In this document: positions 1-64,000 of the stretch, piece after piece
Layout of the letters: the number at the start of each line of letters is the position of its first letter
Position numbering within the stretch: position 1 is the first letter of the stretch
From: an uncultured Psychrobacter sp.
GTDB taxonomy: Bacteria; Pseudomonadota; Gammaproteobacteria; Pseudomonadales; Moraxellaceae
Length of the DNA: 64,000 bases
NCBI GenBank assembly: GCA_947489525.1
Contig: CANLDW010000005.1
Coordinates: forward strand, 23,626 to 87,625
Direction of reading: 5' to 3'
Notes under the pieces: model-generated
Seen by the model: only the letters and a program-made list of their open reading frames with translations
Told to the model about the DNA's origin: nothing
Database searches by the model: none
Position numbers and translations under genes: made by a program

Positions 1-44
1 TCGTAAAAGACCCAAGCGAGATCTATGGCAATAAAAATAACTCC

Positions 45-476
45 ATGGCTAAAAATAGAGAACGCGCCCATCCTACTCCTAAGGATAACGAAGCCAATAT
101 AGATCACGCTGACCACAGTAGCCCATCCTCTATTTTACAGCAGCTCGATAGCGTGCTCGCCGAGCGAAAGCTGGCGGATAGCGATAGCTCTTACGTTGCT
201 AGTCTATACGCTAAAGGTTTAAACAAAATACTTGAAAAAGTTGGTGAAGAAGCGACTGAAAGCATCATCGCTGCCAAAGATTTGGCAATAAGTGATGAGC
301 GAAATGATAAACCTAGCTATGATAAGGCTCGCGATGAGCTAATCTACGAGGTTGCAGATGTTTGGTTCCATACATTGATCACGCTTGCATGGTTCGACAT
401 TGGATCCGATGCAGTCTTAGAGGAGCTTGCTCGCCGCTTTGGGCTATCCGGTCTCGATGAAAAAGCAGCGCGTTAG
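45..476 (+). CDS. hisE: phosphoribosyl-ATP pyrophosphatase HisE
   Basis: 143-aa ORF. The C-terminal two-thirds shows the HisE/MazG-type pattern ([25 protein letters not shown] ... [18 protein letters not shown] ... VLEELARR). About 35 aa of N-terminal extension. Confidence 0.85.
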
Positions 477-715
477 TTGCCCTGATTTTGGAGTATAAGA
501 CTTGGAGTATGAGACAACTCAAAATATAGCTATTAAAACTGAGTTTGAGAGGTAGCTGGCTGGCTTCACCGTTATAAGACACTATTGTTTATTAAGAGCG
601 CTATTTGATGCGTTATACAGGTTTAAAGTGTTATCATGAATAGTTATAAAGGATGACAACAGTCCTGACTGTTAATTTTACGCCACAGGTCTTAACCAGA
701 CATAAGGATAATATT

Positions 716-985
716 ATGGGTAGTTTTTCCATTACGCATTGGCTTATTTTACTCGTCGTCGTCGTCGTGGTATTTGGCACCTCAAAGCTTAGAAACGCAG
801 GTAAAGATCTTGGCGGCGCAGTCAAAGGTTTTAAAGACGCGGTCAAAGACGAAGAGACGGAACACGTACGCAAACGCCAAGTACTTGATCACGATGCTCG
901 AGTAGATAATGGCGCAAGCAAAGTACCCGGTCAAAAAGTGGACGATATTGAAATCCGTCCTACAGATGATACGCGTAAGCTTTAG
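716..985 (+). CDS. tatA: twin-arginine translocase subunit TatA
   Basis: [42 protein letters not shown] is the TatA/E signature (TM helix plus amphipathic helix). The ATG at 716 is preceded by AAGGA. The 653 start of the ORF track is probably not used. Confidence 0.9.
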
Positions 986-1014
986 TGCATACCGCTCTTA
1001 TATAGTGATCGCTT

Positions 1015-1788
1015 ATGTTTGACATTGGATTTACTGAATTAGTGCTATTTGGGGTTATCGCGCTCATAGTATTAGGTCCAGAAAAGCTGCCGCAAGCGGC
1101 GCGTACGGCTGGGCAATGGTATAGCAAAATTCGCCGTACAGTATCGACGCTGCAATCAGAGATTGAGGCTGAGCTTGATCTGGCTGAGACGCGCCAACAA
1201 ATGCAAAAAGAGCTTGCCAAGATTCGCGAAACTGAGGCTGAGATGCGTCGTGAAATGGACGAGCTACGCGGTAATATTCATGACTTTGAGTACGCCCAAA
1301 ATCAGCAATTAAAAGGCAAGACTAATAGCACTAATAACGATGATGCCGACCTTCATGACAGTGCGACTACTCAATTGCCACATGACAGGCTAGACCCAAA
1401 TGTAGTAGATCTTCGTAAAGGCTCACAAGACGATCGTACTCAAACTAATAATAGCTCTAATATTAATACCTCTGATACTAATAACCATCGTAAGCCCGCC
1501 GCTTTTGACTACGCCTATGCCAGTACGTCATCTACAACAAAAACAGATAGTCTAAAATCAGCTGATGCAACCAGCACTATAACTAATGTAACAACAACTA
1601 AAGTGACAACGCGCCCTTGGGAAAATATGTGGTTCCGCCTTGGAGCTTATGACAAAGCGCGTCGTTTGCCTGCCCCGCCTTATCTACCAAACTATAAAGC
1701 TGATACTTTGTTACATGCGCGTTTAGACAATGCAGTACAAAATCACGCTTCTATTAAGTCATCTATTAAGACATCGGAGGCGGAATGA
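1015..1788 (+). CDS. tatB: twin-arginine translocase subunit TatB (long low-complexity C-terminus)
   Basis: N-terminus MFDIGFTELVLFGVIALIVLGPEKLPQAARTAGQWYSKIRR is typical TatB. It sits between tatA and tatC. Confidence 0.9.
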   Translation: MFDIGFTELVLFGVIALIVLGPEKLPQAARTAGQWYSKIRRTVSTLQSEIEAELDLAETRQQMQKELAKIRETEAEMRREMDELRGNIHDFEYAQNQQLKGKTNSTNNDDADLHDSATTQLPHDRLDPNVVDLRKGSQDDRTQTNNSSNINTSDTNNHRKPAAFDYAYASTSSTTKTDSLKSADATSTITNVTTTKVTTRPWENMWFRLGAYDKARRLPAPPYLPNYKADTLLHARLDNAVQNHASIKSSIKTSEAE

Positions 1789-2627
1789 AGCAATTGTTTA
1801 AACGGCAAAAAAGTCGCCTAGAAAAAATAGAATCTGCTGACGATAGTAGCGTGTCTTTAGACAATACTACCGTTAGTCAATCGGATGATATTTTTGAGAC
1901 GTTAAGTGATATGCCTATCACTGAGCACTTGATTGATCTGCGCAAACATCTAATCAGGATATGCGTAGCAGTACTGGTTATATTTTTAGCTTTGGTTGGT
2001 TTTTCGCGTGAGCTATATAATTTTTTATCCGATCCTCTAGTAGCTCAGCTTCCTGTTAATTCGACGATGATAGCGACCGATATCACCTCCAACTTTATGG
2101 CACCTATACGCTTAACCGTATTTGTCGCCGCTTTTTTTGCGATGCCCTATATCTTGTATCAAGTGTGGTCGTTTGTCGCTCCAGGACTATATAAAAAAGA
2201 GAAAAAAATTGCGATTCCTGTGCTGCTGTCCTCTATTTTTTTATTTTATGCGGGCGTGGCCTTTGCTTATTTTATTGTGCTCAAAGGCGTCTTGAAGTTT
2301 TTCATCCTGTTTGCACCGCAAAACGTACTGCCTATGACTGACATCGACAGTTATTTAAGCTTTGCTCTCAAACTGTTTATGGTGTTCGGGCTGACGTTTG
2401 AGATCCCCGTTGTAACCTTGTTGTTGATATTGGTCGGTATCGTCTCCATTCAGAGTTTGGAAGACAAACGTCGCTATATCATTGTCGGCTGTTTTGCGAT
2501 AGCTGCGGTCGTCACGCCGCCTGATGGCGTCTCTATGCTTATGCTAGCGATTCCTATGTGGTTACTGTTTGAGCTGGGTTTATTTCTTGCTAAGATACTG
2601 ATAACAAAAGAGCGCCAATCTGTTTAA
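1785..2627 (+). CDS. tatC: twin-arginine translocase subunit TatC
   Basis: TEHLIDLRKHL motif followed by multiple hydrophobic segments. ATGA overlap with the tatB stop. tatABC order. Confidence 0.9.
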   Translation: MKQLFKRQKSRLEKIESADDSSVSLDNTTVSQSDDIFETLSDMPITEHLIDLRKHLIRICVAVLVIFLALVGFSRELYNFLSDPLVAQLPVNSTMIATDITSNFMAPIRLTVFVAAFFAMPYILYQVWSFVAPGLYKKEKKIAIPVLLSSIFLFYAGVAFAYFIVLKGVLKFFILFAPQNVLPMTDIDSYLSFALKLFMVFGLTFEIPVVTLLLILVGIVSIQSLEDKRRYIIVGCFAIAAVVTPPDGVSMLMLAIPMWLLFELGLFLAKILITKERQSV

Positions 2628-2810
2628 ATAGCACACAAGTATTTTTACCTTTGATAAAATAAGCTCGTATATCAATTGATTGCGCTTTGAGACTCCTTAA
2701 ATAATCCCTACTCTAATCTGCCATTGTCTATACAATGGCTTTTTTGTCCCTCATACTGTCCATACTTTTTTGTCGCATGTTAAGCCTCTCACTTTTTAGG
2801 TAAATTTTTT

Positions 2811-4307
2811 ATGTCTGCATCCATGCCCGCTTATATGAGCGACCCTACTGATGAGCAATTAAATGCGCTTAATATGGCGATGGATCACAAGTCATTTAAA
2901 GTAGTGGCTTATGCAGGTGCTGGTAAAACGACGACGCTCAAACTTATCGGTGAGCGCTTGCGCGGACGCGGTTTGTACTTAGCCTTTAACAAAGCGATCG
3001 CTAATGATGCGCGGCAAAAGTTCCCCTCCCATGTCGATTGCCGTACTTTTCACTCGCTAGCCTATCGGCACGTTCCGCGCGATATCACTGCCAAGCTGTC
3101 CTTACCTCGTTTTTCTCCTAAACGCTTAGGCGATGATCTAGGCTTGCAGCCGGTACAAGTGCGGCGGCAGATGGATGGCGTCAATAAGTACATCACTTTG
3201 ACACCTGCACGCTTGTCACGTTTCGTTAGCGACGCGGTCAGTAACTTTTGTAGTACGCACGCCAGTTATCCAGCGCCAAGGCACATCGAGTTTCCTAACT
3301 GGCTTGATGACTCAGATAGCGAGCAGCTGCGTGAGATGCTCTACCCTGCTGTTGAGCAGCGCTGGCTGCAATCTATTGATGCCCGTCATCCCGCTGGCAT
3401 TGGTCATGACATTTATCTTAAACTATGGGCGTTGTCCAAACCCAGCATTCCAGCCGACTTTATCTTATTTGATGAAGCGCAGGACGCTGACCCTTTGATG
3501 ATGGGTATTTTGACTCAGCAGCCGCGCCAAGTCATCTACGTTGGCGACGCGCATCAGCAGATCTATGAGTGGCGCGGTGCAGTTAATGCCATGAAAAAAC
3601 TACCCCTACCGCAGACCTTGTTAACGCAGTCGTTTCGCTTTGGTGCCCCTATCGCTGAGGTCGCCAATACGCTACTCAAAGCCTTGCAAGAAGACGTGCC
3701 CCTAAAAGGCAATCCTGATAAAAAATCCTCTATTGAAAAAGGCATGGTTCATAGCAAAAAAGACGCTATCCTCTGCCGTACCAATGCTGCTGCCATGGCG
3801 CAGCTGCTCACAGGACTGAAACTCGGTCATCGGGTCGCACTGCAAGCGGATACTGAGCGTATGCTTAGGTTCTGCCAAGCCGCTGAAAATCTTAAAAACG
3901 GTAAATCCGCTTACGGCGTGCCAGAGCTGGCGTACTTTTATAATTGGGCGGACGTACAAGAGTACTCAGAGACGAATGAAGGTAGCGATCTTAAGACGTT
4001 AGTCAAGCTCGTCGATGATCACGGTACTAGCGTGCTTAGCCGCGCGGTTAACAGTCTCACTCGTATTGAAAATGCCGATTACGTCATCTCCACCGCGCAT
4101 AAAGCCAAGGGTCTTGAATGGGGTAAAGTCCAGCTTGATGATGATTTTTATTACGACATTACCACTAACGGTATCAAGATTAGCCCTGAGGAGCTGCGTC
4201 TGCTCTACGTCGCTTGTACGCGCGCGCAAAGCAATTTAGACATCGAGAATATAAAGGATTTAATATCAGGTTTGCAGACAGGCAAAAAGGTGATTTTGGG
4301 CAGCTGA
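2811..4307 (+). CDS. UvrD/Rep-type superfamily 1 DNA helicase (short, about 500 aa)
   Basis: Walker A YAGAGKTTTL, Walker B/DExx FILFDEAQD, YEWRGA, SFRFG, and a C-terminal STAHKAKGLEW...LLYVACTRA motif typical of UvrD_C_2. Confidence 0.8.
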   Translation: MSASMPAYMSDPTDEQLNALNMAMDHKSFKVVAYAGAGKTTTLKLIGERLRGRGLYLAFNKAIANDARQKFPSHVDCRTFHSLAYRHVPRDITAKLSLPRFSPKRLGDDLGLQPVQVRRQMDGVNKYITLTPARLSRFVSDAVSNFCSTHASYPAPRHIEFPNWLDDSDSEQLREMLYPAVEQRWLQSIDARHPAGIGHDIYLKLWALSKPSIPADFILFDEAQDADPLMMGILTQQPRQVIYVGDAHQQIYEWRGAVNAMKKLPLPQTLLTQSFRFGAPIAEVANTLLKALQEDVPLKGNPDKKSSIEKGMVHSKKDAILCRTNAAAMAQLLTGLKLGHRVALQADTERMLRFCQAAENLKNGKSAYGVPELAYFYNWADVQEYSETNEGSDLKTLVKLVDDHGTSVLSRAVNSLTRIENADYVISTAHKAKGLEWGKVQLDDDFYYDITTNGIKISPEELRLLYVACTRAQSNLDIENIKDLISGLQTGKKVILGS

Positions 4308-4404
4308 TCAATATGATTAACGTTTGAGAGGCGTCTATTCTACCCTTACAACGACTTTTAACTGATGACTTGTAGCTGTGATTCGTAACTTATGACCTTT
4401 ACCT

Positions 4405-5382
4405 ATGACCCATTTTAATAAAATGTTTGATAATCCTGTCCGCCTTCTTGCGCCAATGGAAGGCTTAACTGATCCTTTGATGCGGCAAATTTTGACACAA
4501 ATTGCCGCAGATTTGGGCCGTCCTTATGATTGGTCGGTGAGTGAGTTTATCCGCGTCACTCAAACTGTCCTGCCTGCCCATGTGTTCTATAAATACGTAC
4601 CAGAGTTACATCACGATGCTAAGACTGCCGCAGGGACACCTATTCACGTGCAGCTATTAGGCAGCGTACCAACGCTCATGGCAGAGAATGCAGCTTTTGC
4701 CTGTGAGCTTGGCGCGCCTGCGATCGATATTAACTTTGGCTGTCCCGCTAAGACCGTCAATAGTCATCGCGGCGGCTCAGTACTGCTTGATGAGCCTGAG
4801 GTTATGTATGAGATTATCAGTGCTGTAAGACGCGCTGTTCCTAAGGATATCCCTGTATCGGCTAAGATACGTTTGGGTTATACCGACACCTCAAGGATGG
4901 ATGATATACGCGGCGCAATTGCCGATAGCGGCGCGGACTGGCTAACCATTCATGCCCGCACCAAAACTCAAGGCTATAAGCCGCCCGCTTATTGGGACAA
5001 GATTCAAGGCTTTAACCATCTTAAGATACCCGTTATCGCTAACGGTGAGATTTGGAACAATGAGCAAGCCAATCAATGTATTGAGCAATCAGGAACCACC
5101 CATTTAATGTTAGGTCGCGGCGCGGTCACGCGGCCTGACTTAATTGCACGGATAGATAATCAAGAAAGTGCGTTGTTAACATGGCAAGATTTACTAACGC
5201 ATCAAATCAAGTTTTTAAACGGTATTGCCAAAAACGATACCGTACTTGTCGGGCGTTATAAGCAGTGGCTGGGGATGTTAACCAAAGGCTACGCTGAGGC
5301 GCAGCCCGTTTGGGAGGCTATTAAGCGCGAAAAAGATAAAGCGCTGATCATAACAGCGCTACAGACTAGCGCAGCACTATAA
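4405..5382 (+). CDS. dusC: tRNA-dihydrouridine(16) synthase DusC
   Basis: Collinear resemblance to E. coli DusC as recalled (LAPMEG..D, EFIRV, VQLLG, INFGCPAKTVN, IHARTK.QGY, IPVIANGEI, MLGRGA, YKQWL). Confidence 0.85.
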   Translation: MTHFNKMFDNPVRLLAPMEGLTDPLMRQILTQIAADLGRPYDWSVSEFIRVTQTVLPAHVFYKYVPELHHDAKTAAGTPIHVQLLGSVPTLMAENAAFACELGAPAIDINFGCPAKTVNSHRGGSVLLDEPEVMYEIISAVRRAVPKDIPVSAKIRLGYTDTSRMDDIRGAIADSGADWLTIHARTKTQGYKPPAYWDKIQGFNHLKIPVIANGEIWNNEQANQCIEQSGTTHLMLGRGAVTRPDLIARIDNQESALLTWQDLLTHQIKFLNGIAKNDTVLVGRYKQWLGMLTKGYAEAQPVWEAIKREKDKALIITALQTSAAL

Positions 5383-5435
5383 GCTGTTTTGATGTCCTGC
5401 TACTTTGCTGTTCTACTACTACGTTGCTACGACTA

Positions 5436-5861
5436 TCAGATGCTAAGCCTAATGGCCAAATAAAATAGCATCAGCGAGCACGCCATCGACAGTACCCATA
5501 AAATGGAGCGAAAGGTCGCTAAGTTTGCGATATATGCCACACAGTAACCGATGCGAATGATCACGTAGAGCCACGCAAGCGTATTGATAATGGACTGCGG
5601 TACAAAGAATAGCATTGCTGCTAGTACTGCTGCCAAAAATACCGGAAGCGTCTCATAGCTATTCTGCTGGGCGGCATTCGCTCGTGCTGCAGCCCCTGTA
5701 GTACGCTGCAAAAAATCGCGGGGATGGGCATTGTCAGCCAAACCAAAACCGCCAAAGGCTTTTGCCGTCAGGGCCATACATACCGGCAGTAAACTTGCCA
5801 CGACCATCGCCCATAACGCTGATGCGGCCGTATCAGGAATAAGCCCAAGGAGCGTACTCAT
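5436..5861 (-). CDS. MAPEG family membrane protein
   Basis: 141-aa hydrophobic protein with the pattern NAHPRDF...RANAAQQNSYETLPVF seen in bacterial MAPEG/YecN-like proteins. Confidence 0.65.
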   Translation of the reverse strand: MSTLLGLIPDTAASALWAMVVASLLPVCMALTAKAFGGFGLADNAHPRDFLQRTTGAAARANAAQQNSYETLPVFLAAVLAAMLFFVPQSIINTLAWLYVIIRIGYCVAYIANLATFRSILWVLSMACSLMLFYLAIRLSI

Positions 5862-6280
5862 CAGACCTCCCCTGCCACAATTTCAAAATCGTGCGTGATA
5901 TTGACGCCGCCTTGCATGAGCATACGACTCGCCGAACAGTATTTTTCCGCTGATAGATGAATCGCCTTTTCAACTTGCTTGTCTTTGATATTTTGGCCAC
6001 TGACAATAAAGTGCAGGTGGATATCAGTATAAACAGCTGGGATGGTCTCAGCGCGATTAGCAGTTAATACGCAGCGCACATCGACGAGCTCTTGGCGCGA
6101 TTTTTGTAGGATCGACACCACATCATAGCTGGCGCAGCCGCCAAGTCCGAGTAGCACCAGCTCCATTGGACTTGCGCCTTTTTCTTTATCAGCATCGATT
6201 TGTACTTCATGCCCTGAAGGCGCTACCCCTATAAACGCTTTGTTCTCTTGCCATGTTACGCTTGCTGTTGACTCTGTCAT
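5861..6280 (-). CDS. OsmC family peroxiredoxin-like protein
   Basis: GASPMELVLLGLGGCASYDVVSILQK and a C-terminal SAEKYCSASRML motif (the two conserved Cys of OsmC/Ohr). Confidence 0.85.
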   Translation of the reverse strand: MTESTASVTWQENKAFIGVAPSGHEVQIDADKEKGASPMELVLLGLGGCASYDVVSILQKSRQELVDVRCVLTANRAETIPAVYTDIHLHFIVSGQNIKDKQVEKAIHLSAEKYCSASRMLMQGGVNITHDFEIVAGEV

Positions 6281-6635
6281 TACTCATTATCCTTGCACTT
6301 ATTTACGTGTTGTTATCGTTTCAAAAGTTGTTAATCGCTAGTGTATCACAAGCCAAAACGGCTGGTCATAATGTGGGTGGTCAAGTTATTTTATTGATAA
6401 AAAGCGGTAACAAATCTTGAATGAGATGGTGCTGATAAACTATTGATTTTACAGCGTTAAATTTGTGAAACATTTTATAGCAAAATAGCGTTACACATTT
6501 GGCCTATTTCTTGCTTTAATAATGACAATGAATCTTATTTCAGTTTACACCTTTATAAGTCACCTTATAATAATTACGACTTATAGAAACGCCATCTGAG
6601 ATAAGCTATTTTAAATATATAAACAAGGTTACGTC

Positions 6636-7157
6636 ATGATAGATGCAGACGGCTTTCGCGCCAATGTCGGTATCATCTTGGCAAATACACAAGGGCAAGT
6701 TCTGTGGGCAAAACGCATTGGACACAACGCTTGGCAGTTTCCGCAAGGTGGTATTGACCGCGGGGAGACGCCGATGGATGCGATGTATCGTGAGCTCTGG
6801 GAAGAGGTTGGCCTGCATCCGCGTCACGTGGATCTATTGGCGGTCACGCAAGATTGGCTGCGCTACCGTCTACCCAAGCGCTATGTGCGCCATGGACAGC
6901 AGCCCCTATGTATTGGGCAAAAACAAAAGTGGTTTTTGCTGCGCTTAGATGAACCAAATACACAACATATTCGCTTTGATGAAGGCAAACCAGAATTTGA
7001 CCACTGGCAATGGGTCAGCTACTGGTATCCCTTAGGTCAAGTGATTCACTTTAAACGCGGGGTATACCGCAGGGCTTTGCAGGAGCTGGCACGCGAATTA
7101 CCCCTTAGACAAGAGCTTATCATTCCAGAGCAAGACAATCACTTGTTAATGGAGTGA
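6636..7157 (+). CDS. rppH: RNA pyrophosphohydrolase RppH (NudH)
   Basis: [15 protein letters not shown]..., [10 protein letters not shown]....A..REL.EEVGL Nudix box, KQKWFLLRL. Strong resemblance to RppH. Confidence 0.9.
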
Positions 7158-7254
7158 GGTTTTAATATTAGATACAGATAAGCTTATAGCGGTATTTAAA
7201 AAGCTTGCATCCATAGTGATTAATATGGACGCAAGCTTTTTTTATAACAAAACG

Positions 7255-8088
7255 CTATTTATTGACTTCACGGCTCACTAATTGTAAGTTTGGCGATGAT
7301 TGACCTTCAGTTACGCTCATCGTCAATATGCTTTGCGTGCGCGTTCCATAGGTCGGTGCTGGGGTATGATTGTCTGTATTAGTCGATCCATTAGACATAG
7401 GATTAAAGGCAACAGCATCAATATAGACGGATGACAGTGCCTGTTCAATCTCGCTAGTAACGCCTGTGCTGGGCAGCTGATTAGGCGGCGCTGGTGTATC
7501 ATCGGACATCACTGCAAAGGCAGCCTGTTGCCAATATTCAAGCGCGCGATCCTCAGCAATCAAAGGCAATACCTCTTGGCGCAGACGGCCGCGTAGTTTC
7601 TCCGTCTTAAACCAGCCCTCATCAGGCTGACCATTTGATAATACGTGTAGTCCTACATGTAGCGGCGTTGGTGCGTGCCCGCGATTATTAACGATGACCG
7701 CCTGCTTATCATCGCCAACAACAAGATTAAAGCCTGCGTAGTCCTGTAAGCTGATCTGCCGTGCAAAGGCTAGCGGACTGAGCTTACTAGTCAAAAATTC
7801 AGTGACCAGCTCGCCACGCGAGCGCTCATTATCGCCCGCTTGCACGCCATCACGAAAGTTCAACACCGCCGCCCAACGTCCGTTTTGCTGGTAGCTGTCA
7901 GGCTCAACGGGTTGGCTGTGAATACCTAGCCACGTACCGCCGCTTTGGCTATCGCGACCTGCAAAGATTGGCATATCACCCCATTGATGCAGCGGCTTGG
8001 TTGGACGCGCCAAAAACTCATCGCGGTTAGACACTAGTACGAGGGGCATATCTGCAAACAACTGCCAAGCGATAGCGACGATACACAT
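7255..8088 (-). CDS. NRDE family protein (TANGO2-like, DUF833)
   Basis: MCIVAIAWQ N-terminus (Cys2), SNRDEF motif, GRDSQSGGTWLG. The start was moved to the internal ATG (M18 of the ORF track). Confidence 0.8.
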   Translation of the reverse strand: MCIVAIAWQLFADMPLVLVSNRDEFLARPTKPLHQWGDMPIFAGRDSQSGGTWLGIHSQPVEPDSYQQNGRWAAVLNFRDGVQAGDNERSRGELVTEFLTSKLSPLAFARQISLQDYAGFNLVVGDDKQAVIVNNRGHAPTPLHVGLHVLSNGQPDEGWFKTEKLRGRLRQEVLPLIAEDRALEYWQQAAFAVMSDDTPAPPNQLPSTGVTSEIEQALSSVYIDAVAFNPMSNGSTNTDNHTPAPTYGTRTQSILTMSVTEGQSSPNLQLVSREVNK

Positions 8089-8446
8089 ACAGGATCCTAA
8101 ATGATTTTTTTTGCTTAGTTGATAGTTAGCTTGGAACAATATTAATGGGCTAATAGCACAGTGCTACCAACATCAGCTAGCAATTACGACGACTATAGCA
8201 CACGTCGCCTGCTGACTTTATATCTGTTGTAGTCATAGCAAATATCGTTTATAGACGGCTTGCCATACAGCGCTTATTATTTGTCGCTATTTTTGCTATG
8301 ATACCAAGCGTCTGTGTTGATGTTTTACGGTTTTTTTATTTATCTTATCAGCAATTAATTTTATACTTTGGCGGGCTTTATGCCTAATGTCTATTTCTTC
8401 CACCTACACGCATGCGCCACTAACATACGCAACTAAGTAACTTACT

Positions 8447-9331
8447 ATGATAATTCATCCTCAATACGATCCGGTCGCTTTGTCTCTTGGTCCGATAGAA
8501 GTGCACTGGTACGGCACCATGTACCTGTTAGCATTTGCAGCCGCTTATGCGCTAGCATGGTATCGTAGCACTAAGCGTGATGCGTGGTCGACCACTATGG
8601 TCTCAGACTTAGTGTTCTTTGGTGCGCTTGGCGTCATATTAGGTGGACGTATTGGATATGTATTGTTTTATCAGTTCGGCGAGCTGCTACAAAACCCTGC
8701 TTACTTGTTCAAGGTCTGGGAAGGCGGTATGTCCTTTCACGGCGGTCTGATCGGTGTCATCCTTGGCATGTGGTATTTTGCCCACAAGTACAAAAAGACG
8801 CCCTTTCAGGTGCTCGATTTTATCGCTCCTTGCGTCCCCACAGGACTGTTATTTGGCCGTATCGGTAATTACATCAACGGCGAGTTATGGGGTCGTATCT
8901 CAGATGGCGGTTATAACTGGCTTACCTACTTTCCGCAGGCCGCCGCCTTTGATATGCAGCAGCTACAGGCTAATCCAGCACTACAGGAGCTTATGCTAGA
9001 GGTGAACGGTCAGTACCTACTGCCGCGTCATCCTTCGCAGTTATACGAAGCCTTTGCTGAGGGTTTGCTGCTATTTATTTTACTGTGGTGGTACTCTGCC
9101 AAGCCGCGTCCGCGTATGGCAGTATCTGGACTGTTTATGCTGGGGTATGGTCTAAGCCGCTTTATTATTGAGTTTTTCCGTCAGCCAGACGCCGACCAAG
9201 GGTTTATCCTACTCGGCTGGATGACCAAAGGTCAGATATTAAGCGCGCCGATGATCCTTATCGGTATTGGTCTTATCCTTTATGCCTATAAGCGCGGCAT
9301 CTACGATTGGGGCAAACAGGCGGCTTATTAA
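8447..9331 (+). CDS. lgt: prolipoprotein diacylglyceryl transferase
   Basis: IHWYGTMYLLAF, GGRIGYVLFY, W.GGMSFHGGLIG and GRIGNYINGELWGR motifs. Confidence 0.92.
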   Translation: MIIHPQYDPVALSLGPIEVHWYGTMYLLAFAAAYALAWYRSTKRDAWSTTMVSDLVFFGALGVILGGRIGYVLFYQFGELLQNPAYLFKVWEGGMSFHGGLIGVILGMWYFAHKYKKTPFQVLDFIAPCVPTGLLFGRIGNYINGELWGRISDGGYNWLTYFPQAAAFDMQQLQANPALQELMLEVNGQYLLPRHPSQLYEAFAEGLLLFILLWWYSAKPRPRMAVSGLFMLGYGLSRFIIEFFRQPDADQGFILLGWMTKGQILSAPMILIGIGLILYAYKRGIYDWGKQAAY

Positions 9332-9393
9332 TATAGGACAACTCAGCTAAGCGCTATTATTGACGATATCTAATATCAACGAGAGCAAAGATC

Positions 9394-10254
9394 ATGATCA
9401 CCAGTAAAAATGAGCAAGCGTATTTGGACTTATTACAATATGTCTTAAACCATGGTACTGAAAAAGGCGATCGTACGGGCACAGGGACGCTGAGTCATTT
9501 TGGCGCGCAGCTACGCTTTGATCTAGCTGATGGTTTTCCACTATTGACCACCAAAAAGGTGCACTTTAAGTCCATCGTTTACGAGCTATTGTGGTTCTTA
9601 AGTGGTAGTACGCACGTGGATTATCTACAAGAGCATGGCGTGCGTATTTGGAATGAGTGGGCAACTGGCGAGCAGACTGCAAAATTTAAGCGCCCAGCAG
9701 GCGACTTAGGGCCTGTCTACGGTCATCAGTGGCGCAATTACGGCGCCAGTCAACAGGACAACGGCGAGTACAATAACGACGGCGTTGATCAAATCAGCGA
9801 GGTGGTCGAGCAGATAAAAACCAATCCCAACTCGCGCCGTTTAATCGTCTCAGGCTGGAACCCAAAGGAGGCCAATCAAGTTGCCCTTCCCCCTTGTCAT
9901 ACGCTGTTTCAGTTCTTTGTTGCAGATAACAAGCTCTCCTGCCAACTCTACCAGCGCTCAGCGGATCTGTTCTTAGGTGTACCGTTTAACATTGCCAGCT
10001 ACGCGCTATTAACCCACATGATCGCTCAAGTTTGCAAGCTAGAGGTCGGCGAGTTTATCTGGACAGGTGGCGATTGTCACTTGTATCAAAACCATCGTGA
10101 ACAGGCCGAGCTACAACTATCGCGCTCACTATATGAGCTGCCGACTCTCACTTTAAATTCAGACGTAGACGACATCTTTGCCTTTACCTATGAAGATGTT
10201 AGCATTACAGGCTATGAGTCGCATCCCGCCATCAAGGCTAAAGTTGCCGTCTAG
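9394..10254 (+). CDS. thyA: thymidylate synthase
   Basis: [36 protein letters not shown] motifs. Followed by folA. Confidence 0.95.
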
Positions 10255-10290
10255 TCATTACCCATTACGAAAAATAAATAAGGATATGTT

Positions 10291-10860
10291 ATGAGTTATG
10301 CCCATACCGAAGTGGCTCAAATCGCCGCTATTAGTCGCAACCGCTGTATTGGTAAAGATAACGAGATGCCTTGGCACCTATCAGAAGATCTACAGCGTTT
10401 TAAGGCGCTGACCACTGAGAATAAAGACAGCGACATTCAGGGTATTGTGATTATGGGTCGTAAAACCTTTGAGTCGATGGGCGCCAAACCGCTACCGAAA
10501 CGCTTTAATTTTATTATTACTAGTCAGATAGATTACGCACAAAAGCACGATCTAAAAGAGCGTAAGGATGTCTATGTGGTACACAATTTAGATGACGCGC
10601 TAACCCAAGCGGCAAGCCTGGCACATGGCGCGCACCTTGAAACTATATGGATCATCGGCGGTGAGCGTCTGTTTAACGAGGCGATGATGTACACGGACCG
10701 TATTGAGCTGACTCACGTCGATACTGATATTAAGGATGGCGATGCTTTTTATCCTGAGCTACCACAAGATTTTGAGATAGCCGCAGAATCTGAATCTAAA
10801 CATGACGACAACAGCGATCTGAGCTTTAAATTTGTAACCTACCATAAAATAAACGCCTAA
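10291..10860 (+). CDS. folA: dihydrofolate reductase
   Basis: IGKDNEMPWHL..DL..FK..T, VIMGRKTFES, IIGGERLF motifs. Located downstream of thyA. Confidence 0.9.
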   Translation: MSYAHTEVAQIAAISRNRCIGKDNEMPWHLSEDLQRFKALTTENKDSDIQGIVIMGRKTFESMGAKPLPKRFNFIITSQIDYAQKHDLKERKDVYVVHNLDDALTQAASLAHGAHLETIWIIGGERLFNEAMMYTDRIELTHVDTDIKDGDAFYPELPQDFEIAAESESKHDDNSDLSFKFVTYHKINA

Positions 10861-10876
10861 CGGGTAGGCGCTTATT
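10854..10876. terminator. hairpin between convergent folA and uvrC
   Basis: CGCCTA-acggg-TAGGCG stem-loop overlapping the folA stop and lying just beyond the uvrC stop. The T-run is weak. Confidence 0.4.
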
Positions 10877-10884
10877 GTACTTAT

Positions 10885-12726
10885 TTACTCATGTAATACT
10901 TTATATATTGTCTTGGCTAAGACAGGTCCAATACCCGTGACCCCTGATAGCTCTTGCTGCGAAGCACCGAGCAGCTGCTGCATACCGCCAAAGTGATTGA
11001 GTAAATCGCGGCGGCGCTTCTCTCCAAGTCCGGGTATCACCTCAAGCACTGATGAAGAACGACGCTTATCGCGTTTTTTGCGGTGCGCGGTAATCGCAAA
11101 ACGGTGCGCCTCATCGCGAATATGCATGAGCAAATGCAGCGCTTTGCTATCCATCGGTAGATCAAGCGGCTCATGATCAATAAAATGCAGTACTTCAAGT
11201 CCCGCCTTCCGCCCCTCACCTTTAGCAACACTGACCAGCAAGGTATCATTAAGTATCCCTAGCTCCGTAAGCACTTCTTTGGCTATGCCAAGCTGACCTT
11301 TACCCCCATCAATGAGCAATAGATCCGGCAGCGGCTGTTTCTTATAGCGCCGCGTCAGTACTTGTTTCATCGCTGCATAATCATCACCGCCGATAATATC
11401 GTGGATCGCATACTGGCGATAATCGCGCCGACGTGCGCCGCCTTGATCAAAAACGACGCAGCTACCAATGGTAGCCTCGCCCATCGTATGCGAGATATCA
11501 AAACACTCAATACGATCAATGGGGCGATCGGTGACATCAGCGAGGACGTCTTTTAGAGCGTTGAAGCGTGCATGCAGCTCGAGGTAATCACCAAGCTTAG
11601 TCTTCAGCGCGTTATTGGTATTGAGTTTAGCAAGCTCCAACCACTCCGCACGGTGTTCGCGTACGTTGGTTTTGATCACTACTTTACTTCCAAAGTGCGT
11701 TGCCAAGGCTTCACTAACCGCTAACTGATCGGGTAGCTCATGACTTAGGATAATCTCACTTGGCAGATCGTCTGTTACCTGAAAATAAAACGACATGATA
11801 AAGGCGGAGAGGTTATCCGCAATAGGTTCGCTACTATCGACATCAGGGAAGTAATTTTTACCACCCAGTACCCGTCCACCGCGTACCGTCAATACGTTGA
11901 CGCAGCTCATGCCCGCTTGGCTGGAGATGGCGATAACGTCCGCCTCCCCTTGTACGGTATAGACTGCTTGCCGCGCCTGTACTTCGCGTAGCATAGAGAG
12001 CTGATCGCGGTAAAACACGGCCTTTTCAAAATCCAATTCCTCGGCAGCGCTTTCCATCTTATCGATCAAAGCACTGTGAATATCGCCTGAATCACCCTTC
12101 AAAAACCGAACGGTGTTATTGACGTCCTCAGCGTACTCTTCGGGTGATACCAGGCCAACGCACGGCGCACGGCAACGTTTGATCTGATACTCAAGGCAGG
12201 GACGCTTACGCTGCTTAAAAAAGGTGTTGGTACACTGACGCATCTGAAACATCTTTTGCATCAAGACCAGCGTCTCCTTTGCCGCATGCGCAGAAGGAAA
12301 AGGTCCAAAAAAACGCCCTTTTTGATGATTACCTTTGCCGCGACCATAAGCCAGACGCGGATAAGGCTTATCTGCTGAGATAAAAACATATAGATAAGAT
12401 TTATCGTCACGCAGCAGGACGTTATAAGGCGGGCGATATTCTTTGATTAAGTTTTGTTCGAGTAGTAGCGCTTCGGTCTCACTGCGCGTAATAATGGTTT
12501 CGATGTTATGGATACGCGCGACCAAGGCACGCGTTTTTGGATGATCAATCGTCTTGGCAAAGTAGCTGTTCACCCGGCTTTTGAGTGACTTTGCCTTGCC
12601 CACATAGAGGATATCACCGTTTTTACCCAGCATTTTGTAGACCCCAGGCAAATTGGGCAAGCGTTTAATTAAGTGCTTAAGACGGGCTTGTTTGTCATGG
12701 GCGCTAGATGCTGCTGCAGTAACCAT
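10885..12726 (-). CDS. uvrC: excinuclease ABC subunit C
   Basis: GIY-YIG N-terminus ([24 protein letters not shown]), UVR domain, RNase H-like endonuclease domain, C-terminal (HhH)2. Confidence 0.95.
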
Positions 12727-12828
12727 AGATCCTAGTACTCGTAAAATGATGCGCTTAAAAATAAGGCGTATAAAAAGACTTGAATAGCGTTATTTATGGG
12801 GGATTTTGGCAGTTTTGCAAGCGCATTA

Positions 12829-13191
12829 CTATCTAACGCGCACCTTTAGACCAGCGGGACGCTTTTTTATCCACTGAATAAATTTTTGTACCTCGCTGTG
12901 CTCTTTTAGGCGCTCTGTTGTATGGTAGTAGTTTGCCAGTTCGTGATTATCAAAGAGTCTGTGAATTTGGCTATGACAAGGACGACAGAGCATCGCAATC
13001 TCGCCTTTCATATCCTCACGGCTAAAGGCGCGCTGAGTACGGGCTTTATTGTGCCGAGAGCGCGGTATGAGATGGTGACGCGTGAGCTTGAGTTCTTCGC
13101 GACCACACAGCTCGCATTGACCTGCTTGCTGCTCGTCTTGTGTGTAGTTAATCGTGTCTACATCGTTAGCTTTTCTATTCGCTTTTGCCAT
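12829..13191 (-). CDS. small HNH endonuclease family protein
   Basis: CELCG...TRHHLIPRS...CRPCHSQIH. Two Cys pairs plus the H-H-H pattern of an HNH fold. Confidence 0.7.
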   Translation of the reverse strand: MAKANRKANDVDTINYTQDEQQAGQCELCGREELKLTRHHLIPRSRHNKARTQRAFSREDMKGEIAMLCRPCHSQIHRLFDNHELANYYHTTERLKEHSEVQKFIQWIKKRPAGLKVRVR

Positions 13192-13406
13192 TACGCTACC
13201 TACTCTACTCTATTACTCTATATAAATGCGACCAAACGGAGTTAAAAACAATAGGCACATAATTACGCTTTAGGACTGGTGAGCCTTGATTTTTTTATTT
13301 ATCATAGCTATTTTTAGGCGTAGTGGCGGTTTTACGTACTAAATGCCAGTGTTCTTGTGTGACGCTATAATTGAGTACAAAGACGAAGCCATACAAGGGA
13401 TAAAAT

Positions 13407-13976
13407 ATGAGTTTGTTACCCAAAAACTTTGAGCAATTAAAACGCGGCGCAAAAAAAAACCTTATGCCAATATTAATACCACACTTGCTTAAATGGCGTA
13501 TCAATACCTACGCGCCTTATGTTGGCGCTGGCATCAAAGCCGAGCACATCGACCTTGATCAAGGGCTGTGTGTGGTCAGTATGACCCTAAATGCTCTGAA
13601 TAAAAATATCGTCGGTACGCAGTTTGGTGGCAGCTTATACGCGATGACCGATCCCTTTTATATGCTCATGCTTATGCATCAACTCGGCAGTGACTATGTG
13701 GTGTGGGATAAAAGCTCGCATGTCGAATTTGTCGCCCCAGGTACCAGCAAGGTTACCGCGCGATTAAAGATACCAAGTAGCGAGATGATGACGATAAAGG
13801 AGCTTGCTCAAGATGGTGATGCGGTGTTTCGAGAGTATCAAGCGCAGATCGTCGATACGGAGCAAAAAGTCGTCGCTGTGGTGACAAAGACGCTCTACAT
13901 CAGACTCCGTCAATACAGTAAGTCTAAACGTCAAAGTAGTCGTATGGATACTAGTATTGAACCGCCTACACTCTAG
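13407..13976 (+). CDS. DUF4442 / hotdog-fold thioesterase-like protein
   Basis: Pattern NTYAPYVGAGIK...LN..N..GT.FGGSLYAM.DPFYMLML...V.DK resembles the YiiD C-terminal/DUF4442 family. Confidence 0.6.
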   Translation: MSLLPKNFEQLKRGAKKNLMPILIPHLLKWRINTYAPYVGAGIKAEHIDLDQGLCVVSMTLNALNKNIVGTQFGGSLYAMTDPFYMLMLMHQLGSDYVVWDKSSHVEFVAPGTSKVTARLKIPSSEMMTIKELAQDGDAVFREYQAQIVDTEQKVVAVVTKTLYIRLRQYSKSKRQSSRMDTSIEPPTL

Positions 13977-14042
13977 TCGATAAATACAATAGTTGCTTAT
14001 AGTGGAAGATATCGAACAGAACGTTATCTACTCTACCTATAC

Positions 14043-14088
14043 AAAAACCCCAATCTAGCGGCTGCCAGATTGGGGTTTTGTCTTTTTT
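14043..14088. terminator. bidirectional rho-independent terminator (DUF4442 gene / rpsP operon)
   Basis: A-run, 9-bp stem CCCCAATCT/AGATTGGGG with a 10-nt loop, then a T-run. Located between convergent genes. Confidence 0.8.
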
Positions 14089-14212
14089 GGTACGCCTACT
14101 TATGTGTAATAAACCTATCAATAAGGAGGTATAGCGACTGCTGCAAAGCTCATAGCGGTATACGCAAGCTATAAATATAAACGAGCTGTATAAGCTATGG
14201 CTTAGACTGCCC

Positions 14213-14644
14213 TTAGATACCAGGTGCAGTCTCAACTGCATCGGGAAAACCGGCGTCAGTCTTTTTTTGCGCACCTGGCTTCGCTGGACGCGCGCCAAGC
14301 TTTTCACGGATACGTGCTGACTTACCAGAACGCTCACGTAAGTAGTACAGTTTCGCACGACGAACCGCGCCGCGACGCTTCACTTCGATACTATCGATAA
14401 TGGGTGAATGCAATTGAAAAGCACGCTCAACACCAACGCCGCTTGAGATTTTACGCACGGTAAACGCTGAATTCAAACCACGGTTACGCTTAGCGATAAC
14501 AACGCCTTCAAAAGCCTGTAGACGCTCACGCTCACCTTCACGGACTTTAACTTGTACGACAATCGTATCACCAGGTGCAAAATTAGGGCGCTCAATCAAT
14601 TGAGCATTTTCAACGCTTTGTACCAATGGATGCTTGTTGCTCAT
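14213..14644 (-). CDS. rplS: 50S ribosomal protein L19
   Basis: [55 protein letters not shown]. About 25 aa of C-terminal extension. Confidence 0.95.
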
Positions 14645-14820
14645 GAGAGTTATCTCCTCACATTAGATAATAGAGGCTTGACGCGTATTACCTGTTTGTA
14701 ATAATTAATCACATCTTTAATAAGACATAACGTAAAAGGGTCATAAATGGCCATATCGGTATGACGCATTTAAATCGTACTAAAATTATATGTATGAGCG
14801 TGTTTACACTCTTTGTAAAC

Positions 14821-15585
14821 TTACTGTTTATCGGGTTTAGATAACTCTTTGAGCCATTTTGTTTGCTGCGCTGTTGGCGTAAAAGTTTGCCATAGATCAG
14901 GGCGTCGCGCTTGCGTGCGCAATACTTGCTGACTAAAGCGCCACTTAGCGATATTGGCATGATGGCCTGATAGTAAGACCTCAGGAACCCTCATACCAGC
15001 AAACTCATGCGGCTTCGTATAGTGTGGACAATCAAGCAGACCATCAACGAACGAGTCCTGCTCAGCGGACATATCATCACCCATAACGTTAGGCAAACGA
15101 CGTATCACACTATCCATAAGCACCATCGCAGGCAGCTCACCGCCTGTAAGAACATAATCCCCAAGCGATATCTCTTGATCGATATACTGCTCAAGCAAAC
15201 GCTCATCGATACCTTCGTAACGACCGCATAATAAAATCATACCATCGTACTTAGCCATACTGACCACGCTGCTCTCGCTAAGCGTTTGGCCTTGTGGTGA
15301 CAAATACACCACAGGACAACTGCTCGGATCATCATAACAACCTTGTAATCCTGCTCGCGTTTTGGCATCCTCAATAGCTTGCACTAAAGGCTCTGCCATC
15401 ATCACCATACCAGGACCACCGCCATAAGGACGCTCATCAACACGCCGATAGTTATCCGTCGTGTAGTCTCGAGGGTTGATGCAATCGATAGTAACTTGAC
15501 CTTGAGCGATTGCCCGTCCCGTAATACCAAAATCACGGATTGTTGCAAACATCTCAGGAAAAATACTAATCACAGCAAAATACAT
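14821..15585 (-). CDS. trmD: tRNA (guanine37-N1)-methyltransferase
   Basis: [48 protein letters not shown] motifs. rimM-trmD-rplS order. Confidence 0.95.
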
Positions 15586-15647
15586 CTAGATCCTATTACA
15601 ACGTCAGTGTCAAAACGTCAACATTAACGACCCGTATATGAACAAGA

Positions 15648-16181
15648 TTAATAATCACTAGGCCACGCAGCGGTAACCGTGCGGCTTGTCATATCAATAT
15701 CTATTACGGTTTGCTTGTGCCAAGGAATTAGGCGCTCCTCGCTATCTAGACTATCTGACGTTGCTGTCACTCGCATAATATCATGAGCACCCGTTTCAAA
15801 CATCTCAGTAATATCGCCGAGGTATTCATCCTGCTCATTAACAACACGCATACCGACCAGATCTGACCAATAGTACTCATCTTCATCGGGCTCAGGTAGC
15901 ACATCTTGCTCTACCCAAAGGGTAACCCCATTCATAGTTTCAGCAACATTACGATCCGGTACTTGCTCAAACTGAGCTACAAGACCTGAACCTTGCTGAC
16001 GCCACGCTTTTACTGTTAAAGGCTTCACACCCGTAGCGGTTTTCATCCACCACGGCTGCATATCAAAAATAGCTTCTCTGTTATCAGTATCACTAAATAC
16101 CCACAGCCAACCTTTGATGCCATAAGGCTTCTTAAGCTGACCGATTTTCATAAGGGCAGAAGCGTCTGGGACAGAAGACAT
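15648..16181 (-). CDS. rimM: 16S rRNA processing protein RimM
   Basis: IGQLKKPYGIKGWLWVFS, PRC-barrel C-terminus. The start was moved to the internal ATG (M22 of the ORF track). Confidence 0.85.
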   Translation of the reverse strand: MSSVPDASALMKIGQLKKPYGIKGWLWVFSDTDNREAIFDMQPWWMKTATGVKPLTVKAWRQQGSGLVAQFEQVPDRNVAETMNGVTLWVEQDVLPEPDEDEYYWSDLVGMRVVNEQDEYLGDITEMFETGAHDIMRVTATSDSLDSEERLIPWHKQTVIDIDMTSRTVTAAWPSDY

Positions 16182-16327
16182 AACAGATAACCTAAAACAG
16201 CTAAAACTAAAATAAGTAACTAAATAAACCGTCAATAAACGCAAACTACAAATAAAGTAAGCTACAAATAGCTAACGGCGTACCCTGATAAGATCAGTCA
16301 CGCTATTTTAAATGCCCAAACAACGAC

Positions 16328-16597
16328 TTAAGCAGTCGCTTCAGTGTTTGCTGTAGATTTGTTGTAAGACTTAACTAATGATGCTACGCGGTCTGAAGGT
16401 TGCGCGCCTTTTTCTATCCACGCTTGATACGCTTCCATATTAAGACGAACCGCTTCTTCTGACTCTTTGGCAAGTGGGTTAAAAAAGCCAATGTTTTCGA
16501 TGTAGCGACCATCACGCGCGCGGCGTTGATCTGCAACTACAACTTGATAAAACGGGCGTTTCTTGGCACCGCCCCGTGCTAAACGAATAACAACCAT
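16328..16597 (-). CDS. rpsP: 30S ribosomal protein S16
   Basis: [41 protein letters not shown]. Confidence 0.95.
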
Positions 16598-16798
16598 GTG
16601 AATTCTCTCTTTCGCAGGTATACCAAAAAGGGCATAATTATATCATAGTATTATTTTATTGAAAACCTATACTCTGTTTATTTAACAATAGCTTAAATGG
16701 TTAGTATTGTTCAAGTTGTTTGTAGCGTGGCTACGACGATTGTCTTATACTTTATGACCGCTATGCATGTGCAATCGATAAGAGAGCTATTACCTACT

Positions 16799-18283
16799 AT
16801 GACCACCCCAACGACAAAACCTAGTTTTAAGTGGCTGCCACGTTCATACTCTAACAGCTGGCTGACCACCTTGATGGTTGCATTTATTGTGACTGTGAGC
16901 GTGGGCGTATCGATCATGTTATTTTGGCGCAGTCTATATTTACCAGAGCTTAGAAACCATGCGCGCTATTTAACGAGTGAGCTACGATTGATGACAGGTG
17001 CCAAACAAGACTGGCAAGACAGCCCTGAGGTGCGTCGCTGGATCTACCAGCACTCGCACGTTATCTATGTGGACAATCCATTAGACTTTCCTGAAGTGTC
17101 TGACAAGGTGTTTGTCGGGGTGTTTACTGATGTGCTGCAAGAGGAGATCGGTGCGCAGTTAGGTCGACCGGTTGAGGTCTATTTTAAGTTTAAACCAACA
17201 CCGCAGCTTTGGGTTCAAGACAGCGCTGATAAGAGTTTTTGGCTGCGTGAGCCTGTTGTCTACTACTCGCAATACAGTCCTGGACTACTCGTGCTGTTTT
17301 TGCTTGGTATCCCAATACTAACTTTGCTTACTATTATTTTGCTAGTACGACAGCTTAACCGTCCGCTGCGTTATTTGCAGCGAGCGGCGACTAACTATAT
17401 CCGTCTGGGTCATGCGACCACGCTACCAACGGACTCAGGCCCTACTGAGATACGCCAAGTCAACACTGCATTTAACCGTTTGTTTACGACGCTTAGTCAG
17501 GCACAAAAAGAGCGGACTATTATGCTGGCTGGGATCTCACACGATCTGCGTACGCCGCTTACCCGTATGCGCCTGACCGCTGAGATGCTCTCAGATGAGT
17601 TCTTTCGAGAGGGGTTGGTCTATGATATTGAGGACATGGATGCCATCTTAGAGCAGTTTATCTCCTACATGAAAGATGGTTCTGATGAGCCAGTACGCTT
17701 AACTGATCTTGATGCCATCTTTAAAGAGATTATGGTGCAGTTCGCGCCCATGGAATTTATTTATGAGTCCAGTTGTCAAAAGTTAGTACCAGTCAGGCCA
17801 CTATCCATTAAACGCTTGATTATTAACCTAGTAAACAATGCTAATCGTTATGGTAAACCGCCTATTTATCTATCAGCAACGATTGTACCTACTTTTTTGG
17901 AGACAAAAGTAGTTGTAGATAGTGACGTTATTACTGAAAGTGATGTCAATAAAAAAGCACAAGAAGTGCTATTGATTTGTGTGAGAGACTGCGGGGATGG
18001 CGTGGCTGACGATCAACTAGATCGCATCATGCAGCCGTTTGAGCGCGGGGAGACAGCACGTACTACTCAGGGTAGTGGTTTAGGCTTGGCGATCGTTGAC
18101 CGTATTGCACGCTTGCATCATGGTCAAGTTGAGGCCATCAATCATCCAGAAGGCGGTTTGCAAGTATGCGTACGTATCCCTCTACTCTCAAAAGTAGCAG
18201 GCGAGAATGCAAAAGTAGCAAGTGCGAGCAACGATACTACTGAGATAAAAAAGACAACACCATCAAAACAAATAGAAGACTAA
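16799..18283 (+). CDS. EnvZ-like osmosensor histidine kinase (no adjacent response regulator)
   Basis: Two TM segments flanking a periplasmic domain, HAMP, the H-box MLAGISHDLRTPLTRMRL (very close to EnvZ as recalled), N-box NLVNNANRYG, G-box GSGLGLAIV. The start is uncertain; the ORF track gives 16697, and the ATG at 16799 was chosen. Confidence 0.8.
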   Translation: MTTPTTKPSFKWLPRSYSNSWLTTLMVAFIVTVSVGVSIMLFWRSLYLPELRNHARYLTSELRLMTGAKQDWQDSPEVRRWIYQHSHVIYVDNPLDFPEVSDKVFVGVFTDVLQEEIGAQLGRPVEVYFKFKPTPQLWVQDSADKSFWLREPVVYYSQYSPGLLVLFLLGIPILTLLTIILLVRQLNRPLRYLQRAATNYIRLGHATTLPTDSGPTEIRQVNTAFNRLFTTLSQAQKERTIMLAGISHDLRTPLTRMRLTAEMLSDEFFREGLVYDIEDMDAILEQFISYMKDGSDEPVRLTDLDAIFKEIMVQFAPMEFIYESSCQKLVPVRPLSIKRLIINLVNNANRYGKPPIYLSATIVPTFLETKVVVDSDVITESDVNKKAQEVLLICVRDCGDGVADDQLDRIMQPFERGETARTTQGSGLGLAIVDRIARLHHGQVEAINHPEGGLQVCVRIPLLSKVAGENAKVASASNDTTEIKKTTPSKQIED

Positions 18284-18643
18284 CCAGTAAGCTGACACAA
18301 ACTATTGAGTCACTTATCTGCCCCCTAGATTTAGAGACTGACAAGCATCGATAGCGCTTAGTCTTTACTACCAATAGCAGGTGGGATGAATTTTGCACTG
18401 TTGGTATAGGGTAGAGGCTGTACAATCTCAGCGCGTGCTGACTCTAAGCTTTGCGTGGACAGTGTGGGCTGATAAAAAAGGTAGTAGCCTAGCGTCATCG
18501 CGTTTAATAGTACCAATCCACCAAATAAATATGGCATCCCCTGCCCTCCTAAGTTTAAGTTGTATCACTAAATACCTAAAATACAATCGATTTTTCTCAC
18601 TTCTTTGAGCGTCTTAGCTAAGCTATAGAAGCGATGCTTATTA

Positions 18644-20341
18644 TTAGCTAGACATATCTTTTTCAAAATCACGATCGCTTTTTTCTTGCGTGAGTTGATC
18701 CGCTGAGATGGTTTGAGTCAGAGGTTTAATTGGCCAGGTCATCACAAAGCGCGCACCGCCAAGCTTCTCGCTTTCATCAACTTTCATACTACCATTAAAC
18801 CAAAACGCAATGCGCGATACAATCGATAATCCAAGCCCGTACCCTCCTGATGCGCGCGTACGGCTATCATCTAAGCGCGAGAACGGAATAAATACCTTTT
18901 CGCGATCCTCTTCTGGTATGCCATGACCGTCATCCTCCACGCTTACAAACGCATTGCCCTTTTTCACGCCTGCACTAATAATGATAGTGGTCTCAGCATA
19001 GCGCAGGGCATTACCAGCAAGATTTTGGATAACTCGGTGCAAATAGCGTTTATCGGCAATCGCGGTTACTTTATTGCTGGGCAGGTCGGTGACAATCTTT
19101 ATAGGTTTACCTAACGCATTAGTTTCTCGCTCAATTTGTTCGAGTAGCTCACGTAGGTTCACGGGTTCCAAGTCCAGTTTAGGCGAACCCTCCTCAAGCT
19201 TTGCGTACGTCAAAATCTCATCAATAAGTCCGTTTAGCGACTCAATATCTTCATCTATATAGTCGCGCTGCATAAAGCGTGAGTCTTCATCATCGGTATC
19301 AGCGAGCATATCGACAGCAAAACGGATACGAGCAACAGGCGTACGTAGCTCATGCGATACCGCACGCGTCAGCTCACGCTGTGACTCAATAAGACGTTTA
19401 ATATGAGCCGTCATAGCGTTAAACGTTGCTGATAAGCGGGCAATCTCATCTTGACCGATAACTTGTACTTGAACATCAAGATTACCGTGACTAACTTCGT
19501 TGACCCCGACTTGGATGAGCTGAAGTTTACGCTCAAGCGGGAAGATAAGCGCGTACACCCCCAAGCTTATCAAAAACATACTAATCAAGATCATACTGAT
19601 GATCAAATTGAGCGGAAACCAGTTGAATAAAGGAATTGGTCCTACAAGCACAGCCATGTTGTTAATCTCAGAGGGCACCACGACCTTGATCGAAGAGTTT
19701 CTCTTACTGCTGTTAGTATCTTGTAAGGAGATGACTACCTCATCACGGCGCAGCCGCGCCATCTGATCCGTATCTAACTCAAGACTGTTCAGCTCCTGAA
19801 AGGATAACGGAAAAGAGAACTGCTCCTCGAGCTCAGCTAGACGCGCGCGCTTGTCTGCGAGCGTTAAATAATAGGACAGATCATCTAATAAAAATATAGC
19901 GATAGCGCGAACTTGTTGCTCTGTAACCTGCGTGATTCTCGCCGTCAACACCTCATTGCTATCGGGTAGATGATGGAAAACATCAGCGTAATTGGGCTGG
20001 TTGACATAGCGTACAACAGTATTGTCGTTTTCAAGTCGACGCAGCTCACTAGCATTTAAGTCCAGCTCATCGATAGGTACAATACTAAAGGTCGAACCAA
20101 ACAAGCTGCTGGCATCGGATAACCAATACTCACGCTGCGCCTCATCCTCTTGGCGCGCAACGCCTTCACTAACCAGACTAAACGCCCCTTTTGCCATACT
20201 TTCGCGGTACGACTGTACACGCTCTTTATTGATAGTATCTACTAACAGCTGAGCGAACAGTGCCACACACAAACAGACTATTAGTAGTCCAGCGTAAATT
20301 CGGACAAAGATACTGTGCTTTAATGAAGAGACTAATGACAT
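18644..20341 (-). CDS. bfmS: sensor histidine kinase, BfmS-like (partner of the upstream regulator)
   Basis: N-terminal TM, large periplasmic domain, second TM, HAMP, H-box AVSHELRTPVARIRF, N-box QNLAGNALRYA, G-box GGYGLGLSIV. The symbol is assigned only from its position next to the BfmR-like gene. Confidence 0.6.
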   Translation of the reverse strand: MSLVSSLKHSIFVRIYAGLLIVCLCVALFAQLLVDTINKERVQSYRESMAKGAFSLVSEGVARQEDEAQREYWLSDASSLFGSTFSIVPIDELDLNASELRRLENDNTVVRYVNQPNYADVFHHLPDSNEVLTARITQVTEQQVRAIAIFLLDDLSYYLTLADKRARLAELEEQFSFPLSFQELNSLELDTDQMARLRRDEVVISLQDTNSSKRNSSIKVVVPSEINNMAVLVGPIPLFNWFPLNLIISMILISMFLISLGVYALIFPLERKLQLIQVGVNEVSHGNLDVQVQVIGQDEIARLSATFNAMTAHIKRLIESQRELTRAVSHELRTPVARIRFAVDMLADTDDEDSRFMQRDYIDEDIESLNGLIDEILTYAKLEEGSPKLDLEPVNLRELLEQIERETNALGKPIKIVTDLPSNKVTAIADKRYLHRVIQNLAGNALRYAETTIIISAGVKKGNAFVSVEDDGHGIPEEDREKVFIPFSRLDDSRTRASGGYGLGLSIVSRIAFWFNGSMKVDESEKLGGARFVMTWPIKPLTQTISADQLTQEKSDRDFEKDMSS

Positions 20342-20538
20342 GGATATTTATAACCAACTTGATAAGATATAGATACTAAAAATAGCTACTCTAGTAAAAA
20401 CGACTAAAGAAGCGGAGCACTCACTGAGCGCCCCTTCGTTTGTCAAAACTTTTAAGCGTTAAAGAGCGCGGCAAAATTTATCGGTCAATTAAACCATAAA
20501 ATGCTATGAATAAGCACAAAAAACAATAATTTACCCAT

Positions 20539-20566
20539 AAAAAATCCAGCTCTAAGCTGGATTTTT
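20539..20566 (-). terminator. hairpin terminator in the regulator-kinase spacer
   Basis: A6, then ATCCAGC-tctaa-GCTGGAT, then T4. On the minus strand the hairpin is followed by the T6 run. It lies about 40 nt after the regulator stop. Confidence 0.6.
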
Positions 20567-20601
20567 AAAAATTCTGTAAGAATATAGAGCGTTTAGCTCA
20601 C

Positions 20602-21318
20602 TTAGTTGCCTTCTTTTACAAATAAGTAGCCTTTACTACGCACTGTTTTAATACGTTTTGGATTTTCAGGATCATCACCGATCTTTGGACGAATGCGCGA
20701 GATACGCACATCAATAGAGCGATCTTGACCATCGTATTCGATACCGCGCAGACGCTCAAAAATGTCCTCACGAGATAGGATTCGTCCAGCATTAGAAGCG
20801 AGCAGCCACAATAGATCGTATTCAGCACTAGTAAAGTCCACTAGCTCATCGCCTAGGTTGACTGAACGTCCACCATTATCAATAACGAGCTCACCAAACT
20901 CTAAACGCTGCGGTACATCTTCTGATGGCGCATTTTCAGAACGACGTAGTAGCGATCGTATCCGAGCAAGCAGTACGCGCGGCTGTGCAGGTTTAGCAAC
21001 GTAATCATCAGCACCCATCTCAAGACCAAGTACTTGATCCATATCTTCGGTACGCGCAGTCAGCATAAGAATAGGGTTCTGATAATGAGGACGCACTTCA
21101 CGGCAGACTGTAAGACCGTCACTACCAGGCAACATAACATCCAATACCACTAGATCTGGTTGCTCATTAACGATACGGCGTATCGCACGGTTACCGTCAG
21201 TTTCAATAGCGACTTCTAAACCATTTTTAACTAAATAATCCTGTGTCAACATAGCCAGACGTTCATCGTCTTCAACAATTAATATTCGGGGGGTGTTGTC
21301 TTCTTCGGTGGTGGTCAT
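20602..21318 (-). CDS. bfmR: OmpR-family response regulator, BfmR-like
   Basis: PRILIVEDDERLAMLTQDYLVKNGLEVAIETDGNRAIRRIVNEQPDLVVLDVMLPGSDGLTVCREVRPHY..PILMLTARTEDMDQVLGLEMGADDYVAKP.QPRVLLARIR is nearly collinear with Acinetobacter BfmR as I recall it. Winged-helix C-terminus. Confidence 0.75.
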   Translation of the reverse strand: MTTTEEDNTPRILIVEDDERLAMLTQDYLVKNGLEVAIETDGNRAIRRIVNEQPDLVVLDVMLPGSDGLTVCREVRPHYQNPILMLTARTEDMDQVLGLEMGADDYVAKPAQPRVLLARIRSLLRRSENAPSEDVPQRLEFGELVIDNGGRSVNLGDELVDFTSAEYDLLWLLASNAGRILSREDIFERLRGIEYDGQDRSIDVRISRIRPKIGDDPENPKRIKTVRSKGYLFVKEGN

Positions 21319-21805
21319 TACTCAGTCCTCTAATACATCTCAGTTAAAAGCATCAGTTAAAAGCGATAACATCAAAAAATATGCATCTTAATACCGTCAT
21401 CTAAGTCAAGCGATAAAACAGTATCATTTATTTTGGTTTATGCATAACAAACTCGGTAACACAGTATACTATTAAATGTGTAACCTCTTATACTATAGCT
21501 TATAGTCGTTAACAAAACCTATAAACTAGACTTGTAGAGTTTTTAGTTTGCGTCCAATATTTCGTTAAGTTTAGCAAAGGTCGGTTATTTTGAACATAGC
21601 AAATAAGAAAGGTTCAGTTCTCGGCTCAATGTCCAATATTTAAGACTAACTTTAGGGGTTACTTAACAGATATTAATATAACGATATACCACACCAAGCG
21701 CTAGTAACTTTTCTGATTTAGTCTATTTTAATAGTGTCTATATACATAAATTAAACACTGGTATAAAAGATAAATAGCTTATTAGTGCATTCACTAGATT
21801 TAAGC

Positions 21806-21836
21806 ATAAAAAAACAGCCCTTTAGGACTGTTTTTA
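21806..21836 (-). terminator. terminator of the atp operon
   Basis: A-run, imperfect stem CAGCCC/GGACTG with loop TTTA, then a T-run. About 20 nt downstream of the atpC stop on the minus strand. Confidence 0.55.
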
Positions 21837-21852
21837 AACACTTATTTAAAGC

Positions 21853-22269
21853 TTATACCCGGTTCTTATACTTACGAATCGTTTGTAGCTGAGCTACAGA
21901 TTCAGCCAATGAAGCGAGGGCAGCATTCGTCTGCACCGTATCAGATTGATTGACTAACATTTGCTCCGCTTGTCTACGCGCTTCAATGATCTTACTTTCA
22001 TCAAGATTGCTAGCGCGCATCGCCGTATCCGCAAGGACAGTGACCATCTTAGGTTGTACTTCTAATACGCCGCCTGAAACATATATAACCTCTTCGGCCC
22101 CATCAGGAGTTTGGACGCGCATTGACCCTGGTTTTAGCAGTGTAATCAGCGGTGTATGACCTGGCAACACCCCGATTTCACCCTCAGTACCAGTGGCTAT
22201 TAGCATGCTAATCTCCCCTGAGTACAACTCCTCACGGGCACTTACGACGCGGCATTGTAATGTTGCCAT
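21853..22269 (-). CDS. atpC: F0F1 ATP synthase subunit epsilon
   Basis: Position after atpD. Motifs VVSAE..LYSGE and GVLPGH.PL. Confidence 0.92.
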   Translation of the reverse strand: MATLQCRVVSAREELYSGEISMLIATGTEGEIGVLPGHTPLITLLKPGSMRVQTPDGAEEVIYVSGGVLEVQPKMVTVLADTAMRASNLDESKIIEARRQAEQMLVNQSDTVQTNAALASLAESVAQLQTIRKYKNRV

Positions 22270-22365
22270 AATTCATTCCTAATTCTAAAAGAGAGTGTAT
22301 CTTAGCGAGGTTAGGTAAGTAGCATGCGTCTATCAAAAAACCACATAAACGCATGCTACTGAGTA

Positions 22366-23817
<1,452 letters not shown>

Positions 23818-23835
23818 CTATATAGGTTTAGTCAA

Positions 23836-24717
23836 TTATGAAACTGCAGCAGCACCGCCAACGATCTCCGAGATCTCTCGGGTAATCGCCGCTTGACGCA
23901 GCTTGTTATAAACCAACTGTAAATCGTTAATTAAATCGCCAGCATTATCTGTTGCCGCTTTCATAGCTACCATACGTGATGACTGCTCAGAGGCAATGTT
24001 TTCCATGACCGCTTGATAGACAATGGACTCAATATAGCGCCCAAGCAAATCATCGATCAAAGTTTTAATATCAGGCTCGTAGATATAATCCCAGCTCAGT
24101 TCAGTTTGCATACCGCTAGCATCGTCATCAAATGAACCTTCTGGTAGTGGCACAAGCTGGTTCACCGTTGGCTTTTGACTCATCGCATTGACAAACTTGT
24201 TATACACTAGATAAATACGATCAAGATTACCTCGACTATAATCATCAAGCATTGCTTGTACGGGCGAGTTTATCTGCTCAAAAGTAGGTTTATCACCGTA
24301 ATCGGTAACCGCGGAGGTAACCTTACCGCCGAAGTTTTTGAAGAAGCTAACGCCTTTAGCGCCTATAACAGCAAATTCGGCTTGTACGGACTGCTCTTGA
24401 TAGTCTTGAATGCTTTTAGATAATGCCTTGAACAAGTTGATGTTCAAACCACCAGCAAGACCACGATCTGAGGTAATAACAATATAGCCCACTTTGTCAA
24501 CGGGACGCGATACCATGTACGGGTGCTTGTAGTCCGATGACGCATGTACTAAATGCGAGATCACTCGGCGCATACTATCCGCGTATGGACGACCTATTTC
24601 CATGCGCTCTTGTGCACGGCGCATTTTACTTGCTGCTACCATTTGCATCGCACGGGTGATTTTTTGGGTACTTTTAATACTGGTGACTTTGGCACGTATC
24701 TCTTTTAAGCTTGCCAT
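23836..24717 (-). CDS. atpG: F0F1 ATP synthase subunit gamma
   Basis: [35 protein letters not shown] and a C-terminal [19 protein letters not shown]. Confidence 0.96.
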
Positions 24718-24882
24718 AATGATTCCAATATAAGAGGGTTATAAAAAAGTAGGTATGATAAAAAAGCTTTAATAATCAAGTATTCACTATGTGAGCAGTG
24801 GAAGCAAGGGCGCAAATATCTATGTAGACAATGCGCCGCTTTAACTTGTCTAAACTATACCTTACTTAGCTCAACCCAGTAA

Positions 24883-26427
24883 TTAATAACTGTGATCTTG
24901 CTTAAAGCTTTGAACCGCTGACTTCAAACGAGCCGCGATGTCATCATTGTAGTTTGCGGTCTCGTTGATCTCTTGCATAAGCGCGCTTTGCTCATCATGC
25001 ATGTAGCGTAGGTACGCTTCTTCAAAGGCACCAATTTTCTCTACTGGCACATCGGATAAGAATCCTTCGTTTGATGCATAAATGACTGCCGCTTGCTCAG
25101 CGATAGACATGGGCTGGTACTGCTTTTGTTTCATAAGCTCTGTAACGCGCTCACCGTGATCAAGCTGTTCACGAGTCGCATCATCCAGATCGGAGGCAAA
25201 CTGAGCAAAAGCAGCAAGTTCACGATACTGTGCAAGCGCGGTACGGATACCACCGGACAGCTTCTTGATGATCTTGGTCTGAGCAGCACCACCAACACGT
25301 GATACTGAAATACCAGCGTTAACAGCGGGGCGAATACCCGAGTTAAATAGGCTTGACTCTAAGAATATCTGACCGTCAGTGATTGAAATCACGTTTGTGG
25401 GAACGAATGCTGAGACGTCACCAGCTTGAGTTTCGATAATAGGTAGCGCGGTCAATGACCCCGTCTGACCTTTTACTTCACCATTAGTAAAGTTCTCAAC
25501 GTAGTCAGCGTTAACGCGAGAGGCGCGCTCAAGTAGACGTGAATGCAAGTAGAAAACGTCCCCTGGATAAGCTTCACGACCTGGTGGACGACGTAATAGT
25601 AGTGAGATCTGACGATAAGCGACGGCTTGTTTTGATAAGTCATCAAAAACGATTAACGCATCTTCGCCGCGATCGCGGAAGTACTCGCCCATCGTACAAC
25701 CAGAGTAAGGTGCAATATACTGTAGTGCTGCAGGCTCAGAAGCTGAGGCAACGACTACTGTGGTGTATTCAAGAGCGCCTGTTTCTTCGAGTTTACGCAC
25801 AACGTTCGCAATCGTAGAGCGCTTTTGACCAACGGCCACATAGACACACTTAATGCCTGACGCTTTTTGCGCAATGATAGCGTCAATAGCTAGTGCGGTT
25901 TTACCCGTCTGACGATCGCCGATGATAAGCTCACGCTGACCACGACCAATTGGAATCATGGTATCAACGGCTTTATAACCGGTCATAACTGGCTGATCAA
26001 CTGATTGACGGTCGATAACACCTGGCGCGATTTTTTCAACTTTATCAGTCATTTTCGCATTGATAGGACCTTTGCCATCAATTGGATTACCTAAAGCATC
26101 AACAACACGGCCTAGTAGCTCAGGACCAACGGGTACTTCAAGAATACGACCAGTACAATAGGCCTTTTGACCTTCTTGTAGTTTTAAGAAATCACCAAGT
26201 ACAACCGCACCTACCGAATCACGCTCTAAGTTAAGCGCCATTCCATAAATCTCGCCTTCAAACTCGATCATTTCACCGTACATGGCATCTTCAAGACCAT
26301 GAATCTGCACGATACCGTCAGATACTTTGACAATCGTGCCTTCATTCTTTGCAGTTGCGCCCGCATCAAGGTCTTGAATACGCTGCTTAATCAGATTACT
26401 GATTTCCGCTGGATTCAGTTGTTGCAT
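24883..26427 (-). CDS. atpA: F0F1 ATP synthase subunit alpha
   Basis: GDRQTGKTA Walker [28 protein letters not shown]. Confidence 0.98.
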
Positions 26428-26521
26428 TGCCTTGTTTCCTTTAATTTATGATAACCCGCCCACTACTTTATACACGGCTGCTATTAATGCTAAATTTAGC
26501 AATGATAGCAAAGGTATGGTA

Positions 26522-27145
26522 TTAAGCAGTCAGCTGTGTTTTTAACTGTTGTAACTTGCCGCGCACTGAATCATCAATGATTTTGTCACCGACTTTGATA
26601 GTTGCGCCTGCTAATAGACTTGGATCGACCGATTCGTGAAGCACTACACTGGCATTTAAAGAGCCTGCAAGACGTGTTTGTAACATGTCACGCTGGTCAG
26701 CAGTCAATGGGTAGGCAGTGGTCACATACGCATCAAGCTGTTTTAAACTTGCTGCTTTATGACGGCGATAGTGCTCGTAAACTTCAGGAATCAAAGCTAG
26801 ACGCTCTTGTGCTGCTAACTGATTCACAAAATTATGTAGGGCTGGTGTTACCTTAGGGTAGCTGGCATCACCATTACTGCTGTGACCTTGCGTATTGTTC
26901 AAGAGCTGCTTAAAAGCAGAGTCACCTTCAGTTGCAACCTGCGCGTCATAAATATCAATTAGCGCGGCTGACTTTTGCTCAGCGGAAATGGCTGGATCGT
27001 CTAACCAAGTATGAAACGATTTGTCACTGACGATAGTACTGGCAATAAACAAAAAGTCCTGCCATTCGCTTACTACATTGTGCTCATTGGCATAGTCAAA
27101 CGCCGCTTTCGCGTACGGTCGTGCTAAGGTTGATAAGTCAGCCAT
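26522..27145 (-). CDS. atpH: F0F1 ATP synthase subunit delta (with an internal insertion)
   Basis: [13 protein letters not shown]-terminus and a C-terminal [16 protein letters not shown]. 207 aa, against about 177 aa in E. coli. Confidence 0.9.
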
Positions 27146-27158
27146 GATATCCTCACAG

Positions 27159-27629
27159 TTACAGCTTTGCCGCCAGTTGATCTAACATGCTGGCATGTTT
27201 TTGTGCATCGACCTTATCTTGCAAGATCTTTTCAGCACCGAGTACCGCAAGTTCTGCAACTTGGGCACGTAACGATTCACGCGCTTGATTGATCTCTTGA
27301 TCGATTGCTGCTTGCGCTTGTTGACGAATGCGCTCACCTTCGATTTGGGCTTGCGATTTTGCATCTTCAACGAGCTGGTTGGCACTTTTATTGGCCTGCT
27401 CAATTAGAGCTGCCGCTTTGGTCTTAGCAAGATCAAGCTCTTGCTGTACATCTTGCTCAGCGGTAGCTAAGTCTGCTTTTGCTTTTTCTGCGGCACTAAG
27501 ACCTTCGGCAATTTTACGCTGACGCTCATTGATAGCACCGATAAGCGGTGGCCATACAAACTTCATGCAAAAAATTACGAAAATTGCAAAAGAGATAGCC
27601 TGACCGACGATAGTAAAATTGATATTCAC
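27159..27629 (-). CDS. atpF: F0F1 ATP synthase subunit b
   Basis: Single N-terminal TM, then a long charged Ala/Glu/Gln-rich helix. Located between atpE and atpH. Confidence 0.92.
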
Positions 27630-27754
27630 GTGATCACCTCTTTGTTAATGAAAAATCAGTCTAATTGGTCACGTTTGGTAGCTGTCTACTTCGTTAAAAA
27701 ACCGCTAGTAATAACAACCGCGCGCAACCAAACAGTTATAACTGAGCTTTCTGA

Positions 27755-28030
<276 letters not shown>

Positions 28031-28045
28031 CTATTGAATGTCTAA

Positions 28046-28924
<879 letters not shown>

Positions 28925-29104
28925 TTATTAATCAATGATTTAATTAACTACCAAAAGTATGGTTGTCATTCAATGAGGTCACTGGCGTCTTATCATCCAG
29001 CTTAATGCTCAACATAAACGCTGCAAAACGCCGCTGTGCATCGTGACACTTGAGTAGGCATGCGCTACCTCAAGGTTATCGCTTAATTTGGTAAAATTTA
29101 GCTG

Positions 29105-29141
29105 TTAAAAAAGGGCTTGTGATTATTCATTACCAGCCCTT
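29105..29141 (-). terminator. candidate terminator/attenuator between atpI and atpB
   Basis: The minus strand reads AAGGGCT-(17-18 nt loop)-AGCCCTT followed by TTTTTT. The loop is large, so the stability is moderate. Confidence 0.4.
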
Positions 29142-29506
29142 AGTATTTATGCATATTTATAATAGTAATTATGTATTGACGCTTAATATCTGATGCCGTA
29201 CTTAGAAGCAAAATATTTAGCTATCTATAGTAATGCAGCGTAGTAATTGTGTAAAGTCAATTATAGCTTTTTATTCATCGTATCAATAACGTAATCGCTG
29301 TTCGCGTTTATTGACACGGCTTTGCTTACATAATTAAATTGTAAAATTTTAATTATAAACGATTGCTATAATACAAACTAACTCTTATCTGTCAGATAAT
29401 TAGGGTATCAAGACCATGCTATATTCTTCTAGCTAGGTTTGTCTGTACTTATCTAACGTAGAATAGAATAGTAACGACACATATCGTAAGCGCTAAGAGA
29501 TCGCAA

Positions 29507-29929
29507 CTAACGTATGTACCAAGACATCCAGTTATGACTGACTTGCATAACTATAAAACCTGCAAATAACGCGGGTGCTGACAAAGGTTGTATAGTAATA
29601 AAAATTAGTGCAAAACCGAAAATAGTAAGTAGCCACTTTACCATCTGACCACGATACAGCTGCGTAACAATATGGAGCCGCGCGCGATATCCTGTGTGCC
29701 AAAATATAAATATAGTAAATATAGCTTGCGTCATAAAACTAAGCAGAGCACCAAGCGCAGCACCTTGTACGATGAGTAACTCGCTGTGCAGCCACAAAAC
29801 ATCAATCAACCACGCAATGAGAATCAGTGCAAACAAAATCCAAGCTTGACGTTTAAGATAAAAAGCAATCTTATCTCTTTGCGTACGCCTAGCGGGTCTG
29901 GTCTGTACAGGCTTAGTATGCTTAGTCAT
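29507..29929 (-). CDS. atpI: ATP synthase protein I (AtpI)
   Basis: 140-aa protein with 4 hydrophobic segments, located upstream of atpB. The assignment rests mainly on position. Confidence 0.6.
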   Translation of the reverse strand: MTKHTKPVQTRPARRTQRDKIAFYLKRQAWILFALILIAWLIDVLWLHSELLIVQGAALGALLSFMTQAIFTIFIFWHTGYRARLHIVTQLYRGQMVKWLLTIFGFALIFITIQPLSAPALFAGFIVMQVSHNWMSWYIR

Positions 29930-30210
29930 TGGGTTATCCTATCATGCGGTAAATCTATTGGCAGGATAGTAGCCGCTTAATACAAAACTGACCTATCACT
30001 GGCTACCCGCCAAAAAATACCTTATAACCCAAATAAAACGCCACTTATTATAGGGAGCATACGCATATCACGCAAGTAAAATATGCATTTTATTAGTACG
30101 CTAGCGTATATAAACAGTGCTTTAATGAAAGACAATCAGCGATGGCTTTACTTAATGCTCTTGATTTTGGACATAGCGCTGCAAACATTTTATTTAAGTA
30201 CAAACTCCAA

Positions 30211-31086
30211 TCAGGTACAAACCCTCATCTGCTGCGCCATCTGCGACCAACCGTTAACGAAGTCTTGACTACCGCTCATATCTTCAGCTCGTACGCTAGT
30301 CTTAACTGGTTGTAGCTTGGCAAGTAGTCCTTTACTAGGCGGCGTAGGACTGACCAAACACATCTGTCTGAGTGGACGCTGCTCACTAATACGGCGGATC
30401 TGGCTGGCTTTTGGCGCTAGGTGATGATCCGTTGTTAAGCTACCTACCAGTCTTAGGTTCAAAGGCTTCTCTAAGTATTGGTAGGCATCGTGGTATGCCC
30501 AGTAAGGTAGCCGTTTATCGTTTGTCTGCGCGGCAACGGCAGCGTCCATACGAGCAGCAAACTTCTTTGCATTAGCTGCGTATGTATCTTTGTACTGAGG
30601 ATTGGCATGACTATGAATCACTGCTAGTGCACGAGTAATCGCTTTCGCGTTTTCAGGATCAAGCCAGATGTGCGGGTCAAGCGTATTAGCGATAGGCTGA
30701 GCATCCACGTCACGCATAGGATAGCGGTTGAAAGCATCGAAATCGAACAGCGCAATGGCATTTGGCGCGTGCTTTAAGCTACCTGCTAGGTTGTTCTCAA
30801 GCGCTTCTCCAAACCAGACCACAAAGGTGCTATCTTCAATTGCTTTAATATCGCTTGGACTAATACTACCATGGTGACCCACCTCCCCCGCTTGCAATAA
30901 CCGCTTAGCAGGCGGCGCTCCTTCGGTGACAGCTTGGCTTAACAAAAACAGCGGGTAGTTGCTAACGCTAACGGTAGCCGCATGAGTAGGTAGGCTAAAT
31001 CCACAAAACAAAGCTACCATTATTAATACGGACTTTAAGCGCCAAACTAAAAACGGACGGGGCTTATAAGTATAAAAGACAGTCAT
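30211..31086 (-). CDS. znuA: zinc ABC transporter substrate-binding protein ZnuA
   Basis: Signal-peptide-like N-terminus, DPHIWLDP motif, ZnuA/TroA-type fold pattern. Divergent from zur-znuCB with a Zur box between them. The start is ambiguous (31086, 31134 or 31194). Confidence 0.85.
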   Translation of the reverse strand: MTVFYTYKPRPFLVWRLKSVLIMVALFCGFSLPTHAATVSVSNYPLFLLSQAVTEGAPPAKRLLQAGEVGHHGSISPSDIKAIEDSTFVVWFGEALENNLAGSLKHAPNAIALFDFDAFNRYPMRDVDAQPIANTLDPHIWLDPENAKAITRALAVIHSHANPQYKDTYAANAKKFAARMDAAVAAQTNDKRLPYWAYHDAYQYLEKPLNLRLVGSLTTDHHLAPKASQIRRISEQRPLRQMCLVSPTPPSKGLLAKLQPVKTSVRAEDMSGSQDFVNGWSQMAQQMRVCT

Positions 31087-31233
31087 TGTGCGCTCTTTAA
31101 AGCCGCGGTATAGAAAATGAAGATTAGCACTCATGCTAAGTCGCCTTGTATTAAATATACTAAAAGTAAGCAAAAAGGGTGAATAAAAAAGCAAGATTAG
31201 CAGGCGCTGATAGCCCTACTAGTTATTTTAGTA

Positions 31234-31248
31234 TGTTATACTATAACA
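31234..31248. promoter_or_regulatory. Zur box (perfect palindrome TGTTATA-C-TATAACA)
   Basis: A 7-1-7 perfect inverted repeat in the znuA/zur divergent intergenic region, 34 bp upstream of the zur ATG. It matches the GTTATA-n-TATAAC core of gammaproteobacterial Zur operators. Confidence 0.8.
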
Positions 31249-31281
31249 ATAAAAATTGCACTCTTATTTTAGGAGCCTGCT

Positions 31282-31836
31282 ATGGCTGATACCTCTAAAG
31301 CTTGTGAACACCTGCATGATACACAGCATTTTTCAGCAGATGACATTAGCGCCCGTATGCAAGAGGCTATTGAACAGTGCCGCGCGCGCGGTGTGCGTTT
31401 TACGCCGCTACGTCAGCATATCTATAAGCTGGTGCTACAAGCAAACAAGCCGATCGGTGCTTATGATCTCATTACGCAGTTACAGCACATGCGACAATTG
31501 GCAGACGAGGATGATAATACCTCTAAGCAGGGGGGTGTCAAGAAAAGTGCAGCTAAAAACGTCGCCCCGCCAACGGTTTATCGCAGTTTGGAGTTTTTAC
31601 TTGCTGAAGGCCTTATTCATCAACTGACCTCAGTCAATGCTTACGTACCCTGTTGTCATCCGCGCGCACAGCATACGGCCGCGTTTTTGATTTGTACGCA
31701 GTGTCAAGGCGTTCAAGAATGTAGTAGTTTACCGGTGCAAGAGATGATGAGTTTTGCTGAGCAAGATGTCAGCTTTCAGGTTGAACGCAGCGTCATTGAG
31801 CTTAGCGGGCGCTGTCAGGCTTGCCAGACTGGTTAG
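31282..31836 (+). CDS. zur: zinc uptake regulator Zur (Fur family)
   Basis: R.T..R..I..L......AYDL, PPTVYRSLEFL recognition helix, HTAAFLIC..C, and a C-terminal CxxC. Followed by znuC-znuB. Confidence 0.88.
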   Translation: MADTSKACEHLHDTQHFSADDISARMQEAIEQCRARGVRFTPLRQHIYKLVLQANKPIGAYDLITQLQHMRQLADEDDNTSKQGGVKKSAAKNVAPPTVYRSLEFLLAEGLIHQLTSVNAYVPCCHPRAQHTAAFLICTQCQGVQECSSLPVQEMMSFAEQDVSFQVERSVIELSGRCQACQTG

Positions 31837-31944
31837 TCACGCTCTCTACGTCGTTTTTAGTGCTTAGTGTTCGTTCATGAGTATTCAAATTGTTATTTGT
31901 ACTTGTACTTTATCTATTTTTAAGCTGTCTTTTGGACGTCTCTT

Positions 31945-32769
31945 ATGTCTCATGCCTCTTCTGTCATAACCACAGTAAGCCGCCGTACTAATCTGCCTGC
32001 CGCTAGCACGCAGACTACTCATAGCTTTGCTACGCCAGATAGTCGGCTACTGAGCCTGAATGATGTCAGTTACAGCGTTAATCAGCAGTCTCTGCTCTCT
32101 CATATCAATATCGATATCGCTGTTGACGAAACCGTGAGCCTTATCGGCCCTAATGGCGCAGGTAAGTCAACGCTGGTTAAGCTAATCTTAGGACTGATTG
32201 CCCCAACGCAAGGGCACATTAACGCCCATCACCCTTTGCAGCTCGGTTATGTGCCGCAGCGCTTTTCCGTAGCCCCTATCTTGCCTCTACGTGTCAAAGA
32301 CTTACTAGGACAGGCCAATAAAAAGCGCTTGCTTTCTCATGAGCGGCAGTTCATCTTTGAGCATCTGTCCTTGAAGCATTTGTTCACACGGCAACTGCAT
32401 CATCTATCAGGCGGCGAGACTCAACGCGTTCTACTCGCACGGGCGCTCCTTGATAAGCCCAATCTGCTTATCTTGGATGAGCCTATGCAGGGGCTTGATC
32501 CTGATACTGAGGTTTGGCTCTATCAGTTTATTGATGAGCTGCCTGATTTTTTACGCTGCGCTATGCTCGTCGTCTCGCATGATTTGCACTGGGTCATGAA
32601 AGGCAGTCGGCGGGTGATTTGTCTTAACAAACACATTTGCTGTGAAGGACAACCAAGCGAGCTTGCTGTCAGTCATGAGTTTAAAAAGCTGTTCGGACAT
32701 CATTATGAGCAGCCTTACGTTCATCAGCCGCACGCTTGTGAACATCATGCGATAAGTGATTTGCAGTAG
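31945..32769 (+). CDS. znuC: zinc ABC transporter ATP-binding protein ZnuC
   Basis: GPNGAGKST Walker A, LSGGETQRVLLARAL signature, LILDEP Walker B. Confidence 0.9.
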   Translation: MSHASSVITTVSRRTNLPAASTQTTHSFATPDSRLLSLNDVSYSVNQQSLLSHINIDIAVDETVSLIGPNGAGKSTLVKLILGLIAPTQGHINAHHPLQLGYVPQRFSVAPILPLRVKDLLGQANKKRLLSHERQFIFEHLSLKHLFTRQLHHLSGGETQRVLLARALLDKPNLLILDEPMQGLDPDTEVWLYQFIDELPDFLRCAMLVVSHDLHWVMKGSRRVICLNKHICCEGQPSELAVSHEFKKLFGHHYEQPYVHQPHACEHHAISDLQ

Positions 32770-32842
32770 TTCAAACCAAACTTACTAAAATTAAGAATAG
32801 TTTTACGATCTCTTTTTATAAATAATTTGACGGATATCTGTT

Positions 32843-33646
32843 ATGAGTGCTTGGTTAGCTATCATTGCGCCCGCTTGGATTGCTGGGAGCCTCTTAGCAC
32901 TATTATCAGCGCCTTTGGGCTGTCTGGTATTGTGGCGGCGTATGGCGTTTTTTGCAGATGCGCTGGCGCATGGAACCCTGCTTGGCGTTGCGCTGGCAGT
33001 ATGGTGGCAACTTCCTACAGGTATCGGGGTCGCATTAGTTAGTGTTGTTGTCGTTTTGAGCCTTGCGCTTATGGATGATGAGCGTTTGCCGATGGATGCT
33101 GTACTAGCCGTCGTTGCCGTCACGCTTTTGTGTTTGGGTTTGCTGACATTGACTCAGCTTACCGACCAGCAAGCCAATGTATTGGGGTTTTTATTCGGTA
33201 ATTTGCTTGAGCTTGATTGGGTAGACTTGCCCGTACTGGCAGGTAGTGTGTTAGTGGGTTTAGCACTGCTTATCTACGTGTGGCCAGCGCAGATCAAACT
33301 TGCCACTCATGAGGCTTTAGCGCGCATTCAGGGTGTTCATCCTATGCGCCAGCGTCTGTTCTTTATGGGTATACTCGCAGGATTTTGCGCTGTAGCGCTA
33401 CCAGCAGTAGGCAGCTTGTTAATAAGTGGCTTATTGGTATTACCCGCGCTTACTGCACGTCTGTATTCAGCAGCGCCTAGGCAAATGGTTATTATGGCTT
33501 TAATTGTGGCACAGTTAGGCGTTACCTTAGGGGTGTGGGGCAGTATATTACTGGATATTCAAACGGGTCTTTCGATTGTATTAGTGCTGGCCATAGTGTT
33601 CTTTGTAGCGCTGGTTATCTCAAAGCTGTTATCACTTAGAGCTTAA
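32843..33646 (+). CDS. znuB: zinc ABC transporter permease ZnuB
   Basis: Polytopic ABC-3 type permease (FFADALAHGTLLGVALA motif) downstream of znuC. Confidence 0.9.
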   Translation: MSAWLAIIAPAWIAGSLLALLSAPLGCLVLWRRMAFFADALAHGTLLGVALAVWWQLPTGIGVALVSVVVVLSLALMDDERLPMDAVLAVVAVTLLCLGLLTLTQLTDQQANVLGFLFGNLLELDWVDLPVLAGSVLVGLALLIYVWPAQIKLATHEALARIQGVHPMRQRLFFMGILAGFCAVALPAVGSLLISGLLVLPALTARLYSAAPRQMVIMALIVAQLGVTLGVWGSILLDIQTGLSIVLVLAIVFFVALVISKLLSLRA

Positions 33647-33958
33647 CGCGTTTTACCCTTTGTTTTTTATTTTTGGGCAGTAAAAAAGTATGAATGCACG
33701 AGTGCAGATCAAATACGACGCATTAGGCTATTATTTTATTAAACTATATCCTACAATTGTCAACATTTTATAAACCTAGTATGGTATTTTTTATCTTGCT
33801 CAGCGTCTTTATTGACCCCTTGGTACTTATTACTTGTTAGTTTGTACGCTACTCTCATAGCGCGTTTGTACTCCTCTTAGGTAGTAACTTATTGAATAGT
33901 AACTTATTTGATAGTTAATCCTTAGATAGTCAATCCGCTGTATTTTTACTTAAGGTTT

Positions 33959-34804
33959 ATGCTTATGCCAAGCTATCCTGCCACATGTATCACTACGCCT
34001 GACGGTGACGTCAATATTTTACAGATTACTGATCTGCATCTATCGGCGCACAAGGCTTTGCTCGACGATAGTATAAGCGACGTTGTGACCACTTGCCGCG
34101 ATAGCTTTGAGCAAGTGCTAAAGCAGGCACTAAGTGAGAACAGACGCTGCGACTTGATTTTAGTGACAGGCGACTTGGTCAGTGACGTACAAACGAGCAC
34201 TTACGATTATATTTTTGCGGTACTTGAGGCAACCCATCTACCCTTTGCTTGTATCCCAGGCAATCACGACGTCACTGACGAGGCCGACAAACACTTGCCA
34301 TTCTTTGCACGTACCCTTGTCGCTAGAGCCAAAGATAAGCGCCTGCTTAGCCAACATGTTATTGAGATGGACCATTGGCGTGTCCTTTTAGTTGACTCAT
34401 CAATCCCAGGACAGGTCGCAGGAGAGGTGAAGTCCACTGATATCGACTGGTTGTGCGAGCAGTTAGAGGGCAACGATAAACCTACTATTATCGCTTTGCA
34501 TCACCATCTGCTTCCTATGCGATCGGCATGGATAGATGCCCATATGGCGCAAAACCCTAAATGCTTTTGGCAACGCCTCGCCTCTTACCCTCAGCTAAAA
34601 GCGATTATTAATGGTCACACTCATCAAGAACAAACGTGTCACTACGAGCACATCAAGGTCTACACAACGCCATCGACCTGTTATCAGTACAAACCTTTAG
34701 AAGATGATTTTAGCTATGATATACAAGCGCGCCCTGGTTACCGTTGGTTGCAATTAGCCAACAATGGGCAGCTTGCAAGCTGGGTGAAAAGATTGGATAC
34801 TTGA
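33959..34804 (+). CDS. cpdA: 3',5'-cyclic-nucleotide phosphodiesterase CpdA (metallophosphoesterase)
   Basis: QITDLHL, TGDLVSD, PGNHD, ALHHH and NGHTHQ, the calcineurin-like motif set of CpdA/Icc. Confidence 0.85.
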   Translation: MLMPSYPATCITTPDGDVNILQITDLHLSAHKALLDDSISDVVTTCRDSFEQVLKQALSENRRCDLILVTGDLVSDVQTSTYDYIFAVLEATHLPFACIPGNHDVTDEADKHLPFFARTLVARAKDKRLLSQHVIEMDHWRVLLVDSSIPGQVAGEVKSTDIDWLCEQLEGNDKPTIIALHHHLLPMRSAWIDAHMAQNPKCFWQRLASYPQLKAIINGHTHQEQTCHYEHIKVYTTPSTCYQYKPLEDDFSYDIQARPGYRWLQLANNGQLASWVKRLDT

Positions 34805-35253
34805 CGACCAATTTTATCGGCTATCATAATGAAATAGCCGTTAAGTAGGTATGTACTACTGTTATTGTATAAATCATTAGTATAATTGTAGATAGAAGCT
34901 TGTACCTGCCAGCAAATGGAGTTAAGCAAAATAGTAATGGCTAGGATGGCTGCATCAACCACAAATAACGTACTAATAGGTAAAGTATCATCGTTTAGTG
35001 TGCCTTACGCGGCCTTATTGAGGGGCTACCCTTTAAATAAAACTGCAGAACGCAATATAGTCAATTATTGCTGTGATAATGTGATTATACTTAGAGCCAT
35101 TATACTAGATACTAGGTTAGTCTCATTGAAAGACGAATCACATAAAACGGTGTTACTTGAGTGAGTGGTAAGACGTTTTAGGACTTATAAATGTATAGCA
35201 TTTTTATAATAAACGTCGTTTTGTTGAATTAATTTGAACCGTAGGATACTAAT

Positions 35254-35694
35254 ATGAGCACCCCGACTGCAAATCCTAGTGAGGTTAAGTTCACACCTTA
35301 CGTACCGGCAAAAGACGAAGAGTATATGTCTGATGCCCAGTTAGAGCATTTTAAAGACATCTTACTTGACTGGAAACAGCAGCTTATCGGTGAAGCGGAT
35401 CGCACTAAGACCTATATCCAAGATGAGTCCAGTGCTATGCCTGATATCAATGATCGCGCTACTCAAGAAGAAGAGTTCGCTCTTGCTCTACGTACTCGTG
35501 ATCGCGAGCGCAAACTGATTCGTAAGATCGATAAGTCCATTGCAGAGATCGAAAACGACGATTATGGTTTTTGTGAGACCTGCGGCGTTGAGATCGGTTT
35601 ACGCCGCTTAGAAGCGCGTCCTACAGCAACTCAGTGCATCGACTGCAAGACGTTATCTGAGATTAAGGAGCGTCAAAATCAGGGTCATACCTAA
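35254..35694 (+). CDS. dksA: RNA polymerase-binding transcription factor DksA
   Basis: MS..QLEHFK..L..WK..L, the coiled-coil DxxDxA tip (DINDRATQEEEF), and the C4 zinc finger CETCG...C.DC. Confidence 0.95.
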   Translation: MSTPTANPSEVKFTPYVPAKDEEYMSDAQLEHFKDILLDWKQQLIGEADRTKTYIQDESSAMPDINDRATQEEEFALALRTRDRERKLIRKIDKSIAEIENDDYGFCETCGVEIGLRRLEARPTATQCIDCKTLSEIKERQNQGHT

Positions 35695-35753
35695 ACGCGC
35701 TGTTCGTCACTGTAAGACGCCTGTTTGTTTAACCCTAATACGTTCATAATAAT

Positions 35754-35788
35754 AAGCGACCGCGATTAGGGTCGCTTTTTGTTTTTTA
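35754..35788 (+). terminator. dksA terminator
   Basis: AAGCGACC-gcgatta-GGTCGCTT followed by TTTTGTTTTTT. Confidence 0.8.
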
Positions 35789-35806
35789 TCTCAGCTAGGC
35801 ACTTAT

Positions 35807-36796
35807 ATGACCCTGTCATCTCAATCGTCTCAGTCCACGCGGCCTCACTGCTCTCCTGTTGGACGTTTTGCACCTTCACCAACAGGCGAGCTGCATTTGG
35901 GTTCGCTGACTACCGCGCTGGCAAGTTATTGTCATATCAAATCCATAGGCGGTGCATGGCTGTTACGTATTGAGGACACAGATACAGCGCGCTGCGATGC
36001 TCAGTTCACGGAACAGATACTCATAGATCTAGAGCGTCTAGGTCTGCACTGGGATGGTGATATCGTCTACCAGTCTGAGCGCACCGATATCTATAATGAA
36101 TATCTAGCAGAGGTATTACAACCGCTGACGTATGCTTGCCGCTGCTCGCGTAAAGATTTAGCACAGTACTGGGCTGAGCATCCTCAAACTGAGCCTTTCG
36201 CTACTCATACTGACGCATCGAGGGATCAAGGTGATACCGTGCAAATACTACCCAATCGGCAACGCTATCCGCGCTGCTGTATTGACGCGCGTCTTGATCG
36301 AAAACGGCATAAGCTGCGTATACAACTGCCTGACTATGCTATAGGGTTTATGGATGGTATCCAAAAGATGCAATGGGGCAATCCGCAGCGATCCCTTGGT
36401 GATATGGTCGTGCGCCGGCAAGATGGTGTGATTAACTACCTATTGGCAGCCAGCATCGATGATGGTTTGCAGCGCATCACCCACATCATGCGCGGCTTAG
36501 ATATTTTGCCGCTAACTACCGCTCAAATCAGTATCATGCAAGCAGCGCGTTTGCCCGCTGTTGCACATTGGTATCATCTGCCGCTTATCGTCAACGCTGA
36601 GGGGCAAAAGCTCTCCAAACAAAACCTAGCACGGCCCATAGATACCCGCAATCCTAGCCAATTGTTGCAGACTGCTTTACAGCTCCTGTCTCAGCCTGCT
36701 GTCGATATAGACACACCAGTGCGTATGCTCAAGCAAGCTGTTGCACAGTGGGATAATACGCCTTTGCAGGGGCTGACGTCCTTGCCTAATCCTTAA
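35807..36796 (+). CDS. gluQ: glutamyl-Q tRNA(Asp) synthetase
   Basis: [16 protein letters not shown] (HIGH-like), [10 protein letters not shown], and KLSKQ (KMSKS-like). Truncated GluRS-like protein downstream of dksA, as in E. coli. Confidence 0.9.
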
Positions 36797-36919
36797 TCGA
36801 TAGTCTTGCCACATATCGACTCAATCTGTATTCATCATAAAAAAACGCCGCAACAAGCGACGTTTTATCTCCCTTTTAGTCTCTATATATACTGTCGGCG
36901 TGTATAAGCGCTATCTATA

Positions 36920-38152
36920 TTAATAATAGCGACACTGGCTTTTTTCGATATTTGGACTCTCGTTATAAATCTTCAGTAGTAGCGCCACCATAATCAGACT
37001 GATCAGCATGGAGGAGCCACCATAACTAAAGAACGGCATGGTCAAGCCTTTGGTAGGGATAGCGCCCATATTCATCGCCGCATTGATAATAGTCTGAATA
37101 ATAAAGATAACACCTATACCAAAAGCGGTATAACTCATGCGCATCTGACGGCGCTTAAGAGCCACGTAACTGATGCGCATAGCGCTTGCGATGATCAACG
37201 CCTCTAGTATTAGGATCATAGTCACGCCAACAAAACCCAACTCCTCACCCGTTATAGCCAACAAAAAATCCGTGTGCGCCTCAGGCAAATGCGACAGCTT
37301 TTGTACGCTTTCGCCATAGCCGACACCCGTGAACTCGCCGCGACCAAAAGCGATCAAACTTCGCGCCAACTGATAGTCGGTATCTTGTACATCATCGAAC
37401 GGATCTAAAAACGACATCACACGTACCAAGCGATATTGCACTGTAGTCACCATCAACACCGCGCCGCCTACAGCCACAGCACCTAGCGCCAAAAACTGCT
37501 TGTAAGGCGCGCCTGCAATGTAGAATATAGCAAAGACCGTACCGATAATAACAACAAATGAGCCAAAGTCTGGCTGCGCTAATAACAGTACGGTAATGAG
37601 ACCCACAACTAAAGCAATACGCAAAAAACCATCCCAGCCGTTACGCACTTCAAAGGAGCGGCGCACCACAAAGTCTGATACAAAAACAATCATAACCAGC
37701 TTGGCAAGTTCGGCTACCTGAAAATTTAATAATCCAAGATTGAGCCAGCGCTTAGAGCCATTAATCGGAGTGCTAAATAATGTCAAAAATAGCAGTACGC
37801 CTGTGATAGCCAATAAGATAAACTGCGTCTCGGTTTTATAGAGCGTACGCAGTGAGACGGCATAGTAAGGAACAACGGCAGCAACAAAGCCGATTGCCAT
37901 ATAAAGTAGCTGATTTTTAAAAAAGTACAGCTCACTCATACCGCGACTTAGCGCAAAGGGAATAGAAGCTGAGGCCACCATAAGCAAACTAAACACCAGC
38001 ATACAGCCAACGCTGGACAATAAAATAGCGCGTGCAGAGGGCATGGACAGCACCCCTTTTGAGCCAGCAGTTTGTTCAGACGTTGAGGTAGGTCGAAAAA
38101 AAGAAGAGAGCGCCATAATTTTATACACTAACGAGAAAACGAGAAAGAACAC
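36920..38152 (-). CDS. ftsW: peptidoglycan glycosyltransferase FtsW (SEDS family)
   Basis: SEDS pattern (QPDFGS, HTDF.LA..GEE.G, GLTMPFFSYGGSS), directly downstream of murD. The true start is possibly the ATG at 38044, which has a GGGG(T)G SD, or 38116. Confidence 0.85.
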   Translation of the reverse strand: MFFLVFSLVYKIMALSSFFRPTSTSEQTAGSKGVLSMPSARAILLSSVGCMLVFSLLMVASASIPFALSRGMSELYFFKNQLLYMAIGFVAAVVPYYAVSLRTLYKTETQFILLAITGVLLFLTLFSTPINGSKRWLNLGLLNFQVAELAKLVMIVFVSDFVVRRSFEVRNGWDGFLRIALVVGLITVLLLAQPDFGSFVVIIGTVFAIFYIAGAPYKQFLALGAVAVGGAVLMVTTVQYRLVRVMSFLDPFDDVQDTDYQLARSLIAFGRGEFTGVGYGESVQKLSHLPEAHTDFLLAITGEELGFVGVTMILILEALIIASAMRISYVALKRRQMRMSYTAFGIGVIFIIQTIINAAMNMGAIPTKGLTMPFFSYGGSSMLISLIMVALLLKIYNESPNIEKSQCRYY

Positions 38153-38235
38153 AGCGTCTATCTAACGCCACCGTTTATACACTTGCTGACAGTAGCAGTA
38201 ATGACTAAGCAAAACAATCGTTTATCACAAAATAG

Positions 38236-39645
38236 CTAGCCTGTGGCTTGCATTCTATCCTCGACCAGCTCACTAAAGCGCGCACCGCGCGCCGCATAGC
38301 CGCTAAACTGATCGAAGCTTGCACAAGCGGGCGATAGCAGTACGGCTTGTACTTGCGATAAGCTGCTCGTCGTTACTTGCCCAATAAGAGCGAAAACGCC
38401 TTCTAAAGTCTGACACTGATGCACAGCAACGTCATCGCTAATGTCCGCCGCTTTAAGATGCGTTGCAATCAGCTCACTGTCGGCGCCAATGAGTAAGACT
38501 TGACTGACGTACTTGTTGATGTAGGGTACAAGCTCGCCAAACTCTTGCCCCTTGCCTTGCCCGCCTAGTATGAGTAGCAGCTTACCATCTTTGGCAGCGT
38601 ATACAGAACCCAGACCTTCGATAGCGGCTATGGTTGAGCCTACGTTTGTCCCTTTAGAGTCGTCAAAATAGTCGATGCCATCATGAGTTGCGATGTATTG
38701 GCAGCGGTGCGGCAACCCTGAAAACTGCTGTAAGGTATCAAGCATACTATCGAGCGGTAGACCTGCAAGCTCGCCAAGTGCCAATGCAGATTGGGCGTTT
38801 AATAAGTTATGTCGACCCTTGATAGGCAGCTTATCTGCTGATAAGAGCCGCTCTGTCCCGCGGGCGATATAAATCTGCCCATCAGGGTCGGTAATTAGGC
38901 CGTACTGTCCTTTGTCTGGAGCGTGAATACCTGTACTGATTCGGGGTAAATTATCTGCGACAAGAGGACGAGTCAAGGCATCTTCGCGGTTGATGACTAC
39001 CGACTTTGCACCCTGAAAAATGCGATGCTTGGCTTGATGATAGCCTAGCATGTCGCCGTGACGATCCAGATGATCAGGGGACATATTGAGGACAGTGGCT
39101 ACTTGCGCGCCTAAATTGGTGACGGTTTCAAGCTGGAAGCTTGAAAGCTCAAGTACTGCCAGCTCCATCGCCTCGTCTTGTAGTAAGCGCAAAGCAGGTA
39201 TGCCGATATTGCCGCCAACGCCAACATTGATACCAGCATCAGCAGCCATTTGTCCAACAAGGCTAGTCACTGTACTCTTAGCATTGGAGCCGGTAATCGC
39301 TACTATAGGCACAGTGCATGCCTCACAAAACAGCTGAATATCACTGACAACTGGAATATGAGCACGGCGTGCGGCGGCTACCGCTTCGGTCTTTAGCGAG
39401 ATGCCAGGACTGATGACAATACGGGCGGCATGCTGCAATAAATCACTATCAATCATACCAAACTGGCGAATGGTCACAGCCGCTGGCAGCTGTTCTGCTA
39501 AAGTGGGCGCAGCATTGGCGTCTGTGACAGCCACACGGTAGCCTTGCTCAGCCAAGTAGGTGGCCACTGATAACCCTGATTGTCCCAATCCGACTACCAC
39601 TTGCAGGCCACCGCCCTTGTGGAGTAAGGTATCTGCTGCACTCAT
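38236..39645 (-). CDS. murD: UDP-N-acetylmuramoylalanine--D-glutamate ligase
   Basis: GLGQSG, ITGSNAKST, and Mur ligase middle and C-terminal domains. The ATG at 39645 has an AAGGA SD; the ORF-track start at 39684 is less likely. Confidence 0.92.
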   Translation of the reverse strand: MSAADTLLHKGGGLQVVVGLGQSGLSVATYLAEQGYRVAVTDANAAPTLAEQLPAAVTIRQFGMIDSDLLQHAARIVISPGISLKTEAVAAARRAHIPVVSDIQLFCEACTVPIVAITGSNAKSTVTSLVGQMAADAGINVGVGGNIGIPALRLLQDEAMELAVLELSSFQLETVTNLGAQVATVLNMSPDHLDRHGDMLGYHQAKHRIFQGAKSVVINREDALTRPLVADNLPRISTGIHAPDKGQYGLITDPDGQIYIARGTERLLSADKLPIKGRHNLLNAQSALALGELAGLPLDSMLDTLQQFSGLPHRCQYIATHDGIDYFDDSKGTNVGSTIAAIEGLGSVYAAKDGKLLLILGGQGKGQEFGELVPYINKYVSQVLLIGADSELIATHLKAADISDDVAVHQCQTLEGVFALIGQVTTSSLSQVQAVLLSPACASFDQFSGYAARGARFSELVEDRMQATG

Positions 39646-39816
39646 ATCTATTCCTTTTATTGGATACTGCTGTTTTTTGTACACAAATCAAATCATAGCA
39701 CCGTCAAGCAAATACGCTTGCAAGTAATACGCCTAACCCTTATATAGCGACATGCTACTATATTGGGTAAAGTAGTGATGAGCATCATAACGCTATCGTT
39801 TAGGTTTCGGTACTGC

Positions 39817-39847
39817 TTTTTATTCTACTGTTTTTTTATTCTACTGT
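39817..39847. repeat. tandem direct repeat TTTTTATTCTACTGT x2
   Basis: 15-nt unit at 39817-39831 and 39833-39847, in the murD/sulP divergent intergenic region. Confidence 0.9.
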
Positions 39848-40207
39848 GCTATGACGCGTCTATTTTTATCGAGCGCTGCTAGTGCTATAATGCGTACGCT
39901 AGAATATATGCAACGATACTTTAGACGCTTTAAATGCTTTTTCTTTAGTGTAACAGGGTGCTACCGTTTTTCATCGTGATCAATATTAGCGCTATGCTAC
40001 TAGCATTAGTGCTATTTGTATGTATGAGCGTACACTCTTATTTTATCATCTAATACTAATATTAGCGCCCAAGAGATTCGGGCTTACGTCTTATTTTTTA
40101 TTAGCGCTTATTAGCCGCTAATCTGCCTACTATTTGTAGCCACGCTATCATTTGCCTTTGGTAATGATTATCTTTTTTGCCTCTACCTATACAGTTACCG
40201 TTTATTT

Positions 40208-41707
40208 ATGACATCTTTTATTGATAGTTTACGTGACGAGTGGTTTTCTAACGTTCGCGGCGATATTTTATCAGGGTTAGTTGTGGCTCTGGCTTTGATT
40301 CCAGAAGCGATTGCTTTTTCTATTATTGCAGGTGTGGATCCAAAGATTGGTTTGTACGCCTCGTTTTGTATCGCGGTGGTCATCAGTTTCGTTGGTGGTC
40401 GTCCCGGTATGATCTCAGCAGCAACAGGTGCTATGGCACTCGTTATGGTGGATCTAGTCGCTGATCATGGTCTGCAATATTTACTTGCGGCCACCTTGCT
40501 TTGCGGCGCTATTCAGGTGGTTATGGGTATCTTTAAGCTGGGCAATCTGATGCGCTTTGTCTCGCGGTCGGTCGTTATTGGCTTTGTGAATGCGCTTGCC
40601 ATCTTGATATTTGTGGCACAGCTACCAGAGCTTAACCCCATGACTGAGCGCGTAGGTCTGCCTGTTTACATAATGACTGCTGCAGGCCTAGCGATCATCT
40701 ATTTGTTTCCACTGATTCCTAAGATAGGACGCGTGATTCCCTCGCCGCTCATTTGCATTGTCGGCTTGACCGCAGTGGCGATGTATATGAACTTAGATAT
40801 ACGTAACGTCGGTAGTATGGGCGATCTGCCTGACTCGCTACCGATGTTTTTGCTACCTGATATCCCGCTGAATCTACAAACCCTGCTGATCATTGCCCCT
40901 TATTCGATTGCTCTAGCTATCGTCGGTCTGCTTGAGTCTATGATGACCGCTACTATCGTTGATGAATTGACGGATACACCAAGTGATAAAAACCGCGAGT
41001 GCCGCGGGCAAGGTATTGCCAACGTTGTCTCAGGATTTTTTGGTGGTATGGCAGGCTGCGCGATGATTGGACAATCCGTCATCAATGTCAAATCTGGTGG
41101 TCGTACGCGTTTATCAACGCTGATTGCAGGTGTTGTGCTGCTTATTATGGTGGTGTTCTTAAGTGAATGGGTCAGTCAAATCCCGATGGCGGCATTGGTT
41201 GCAGTTATGATTATGGTCTCAATTGGTACCTTTAATTGGCAATCTATTCGCGAGTTTAAGACTCATCCGCTCTCCTTTAATATTGTTATGCTAGCAACAG
41301 TTTTGACGACTGTCTTTACGCACAATCTAGCCTATGGTGTTGGCGTTGGCGTTTTACTCTCTGCGCTGGCCTTTGCCAATAAGATTGGCCAATTCTTAAC
41401 GATCTATAGTGAGTACGATGATAGTACCAATACCCGCTACTACTATGTACAAGGTCAAGTGTTCTTTGCCTCAACGACGCAGTTTTTGCATAGTTTTGAT
41501 ACTAAAGAAGCGCTTGATCGCATTGAAATTGACGTCAGTCACGCCCACTTTTGGGATGTCAGCGCTGTTGACACTTTGGACAAGCTGGTCATGCGCTTGC
41601 AACGCGAGGGCATAGATGTCAAAGTTGTAGGGCTCAACAACGCTAGTCGCACTTTAATTGATCGCTTCTCTGTTCATGATCGCCGAGATATAGGTCTATT
41701 GGACTGA
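40208..41707 (+). CDS. SulP family inorganic anion transporter with a C-terminal STAS domain
   Basis: N-terminal [22 protein letters not shown] motif, polytopic core, C-terminal STAS-like region. Confidence 0.9.
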
Positions 41708-41740
41708 TGTCTGTACTGATGTCTGTACTGAGGTCTGTTA
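41704..41740. repeat. 12-bp tandem repeat CTGATGTCTGTA x2 plus a degenerate third copy
   Basis: ctgatgtctgta ctgatgtctgta ctgaggtctgtta, overlapping the sulP stop codon. Confidence 0.9.
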
Positions 41741-41764
41741 TTAGTAACATAACGAGGTTGCCGT

Positions 41765-42619
41765 ATGAGTAACTTAAAACCAGATAGTGTTATCGCCTGT
41801 TTAGACTGTCCTGATCACGTGCAAGCCGTACTCAATGCGAGCATGTGGGCGTCATCACGTATGCAAGCACCCATTGGTCTGCTGCATTCGGTACCAAGCT
41901 TACAGCAAAAAGCAGCGGTTAATTATTCAGGCTGTTTAAACATCGATGATGAGAGCACTTTGCTGGATAAATTTACTAGTCATGAGCACTTAAGCAATTG
42001 CGAGCTAAAAGCGCAAGGTAAGCTGCTGCTACATCAAGCGGGTGCGTATTGCGAGCAGCAGCACTATAAGGGTAAGACATATACCCTGCATCGGCATGAG
42101 CAGTTGAACGAAAGCATCGATTATGTCGATGAAAAGTCGCAGTTGATCGTTATCGGTCATCATGTCACTTGCAAGTCAACGCTAAGCCAGCTTATTCGTG
42201 TGAGCCACTGCCCTGTTTTGGTGACTCATACACCATTTTTGCCCCCTACTAGTGCATTATTTGCCTTTGACAACTGTGCCACTTCACATAAGATGCTCAA
42301 TTGGCTATGTAAAACGCCACTTATCCGTGCCCTTACTGTACATATCGTTATGGTGGCAAAAGAGACCCCTGATAACGTCGATGCGTTACGTGAAGCGTAT
42401 GCTCGTCTAAAGCAGGCAGGTATTAGTTGCAAAAAGGCCTTATTGGACTGCCGTGACGTTAGCGCTGCTCTACATTATTACCAAAGCGAGCACGATATTG
42501 GTCTGATGATGAGCGGTGCTTTTGGTCAATCTCGTTTGCGTGAATTGCTACAAGGTAGTGATACTGAAAAGCTGCTTAGTAGTACTAAAACCCCATACCT
42601 ACTCTTTCCTAAAGCCTAA
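41765..42619 (+). CDS. tandem universal stress protein (UspA family)
   Basis: Two Usp-like halves. C-terminal GAFGQSRLRELLQGSDTEKLL....P.L resembles the Usp ATP-binding G-2x-G-9x-G(S/T) region. Confidence 0.65.
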   Translation: MSNLKPDSVIACLDCPDHVQAVLNASMWASSRMQAPIGLLHSVPSLQQKAAVNYSGCLNIDDESTLLDKFTSHEHLSNCELKAQGKLLLHQAGAYCEQQHYKGKTYTLHRHEQLNESIDYVDEKSQLIVIGHHVTCKSTLSQLIRVSHCPVLVTHTPFLPPTSALFAFDNCATSHKMLNWLCKTPLIRALTVHIVMVAKETPDNVDALREAYARLKQAGISCKKALLDCRDVSAALHYYQSEHDIGLMMSGAFGQSRLRELLQGSDTEKLLSSTKTPYLLFPKA

Positions 42620-42905
42620 TTGGCGCTCAGCTATGGTCGCTATTATGCAAGGCTCATATACTTAAATGCTGCCCGTCATTGCCCTATCTCATATCTTGTC
42701 TTATCAAATCATCACATGAAATAAGGGCATGGCATCCCAAAGCAGCTAAAAAGTTGGTTATAATAAAGTTTTTATTCAATCAAACGTCCCTGATTGATGC
42801 GTTTTGCGTGCCTAACTGTTACTAGTTAAACACGTGCTACACACTGCATTTTTTAATAATTTTTGCGTGCTATAGCTGACTTCTACCTACCCCCTTGAGT
42901 AGAAG

Positions 42906-42921
42906 TGGCATAGTTCTTGAA
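42906..42921 (+). promoter_or_regulatory. candidate sigma-54 promoter of glnK-amtB
   Basis: TGGCAT-agttc-TTGAA, compared with the consensus TGGCAC-N5-TTGCW (14 of the 16 aligned positions, or 9 of the 11 specified ones). About 75 nt upstream of the glnK ATG. Confidence 0.5.
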
Positions 42922-42945
42922 TGGTGTTAAATACAGCAGTAATGA

Positions 42946-43335
<390 letters not shown>

Positions 43336-43399
43336 TCGATCACCTATACACCTATAGGTCATCCGATATCTTATTGCATATATTCAAGGGGGAATTAAC

Positions 43400-44662
43400 A
43401 TGCAAAGTCAAATTTTTGAACTCCAGTACGCACTTGACACCTTTTATTTTTTGATCTGCGGCGCACTCGTTATGTGGATGGCGGCAGGCTTTGCCATGCT
43501 AGAGGCAGGTCTGGTTCGCTCCAAAAATACGGTTGAGATCTTAACCAAGAACATTGCTCTGTTTGCCACTGCTAGCATTATGTATATGGTGTGTGGCTAC
43601 GCTATTATGTATGGCGGCGATATTTTTTTAAGCGGCATTGCAGGTACTGAGACGCTAGTTGCAGACGCTTTGGCAGCATCAGCTGAAAACGGCTTTGGCG
43701 GTGATTCAGTGTATTCAGCGGCCTCCGACTTTTTCTTTCAAGTTGTCTTTGTTGCGACCTGTATGTCTATTGTCTCAGGCGCTGTTGCTGAGCGTATGAA
43801 ACTGTGGTCGTTTTTATTGTTCGCAGTTGTCATGACCGGCGTTATTTATCCTCTTGAAGGTAGCTGGACGTGGGGCGGCAAGGATGTCTTTGGCTTGTTT
43901 AACTTAGGCGATATGGGCTTCTCTGACTTTGCAGGCTCAGGTATTGTTCATATGGCAGGCGCAGCAGCAGCACTGGCAGGTGTAATATTATTGGGCGCAC
44001 GTAGAGGAAAGTACGGCTCTAATGGTGAGATACGCGCTATTCCTGGTGCTAACCTACCACTAGCGGCTTTGGGTACGCTGATCTTATGGATGGGCTGGTT
44101 TGGCTTTAACGGTGGCTCTGTGCTCAAGCTTGGTGACGTTGCAAGCGCTAATGCCGTCGCGATGGTATTTTTGAACACCAATGCCGCAGCGGCAGGCGGT
44201 GCAGTTGGTGCGCTGTTATTAGCTCGTCTCATATTTGGTAAAGCCGATCTAACGATGCTCTTAAATGGTGCACTAGCAGGCTTGGTTGCGATTACCGCTG
44301 AGCCTTCTACGCCTTCAGCTCTACAAGCTACGCTGTTCGGTGTTGTTGCTGGCGTGATTGTTGTGTTGTCTATCTTAGCTTTAGACAAAATTAAAATTGA
44401 CGATCCAGTTGGTGCTATCTCTGTCCATGGTGTGGTCGGTTTGTTTGGTCTCTTGATCGTCCCTCTTACCAATCCGGCAGCGACATTCATTGGTCAAATT
44501 GCAGGAGCTGCAACTATCTTTGTCTGGGTATTTGCCGCCAGCTTACTGGTGTGGTTTGTCATTAAAGCGGTTATCGGCCTGCGCATCTCAGAAGAAGATG
44601 AGTACGAAGGTACAGATATTGCCGAATGCGGCATGGAAGCTTATCCTGAGTTTGTCAGATAA
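43400..44662 (+). CDS. amtB: ammonium transporter AmtB
   Basis: Amt family motifs (DFAGSGIVHM, GWFGFNGGS, VHGVVG). Confidence 0.95.
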   Translation: MQSQIFELQYALDTFYFLICGALVMWMAAGFAMLEAGLVRSKNTVEILTKNIALFATASIMYMVCGYAIMYGGDIFLSGIAGTETLVADALAASAENGFGGDSVYSAASDFFFQVVFVATCMSIVSGAVAERMKLWSFLLFAVVMTGVIYPLEGSWTWGGKDVFGLFNLGDMGFSDFAGSGIVHMAGAAAALAGVILLGARRGKYGSNGEIRAIPGANLPLAALGTLILWMGWFGFNGGSVLKLGDVASANAVAMVFLNTNAAAAGGAVGALLLARLIFGKADLTMLLNGALAGLVAITAEPSTPSALQATLFGVVAGVIVVLSILALDKIKIDDPVGAISVHGVVGLFGLLIVPLTNPAATFIGQIAGAATIFVWVFAASLLVWFVIKAVIGLRISEEDEYEGTDIAECGMEAYPEFVR

Positions 44663-44686
44663 GGTAAAGAGATAAAGAGATTATAA

Positions 44687-44723
44687 AAATCCCGCACTAC
44701 CTAATGGTAATGCGGGATTTTTT
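44687..44723 (+). terminator. glnK-amtB terminator
   Basis: AAATCCCGCA-(14 nt)-TGCGGGATTT followed by a T-run. Confidence 0.85.
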
Positions 44724-44816
44724 AATGATCTTATATAGGGCATTAGGTTACTTGTTATAGGTAGTTAATCTTAAGTAATTAGTACTAATTGGCCATCAGT
44801 ACCTAACAATATCAGC

Positions 44817-45200
44817 TTATTTTCTTTTCCACGTTTGACTACGTGAGAAAGGACCAATGTACCCTTTTAACTTTAAGTTATTACCACTTAAGTTAGCCGT
44901 CATACGGTAGTCTTTACCTTTTTCAGGGTCTGTAATCGTACCGCCACTGTATTTACCGTTACCATCAGCTTTTAAACCCTTGATAATCGTCGTACCGATG
45001 TGCTTTTTACCTTTGGCTGAGTTAGTATCAACCAGTTTACCCGTTAATACGCCATTTGACTCAGTAATTCTTACCGTACCTTTTGGCTCGCCATCGTCAA
45101 AAGTCTGCCAAGTGGTATTGTGGAGTGGATCAGCAGCAAATGCCATACTCGCGATACCGATACCAGCAACAGCTAACGTGGTTTTTGTAAATAATTTCAT
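44817..45200 (-). CDS. DUF2147 domain protein (secreted)
   Basis: Signal peptide, then the W...D....G.V.I....G.L.GK...........G..I.KGLK..G.GKYSGGTI.DP..GK.Y pattern. Confidence 0.75.
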   Translation of the reverse strand: MKLFTKTTLAVAGIGIASMAFAADPLHNTTWQTFDDGEPKGTVRITESNGVLTGKLVDTNSAKGKKHIGTTIIKGLKADGNGKYSGGTITDPEKGKDYRMTANLSGNNLKLKGYIGPFSRSQTWKRK

Positions 45201-45460
45201 ATATCGACTCCATTCGTGCGATGATTATTAAAACGCTAATGTTCTACTCTACCCTTAGAGCAATCCATCTATCCTTACACTTAATTTATTGTTTTGATGA
45301 TGTAATAGCGTACCGTGGTGCAGAGAATTGAATGATAACTATTATTCATCATTTAAACAGTATAAGCGATGTCATGGCTTATTATAGACAAATAAATAAC
45401 TTTGCATAGTAATTTTTTTATGAATTATTATTTCTACCAATTATCAACTATATCAAATAG

Positions 45461-45724
45461 TTACAAGAAAGGATTATCAACTGCATTATCTGATTGTTCG
45501 TTTTTTATACTATTATTATCAGGTAAATCATGAGCTTGAATCCGACTTTCAAAGGCGTTTATGATATTGCCAGTCAGCTCATATAGCTGTTTTGCCTGCT
45601 CATATCCTGCGACATTTAACCCGATATCGATATCACCATACATGACAATTTTATCGGTTTGATTCTCAATCACCAACTCGCCTATTTGCATGCTTTGATG
45701 ATTATTAGCAAAAGGTTCAATCAT
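45461..45724 (-). CDS. small acidic hypothetical protein (87 aa)
   Basis: ORF 36 nt downstream of the nuclease gene on the same strand. 14 Asp/Glu against 4 Lys/Arg. No recognisable family. Confidence 0.5.
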   Translation of the reverse strand: MIEPFANNHQSMQIGELVIENQTDKIVMYGDIDIGLNVAGYEQAKQLYELTGNIINAFESRIQAHDLPDNNSIKNEQSDNAVDNPFL

Positions 45725-45760
45725 AGTAGCGCTCCTATTGTCGTCAATAGCTATTCTTAA

Positions 45761-46666
45761 TCAGGCTTTTAATTGCGCCATTATCCAATCGATAATTGCT
45801 AACACGAACAACATCCAAGTTGGCGCTTCATTATAGCTCTCAGGTAATGCAGAGCGCTCGCCTGCCTTTAATGGTAATCCAAAAGCCTGCGCTTTAGTCC
45901 TTGTATCAAGTATAGGTAGGACATCAATACCTGTCTTCTCTGCCAGCTCATCGATACTGATCACCTCTATACGCTCTGACTCATCGTTTGGTGCGTAGTA
46001 GACGCCCGCTTCATTAATAGCAGGGATATAAACAGCCTTAAAAAAGTGACTGGGTACGAGTACTTGCCCATCGATCTGCACGGTTTTTTTGTTGGTAAAA
46101 GCAACGCCTGTCACGGTGTAGACCTCACCGTACTGCTGCGTCAGATAGCGGGTCGCAGATTCAATATTACGCCAGACATAACGGTTATTACGCGGCGACT
46201 GCGGAGCGATATTTGCCAAACTAAAGCTATCGTACTGCTGGCTACGTGTTGCCATATCAGCGTTAGGCGCTAAGTGCCCTCTATCATAACCTGAGCCTGA
46301 ATAGTCCGCTACTGAGGCACGAATGGACTTAGGCAAACGGCTCTCTTCATGAAAGCTGTCATCGCGGTCAATCTCTTTTGCAGCATTCAGACGTGCGCGT
46401 GTTAGATATTCAGCCGACCATAACGGCGTACGCGAGACGCCAGAGTACATAACGGCGAAGCCATCCATACACAAAGGATGGGTATCATTGCTGAGTTTGG
46501 TGTTAACAAACTCAGGATAAATACCACCGTAAAAAGAGGCGTTGCAGTCAGATAGGTCATTAGCATGCACAGGTAGCATACTGATAGACAACAGCGCGGC
46601 AACAGCGCCTAAAATCCAAGTAGTGACAAGTGTACTTGTACTGCCATTGGGGGTAATAAAAATCAT
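45761..46666 (-). CDS. DNA/RNA non-specific endonuclease (NucA/Endonuclease_NS family), exported
   Basis: N-terminal signal-like segment, the active-site motif YDRGHLAPNADM (DRGH), and a C-terminal hydrophobic tail APTWMLFVLAIIDWIMAQL. Confidence 0.85.
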   Translation of the reverse strand: MIFITPNGSTSTLVTTWILGAVAALLSISMLPVHANDLSDCNASFYGGIYPEFVNTKLSNDTHPLCMDGFAVMYSGVSRTPLWSAEYLTRARLNAAKEIDRDDSFHEESRLPKSIRASVADYSGSGYDRGHLAPNADMATRSQQYDSFSLANIAPQSPRNNRYVWRNIESATRYLTQQYGEVYTVTGVAFTNKKTVQIDGQVLVPSHFFKAVYIPAINEAGVYYAPNDESERIEVISIDELAEKTGIDVLPILDTRTKAQAFGLPLKAGERSALPESYNEAPTWMLFVLAIIDWIMAQLKA

Positions 46667-46810
46667 CGTCTGCCTATCATCTGTTTGGCCTGCTGTTTAT
46701 CCTACTATTTGTTTGTGTGTCACTGATACTCTTTTATGCGCAATAATACGCTATCTGAGCCAGCGCTGTCATAAAAACATGATAATTGCATAAATCAGTA
46801 GCGGCAGACC

Positions 46811-46839
46811 GTGACATCGGTACAGCTATCGGCTATACT
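46811..46839 (+). promoter_or_regulatory. candidate sigma-70 promoter of tRNA-Ser
   Basis: GTGACA-N17-TATACT, ending about 17 nt upstream of the tRNA 5' end. Confidence 0.5.
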
Positions 46840-46855
46840 TATGCACTCAAAAAAC

Positions 46856-46946
46856 GGTGAAGTGGGTGAGTGGCTGAAACCGCACGCCTGGAAAGTGTGT
46901 ATACGTTCATAGCGTATCGAGGGTTCGAATCCCTCCTTCACCGCCA
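46856..46946 (+). tRNA. tRNA-Ser (anticodon GGA), CCA encoded
   Basis: Acceptor GGTGAAG/CTTCACC, anticodon stem CACGC/GTGTG with loop CTGGAAA, long variable arm, T-arm GAGGGTTCGAATCCCTC, then GCCA. Near-collinear with E. coli tRNA-Ser(GGA) as recalled. Confidence 0.97.
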
Positions 46947-47016
46947 ATCTTACTAAATGCCCCTTTTCCTATCTTGTCCTAAACACTCCCATACACCTCT
47001 GTAACCCTTTATATAC

Positions 47017-47040
47017 AACGCGTCTAGCGTTTTTTTTATG
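47017..47040 (+). terminator. hairpin terminator downstream of tRNA-Ser
   Basis: AACGC-gtcta-GCGTT followed by T8 and then ATG. Confidence 0.6.
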
Positions 47041-47093
47041 TCTAACGTTTTCCTAACCTAACCGAATATAACCTACCTATCCCTTGGCTTGTG

Positions 47094-47229
47094 TTGGTCT
47101 ATATGTTGGTTTATCATCTAACTATATCTTAAATAGACCAACCATAGACCTGTTTTCATTAAGCTTTAGACCAGTATATAGTCCAAATACCTTAAAAAGC
47201 GTGCGTCTTAGACAAAGAGAATAGACCAA
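47094..47229. repeat. array of seven WTAGACCAA-like motifs (candidate integrase arm-type sites)
   Basis: ATAGACCAA at 47133 and 47221, and inverted at 47094-47102. Variants are ATAGACCtg at 47144, tTAGACCAg at 47166, ATAGtCCAA at 47178 and tTAGACaAA at 47208. Confidence 0.75.
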
Positions 47230-47230
47230 T

Positions 47231-48585
47231 ATGTTAACCGATATTAAAGTTCGTAAACTTAAACCTAGTGAGAAATGTACGCCTTCGCGTCCTGATAAAT
47301 ACAGTGACAAACAAGGGCTACAGCTTTTAGTACGCAGTACAGGCACAAAGACATGGATAAGTGCCTATCGCTTCGATAGTAAGCAAAAAAGGACTACCTT
47401 AGGTACATATCCACAAATGAGCTTAGCAGAAGCTAGAACAGCTAATGCTGATATTAAAGTATTAGTAGCTCAGGGCATTAATCCAAAAAATAAAAAGCGT
47501 CAAGATAAGCTTGAGAATGAACAAGCTCAGACGTTTAATGACTATGCGCTTGACTGGTTAGAAGAGCGTAAGCGTAACGTAAAGCTCGTACCTATCAGCA
47601 AGACTACAATCGCTTGCACAAAGACGTTCTACCTAACTTTGAAAGTATTGCTCTAAAGAATATAACTTTTGAAGACTGTAAATTTATGGCAGATCAGATT
47701 GAGAGTAGAAAAACCGTTGATGGTTCACCGCCAAGAGAAGTGACTAGACGTACGATTGACCTTGTTACTAACATTCTTAGAAGAGCTAAAAGAGAACGTT
47801 TAATCAATACGATTCATACAGAAGGCCTTAAAGAGCTTTACCCTAAGGCCAAGACTGAGCATATGAAGCACGTTGAGCTTAAAGAGCTACCTAAACTACT
47901 TCAAGATATTGAGAACTATCACGGTCATGATCAGACACGTCTAGCAATGAAGTTTTTAGCCTACTCTTTTTGTCGTACTATCGAGCTTAGGATGATGAAA
48001 TGGGAGCATATCGACTTTCCTAATCGTCTATGGCGTGTTGATATCGATAATCTTAAGATTGCGCGTAAGCACGTCGTACCGCTGTCAGATCAAATGCTTG
48101 CAGTATTAGAAGAAATGAAAGACATCACAGGACAGTATGAGTACGTGTTCTATAATACGGGTATGCACCAGCCTTACAGTGCAGAGTTCATCAACAATGC
48201 GCTAGATATACTCGGCTATGCGGGTAAACAGACTGGACATGGCTTTCGCCACATCGCCTCCACCAACTTAAACGAGCTTGGCTACATGGGAGATGCCATC
48301 GAAAAGCAAATGGCGCATGACAAAAAAGGTAGCATTAGAGCAGTATACAACCATGCTCAGCACTTGGAGGAACGGCGTAAGATTATGCAAGTCTGGGCGG
48401 ACTTTTTAGACCTGCTCAGAGACACAGGCGAGGTTATAGACTTTCAGACTGCGCGGCAGCAGATTGAGCAGTCGCTTGGTAAGCATAATGAGGCATCGCT
48501 GGCAGAGGTGGACAGCGATGCTTTGATACAGGCTTTGAGAGATAAAGGGCTAACCGTTAAAGATATCCAAAGGTTAGCTACTTAG
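47231..48585 (+). pseudogene. int: P4-type tyrosine integrase, disrupted by a frameshift near 47578-47585
   Basis: N-terminal DUF4102 arm-binding domain in frame 2 (47231-47656). The core-binding and catalytic domains (R...HGFRH...AH...Y) are in frame 1, which is open from 47578. Reading ERKRNV|(K)ARTYQQDYNRLHKDVLPNF restores continuity. Confidence 0.8.
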
Positions 48586-48589
48586 AGAG

Positions 48590-49540
48590 TTAATAGATGT
48601 CTTTACCTTGTTTATCCATAAAGTTTGCTTCGTAATCTGAATTAATCAGCTTATCTAAAATTGCAGTTTGCGTAGTATTTTGGATAGTAGCCATTTTTTC
48701 TAGTCTTTCTTGCGTTTGTTTGGTCAATGGCAAGTGATAAGGTTTTTTAGTTTTACCTGCGTCACGGTATTTCTGTTGACTCCATGCGCGTTTCATTTTA
48801 TCTATGAACAGCTTTTTTTCTGCACTTATTGTATATCTGCGATTACTTTCAATTGTTTCAAATTTAGCATCAAAAAGATCTAGCAACGCTAAAATATTTT
48901 TTCTGGTATCATTAGAATCGAAATTACGGTCATGAATAGTGCGAAATAATCTATATTTTATGAGATCCATTTTATTTATTAAATAGTTTATAGTCCATTC
49001 TATTTGTTCCTTATTATCAGATTCTAGCCATGCTGTATAGTTATCTTCTGCTTCCAAAAAATTTAAGTATTCCTTAATACTTAACAGCAAATTAACCTTT
49101 TTATCAACTGATAAACTTCGATGGTCTCCAGTTAATTTCAAATAATCAAAGCAACTTTGAACTTTATCTAAAATGTTATTACTAGAATAATTATTCTCAT
49201 TGGCATAATAGTAACGATTTTTCTTAAATAAGTATAAAATAAAAAGCTGTGCCCTTAGATTATCTTGAAGCCAATCGAAAATTTCCTTAGGTATTATCTC
49301 AGTATTCACTTCTACTAAATACGATTCTATTTCTCGTACAGTATAACCCTCCTTAGTTAACATCGATATCAGTTCATTCTTGACATTAATATCAGATATA
49401 TCGTAGAAATTATTACTTGTTCTCCGTAATATTTCTCGGAGTTTAATTACCTCTCTGATAGAGAGCGGTTCTATACAGCGCTTAAACTCTTTCAACCTCT
49501 GATCATATACTCTTTCTTTCCGACCATTGTGTACAGGCAT
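48590..49540 (-). CDS. hypothetical protein (316 aa) with a ribbon-helix-helix-like C-terminus
   Basis: Very AT-rich ORF. The ATG at 49540 is preceded by GGAGAA; the ORF-track TTG start lies inside that SD. The C-terminal KRAWSQQKYRDAGKTKKPYHLPLTKQTQERLEKMA...TQTAILDKLI resembles an RHH (MatP/CopG-like) module. Confidence 0.6.
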   Translation of the reverse strand: MPVHNGRKERVYDQRLKEFKRCIEPLSIREVIKLREILRRTSNNFYDISDINVKNELISMLTKEGYTVREIESYLVEVNTEIIPKEIFDWLQDNLRAQLFILYLFKKNRYYYANENNYSSNNILDKVQSCFDYLKLTGDHRSLSVDKKVNLLLSIKEYLNFLEAEDNYTAWLESDNKEQIEWTINYLINKMDLIKYRLFRTIHDRNFDSNDTRKNILALLDLFDAKFETIESNRRYTISAEKKLFIDKMKRAWSQQKYRDAGKTKKPYHLPLTKQTQERLEKMATIQNTTQTAILDKLINSDYEANFMDKQGKDIY

Positions 49541-49943
49541 ATGATTCTCCAATCATCACTCGTGATATTTTCATAATGTTTTTGTATTATTAAAATAATA
49601 TAACACTATCAATTGTATAGTATTTTGCCTTTGTTTGCGTATTAATTCTCTAAAATTTTCGTATTAACAAACCCTTAAAGTTCTTAGACACAGGCTTGGT
49701 AATGCCTATAACGTCAATTCTTACCTGAATGGCTAACTCTACTTTTTTAGAATAGCAAATAACTTAGAGGTTTTTTAAGAGCTAATGCGAGAATACAAGG
49801 GATATGGTTAACATAATACTGAGCACTGTAGTGGGTTATTTATATTATTAGTTCTGCCAATTCAGGTATTAGACAACTGATTTCTTAGTAAGACGGTGAA
49901 TACTCTCATGCTTGGATAATTAAAAAGTACTGGTCAAAGCTAA

Positions 49944-49966
49944 CCTATGAACGAATTCATCATAGG
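49944..49966 (+). promoter_or_regulatory. inverted repeat overlapping the SD of the Gp2-like gene
   Basis: CCTATGA-acgaattca-TCATAGG. The right arm runs into the AGGAG that lies 10 nt upstream of the ATG at 49976. Confidence 0.4.
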
Positions 49967-49975
49967 AGCTTAATC

Positions 49976-50890
49976 ATGACATTTTCAAACACTAATCAAT
50001 CAAAAATTACTGCAAGTGTTGATAATTTAGTTAGAGATATTACACAAGATAAAATTCACTTTGATAAACTCAAATCAATATTGGATGAAGTCTATGTACC
50101 GTTTATGTCTACCTTAGATTTTGATTTATTCTACTCTGAACCTATTATAGCTTTTATCGAAAGCACTAACGCTATTGTGGGTGACTTATACCCCTCTGAT
50201 GTCATTTGGAGTCACGAAAACGTAGAACGTCTTATCAACGCTCTATTATGTTATAAAAAAGATATCGAAAAGGAAGATATAGCTTGGCGTTATCAAGAGT
50301 CACAAAATTATAAAAGCCTTGACAGCTACATTAAAAATTTAACTACACATTATTCTAAGCTTTTATTTATTCGAGTTGATTTGAAATATTCAGATGGATT
50401 AAACCACTTAGTAACGGTAGAGGATTTCAGTGACCATATGACTAAACTCAGAGAGCTTATTAGTCATCGGCAGACTTGCTTTGAGGATTTGCAAGGATTC
50501 GCTTGGGCAATTGAGCAGGGCTATGAAAACGGTGGTCTGCATTGCCATTTGTTGTTAATTTATAATGGCTCTACAAAACAAAAGGATTTTTATTTAGCTA
50601 AAGAAGTGGGTGAGAAGTGGACAAGAATGACAGCGGGTCTTGGAGCTTACTATAATTATCACTCCAAAGAGCATAAAAGGCGGTATCAAAGACACGGCAA
50701 GCTAGGTATAGGTATGATACATCGTGACAATGAGCTTGAGGTTGAAAATGCAAGTCGTACTGCGCTGTATTTGACCGAACCTAAGAAATATAGCCAACAA
50801 CTAAAAGTATGGCTGCCTAACATGCGTACCTTTGGACATGGCATATACCGTACATCCAAGCGCCGAGGACTCCCACCCATACCAAAATAG
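49976..50890 (+). CDS. YagK/YfjJ (inovirus Gp2-like) family protein with an HCH (HUH-like) motif
   Basis: LLFIRVDLKY..., GFAWAIEQGYENGGLHCHLLLIYNG is the characteristic core of the YagK/YfjJ_C family. Strong AGGAG SD. Confidence 0.7.
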   Translation: MTFSNTNQSKITASVDNLVRDITQDKIHFDKLKSILDEVYVPFMSTLDFDLFYSEPIIAFIESTNAIVGDLYPSDVIWSHENVERLINALLCYKKDIEKEDIAWRYQESQNYKSLDSYIKNLTTHYSKLLFIRVDLKYSDGLNHLVTVEDFSDHMTKLRELISHRQTCFEDLQGFAWAIEQGYENGGLHCHLLLIYNGSTKQKDFYLAKEVGEKWTRMTAGLGAYYNYHSKEHKRRYQRHGKLGIGMIHRDNELEVENASRTALYLTEPKKYSQQLKVWLPNMRTFGHGIYRTSKRRGLPPIPK

Positions 50891-50958
50891 TCTCAAACAT
50901 ATATTATTCACATGAGATAGAGTGCTAATAGCTTTAGCGCGCTTTATCTACCTTATTA

Positions 50959-50986
50959 GGTCTGCTTCGTGCAGGCCTTTTTTATG
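50959..50986 (+). terminator. hairpin-T6-ATG module
   Basis: GGTCTGC-ttcgt-GCAGGCC followed by TTTTTT then ATG. Confidence 0.75.
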
Positions 50987-51007
50987 CCCAAAATAAAAGG
51001 AGTCCTT

Positions 51008-51265
51008 ATGCAAACTATCTGTCCTCAGTGTCATTCATCTACTGTTTATGAGGTCTTTGACCATACTCATGATCTTGTCTTTGAAGAGTTACTGTCCCCT
51101 GCTGCCATAGTTGGTCTTAGCGTCGGTATTTGCAAAGCATTAAAAGTACCGCCTGTTGTGGGCGTAGTTGCAGGTACAGCTATAGCCGTGGCTAGACAAC
51201 ACGATGCTGTGCCGCTACTGGTCAATAAGCCATATCGTTGTAGCGACTGTTTACACGAATTTTAG
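51008..51265 (+). CDS. small split zinc-ribbon protein with a Gly/Ala-rich hydrophobic core (85 aa)
   Basis: The ATG at 51008 has an AAGGAG SD. CPQC at the N-terminus and CSDC at the C-terminus flank AAIVGLSVGICKALKVPPVVGVVAGTAIAVA. Confidence 0.55.
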   Translation: MQTICPQCHSSTVYEVFDHTHDLVFEELLSPAAIVGLSVGICKALKVPPVVGVVAGTAIAVARQHDAVPLLVNKPYRCSDCLHEF

Positions 51266-51320
51266 AACCTACTCAGTAATCAACTCATTATTTTAAACAA
51301 AATAAAAAGGAACACTACTC

Positions 51321-52313
51321 ATGGCACATTCAATCGAAAACATGGCATACGTTGGCGACACTCCTTGGCACAGCCTTGGCAACCAGCTTCCTAAAAATCA
51401 GCCTATTGAAGTCTGGGCAAAAGAGGCGGGTATGGACTGGCGTATTGAGTCCTCAGACGTCAGTTACATGGCAAACAATGACAAAGGGCAAAGCCTCATC
51501 ATGCCTTTTGACAGCAATAAAGTGTTGTACCGCTCTGATACCCTAGAGCCGTTATCGGTCGTCAGCCAGCGCTATCAAGAAGTACAGCCGCGTGAGATCT
51601 TGGAGTTCTACCGCGACTTAACTGAGCAATCGCACTTTGAGCTTGAGACCGCAGGCGTCTTAAAGGGTGGTCGTAAGATGTGGGCACTCGCTCGTACCGG
51701 TCAGTCTATGACTTTAAAAGGTGGCGATGTGAGTAATGGCTATCTGCTACTAGCAACCGCTTGCGATGGCACACTTGCAACGACCGCACAATTTACGAAT
51801 ATCCGTGTGGTGTGTAATAACACTTTAGCGATAAGTTTAGCTAACGGTAGTGGCGGTGTAGTTAAAGTACCACATTCCACCTCATTTGATGGTGACAGCG
51901 TCAAGCAGCAATTAGGCGTCTCGGTTAAGCAGTGGAATGAGCACATGTATGAGATGAAGCAGCTTACCCAGCGCCGTGTCACTCAAGCAGAAGCGGCGAA
52001 CTATCTCAACCGTGTATTCAACGATCAGGACAATGACATCATCTTGTTTAACAGCGCTAAGAAAGAGAAGGACGCGGTTCCTAACGCTCGTGCTATGAAC
52101 CAAGTCATGAGTATGTTCAATGGTCAAGGTCGCGGTGCAGATCTCGACTCAGCACGTGACACCGCGTATGGGCTTTTATGCGCTATGACTGAGTTTGTAG
52201 ATCATGAGCGCCGTGCAATGTCCACCGATCACAGACTAGACTCTGCTTGGTTCGGTGCAGGCGCTAAGCTTAAAGACAAAAGCTTAGAGGAAGCCTTTGT
52301 CTTGATTGCCTAA
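51321..52313 (+). CDS. DUF932 / phage-plasmid-like protein (TIGR03299-type)
   Basis: N-terminal ENMAYVGDTPWHSLGN, later ALARTG and GYLLLATACDG...T. Pattern of the DUF932 family common on ICEs and prophages. Confidence 0.75.
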   Translation: MAHSIENMAYVGDTPWHSLGNQLPKNQPIEVWAKEAGMDWRIESSDVSYMANNDKGQSLIMPFDSNKVLYRSDTLEPLSVVSQRYQEVQPREILEFYRDLTEQSHFELETAGVLKGGRKMWALARTGQSMTLKGGDVSNGYLLLATACDGTLATTAQFTNIRVVCNNTLAISLANGSGGVVKVPHSTSFDGDSVKQQLGVSVKQWNEHMYEMKQLTQRRVTQAEAANYLNRVFNDQDNDIILFNSAKKEKDAVPNARAMNQVMSMFNGQGRGADLDSARDTAYGLLCAMTEFVDHERRAMSTDHRLDSAWFGAGAKLKDKSLEEAFVLIA

Positions 52314-52340
52314 ACTTTATGAAGACACTTGAACGATTAA

Positions 52341-52369
52341 ACCACGCCTAAGCGCGTGGTTTTTTTATG
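52341..52369 (+). terminator. hairpin-T7-ATG module
   Basis: ACCACGC-ctaagc-GCGTGGT followed by TTTTTTT then ATG. Confidence 0.8.
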
Positions 52370-52417
52370 CCGCTTATTTCACCTATCGCTCTAATTAAAT
52401 TATTAAAGGATTTTATT

Positions 52418-53509
52418 ATGGAAACCATCGCATTAAACACAAGCACACCATTAAGACCAGTAAAGCGTGCTACTACGACCGTTAAAACGCCAATAGACGC
52501 CAAACGTAAGGTAGAGGATAAACCTGCCAATCAAGCAAACACGCCCAAGCGCTTAATTAACACCAAAGACTTAAGCCATGACAAATGGCTTGAGGTACGC
52601 CGTCAAGGTATTGGCAGTAGTGATGCTGCCGCCGCTTGCGGTATTCATCCATACCTCTCTATGCTAGAGCTGTGGCTGATCAAGACTGGACGCATGACTT
52701 CAGATATCGATGAGAGCATTGACGGCTATTCGCCGCTATATTGGGGCAATACCTTAGAACCAATAGTCGCTAAATACTATCAAGAAAAGACAGGGAATAA
52801 AGTTCGCCGCGTCAATGCCATATTGCAGCACCGCGACCCTGATAAAGACTTTATGCTGGCAAATTTAGACTACGCCATATCAGGTAGCGATGAGGTACAA
52901 ATACTAGAATGTAAAACTGCGGGTGAGCATGGCACAAAATTATGGCGTGATGGCGTACCGCTGTATGTGACGTGCCAAGTACAGCATCAGTTAGCAGTGA
53001 CAGGTAAACAGGCGGCGCATATCTGTGTGTTGCTCTGCGGACATGAAGCGAAGATCTATAAGGTTGAGCGTGATGAGCGCTTGATTGCTTCAATCACCCA
53101 GCATGAGCGTCTGTTCTGGCAATACGTAGAGACGGACACGCCGCCTACCCCTGATCATAGCGAGTCAGCAGCAAAAGCCTTAAAGCTGCTTTATCCAACG
53201 CCTAAGCCATCAAGTAAAGTCGATTTGCGAGAGGACAAAGGCGCAAATAAGCTGTTCGATAAATTGCTTGGCTATCGCGCGTCTATGGAAGATCTAGAGC
53301 AGCAGCACGATCAGGTGAAGCATCAATTGCAAACGCTCATTCAAAACAATGAAGTCGCCGTCTTTAAGCAAGGCGCGATCTCTTGGAAGCGAAGTAAGGA
53401 CAGTATCGGCCTTGATAGCAAAGCGGTCATGAAAGCCCATCCTGAATTGCTTGAGCAGTTTAGTAAAACTAAGCAAGGCAGTCGCCGCTTTGTCGTCTTA
53501 ACTAACTAA
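52418..53509 (+). CDS. YqaJ-like viral recombinase exonuclease (lambda Exo/PD-(D/E)XK family)
   Basis: W...R..GIGSSDAAAACGIHPY.S.LELW..K.G, and later ILECKT (ExK). The start was moved to ATG 52418 because the ORF-track start lies inside the terminator T-run. Confidence 0.8.
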   Translation: METIALNTSTPLRPVKRATTTVKTPIDAKRKVEDKPANQANTPKRLINTKDLSHDKWLEVRRQGIGSSDAAAACGIHPYLSMLELWLIKTGRMTSDIDESIDGYSPLYWGNTLEPIVAKYYQEKTGNKVRRVNAILQHRDPDKDFMLANLDYAISGSDEVQILECKTAGEHGTKLWRDGVPLYVTCQVQHQLAVTGKQAAHICVLLCGHEAKIYKVERDERLIASITQHERLFWQYVETDTPPTPDHSESAAKALKLLYPTPKPSSKVDLREDKGANKLFDKLLGYRASMEDLEQQHDQVKHQLQTLIQNNEVAVFKQGAISWKRSKDSIGLDSKAVMKAHPELLEQFSKTKQGSRRFVVLTN

Positions 53510-53547
53510 GCACCAATCAAGTCAAGCAAATAAACCCACGCATAAAC

Positions 53548-53575
53548 GCCCACCGTCACGGTGGGCTTTTTTATG
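53548..53575 (+). terminator. hairpin-T6-ATG module
   Basis: GCCCACCG-tca-CGGTGGGC followed by TTTTTT then ATG, with CATAAA on the 5' side. Confidence 0.85.
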
Positions 53576-53607
53576 TCTATGCATTATTCAATACAAGGAA
53601 TACCACT

Positions 53608-54510
53608 ATGATTAAAGGTCTAACCATAACCCCGCCCGTACTTGGCCGTATTAGCATTGGCGGCATTAAAGAGAGCAACGGTAAACGTCTACCTGTGAAA
53701 GATGACCAGTTCACCATTACCAGCCAAGTGCAGAATAAGGACGGATGGGTGAATCATCCCCTAGACGAAAAACTGCGTAAGAATAAAACCGATAAGCTCA
53801 GACAAATACCCGTACGTATGCTGTTTAACGATCCTGAATTAAACCTGAGAGCAGAATATACCTTGTTCGATAGGCAAACGGGTCGTCCACTGTGTGTGGG
53901 CGATGGTGAACAATGTCAACGCAGAACCAACAATGGGGTTGAGCAGCTGCCGTGTCCATCGCCGGATCGCTGTCCCTTAGCTAAAGGCGGAGCCTGTAAA
54001 CCTTATGGTCGTCTATATGTGAATCTATCAGAGGACGATGAGCTAGGTACGTTTGTCTTTAGGACAACAGGCTTTAATAGTATCCGCACCTTAGCTGCAA
54101 GACTAAGCTACTTCTCAGCGGTGTCCGGTAATAAGCTATCGTGTTTGCCCTTGCAGTTGACCCTACGCGGTAAAAGCACCACGCAAAGCTATCGCACGCC
54201 GATTTATTACGTAGATTTAACTCTACGTGATTGGGTAACCCTCAAAGAGGCAGTGCAACAGGCAGGCGCTATTGATAAAGAGCTTAAGGAACACGGCTTT
54301 GATCAAGACGCGCTTGAGGAAGCGGCAAAGCGTGGCTACGTCAATTCCAGCTTTGAGATTGATAGCGATGGCCTGCTTGATATGGCTGAAGAGTTCTATC
54401 CGATGGAGACAGACGATCCAAGCGATACGCCAGCTCAGACAAATGAGATAGCAAGCGATGCTAGCATAATAGCGCAAGGACTACGGCAAAGCGTCACGCA
54501 AGTGAAGTAG
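53608..54510 (+). CDS. conserved mobile-element protein, Cys-rich, function unknown (300 aa)
   Basis: N-terminal PPVLGRISIGG...LP.K.D.F.ITS and the cluster CVGDGEQCQRR...CPSPDRCPLAKGGACKPYGRL. I recall similar proteins annotated as hydrolase/metal-binding or RDF-like, but cannot verify this. Confidence 0.5.
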   Translation: MIKGLTITPPVLGRISIGGIKESNGKRLPVKDDQFTITSQVQNKDGWVNHPLDEKLRKNKTDKLRQIPVRMLFNDPELNLRAEYTLFDRQTGRPLCVGDGEQCQRRTNNGVEQLPCPSPDRCPLAKGGACKPYGRLYVNLSEDDELGTFVFRTTGFNSIRTLAARLSYFSAVSGNKLSCLPLQLTLRGKSTTQSYRTPIYYVDLTLRDWVTLKEAVQQAGAIDKELKEHGFDQDALEEAAKRGYVNSSFEIDSDGLLDMAEEFYPMETDDPSDTPAQTNEIASDASIIAQGLRQSVTQVK

Positions 54511-54514
54511 CAGG

Positions 54515-54649
54515 CATAAAGGGGCTGATCCGTCAGCTCTTTTTTATGTGCTAGCCAGATACCCGACAACATAAAACGGTGTAAAGATATGGGACTCGGT
54601 AAGTATATTAAAGGACGCGCTCTCATTCACTTATAAGGAACACATCATG
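54515..54649 (+). repeat. leader module copy A (terminator hairpin plus conserved leader)
   Basis: Shares the identical blocks ATATGGGACTCGGTAAGTATAT (54587-54608) and CGCTCTCATTCACTTATAAGGA (54618-54639) with copy B. Ends at the ATG of the 82-aa ORF. Confidence 0.9.
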
Positions 54650-54895
54650 GTAAAAATAGAGAATTTAACGATTAATATAAATAAAATTTCATTGGAACAA
54701 GATGATTTTCTCTCCTTTGAATCGTCAGTAGCTGTAAGGGACGAACTTGTCAATACATTACGTATTATTAGCAAGGATTCAAGATTTGCGGGTCAAACTT
54801 TAACTATCCCCGATAAGTGCGAGAAGTACGGGTTTGCAGAGGGCGAATTTAACTTACCTAAATTGCTGGAATTCCTAGCTGATATGTTGGAATAG
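54647..54895 (+). CDS. small acidic hypothetical protein (82 aa)
   Basis: ORF with an AAGGA SD inside the conserved leader. 15 Asp/Glu against 9 Lys/Arg. No recognisable family. Confidence 0.5.
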   Translation: MVKIENLTININKISLEQDDFLSFESSVAVRDELVNTLRIISKDSRFAGQTLTIPDKCEKYGFAEGEFNLPKLLEFLADMLE

Positions 54896-54985
54896 TCATC
54901 AGTAAGCTTAACTTCATGTAAGCAGCATATAGGGCTTACGAAAATTGTGACAGTGGTGAGTTAAAACAGTTGTATGAATAGATGA

Positions 54986-55124
54986 CATAAAAAGGAGCTG
55001 ATCAAATCAGCTCCTTTTATGCATTAACTAGATACCGGACGACATAGGACGCCGTAAAAAAATATGGGACTCGGTAAGTATATGAGAGGAGACGCTCTCA
55101 TTCACTTATAAGGAGCACATTATG
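54986..55124 (+). repeat. leader module copy B
   Basis: Hairpin GGAGCTGAT-caa-ATCAGCTCC plus the same 22-nt blocks at 55062-55083 and 55093-55114. Ends at the alpA ATG. Confidence 0.9.
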
Positions 55125-55382
55125 GAAAATTTAAATACTAATACGCAACCCGAAACGACTATTCCTAGGATCAAAACCCTACCGAGGATGTTGCCCCTTA
55201 AGAAAGTCGTTCATCATACGGGACTAAGTAGTACAACCATTTATGACATGCTAGACAAAAGATCTAAACGCTATGACCCGACCTTCCCTACTCAGGTAAA
55301 GCTATCTAAAGGGCGTGTAGCATGGGTTGAGAGCGAGATTGCGGAGTGGTTGGAGAGTAAGATAGCTGCAAGAGTTCATTGA
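55122..55382 (+). CDS. alpA: AlpA family phage regulatory protein / excisionase-type HTH
   Basis: L.LKKVVHHTGLSSTTIYDMLD...FP..VKLS.GRVAWVESEI.EW is the Phage_AlpA (MerR-like) HTH pattern. Confidence 0.85.
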   Translation: MENLNTNTQPETTIPRIKTLPRMLPLKKVVHHTGLSSTTIYDMLDKRSKRYDPTFPTQVKLSKGRVAWVESEIAEWLESKIAARVH

Positions 55383-55390
55383 CCATCGTA

Positions 55391-55422
55391 AAAATAAGCC
55401 GCATCATACGGCTTATTTTTTT
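55391..55422 (+). terminator. alpA terminator
   Basis: ATAAGCCG-catcata-CGGCTTAT followed by T7. Confidence 0.85.
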
Positions 55423-55527
55423 CTTCTTTTTGGTCTAATAGTCTAGTAGCATGACATGTAAACTACTTCTTATAGACCCTTTAACCTTATATAGAAAGGT
55501 CTAGGCGATACAACAAAGGTTGCAAAT

Positions 55528-55989
55528 GTGAGTTTGAGAAAAGAGATAGCATTAAGTATCTCGGCAGAGCTATCTAAAAGCTTGTCAGAGAAAATAACTA
55601 GACAGACTATTCGGTACATGCAAATTTTTGATACTGCGTTAGGTACAGAATATCTGGTCAACCTTTGGGATGACGTTTGTTATCAGCGACAAACTACTGA
55701 TTCTTTTTCATGGAGTTACTATGACGATATGATCTTATCGTTTGTAGTAAACCAGCTCAAGGAGCTAAGCAACTATGAGGTTAATGCTATCTGGCTGCAA
55801 ACTGATGCAATCTACGATCAGCTAGATGATATGCAATCTGACGGAATGACTACATCTAGCGAATATTCTGAAGTTGATTTACTTTGCTATACAAGTGATA
55901 TAGCAAGATATATCATGAGTAACTATATATACAGACAAGCAAATAACTGGCAGAACGATAGACTCAGGCAGCTATTAGGTGACTTTTGA
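55528..55989 (+). CDS. acidic hypothetical protein (153 aa)
   Basis: ORF with a GTG start and AAAGG 9 nt upstream. About 23 Asp/Glu against about 12 Lys/Arg. No recognisable family. Confidence 0.45.
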   Translation: MSLRKEIALSISAELSKSLSEKITRQTIRYMQIFDTALGTEYLVNLWDDVCYQRQTTDSFSWSYYDDMILSFVVNQLKELSNYEVNAIWLQTDAIYDQLDDMQSDGMTTSSEYSEVDLLCYTSDIARYIMSNYIYRQANNWQNDRLRQLLGDF

Positions 55990-56039
55990 AATACTTCAAG
56001 TAGCTAAGTATAGCTATCCTTAGCTGTTTCTAGCTATTC

Positions 56040-56397
56040 TTAGCTATTTGGAAGAGACCAAGTCCAGCCTTCAGAAACAACTAAACCATCGCGCCGCATT
56101 TTCTGCAATAGATTACGCACTTTGTTCTTATGCTGTTTGTCGTCTAACACTTGCGGTAGCTTATTAGCTAGCATTTCATCAAAGTCAGCTAACCTACCTC
56201 GCTCAATGCGTGCCATCCTCGACACCAAATACCAAGTAGCCAAATTTCTTACCAGCCAAACATGCGCTATTGGCAAGCGCAGATATACGCTGACCGATCT
56301 CATCGGAGCTATGAAAGTTATGCTTAAACTCAAGCCATTCTTGCTCGGTGAGCTGCTGAGTTAGGCTTAGGACAAGGCTTTGGTAGTGATTAGGCAT
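56040..56397 (-). pseudogene. remnant of an AlbA_2 (Schlafen-like divergent AAA) / RecG-like HTH regulator gene
   Basis: Two overlapping frames. The N-terminal 64 aa (EWLEFKHNF....IGQRISALANS...GYLVFGVEDGT) fits the AlbA_2 domain. The second frame ends with a typical C-terminal wHTH tail (KVRNLLQKMRRDGLVVSEG..WSL). About 120 codons in total, against more than 400 expected. Confidence 0.6.
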
Positions 56398-56557
56398 GGC
56401 AATAGTCTCATTATCTGATCAGCAATTAGTATAGCTGGACTTATTAGTATGGCAGTATTTTAACGATTTGTGTGATCTCTAGTAGCTTGAGTCTTAAATA
56501 AATGCGAAAAAACTACTAGCCTTTCGATATAATAAGTTTCATATAGATGATTTTTGC

Positions 56558-56586
56558 TTGATTCATTTTGTGCCGTGCGTTATTAT
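56558..56586 (+). promoter_or_regulatory. candidate sigma-70 promoter of a stand-alone small transcription unit
   Basis: TTGATT-N17-TATTAT. Confidence 0.45.
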
Positions 56587-56611
56587 TTTTTTATGCTGAT
56601 TTCGCTAAGAA

Positions 56612-56854
56612 ATGAAATTAGTCTTGTCTTCCCTTTTATCCAAATTAGTAGTTGTACTCGTTCTGTGTTTATTTCCCTGTATGTTGAATTTGTCAGCGTT
56701 GTATGACTTGACCAGTTTTATAGCAACCACAGATTTTGTGTATAACAAAGTGAAAGCTTTGACTAACCTTAAAAGTAACAGGAGCAAAGGTATGAAAACA
56801 GTTTCGAGAGTCAAAGGTGTGATTGCAGTGTCCTGGGGGTTAGCACAGCGATAA
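56612..56854 (+). CDS. small ORF: an 80-aa hydrophobic-N-terminus protein, or only its last 20 codons (ATG 56792 with an AGGAG SD)
   Basis: This is the only plus-strand ORF between the candidate promoter and the plus-strand-specific terminator. The N-terminus KLVLSSLLSKLVVVLVLCLF is TM-like. The internal ATG at 56792 has a perfect SD (AGGAGcaaaggtATG). Confidence 0.3.
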   Translation: MKLVLSSLLSKLVVVLVLCLFPCMLNLSALYDLTSFIATTDFVYNKVKALTNLKSNRSKGMKTVSRVKGVIAVSWGLAQR

Positions 56855-56926
56855 GACTACTACTTAGATAATGTTGTTGGCGGAGGGCTCTGCTTAAGGG
56901 CGTACCTTAGACTCCCACTATATTCA

Positions 56927-56967
56927 GAACCGTCCTATATAGGGCGGTTCTTCTATTTCTATCTTTT
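56927..56967 (+). terminator. plus-strand terminator of the small unit
   Basis: 9-bp stem GAACCGTCC/GGGCGGTTC (one G-U pair, which would be an A-C mismatch on the other strand), loop TATATA, then a U-rich tail TTCTATTTCTATCTTTT. Confidence 0.6.
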
Positions 56968-57229
56968 AGAAACATCCCTAACCCAAAACCTGCTTAATTA
57001 GCTGAAAATTACGCACAGATTTGCATAAACTTATCGACTTTGGCAACGATTCGGTGTTGTCCGTCTTAGATGTACTCAGTGTACTATCTGCGATCAGTCA
57101 CCATATAGCGTTTATAAAACTCCTTGACTATATAACATATCTGGCTTTTACTATCTAATCGCCACCTTACCATTCATCAGCTCAGACAAGCTCTATCACC
57201 TAAGCCCAACTAAATACTTTTCACACCAG

Positions 57230-57661
57230 CTAACTTGTTTTCAAATGCGGTATCAGCTCACCACTAGGTAGCTCTATTAGGTAAGTAGTCACAAGGTACG
57301 GTTCTGCTGGAAAGGTTAAAGCTTCAGGGATTAGCGGGCCATCTATTCCTATACCATAGTTATTCATATTAGCAAAGGATTTTTCAGCAGCTGCTAGTGT
57401 GTCCTCTACGATACTATGCATGTATTGATTAAAGGTAGCGACTTCCACAGCACCAGACATCGTGCCATGCTCAGAGCTAAGCTGATAGTTATCAGGGATC
57501 TTTACGACCTGTGCCGTTCGGTAGTCGGAACGCGCAAGTATTGTCAGCACCGTGCTTATTTCTTGATCGGTGGCATCTAACGCATAAGCTCTAAATAAAA
57601 AGCGCTGAACGACACCTGTCATCTGATCTACGATTGGCCAAATATTTGCTACCAGCTCCAT
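57230..57661 (-). CDS. hypothetical protein (143 aa) co-oriented with and 60 nt downstream of hsdR
   Basis: Clean ORF with an ATG start. No recognisable family. Confidence 0.55.
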   Translation of the reverse strand: MELVANIWPIVDQMTGVVQRFLFRAYALDATDQEISTVLTILARSDYRTAQVVKIPDNYQLSSEHGTMSGAVEVATFNQYMHSIVEDTLAAAEKSFANMNNYGIGIDGPLIPEALTFPAEPYLVTTYLIELPSGELIPHLKTS

Positions 57662-57721
57662 AACGTTTTTCCTGACTATAACTTTAATAGAGATTTGTAT
57701 TTATTAATTTATAAGTATCGT

Positions 57722-60700
57722 CTACTCAGGTTGAGCACCACCCACAACAAACGCCCTCAACGCTGCATCAACCTTTATATTGACTTTAAACATAGGAATA
57801 CTGCTGCCTTCTAGCGCTTCAAAATAGGCTTTTGCTTTGTCTTTATCAACGGTACTCTTAAGCTCATCGAAACGTCCAAACTCATTGATGTTCGATTCAG
57901 TCACTACGCTATCTAGAAGCGTGCGCAGTTGGGCTTCATCCAGACCTAGGTTATCCGAAAACTGTTTGATACTGTCATGCTGAGCCTGTGCTTGGTATTT
58001 GATGATATAGTCTTTAAAGGTAGTATCAGCTTCAATCTTAACTTTACCACGTTGTACATCGCGCAAGAATATATTAGCGTATTTTTGTTCGTCAGCACTT
58101 AGCGTCGGAAAGGCTTTATGTAATTCATTTAGCGCTTGCTCGGCATCGCCCAGCTCAAGCGACTCGATATACTTCTTAAAGCGTTCGTTTAGATACTCGG
58201 TATCGATTCTAGCAGTATTGATTTGGGTGAGATGACCTGAGATGTCAAAGGGTACATCACCTGATCCACTCGATGAGCCCCCTTGAAACAGCTCTTTATA
58301 ACGCATAGCTAAAATTAGATATGTTTGTTCATCGAAGTCTAGCGTGACTCTAGTATCTTCGAAGTCATAGCTTAACTTATCCCACGTAAAACCTTGGATC
58401 TCTGCTGCCTCCAAATGGTCGTTCAACTGCTTGAATAGCTTAGCAAACTTAGCTTTGCTAGCATCCGTACTAGGCAGAGCCTCAAAGCTTGCTATCCCAT
58501 CTGCGCTAAATACCGCTTGGATTTCAGCAAAAACATCATTCATCTTAGCCAGATTACTCTCAAGTTTATCGACAAACAGTCCAATGGGTTTGTCACCAGA
58601 GTAAAGCTTGATCGCCGCTTCGATATTACGCGCCATGGTATAAGGCTTGCGGTAGTAGCGAATCGTACCGAAGGGTTTTTCATGACCAAATAAGCGGTTG
58701 GTACGCGAGAACGCTTGGATGATATTTTCGTAGCGTATAAGCTTATCGATATATAAGGTATTGACCCATTTAGAATCGAATCCTGTCAGCATCTGCTCAA
58801 CGACTATCAATATATCCAGCTGCTGATCTGGCGTGCGCTCAATAAACTGATACGGCTCTTTATGCGCTAAACGATTGGCAAGATCTTTTTTAAACTTGCT
58901 ATGACTGGCTATTTTAAAGTCTTTGTCATATTGGCTATTGTAGTCGGTGATAATCTCAGCCATGCCTTGTTCTTTAAAAATGGATGTTTTCTCATTGTCT
59001 GTAACAGTATCAAATAAGGCGCTGATTTTTAGAGTTAGACCTTGTACTTGGATTTGCGATTTTAATAAGCGGTAATAAGTAATGGCTTCAACAATGCTAC
59101 TGGTCGCAAATATGGCATGGAACTTACCGCCTCGGCTAAGCGTTGGGAAATTATCCAAGATATCTTCAACCACCATGTTCTGGTGCTCATCTGTCAGATA
59201 CTGCTCTTTGGGTAGATAATCCTCAATACCTTTGATGTATGTACCATCAGCTTGCTTATGCCCTGCCATGGCGACATCATTGATAAACTCATAATACTTT
59301 TTACGCTTTTTTTCATCTGCTAAGGCTTCTGCCTCTGTGCTAGATTTTGCTTGTTGCAAAGCTACAGCTTGACGGACTTCTTTATCCTTAAAGGTCGCTA
59401 CGCGGTATAAGTCAAAGCCTAAGACGTTTTTATCACGTATACCATCAGCAATACTGTAGCGGTGCAGCTCATCGCCGAATATATCAGCGGTGGTATTCAT
59501 TTTACGCTGGTTTTCGTCATGAATAGGCGTGCCGGTAAAGCCAAAAAATATCGCATTAGAAAAGGTTTGTTTGATGGTTTTGAGCATATCGCCAAAGGTT
59601 GAGCGATGCGCTTCATCAACGATAAATACTAAACGCTTGTCCTGCATGACACTCAGATCGTGAGCATTCATACCGCTACTGTCGACTTCGATATTGCTCA
59701 TTTTTTGGATGGAGGTGACGATTAAGGTATCTTTTGGATCGCTGCTTTTTATTTTGCCAATTAAAGCATGGGTGTCATCCGTATCCTGCACGTCATCGAT
59801 GTCATCAGCAAAATGTTGATACTGGATAAATGACTGTGTACCCAGCTCAATGCGATCCATCAAAAAGATCACTTTATCCGCATCTTGAGAGCTGGCAATC
59901 AATTGCGCGGACTTGAAGCTGGTCATGGTCTTGCCTGAGCCTGTGGTATGCCAGATATAGCCGCCAAGCTGACTATTGGCATCCTGCCATTTGGTAGTAG
60001 ATACCTTATCAGAGATAGCATTGGCAGCATAATACTGATAACTGCGCATCACCTTTAATACACCATCTGCCTTGTCCGCTACGGTATAAAATCCGATCAT
60101 CTGATGCGCCATAGGAATAGACAGCAATGATGCTGCGATATCTTTGTAGCTGGTGTACGGCTCATTATAGAAATTTGCCCAGCTAAAATAGTAATCAGCA
60201 TTAAAGTTGCCATCGGGATTGGCAAAATATACTGACTCTTCAGGATTCATAGCGACAAAAATCTGCACTAATGCAAACAGTCCGGTAAAGATGCCAGCAT
60301 CGCTATATTTCTCAATTTGATTGCACGCTTGGCTGATAGGCACACCGCTACGTTTCAGCTCAATATGAAAGACAGGCATGCCGTTAATCAGTAGCATGAG
60401 GTCACCACGGCGGTCACGCAGCCCAGGCGACTTGGTTGGGAATTGGGGCTGTTTGACGATCTGGTAGCGGCTCTGACCTGCTGCGATCTCGTGGCGATCA
60501 TATATCTTTAGGCTGATCTCTTTACCTAAATGCAAAGGGTCGTCTGGGTTATCACGGATGATCGAGACGGTCTTACCATTGATAAAGCCGTTGAGCTTAA
60601 GCGGTGTCTTTAAGGTATTAATCTGCTCAATGAGCTGCTGCATCTCGCTATCGGTCAGCGGTACGTTGTTGAGGCGATCGATACAACGATTGTTCTCAAA

Positions 60701-60829
60701 TAAGATACGCGCCCAGTTATTGATAAGGTCTTGCTCGGTAGGCCGATTGATAACTTCCTCTTCCCAGCCTTTTTGTTTGAGGATATGGATGAGCGCGTCT
60801 TCAAATTTGTCTTCAGATGCAAAGGTCAT
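57722..60829 (-). CDS. hsdR: type I restriction enzyme R subunit
   Basis: N-terminal nuclease region (FEDALIHILKQKGW, PD-(D/E)xK-like IELK), SF2 motor with HTTGSGKT (motif I) and VDEAHRS (DEAH), and a long helical C-terminus. The ATG at 60829 has a GAAGG SD; the ORF-track TTG at 60853 is less likely. Confidence 0.93.
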   Translation of the reverse strand: MTFASEDKFEDALIHILKQKGWEEEVINRPTEQDLINNWARILFENNRCIDRLNNVPLTDSEMQQLIEQINTLKTPLKLNGFINGKTVSIIRDNPDDPLHLGKEISLKIYDRHEIAAGQSRYQIVKQPQFPTKSPGLRDRRGDLMLLINGMPVFHIELKRSGVPISQACNQIEKYSDAGIFTGLFALVQIFVAMNPEESVYFANPDGNFNADYYFSWANFYNEPYTSYKDIAASLLSIPMAHQMIGFYTVADKADGVLKVMRSYQYYAANAISDKVSTTKWQDANSQLGGYIWHTTGSGKTMTSFKSAQLIASSQDADKVIFLMDRIELGTQSFIQYQHFADDIDDVQDTDDTHALIGKIKSSDPKDTLIVTSIQKMSNIEVDSSGMNAHDLSVMQDKRLVFIVDEAHRSTFGDMLKTIKQTFSNAIFFGFTGTPIHDENQRKMNTTADIFGDELHRYSIADGIRDKNVLGFDLYRVATFKDKEVRQAVALQQAKSSTEAEALADEKKRKKYYEFINDVAMAGHKQADGTYIKGIEDYLPKEQYLTDEHQNMVVEDILDNFPTLSRGGKFHAIFATSSIVEAITYYRLLKSQIQVQGLTLKISALFDTVTDNEKTSIFKEQGMAEIITDYNSQYDKDFKIASHSKFKKDLANRLAHKEPYQFIERTPDQQLDILIVVEQMLTGFDSKWVNTLYIDKLIRYENIIQAFSRTNRLFGHEKPFGTIRYYRKPYTMARNIEAAIKLYSGDKPIGLFVDKLESNLAKMNDVFAEIQAVFSADGIASFEALPSTDASKAKFAKLFKQLNDHLEAAEIQGFTWDKLSYDFEDTRVTLDFDEQTYLILAMRYKELFQGGSSSGSGDVPFDISGHLTQINTARIDTEYLNERFKKYIESLELGDAEQALNELHKAFPTLSADEQKYANIFLRDVQRGKVKIEADTTFKDYIIKYQAQAQHDSIKQFSDNLGLDEAQLRTLLDSVVTESNINEFGRFDELKSTVDKDKAKAYFEALEGSSIPMFKVNIKVDAALRAFVVGGAQPE

Positions 60830-60845
60830 GGACAAGCCTTCTGAG

Positions 60846-62072
60846 TTATACAAACATTTTTGCCAATAAGGCTTGTTTAAGGTTTTCTAAAGTTTTAAGC
60901 TGCTTGGCTTGTAAGCTTAGCGTATCGTCAAGTTGTTTAAAGAATTGACCGATGGCGGTTTGTTCGGCAGACTGTAAAGGTGTACTAATAATTATTTTTT
61001 TTAAACTAGATGTAGTAATTGCAGGATAACTTGTTCCTGTACATTCTTTGAGAACATCATATACAAAACTATCTTTCTGTATATAGCTTAATAGGAAATC
61101 ACTACTTATATACGGTCTAATTTGAATATAACCTGTAGAAAAAACGAAGTCAGTATAATGTAAATTGAACAGATAATTATTTTTCTGATATGGTCGAACA
61201 GCTTGATAAAAAAGATCTCCTTCTTTAGCTAGTCGCTGTGCTCGAGAAGGAGCTTGCTCCCTTGACTCTTTTCTTGAATATAAAAGCTTCGTTCCAGAAA
61301 CTGACTCTAAATCGACATAATTAAAGTTATCAGGTAAAACTCCTGACGGATTAAAGTCTCCTATACCTCCTAACTCAATTTCAACCCAATCCCCACTAAA
61401 CCCTGCTAAACGAATCTCAGGCTGCTTTTGTCCTTTTTTTGGGAACATTTTACTCAGTAGCGATTGTTTAAGCGTTTGCGTTTGCTCATGCTTACGGCGC
61501 TGTAGGGCAATGGTTTGGTCGATATTTTGAAAAAAGTTGCCGATGGCGATTTGTTCTTGCATTGAATTCGGTAACGTATATTTTAAATGCTTAATACCTG
61601 ACCAATTAACATAAATTTGTGTATTCCCTTGTGAGGACTTTACAATCTTTTCACGTATGTTATCAGCATTTAGCATTTGATACATAAATTTAGGATAATA
61701 CTTTTGCTGATCCAATATCAGTCGCTGTGTTCTTTGATTGAACACGTATTTTTCATCTTCATCGATTAGTAAAGCTCTTCCTATGATATTACCTGCTAAA
61801 GTTTTATCATTCAAAACCATAGCAAGATCATTTTTATTTAAAACCTTTTTTTTGGTTTTTTCATTTTCTGATGCTCGGATACCTTGATCTGTGTATGTAC
61901 TGTTTTTCGAGTACGAGCCAATACTTATTACCTTATATTTACCAGTTTTTGCAAACTCACTTTCTAGAGACGTTCCACCTACTGACGACCCGAAGTCCTC
62001 CATAGGCCGCAAAGTCCAATCCTCACTAAAACCTGTAAAGCGAATTTGTGGTGTTTGTTGTCTTATACTCAT
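60846..62072 (-). CDS. hsdS: type I restriction-modification S (specificity) subunit
   Basis: Two target-recognition halves, each followed by a conserved helix (LKQSLLSKMFP / LKQALLAKMFV), with IRFTGFSEDW / IRLAGFSGDW repeats. Confidence 0.92.
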   Translation of the reverse strand: MSIRQQTPQIRFTGFSEDWTLRPMEDFGSSVGGTSLESEFAKTGKYKVISIGSYSKNSTYTDQGIRASENEKTKKKVLNKNDLAMVLNDKTLAGNIIGRALLIDEDEKYVFNQRTQRLILDQQKYYPKFMYQMLNADNIREKIVKSSQGNTQIYVNWSGIKHLKYTLPNSMQEQIAIGNFFQNIDQTIALQRRKHEQTQTLKQSLLSKMFPKKGQKQPEIRLAGFSGDWVEIELGGIGDFNPSGVLPDNFNYVDLESVSGTKLLYSRKESREQAPSRAQRLAKEGDLFYQAVRPYQKNNYLFNLHYTDFVFSTGYIQIRPYISSDFLLSYIQKDSFVYDVLKECTGTSYPAITTSSLKKIIISTPLQSAEQTAIGQFFKQLDDTLSLQAKQLKTLENLKQALLAKMFV

Positions 62073-62073
62073 A

Positions 62074-63150
62074 TTACACTCGATTCATAAAAAGCTGATA
62101 TAACGCAATATTGATATAATAAGAAGTTCTACCAATTTTTTCTTTTTGTAAAAGTCCAATTTCGGTTAGCTCATCAAGATACTTAGTAGCGGTCTTACGC
62201 GTGACATCCAAGTCGTTTTGGACAAACTCTATCTTGGTATAAGGATGATTGAACAAATTATTCAATAGCTCTTGGCGATAGATTTTGGGCTTTTGCTCTC
62301 GAATTGTATGCTTATAGAGTTGCATCAGTTTTTTCATCTCTTTGATCAATGCAATAGTCGAGATAGCTGTTTCTTCTACACTGTCGAGCATAAACAGTAT
62401 CCACCCCTCCCACTCACCCGTATCTCTTACCTCTTGTAGATAACGATAATAGTCAGCTTTATTTTGGATAAGATAATTACTCAGATAGAGTACAGGCAAG
62501 TCTAGCAAGCCTTGAGTAATCAGATATAGAATATTGATGATGCGCCCTGTACGCCCATTGCCATCGTAAAACGGGTGAATACTCTCAAATTGATGATGAA
62601 TCACCGCCATTTTAACTAAAGGGTCAAGATCACAAGCCTCATTGTCATTGGTAAAGGTGACCAGGTTATCCATAAGTCTTTTGACATCTTCAGGATGCTG
62701 TGGCGGGGTATAAACGACTTGACCACGATTATTCTGTAGCGTGGTGCCTGGTAATTTGCGAAACCCTGCCACGTTCTTTTCAAGCTCTTCTTGAATGGTC
62801 AAAATATCACTCAGACGAATGATTTGATTTTTTCTGATAACCGCAAAGCTTGATTTTAGTGCCTGATTATAATTTTGCACCTCTTTTGTCGCAAGGTTTT
62901 GATCCATCAAGGACAGTTCAGCTTTAAATAGCTCATCGTGGGTGGTTACTATGTTTTCAATCTCAGAGCTGTTTTTCGCCTCTTGTAAAACGAGTGTGTT
63001 TATCAATATGGCTTCATTAGGAATGGACGAAACCACCCCTTTTAGTTCTGCTAAGTAGCGATGGGCTGATGATAGCTTTTTGAGTACCGCTCTAGTTTCT
63101 AGCGATTCCATGTCATCAAAGGGTAACTCTTTTATTTCATACGTTGTCAT
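62074..63150 (-). CDS. Fic family protein (AMP-transferase type, Fic_N plus Fic plus a C-terminal wHTH)
   Basis: Active-site motif HPFYDGNGRTGR at 62542-62577. N-terminal SSEIEN (62953-62970) fits the [ST]xxxE[GN] inhibitory motif. The ATG at 63150 has an AGAGGT SD. Confidence 0.9.
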   Translation of the reverse strand: MTTYEIKELPFDDMESLETRAVLKKLSSAHRYLAELKGVVSSIPNEAILINTLVLQEAKNSSEIENIVTTHDELFKAELSLMDQNLATKEVQNYNQALKSSFAVIRKNQIIRLSDILTIQEELEKNVAGFRKLPGTTLQNNRGQVVYTPPQHPEDVKRLMDNLVTFTNDNEACDLDPLVKMAVIHHQFESIHPFYDGNGRTGRIINILYLITQGLLDLPVLYLSNYLIQNKADYYRYLQEVRDTGEWEGWILFMLDSVEETAISTIALIKEMKKLMQLYKHTIREQKPKIYRQELLNNLFNHPYTKIEFVQNDLDVTRKTATKYLDELTEIGLLQKEKIGRTSYYINIALYQLFMNRV

Positions 63151-63197
63151 AGACACCTCTTAGAATATGCGTCATTTTCTAGACTTTTTATACAGGT

Positions 63198-63275
63198 TAT
63201 GCAGATATGCATAAATAAATGCTTTTTTTACTCATATTTGCATAACATGCGTAAATTTCCTAATATTTTACGCAT
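63198..63275 (-). promoter_or_regulatory. inverted repeats in the hsdM-fic spacer (candidate operator/promoter region)
   Basis: TATGCA-gata-TGCATA (63198-63213) and ATGCGTAAA-N11-TTTACGCAT (63247-63275). A third ATGCGTCA lies at 63167. Confidence 0.35.
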
Positions 63276-63309
63276 ATATAAGAATTATCTTTCTATAGAA
63301 TGTATTATT

Positions 63310-64000
63310 TTAAGTCTTCAACAACGTTTGTAGCGCTTCTAATCCTGCCATATCAAACTCATTGCCTGTTAACTGATCGATCATATCTGCCAGCTCGTTT
63401 TCAGATTTTTCTAGCTTCTGTGTAGTGTCTGTATAAGTATCGGCGTACTTATTGGCAAGCGCTTGCGTTTGCTGCGTTAAGTCACTAACCACATCGTCTG
63501 CCAGCTGCATCATGGCATTATAAAGCGGGACTATCCATTTATAGGTAAGTAGCTCGTTCACAGTAGCGTCATCTAGCGCTTCGATGGTTTCTTTGGTTTT
63601 TTGATGCAAGGCATCACTATCGGCTCTAATCTCAGCTTTGAGTGTTTTTTCTTCCTCTAACAAATCACTGATTTGCACGAGCCTAGCCTTATCGCTATCT
63701 TCTGCAAACTCATGCGTGGCTTGCAGGGTCTTAATATAGGCACTGACTTTAGACTTACCATAATCGCCGCCTTTGTTTGCCTCAATGTTGTGCCAATTGA
63801 CCGCGGACTCATTGGCGACATAATCAAGCCTCTCAGGTTTTTTGGGCTTAGTCTCCAAGAAGTCTAGATAACGACTGAGCGCTGTGATCTCAGGCGTTGC
63901 AATATCTGCATAGGCTGAGCTGAGCGCTTTGTTAACATCGCTGCTTGAGAAGCTACTACCGCTATCATTGAGCAGACTCTCTTTTTGTTCTTCATCCAGC
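63310..64000 (-). CDS. hsdM: C-terminal part of a probable type I R-M methyltransferase subunit (5' end outside the window)
   Basis: The reading frame stays open from 63310 to the window edge; codons upstream of the ORF-track TTG were checked by hand. Helical/coiled-coil C-terminus. The assignment rests on operon context only, because no methylase motifs fall inside the window. Confidence 0.5.
   Translation of the reverse strand, partial: LDEEQKESLLNDSGSSFSSSDVNKALSSAYADIATPEITALSRYLDFLETKPKKPERLDYVANESAVNWHNIEANKGGDYGKSKVSAYIKTLQATHEFAEDSDKARLVQISDLLEEEKTLKAEIRADSDALHQKTKETIEALDDATVNELLTYKWIVPLYNAMMQLADDVVSDLTQQTQALANKYADTYTDTTQKLEKSENELADMIDQLTGNEFDMAGLEALQTLLKT

Follow-up and report, generated by a model that had tools for sequence, protein, structure and literature searches.

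A predicted SoFic-family AMP-transferase gene with upstream palindromes between hsdM and hsdS of a Psychrobacter type I restriction-modification locus

The locus lies at the right end of a 64,000-nucleotide stretch of Psychrobacter DNA (the window), where the initial annotation had placed five co-oriented genes on the minus strand; these gene calls were borne out by domain scans and coordinates. In reading direction the 3' part of hsdM is followed by a 159-nt spacer and then by fic, hsdS, hsdR and orf143. The hsdM part (63310..64000) runs off the window end and belongs to a type I methyltransferase of the long form, which has a coiled-coil-like extension at its C-terminus. In the domain scans the truncated reading frame matches long type I methyltransferase models at their C-terminal end only (PADLOC MTase_I PDLC03022, E=1.6e-29, model positions 696-856 of 857). 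It is 70% identical in nucleotides to a related locus, L003, where the full-length orthologue of 916 aa carries HsdM_N and N6_Mtase. The specificity subunit encoded by hsdS (60846..62072) has two target-recognition domains, matches Pfam Methylase_S in two stretches and hits PADLOC Specificity_I with 2e-89. The hsdR gene (57722..60829) codes for a restriction/translocase subunit of 1035 aa, counted from the ATG at 60829, with an EcoR124-like (type IC-like) make-up of the Pfam domains HSDR_N, SWI2_SNF2/ResIII, T1R_D3-like and EcoR124_C. It scores 339 bits against TIGR00348 hsdR, above the cutoff of 284.55, and its N-terminus agrees with that of L003. Together hsdM, hsdS and hsdR make up a complete type I restriction-modification (R-M) system.

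The previously reported junction positions all check out. The fic stop codon TAA (62076-62074) is followed by a single T and then by the hsdS ATG (62072-62070), and the hsdS stop codon (60848-60846) is separated by a 16-nt junction from the hsdR ATG, which has AAGG 7 nt upstream. Concerning the translational coupling suggested earlier, that of hsdS to fic appears plausible from the sequence, the TAATATG junction being kept in L001 and L003. Tight packing does not extend throughout the operon, as had been thought, since the spacer between hsdM and fic is AT-rich, 159 nt long and contains three palindromes. The minus strand showed no terminator-like sites in the intervals separating these genes, and because hsdS and hsdR stand directly behind fic, with junctions of 1 nt and 16 nt and without a terminator, the gene anatomy suggests that they are probably co-transcribed with it. 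A generic promoter scan yielded 20 sites against 18.3 expected, which is not above chance.

The fic gene (62074..63150, minus strand) encodes a predicted class II protein AMP-transferase of the SoFic family. Translation probably begins at the ATG at 63150, which AAGAGG precedes by 5 nt and at which the homologues start too, the GTG at 63156 being less likely. With this start the protein has 358 aa, the catalytic histidine is His192 and the inhibitory glutamate Glu65, which corrects the residue numbers H194 and E67 used before. The active site HPFYDGNGRTGR, with an intact HxFx(D/E)GNGRxxR motif containing His192, is encoded at 62577-62542, as the initial annotation had read it. The proposed N-terminal inhibitory motif SSEIEN, which contains Glu65, was likewise recovered at 62970-62953; it aligns with the SSEIEN of SoFic, which holds E73 of the published E73G variant. 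With both motifs intact, the earlier reading of the enzyme as catalytically competent yet auto-inhibited (class II) is right. [quoted passage not shown] Family membership in SoFic is indicated by the PADLOC SoFic model (E=2.7e-121) and by nearly full-length matches to PDB 9vjc (5.8e-82) and to the solved SoFic entries in the PDB (about 1e-76). Since identity to the crystallised SoFic and EcSofic proteins is 42-44% and the score against the NCBIfam equivalog (362 bits) is below its cutoff of 550, an EF-Tu target and DNA-binding behaviour would be extrapolated to the window protein from these relatives.

The spacer between hsdM and fic (63151..63309, minus strand) contains the Shine-Dalgarno sequence AAGAGG and, as detected by inverted repeat searches, three palindromic units of 29 nt each (63167-63195, 63207-63235 and 63247-63275) at a spacing of 40 nt. 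The pattern ATGNRTNA-N13-TNAYNCAT matches these three units only in the 64-kb window. They align with fic-adjacent palindromes of other genera, giving the consensus ATATGTATAGAAAA-N5-6-TTTTCTATACATGT, and Psychrobacter loci with a stand-alone fic share the spacer in conserved form. The density of the half-site in the loci is about 17-fold higher in front of fic than in the rest, and longer arrays occur as a 42-nt repeat in 4.3 copies (L022) and, in E. coli, as a 70-nt repeat in 7.4 copies. That an array of about 30-bp palindromes accompanies fic is a new detail. Since the SoFic protein binds to the 100 bp directly in front of its gene (10.64898/2026.07.09.737422), the three palindromes are by analogy likely to be the operator for the wHTH domain of Fic, and the spacer is proposed to hold the promoter of fic as well. 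Simple promoter autoregulation does not account for about half of the clade, where the palindromes are found on the downstream side of fic.

The locus is carried on a genomic island of Psychrobacter that appears to have inserted beside tRNA-Ser. Its likely left boundary (46856..48585, plus strand) is formed by tRNA-Ser(gga), placed by ARAGORN at 46856-46946, and a tyrosine integrase split into separate reading frames (Arm-DNA-bind_3 at 47231-47656, Phage_integrase at 47614-48585). At this boundary the GC content drops from about 0.46 to about 0.40, and the genes after the integrase code for DUF932, YqaJ, a Gp3-like RDF and AlpA. The last gene of the set, orf143 (57230..57661, minus strand), is without a Pfam, PHROG or PADLOC match and has 112 homologue clusters, mostly in Psychrobacter. 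It is missing downstream of hsdR in L003, while in L081 and L083 its neighbours are type I systems of unrelated kinds; it is thus a real conserved gene of the island backbone and not a member of the Fic/R-M unit.

The distribution of the Fic clade was surveyed in 80 genomes carrying a Fic protein 57-98% identical to that of the window. In 34 of these fic is linked to R-M genes, in at least seven architectures and on the same strand in all 34, and in 46 it has no R-M neighbour. Its operon position varies (M-F-S-R, R-F-M-S, M-S-F-R, R-M-S-F), the same clade also adjoins type ISP and MmeI-like enzymes, and stand-alone copies are flanked by housekeeping genes. Clustering at 90% identity gave 61 clusters, four of which mix R-M-linked and stand-alone members. 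The Fic proteins of L003 (embedded, M-F-S-R) and L004 (stand-alone) are 97% identical, with 89% identity in DNA, and homology between the two loci is confined to the segment from -98 through the fic stop codon. In E. coli EcSofic stands alone in 270 of 5426 genomes, and a copy 99% identical to the prototype SoFic sits in a type I operon with the order hsdR-fic-hsdM-hsdS. The very strong enrichment of Fic next to R-M genes and the strict co-orientation are real and exceed the strict needs of a neutral landing-pad model, so that some functional interplay with R-M is possible.

The explanation considered quite probable is that a portable SoFic cassette, consisting of the fic reading frame and about 100-130 nt of upstream DNA with three palindromic sites, was inserted between hsdM and hsdS of an island-borne type I system and acts as an independent second-line defence. 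The same cassette was found both inside and outside R-M loci. Following published SoFic work, dimeric Fic would use its C-terminal wHTH domain to bind the palindromes in front of its gene and repress itself; upon phage infection AMPylation would outweigh deAMPylation, and modification of EF-Tu in switch I would lead to translation arrest and abortive infection. Judged from the anatomy, co-transcription and coupling to hsdS would cause both defences to be expressed and inherited together, with R-M as the first line and SoFic as the independent second one, and Fic would not need to be controlled by the Hsd complex at the protein level.

Such control had been the central idea of the initial annotation, in which Fic is guarded like PrrC. 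In this model the Hsd complex or HsdM-HsdS would bind and silence Fic until a phage anti-restriction protein (for instance Ocr, ArdA or Stp) disturbs the complex and frees it, whereupon a host target would be AMPylated and infection aborted. The precedents PrrC-EcoprrI and RonA-HsdMS (10.1101/2023.04.06.535777; PMC3710099), the position of fic inside rather than beside the operon with probable coupling to hsdS, and a linkage to co-oriented R-M genes far above random-gene expectation all speak for it, and extra restraint would be sensible, since wild-type SoFic is not completely silenced by its own helix (PMC12249575). The clade occurs, however, as often outside R-M loci, with nearly identical proteins in both settings, so that an obligate guard is not supported. 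The operon position of fic is variable, and the R-M partners are so varied (type I of several families, type ISP, MmeI-like) that a conserved protein interface is unlikely. Furthermore a single SoFic gene is enough for defence (10.1101/2022.05.11.491447), whereas ronA reportedly occurs in linkage with hsd in every case, and Fic has regulatory parts of its own, namely an inhibitory helix in cis, a dimer switch and a wHTH domain with operators. The guard is therefore regarded as unlikely. A role resembling that of a C-protein, in which the wHTH domain acts on the palindromes to time or set hsdS and hsdR expression as the island arrives in a new host and the AMP-transferase is secondary, is rather improbable. 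The array does lie upstream of fic-hsdS-hsdR in the window and between fic and hsdS in many M-F-S-R loci, in both cases ahead of hsdS-hsdR, the repeats of the Shewanella prototype precede fic-hsdM-hsdS, and related Fic-wHTH proteins are palindrome-binding transcriptional autorepressors (PMC9755527). But such arrays are found as well beside stand-alone fic genes whose neighbours are unrelated, and thus belong to the cassette rather than to R-M control; moreover conservation of the catalytic and inhibitory motifs argues for selection on enzyme activity, and most type I systems work without such a gene. That Fic is a housekeeping regulator which tunes restriction (restriction alleviation) by modifying an Hsd subunit or another host factor would fit the gene linkage and the reversible AMPylase/deAMPylase nature of SoFic (10.64898/2026.07.09.737422), but is very improbable given that EF-Tu is the target described in the literature and that most copies stand alone.

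The novelty initially attributed to the arrangement was overstated. SoFic is known from the literature as a stand-alone gene for abortive-infection defence, protects as a single gene (10.1101/2022.05.11.491447) and is listed as a single-gene anti-phage defence system by PADLOC and DefenseFinder. Its toxicity depends on dimerisation (PMC12249575), and a 2026 preprint names EF-Tu as the target of its AMPylation and reports that it binds to its own promoter (10.64898/2026.07.09.737422). A multi-level defence with Fic/Doc toxins in R-M neighbourhoods was proposed in 2013 (Anantharaman et al., PMC3710099), a proposal never linked to the SoFic clade or put to test. What stands of the claim is that no experiments on Fic-Hsd coupling were found in the searchable literature. 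As the founding SoFic member already shows the same arrangement, the locus is a well-annotated, ordinary case of SoFic within a type I operon.

SoFic (Shewanella oneidensis SO_4266 / mloA) and E. coli EcSofic are class II Fic AMPylases (Millman et al. 2022, 10.1101/2022.05.11.491447) which share with the window protein the three-domain architecture, the intact HxFx(D/E)GNGRxxR motif and the N-terminal SSEIEN. In all of them, moreover, the region in front of the gene is AT-rich and contains several copies of palindromic half-sites, which are of the type ATGTCGA in Shewanella and E. coli and ATGYRTA in the window. The prototype copy is embedded in a type I operon too, with another gene order than the hsdM-fic-hsdS-hsdR of the window and with an HsdR of the EcoEI_R_C instead of the EcoR124_C type. 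In contrast to SoFic, the 1-nt gap to hsdS leaves no room for an AS1-like small gene downstream of the window fic, and two reported dimer-interface residues differ (L28 to R20, L50 to S42). PrrC-EcoprrI and Ronin (RonA-HsdMS) are abortive-infection effectors silenced by type I R-M proteins and freed by anti-restriction factors. They resemble the window in having a toxic effector gene inside and co-oriented with a type I hsd operon, and a second-line logic is plausible. PrrC is, however, an ABC-ATPase/HEPN anticodon nuclease and RonA a 61-aa membrane peptide, whereas the predicted window effector, a Fic AMPylase, brings auto-inhibition and a DNA-binding domain of its own, and its clade is not obligately hsd-linked. 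For the Doc/Fic toxins described together with R-M components in 2013 (PMC3710099) a multi-level strategy against DNA, RNA and proteins was proposed, an idea which the initial annotation shares, but their neighbourhoods usually also include a PrrC/RloC-like HEPN protein, which is absent at the window locus. Finally CccR of Yersinia pseudotuberculosis, a Fic and HTH toxin autorepressing via a palindromic operator, has low identity to SoFic (29% over 45% coverage; PMC9755527). It is a T6SS effector targeting FtsZ without R-M context, and its operator is one 10-bp inverted repeat with a 26-bp spacer, whereas the window has an array of about 30-bp units. Its butterfly-type dimer, with C-terminal DNA-binding domains on inverted repeats of its own promoter, may nevertheless serve as a model for the palindromes at 63167-63275 (PMC9755527).

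The protein encoded by the fic gene matches three Pfam families, each above its cutoff (PF13784, 3.7e-27; PF02661, 4.3e-19; PF21248, 9.4e-26), yielding an architecture of Fic_N, Fic and a SoFic-like C-terminal wHTH domain. SoFic is a defence family of class II Fic AMPylases with S. oneidensis SO_4266 (mloA) as its prototype, and the corresponding PADLOC model PDLC03963 covers residues 8–354 with its positions 13–358 of 361 (E=2.7e-121). Nearly full-length matches to solved structures were those to EcSofic, the E. coli member (9vjc, 5.8e-82), and to S. oneidensis SoFic (3eqx, 3zcn and entries with the prefix 9t, about 1e-76). The catalytic motif HxFx(D/E)GNGRxxR is intact (HPFYDGNGRTGR, residues 192–203, positions 62577–62542) and aligns to HPFIDGNGRTGR of SoFic. 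Class II is defined by a cis inhibitory helix of the form (S/T)xxxE(G/N), and this too is present, as SSEIEN (residues 61–66, positions 62970–62953), aligned to the SSEIEN of SoFic which contains E73. Of the dimerisation-helix residues required for AMPylation in SoFic (E26, L28, L31, K32, and L50) three are conserved as E18, L23, and K24, and R20 and S42 stand in the places of L28 and L50; EcSofic likewise has an arginine at the L28 position. As identity amounts to only 44% with EcSofic and 41.5% with SoFic, and as the NCBIfam equivalog NF046030 (protein adenylyltransferase Fic) scores 362.3 bits, below its cutoff of 550, the protein is a member of the SoFic family and not a strict orthologue or equivalog of SoFic.

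All genes of the locus are encoded on the minus strand. The truncated upstream reading frame, of which the C-terminal 229 amino acids up to the stop at 63310 lie within the window, is read as the 3' part of a long form of hsdM. It matches the terminal portion of long-form type I methyltransferase models (PADLOC MTase_I, 1.6e-29), and its orthologue in L003, a Psychrobacter comparison locus, has a full length of 916 amino acids with HsdM_N and N6_Mtase domains. An AT-rich spacer of 159 nt separates it from fic (63150–62074), for which the ATG at 63150 is the preferred start because it is located 5 nt after AAGAGG and homologues start there; this choice would give a protein of 358 amino acids with the active site histidine as His192 and the helix glutamate as Glu65. 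At the fic/hsdS junction (...GTG TAA) a single T precedes the ATG of hsdS (62072–60846), and this TAATATG is identical in the related Psychrobacter operons L001 and L003. HsdS contains two Methylase_S stretches in Pfam, corresponding to two target-recognition domains, and is matched over its full length by PADLOC Specificity_I. The ATG of hsdR (60829–57722) is found 16 nt past the hsdS stop with an AAGG 7 nt upstream of it; HsdR scores above the TIGR00348 cutoff and comprises HSDR_N, SWI2_SNF2/ResIII, T1R_D3-like and EcoR124_C regions, that is, a nuclease N-domain, an SF2 motor and a C-terminal helical domain. The gene order, the junction positions, and the codon-level reading of active site and inhibitory helix made in the initial annotation were all borne out when the sequence was read again, and its interpretation proved right at the level of gene annotation.

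A fifth operon gene had also been counted there, namely orf143 (57661–57230), a conserved hypothetical protein to which profile scans assigned no family. This had to be abandoned, since orf143 is missing behind hsdR in L003 and adjoins unrelated type I systems elsewhere. Its 112 homologue clusters are mostly from Psychrobacter. In L081 it occurs (6001–6432) after a different type I hsdR and a YgjP-like gene on the same backbone, with AlbA_2 and AlpA genes downstream, and in the Shewanella locus L083 (6001–6426) beside yet another type I system with an FRG-domain gene. In all three contexts examined orf143 is located beside type I R-M genes, accompanied each time by something different (Fic, an AAA_15/AAA_21 pair plus YgjP, or the FRG-domain gene). 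Judged from these arrangements orf143 appears to mark a position occupied by differing R-M cargoes, and may border a hotspot for such cargo. The whole locus is cargo on an island of lower GC content which adjoins the tRNA-Ser gene at 46856–46946 and carries a split integrase followed by YagK/YfjJ-like, DUF932, YqaJ, Gp3-like RDF and AlpA genes. The tyrosine integrase next to the tRNA gene (47231–48585) consists of two overlapping reading frames with Arm-DNA-bind_3 and Phage_integrase domains, which points to a frameshift and perhaps to an island that is no longer mobile. Two short minus-strand reading frames at 56040–56397 resemble remnants of an AlbA_2/Schlafen-type ATP-binding gene, which L081 has intact at the equivalent location (8483–9707), and the adjacent stretch 56400–57230 is without a long reading frame, suggesting decay or deletion.

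The spacer between hsdM and fic contains three palindromic units of 29 nt (63167–63195, 63207–63235, and 63247–63275), exactly 40 nt apart and upstream of fic from -17 to -126. The pattern ATGNRTNA-N13-TNAYNCAT, allowing at most one mismatch, matches the 64 kb only at these three places with 0.86 matches expected for the whole window, a count which taken alone is circular as the pattern was derived from the spacer itself. Tandem Repeats Finder reported no array in this spacer, since the units are too diverged and are found by the palindrome pattern alone. An Rfam scan of 56500–64000 gave no match at E<=0.1, and a generic sigma-70 and terminator scan did not exceed shuffled expectation and was therefore not counted as evidence for a fic promoter. 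The spacer region is also conserved ahead of stand-alone fic genes of Psychrobacter, i.e., those with no R-M neighbour, and across 80 comparison loci the density of the half-site ATGYRTA in the 150 nt preceding fic is about 17 times that found elsewhere. Units from Psychrobacter, Alcanivorax, Mucilaginibacter, and uncultured proteobacteria share one palindromic consensus, ATATGTATAGAAAA-N5-6-TTTTCTATACATGT. In other genomes the unbiased repeat search did detect tandem arrays, directly after the fic stop in L022 (9123–9300, 42 nt in 4.3 copies) and upstream of fic in the EcSofic locus of E. coli, L087 (6334–6853, 70 nt in 7.4 copies), and in Shewanella ATGTCGA/TCGACAT half-sites are repeated within the 130 nt before the fic start. 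From centre to centre the half-sites are about 21 bp (about 71 Å) apart, close to the 70 Å between the DNA-binding helices of CccR, a Fic-HTH dimer which represses its own promoter via a palindrome (PMC9755527). The conserved region, the half-site density, the consensus across genera, the arrays at other loci, and a spacing near that of CccR together argue for a putative operator bound by the wHTH of the Fic protein itself, and the array offers a tangible feature through which SoFic regulation can be tested.

In several phyla, three to seven evenly spaced palindromes of about 30 bp flank the SoFic gene, with ATGTCGA-type half-sites in E. coli and Shewanella. Depending on the lineage they precede or follow fic, irrespective of an R-M operon setting, and they are located just after the fic stop in L021, L039, L041, L047, L055, L061, L062, and L067. 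About half of the clade has the array 3' of fic, and in many loci with the order hsdM-fic-hsdS-hsdR it occupies the gap between fic and hsdS; this downstream position is not explained by simple autoregulation. Pseudo-reading frames of 25–71 amino acids arise from the arrays downstream of fic in about 30 loci. That AS1, the downstream product of EcSofic, could be such a spurious reading frame was considered and rejected, as the E. coli array is upstream of fic. Downstream of EcSofic (L087, 7999–8150) only a terminator-like hairpin and an unrelated short reading frame are found; the sole candidate of about 47 codons in this stretch has a GTG start and extends through the hairpin into antisense sequence of the following gene.

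The genomic setting of fic was surveyed in 80 loci from different species with Fic proteins 57–98% identical to the one in the window, R-M genes being labelled with profiles made from the loci themselves and the labels checked with Pfam. R-M genes are located beside fic in 34 loci and are lacking in 46; of the 44 loci with at least 3 kb of sequence on each side, 21 are linked to R-M and 23 are not, and clustering at 90% identity gave 61 clusters (25 R-M-only, 32 stand-alone-only, four mixed). Missed R-M genes were sought in the stand-alone loci by relaxing the hsdM, hsdS, and hsdR profiles to E=10, without a convincing addition. The stand-alone copies lie between housekeeping genes, and according to Pfam their large neighbours are of housekeeping or other function, namely ilvD, threonine dehydratase, a 2-oxoacid dehydrogenase fusion, MFS, GGDEF-EAL, and an SbcCD-like pair. 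With M, F, S, and R for hsdM, fic, hsdS, and hsdR, the linked loci comprise 11 M-F-S-R, three M-F-S, five M-F, four R-F-M-S, two M-S-F-R, two R-M-S-F, and several single cases. The arrangement in the window, M-F-S-R with 1 nt between fic and hsdS, is a local variation. The R-M genes have the same orientation as fic in each of the 34 linked loci, which represent at least seven different architectures, and no R-M-like reading frame on the opposite strand occurs in any of the 80. The partners are classical type I systems of different families, two type ISP enzymes, and two MmeI-like enzymes; fic is linked to R-M genes generally, therefore, and not to the Hsd complex specifically. Close Fic relatives directly adjoin such single-chain enzymes on the same strand in L019 (3108–7955), L052 (9286–12435), and L071 (4845–7580). 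Another Shewanella has a SoFic 99% identical to the prototype, and there hsdR is followed after 264 nt by fic-hsdM-hsdS and then by an AAA_15/AAA_21 gene. Related type I operons in L084 (12524–14957) and L081 (1–1687) carry an accessory pair of an AAA_15/AAA_21 ATPase and a protein of 200–290 amino acids, either after hsdS or before hsdR, and the Shewanella locus with both this pair and SoFic thus has two extra modules. Of 5426 complete E. coli genomes, 270 carry EcSofic as a stand-alone gene.

Genomes usually hold few type I systems among thousands of genes, and an R-M adjacency of about 40–50% is therefore far above the level of a random gene. The association of fic with R-M loci is real. 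It is not obligate, as partner and position differ between loci and what is essentially one protein works with or without R-M neighbours. The R-M-embedded Fic of L003 has its closest relative in L004, also from Psychrobacter, where a Fic with 97% protein identity is stand-alone; DNA homology between the two (7903–9082 in both, 89%) begins no further than 98 nt ahead of the ATG and ends exactly at the stop codon. Both are strains of Psychrobacter immobilis, with the cassette inside hsdM-hsdS-hsdR in one and alone beside an MFS transporter gene in the other. Models are narrowed by such nearly identical proteins in both settings, and any coupling to R-M must be optional. What can be used from the survey is that a compact cassette moves with its palindrome array and lands in R-M loci far above chance, always in the same orientation.

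The most likely reading, and one we hold to be probable, is an autonomous, self-regulated SoFic abortive-infection cassette co-expressed with the type I R-M system. Such a portable cassette would often land, or be kept, in R-M operons and would there be co-transferred and co-expressed. An optional or lineage-specific R-M coupling of SoFic would also be compatible with the sequence data. We regard it as unlikely that SoFic in the R-M-embedded copies is functionally wired to restriction, or that the palindrome arrays are an inactivating DNA platform. Wiring could be achieved by Hsd-dependent silencing of SoFic with release by anti-restriction proteins, or by the operator array ahead of hsdS-hsdR, which could make expression of the restriction subunits dependent on SoFic. 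As a platform, the arrays may not be simple operators and may keep SoFic dimers inactive until infection disturbs DNA or transcription, which, if true, would amount to a novel way of activating a defence gene that is very common. Very doubtful is the proposal of the initial annotation that Fic is guarded, i.e., kept silent by the Hsd complex until freed by a phage anti-restriction factor: the position of fic among the hsd genes on the same strand is a feature shared with R-M-guarded effectors, but this clade is not consistently linked to hsd, occurring outside R-M loci at least as often as inside (46 of the 80 have no R-M neighbour, an outcome that the initial annotation had itself named as refuting its proposal), and the data fit poorly with a conserved protein-level guard like PrrC-EcoprrI or RonA-HsdMS (10.1101/2023.04.06.535777), the varying partners and positions and the nearly identical L003 and L004 proteins leaving an obligate form unsupported.

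SoFic was described in 2022 as a stand-alone Fic-domain defence protein present in a substantial fraction of genomes (10.1101/2022.05.11.491447). Several surveys place it among the commonest defence systems, and it is reportedly among the most widespread after R-M and CRISPR (PMC10924106; 10.1101/2024.10.26.620412). EcSofic is toxic on expression, requires His194 and dimerisation, and is said to be countered by the 47 amino acid AS1 (PMC12249575). According to a 2026 preprint SoFic blocks translation and AMPylates EF-Tu in switch I, is a constitutive deAMPylase which requires the dimer for AMPylation, and as a dimer specifically binds the 100 bp immediately preceding its own gene, there named mloA; no motif is given for this promoter binding (10.64898/2026.07.09.737422). 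Anti-phage protection and EF-Tu switch I AMPylation have been reported only from the E. coli and S. oneidensis proteins (10.1101/2022.05.11.491447; 10.64898/2026.07.09.737422). In 2013, Doc/Fic toxins were described from R-M gene neighbourhoods and interpreted as multi-level defence (PMC3710099). A literature search found no experiments on SoFic-Hsd coupling, no earlier description of palindrome arrays flanking fic, and no pairing of mloA with hsdM. Both SoFic and type I R-M are catalogued systems, and the locus is categorically nothing new.

Unlike in class I Fic toxin-antitoxin modules (VbhT-VbhA, FicTA), the inhibitory helix of the window Fic is present in cis. It also differs from the Sofic-AS1 pair, as no separate small antitoxin gene adjoins fic, the upstream spacer holding palindromes only and the hsdS ATG following after 1 nt, which likewise leaves no counterpart to the hairpin and short reading frame downstream of EcSofic. 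PrrC-EcoprrI and Ronin are precedents for guarding with other effectors, and the hsd linkage of ronA is reported as 'always', in contrast to the Fic clade of the window, which is found in R-M operons and between housekeeping genes alike.
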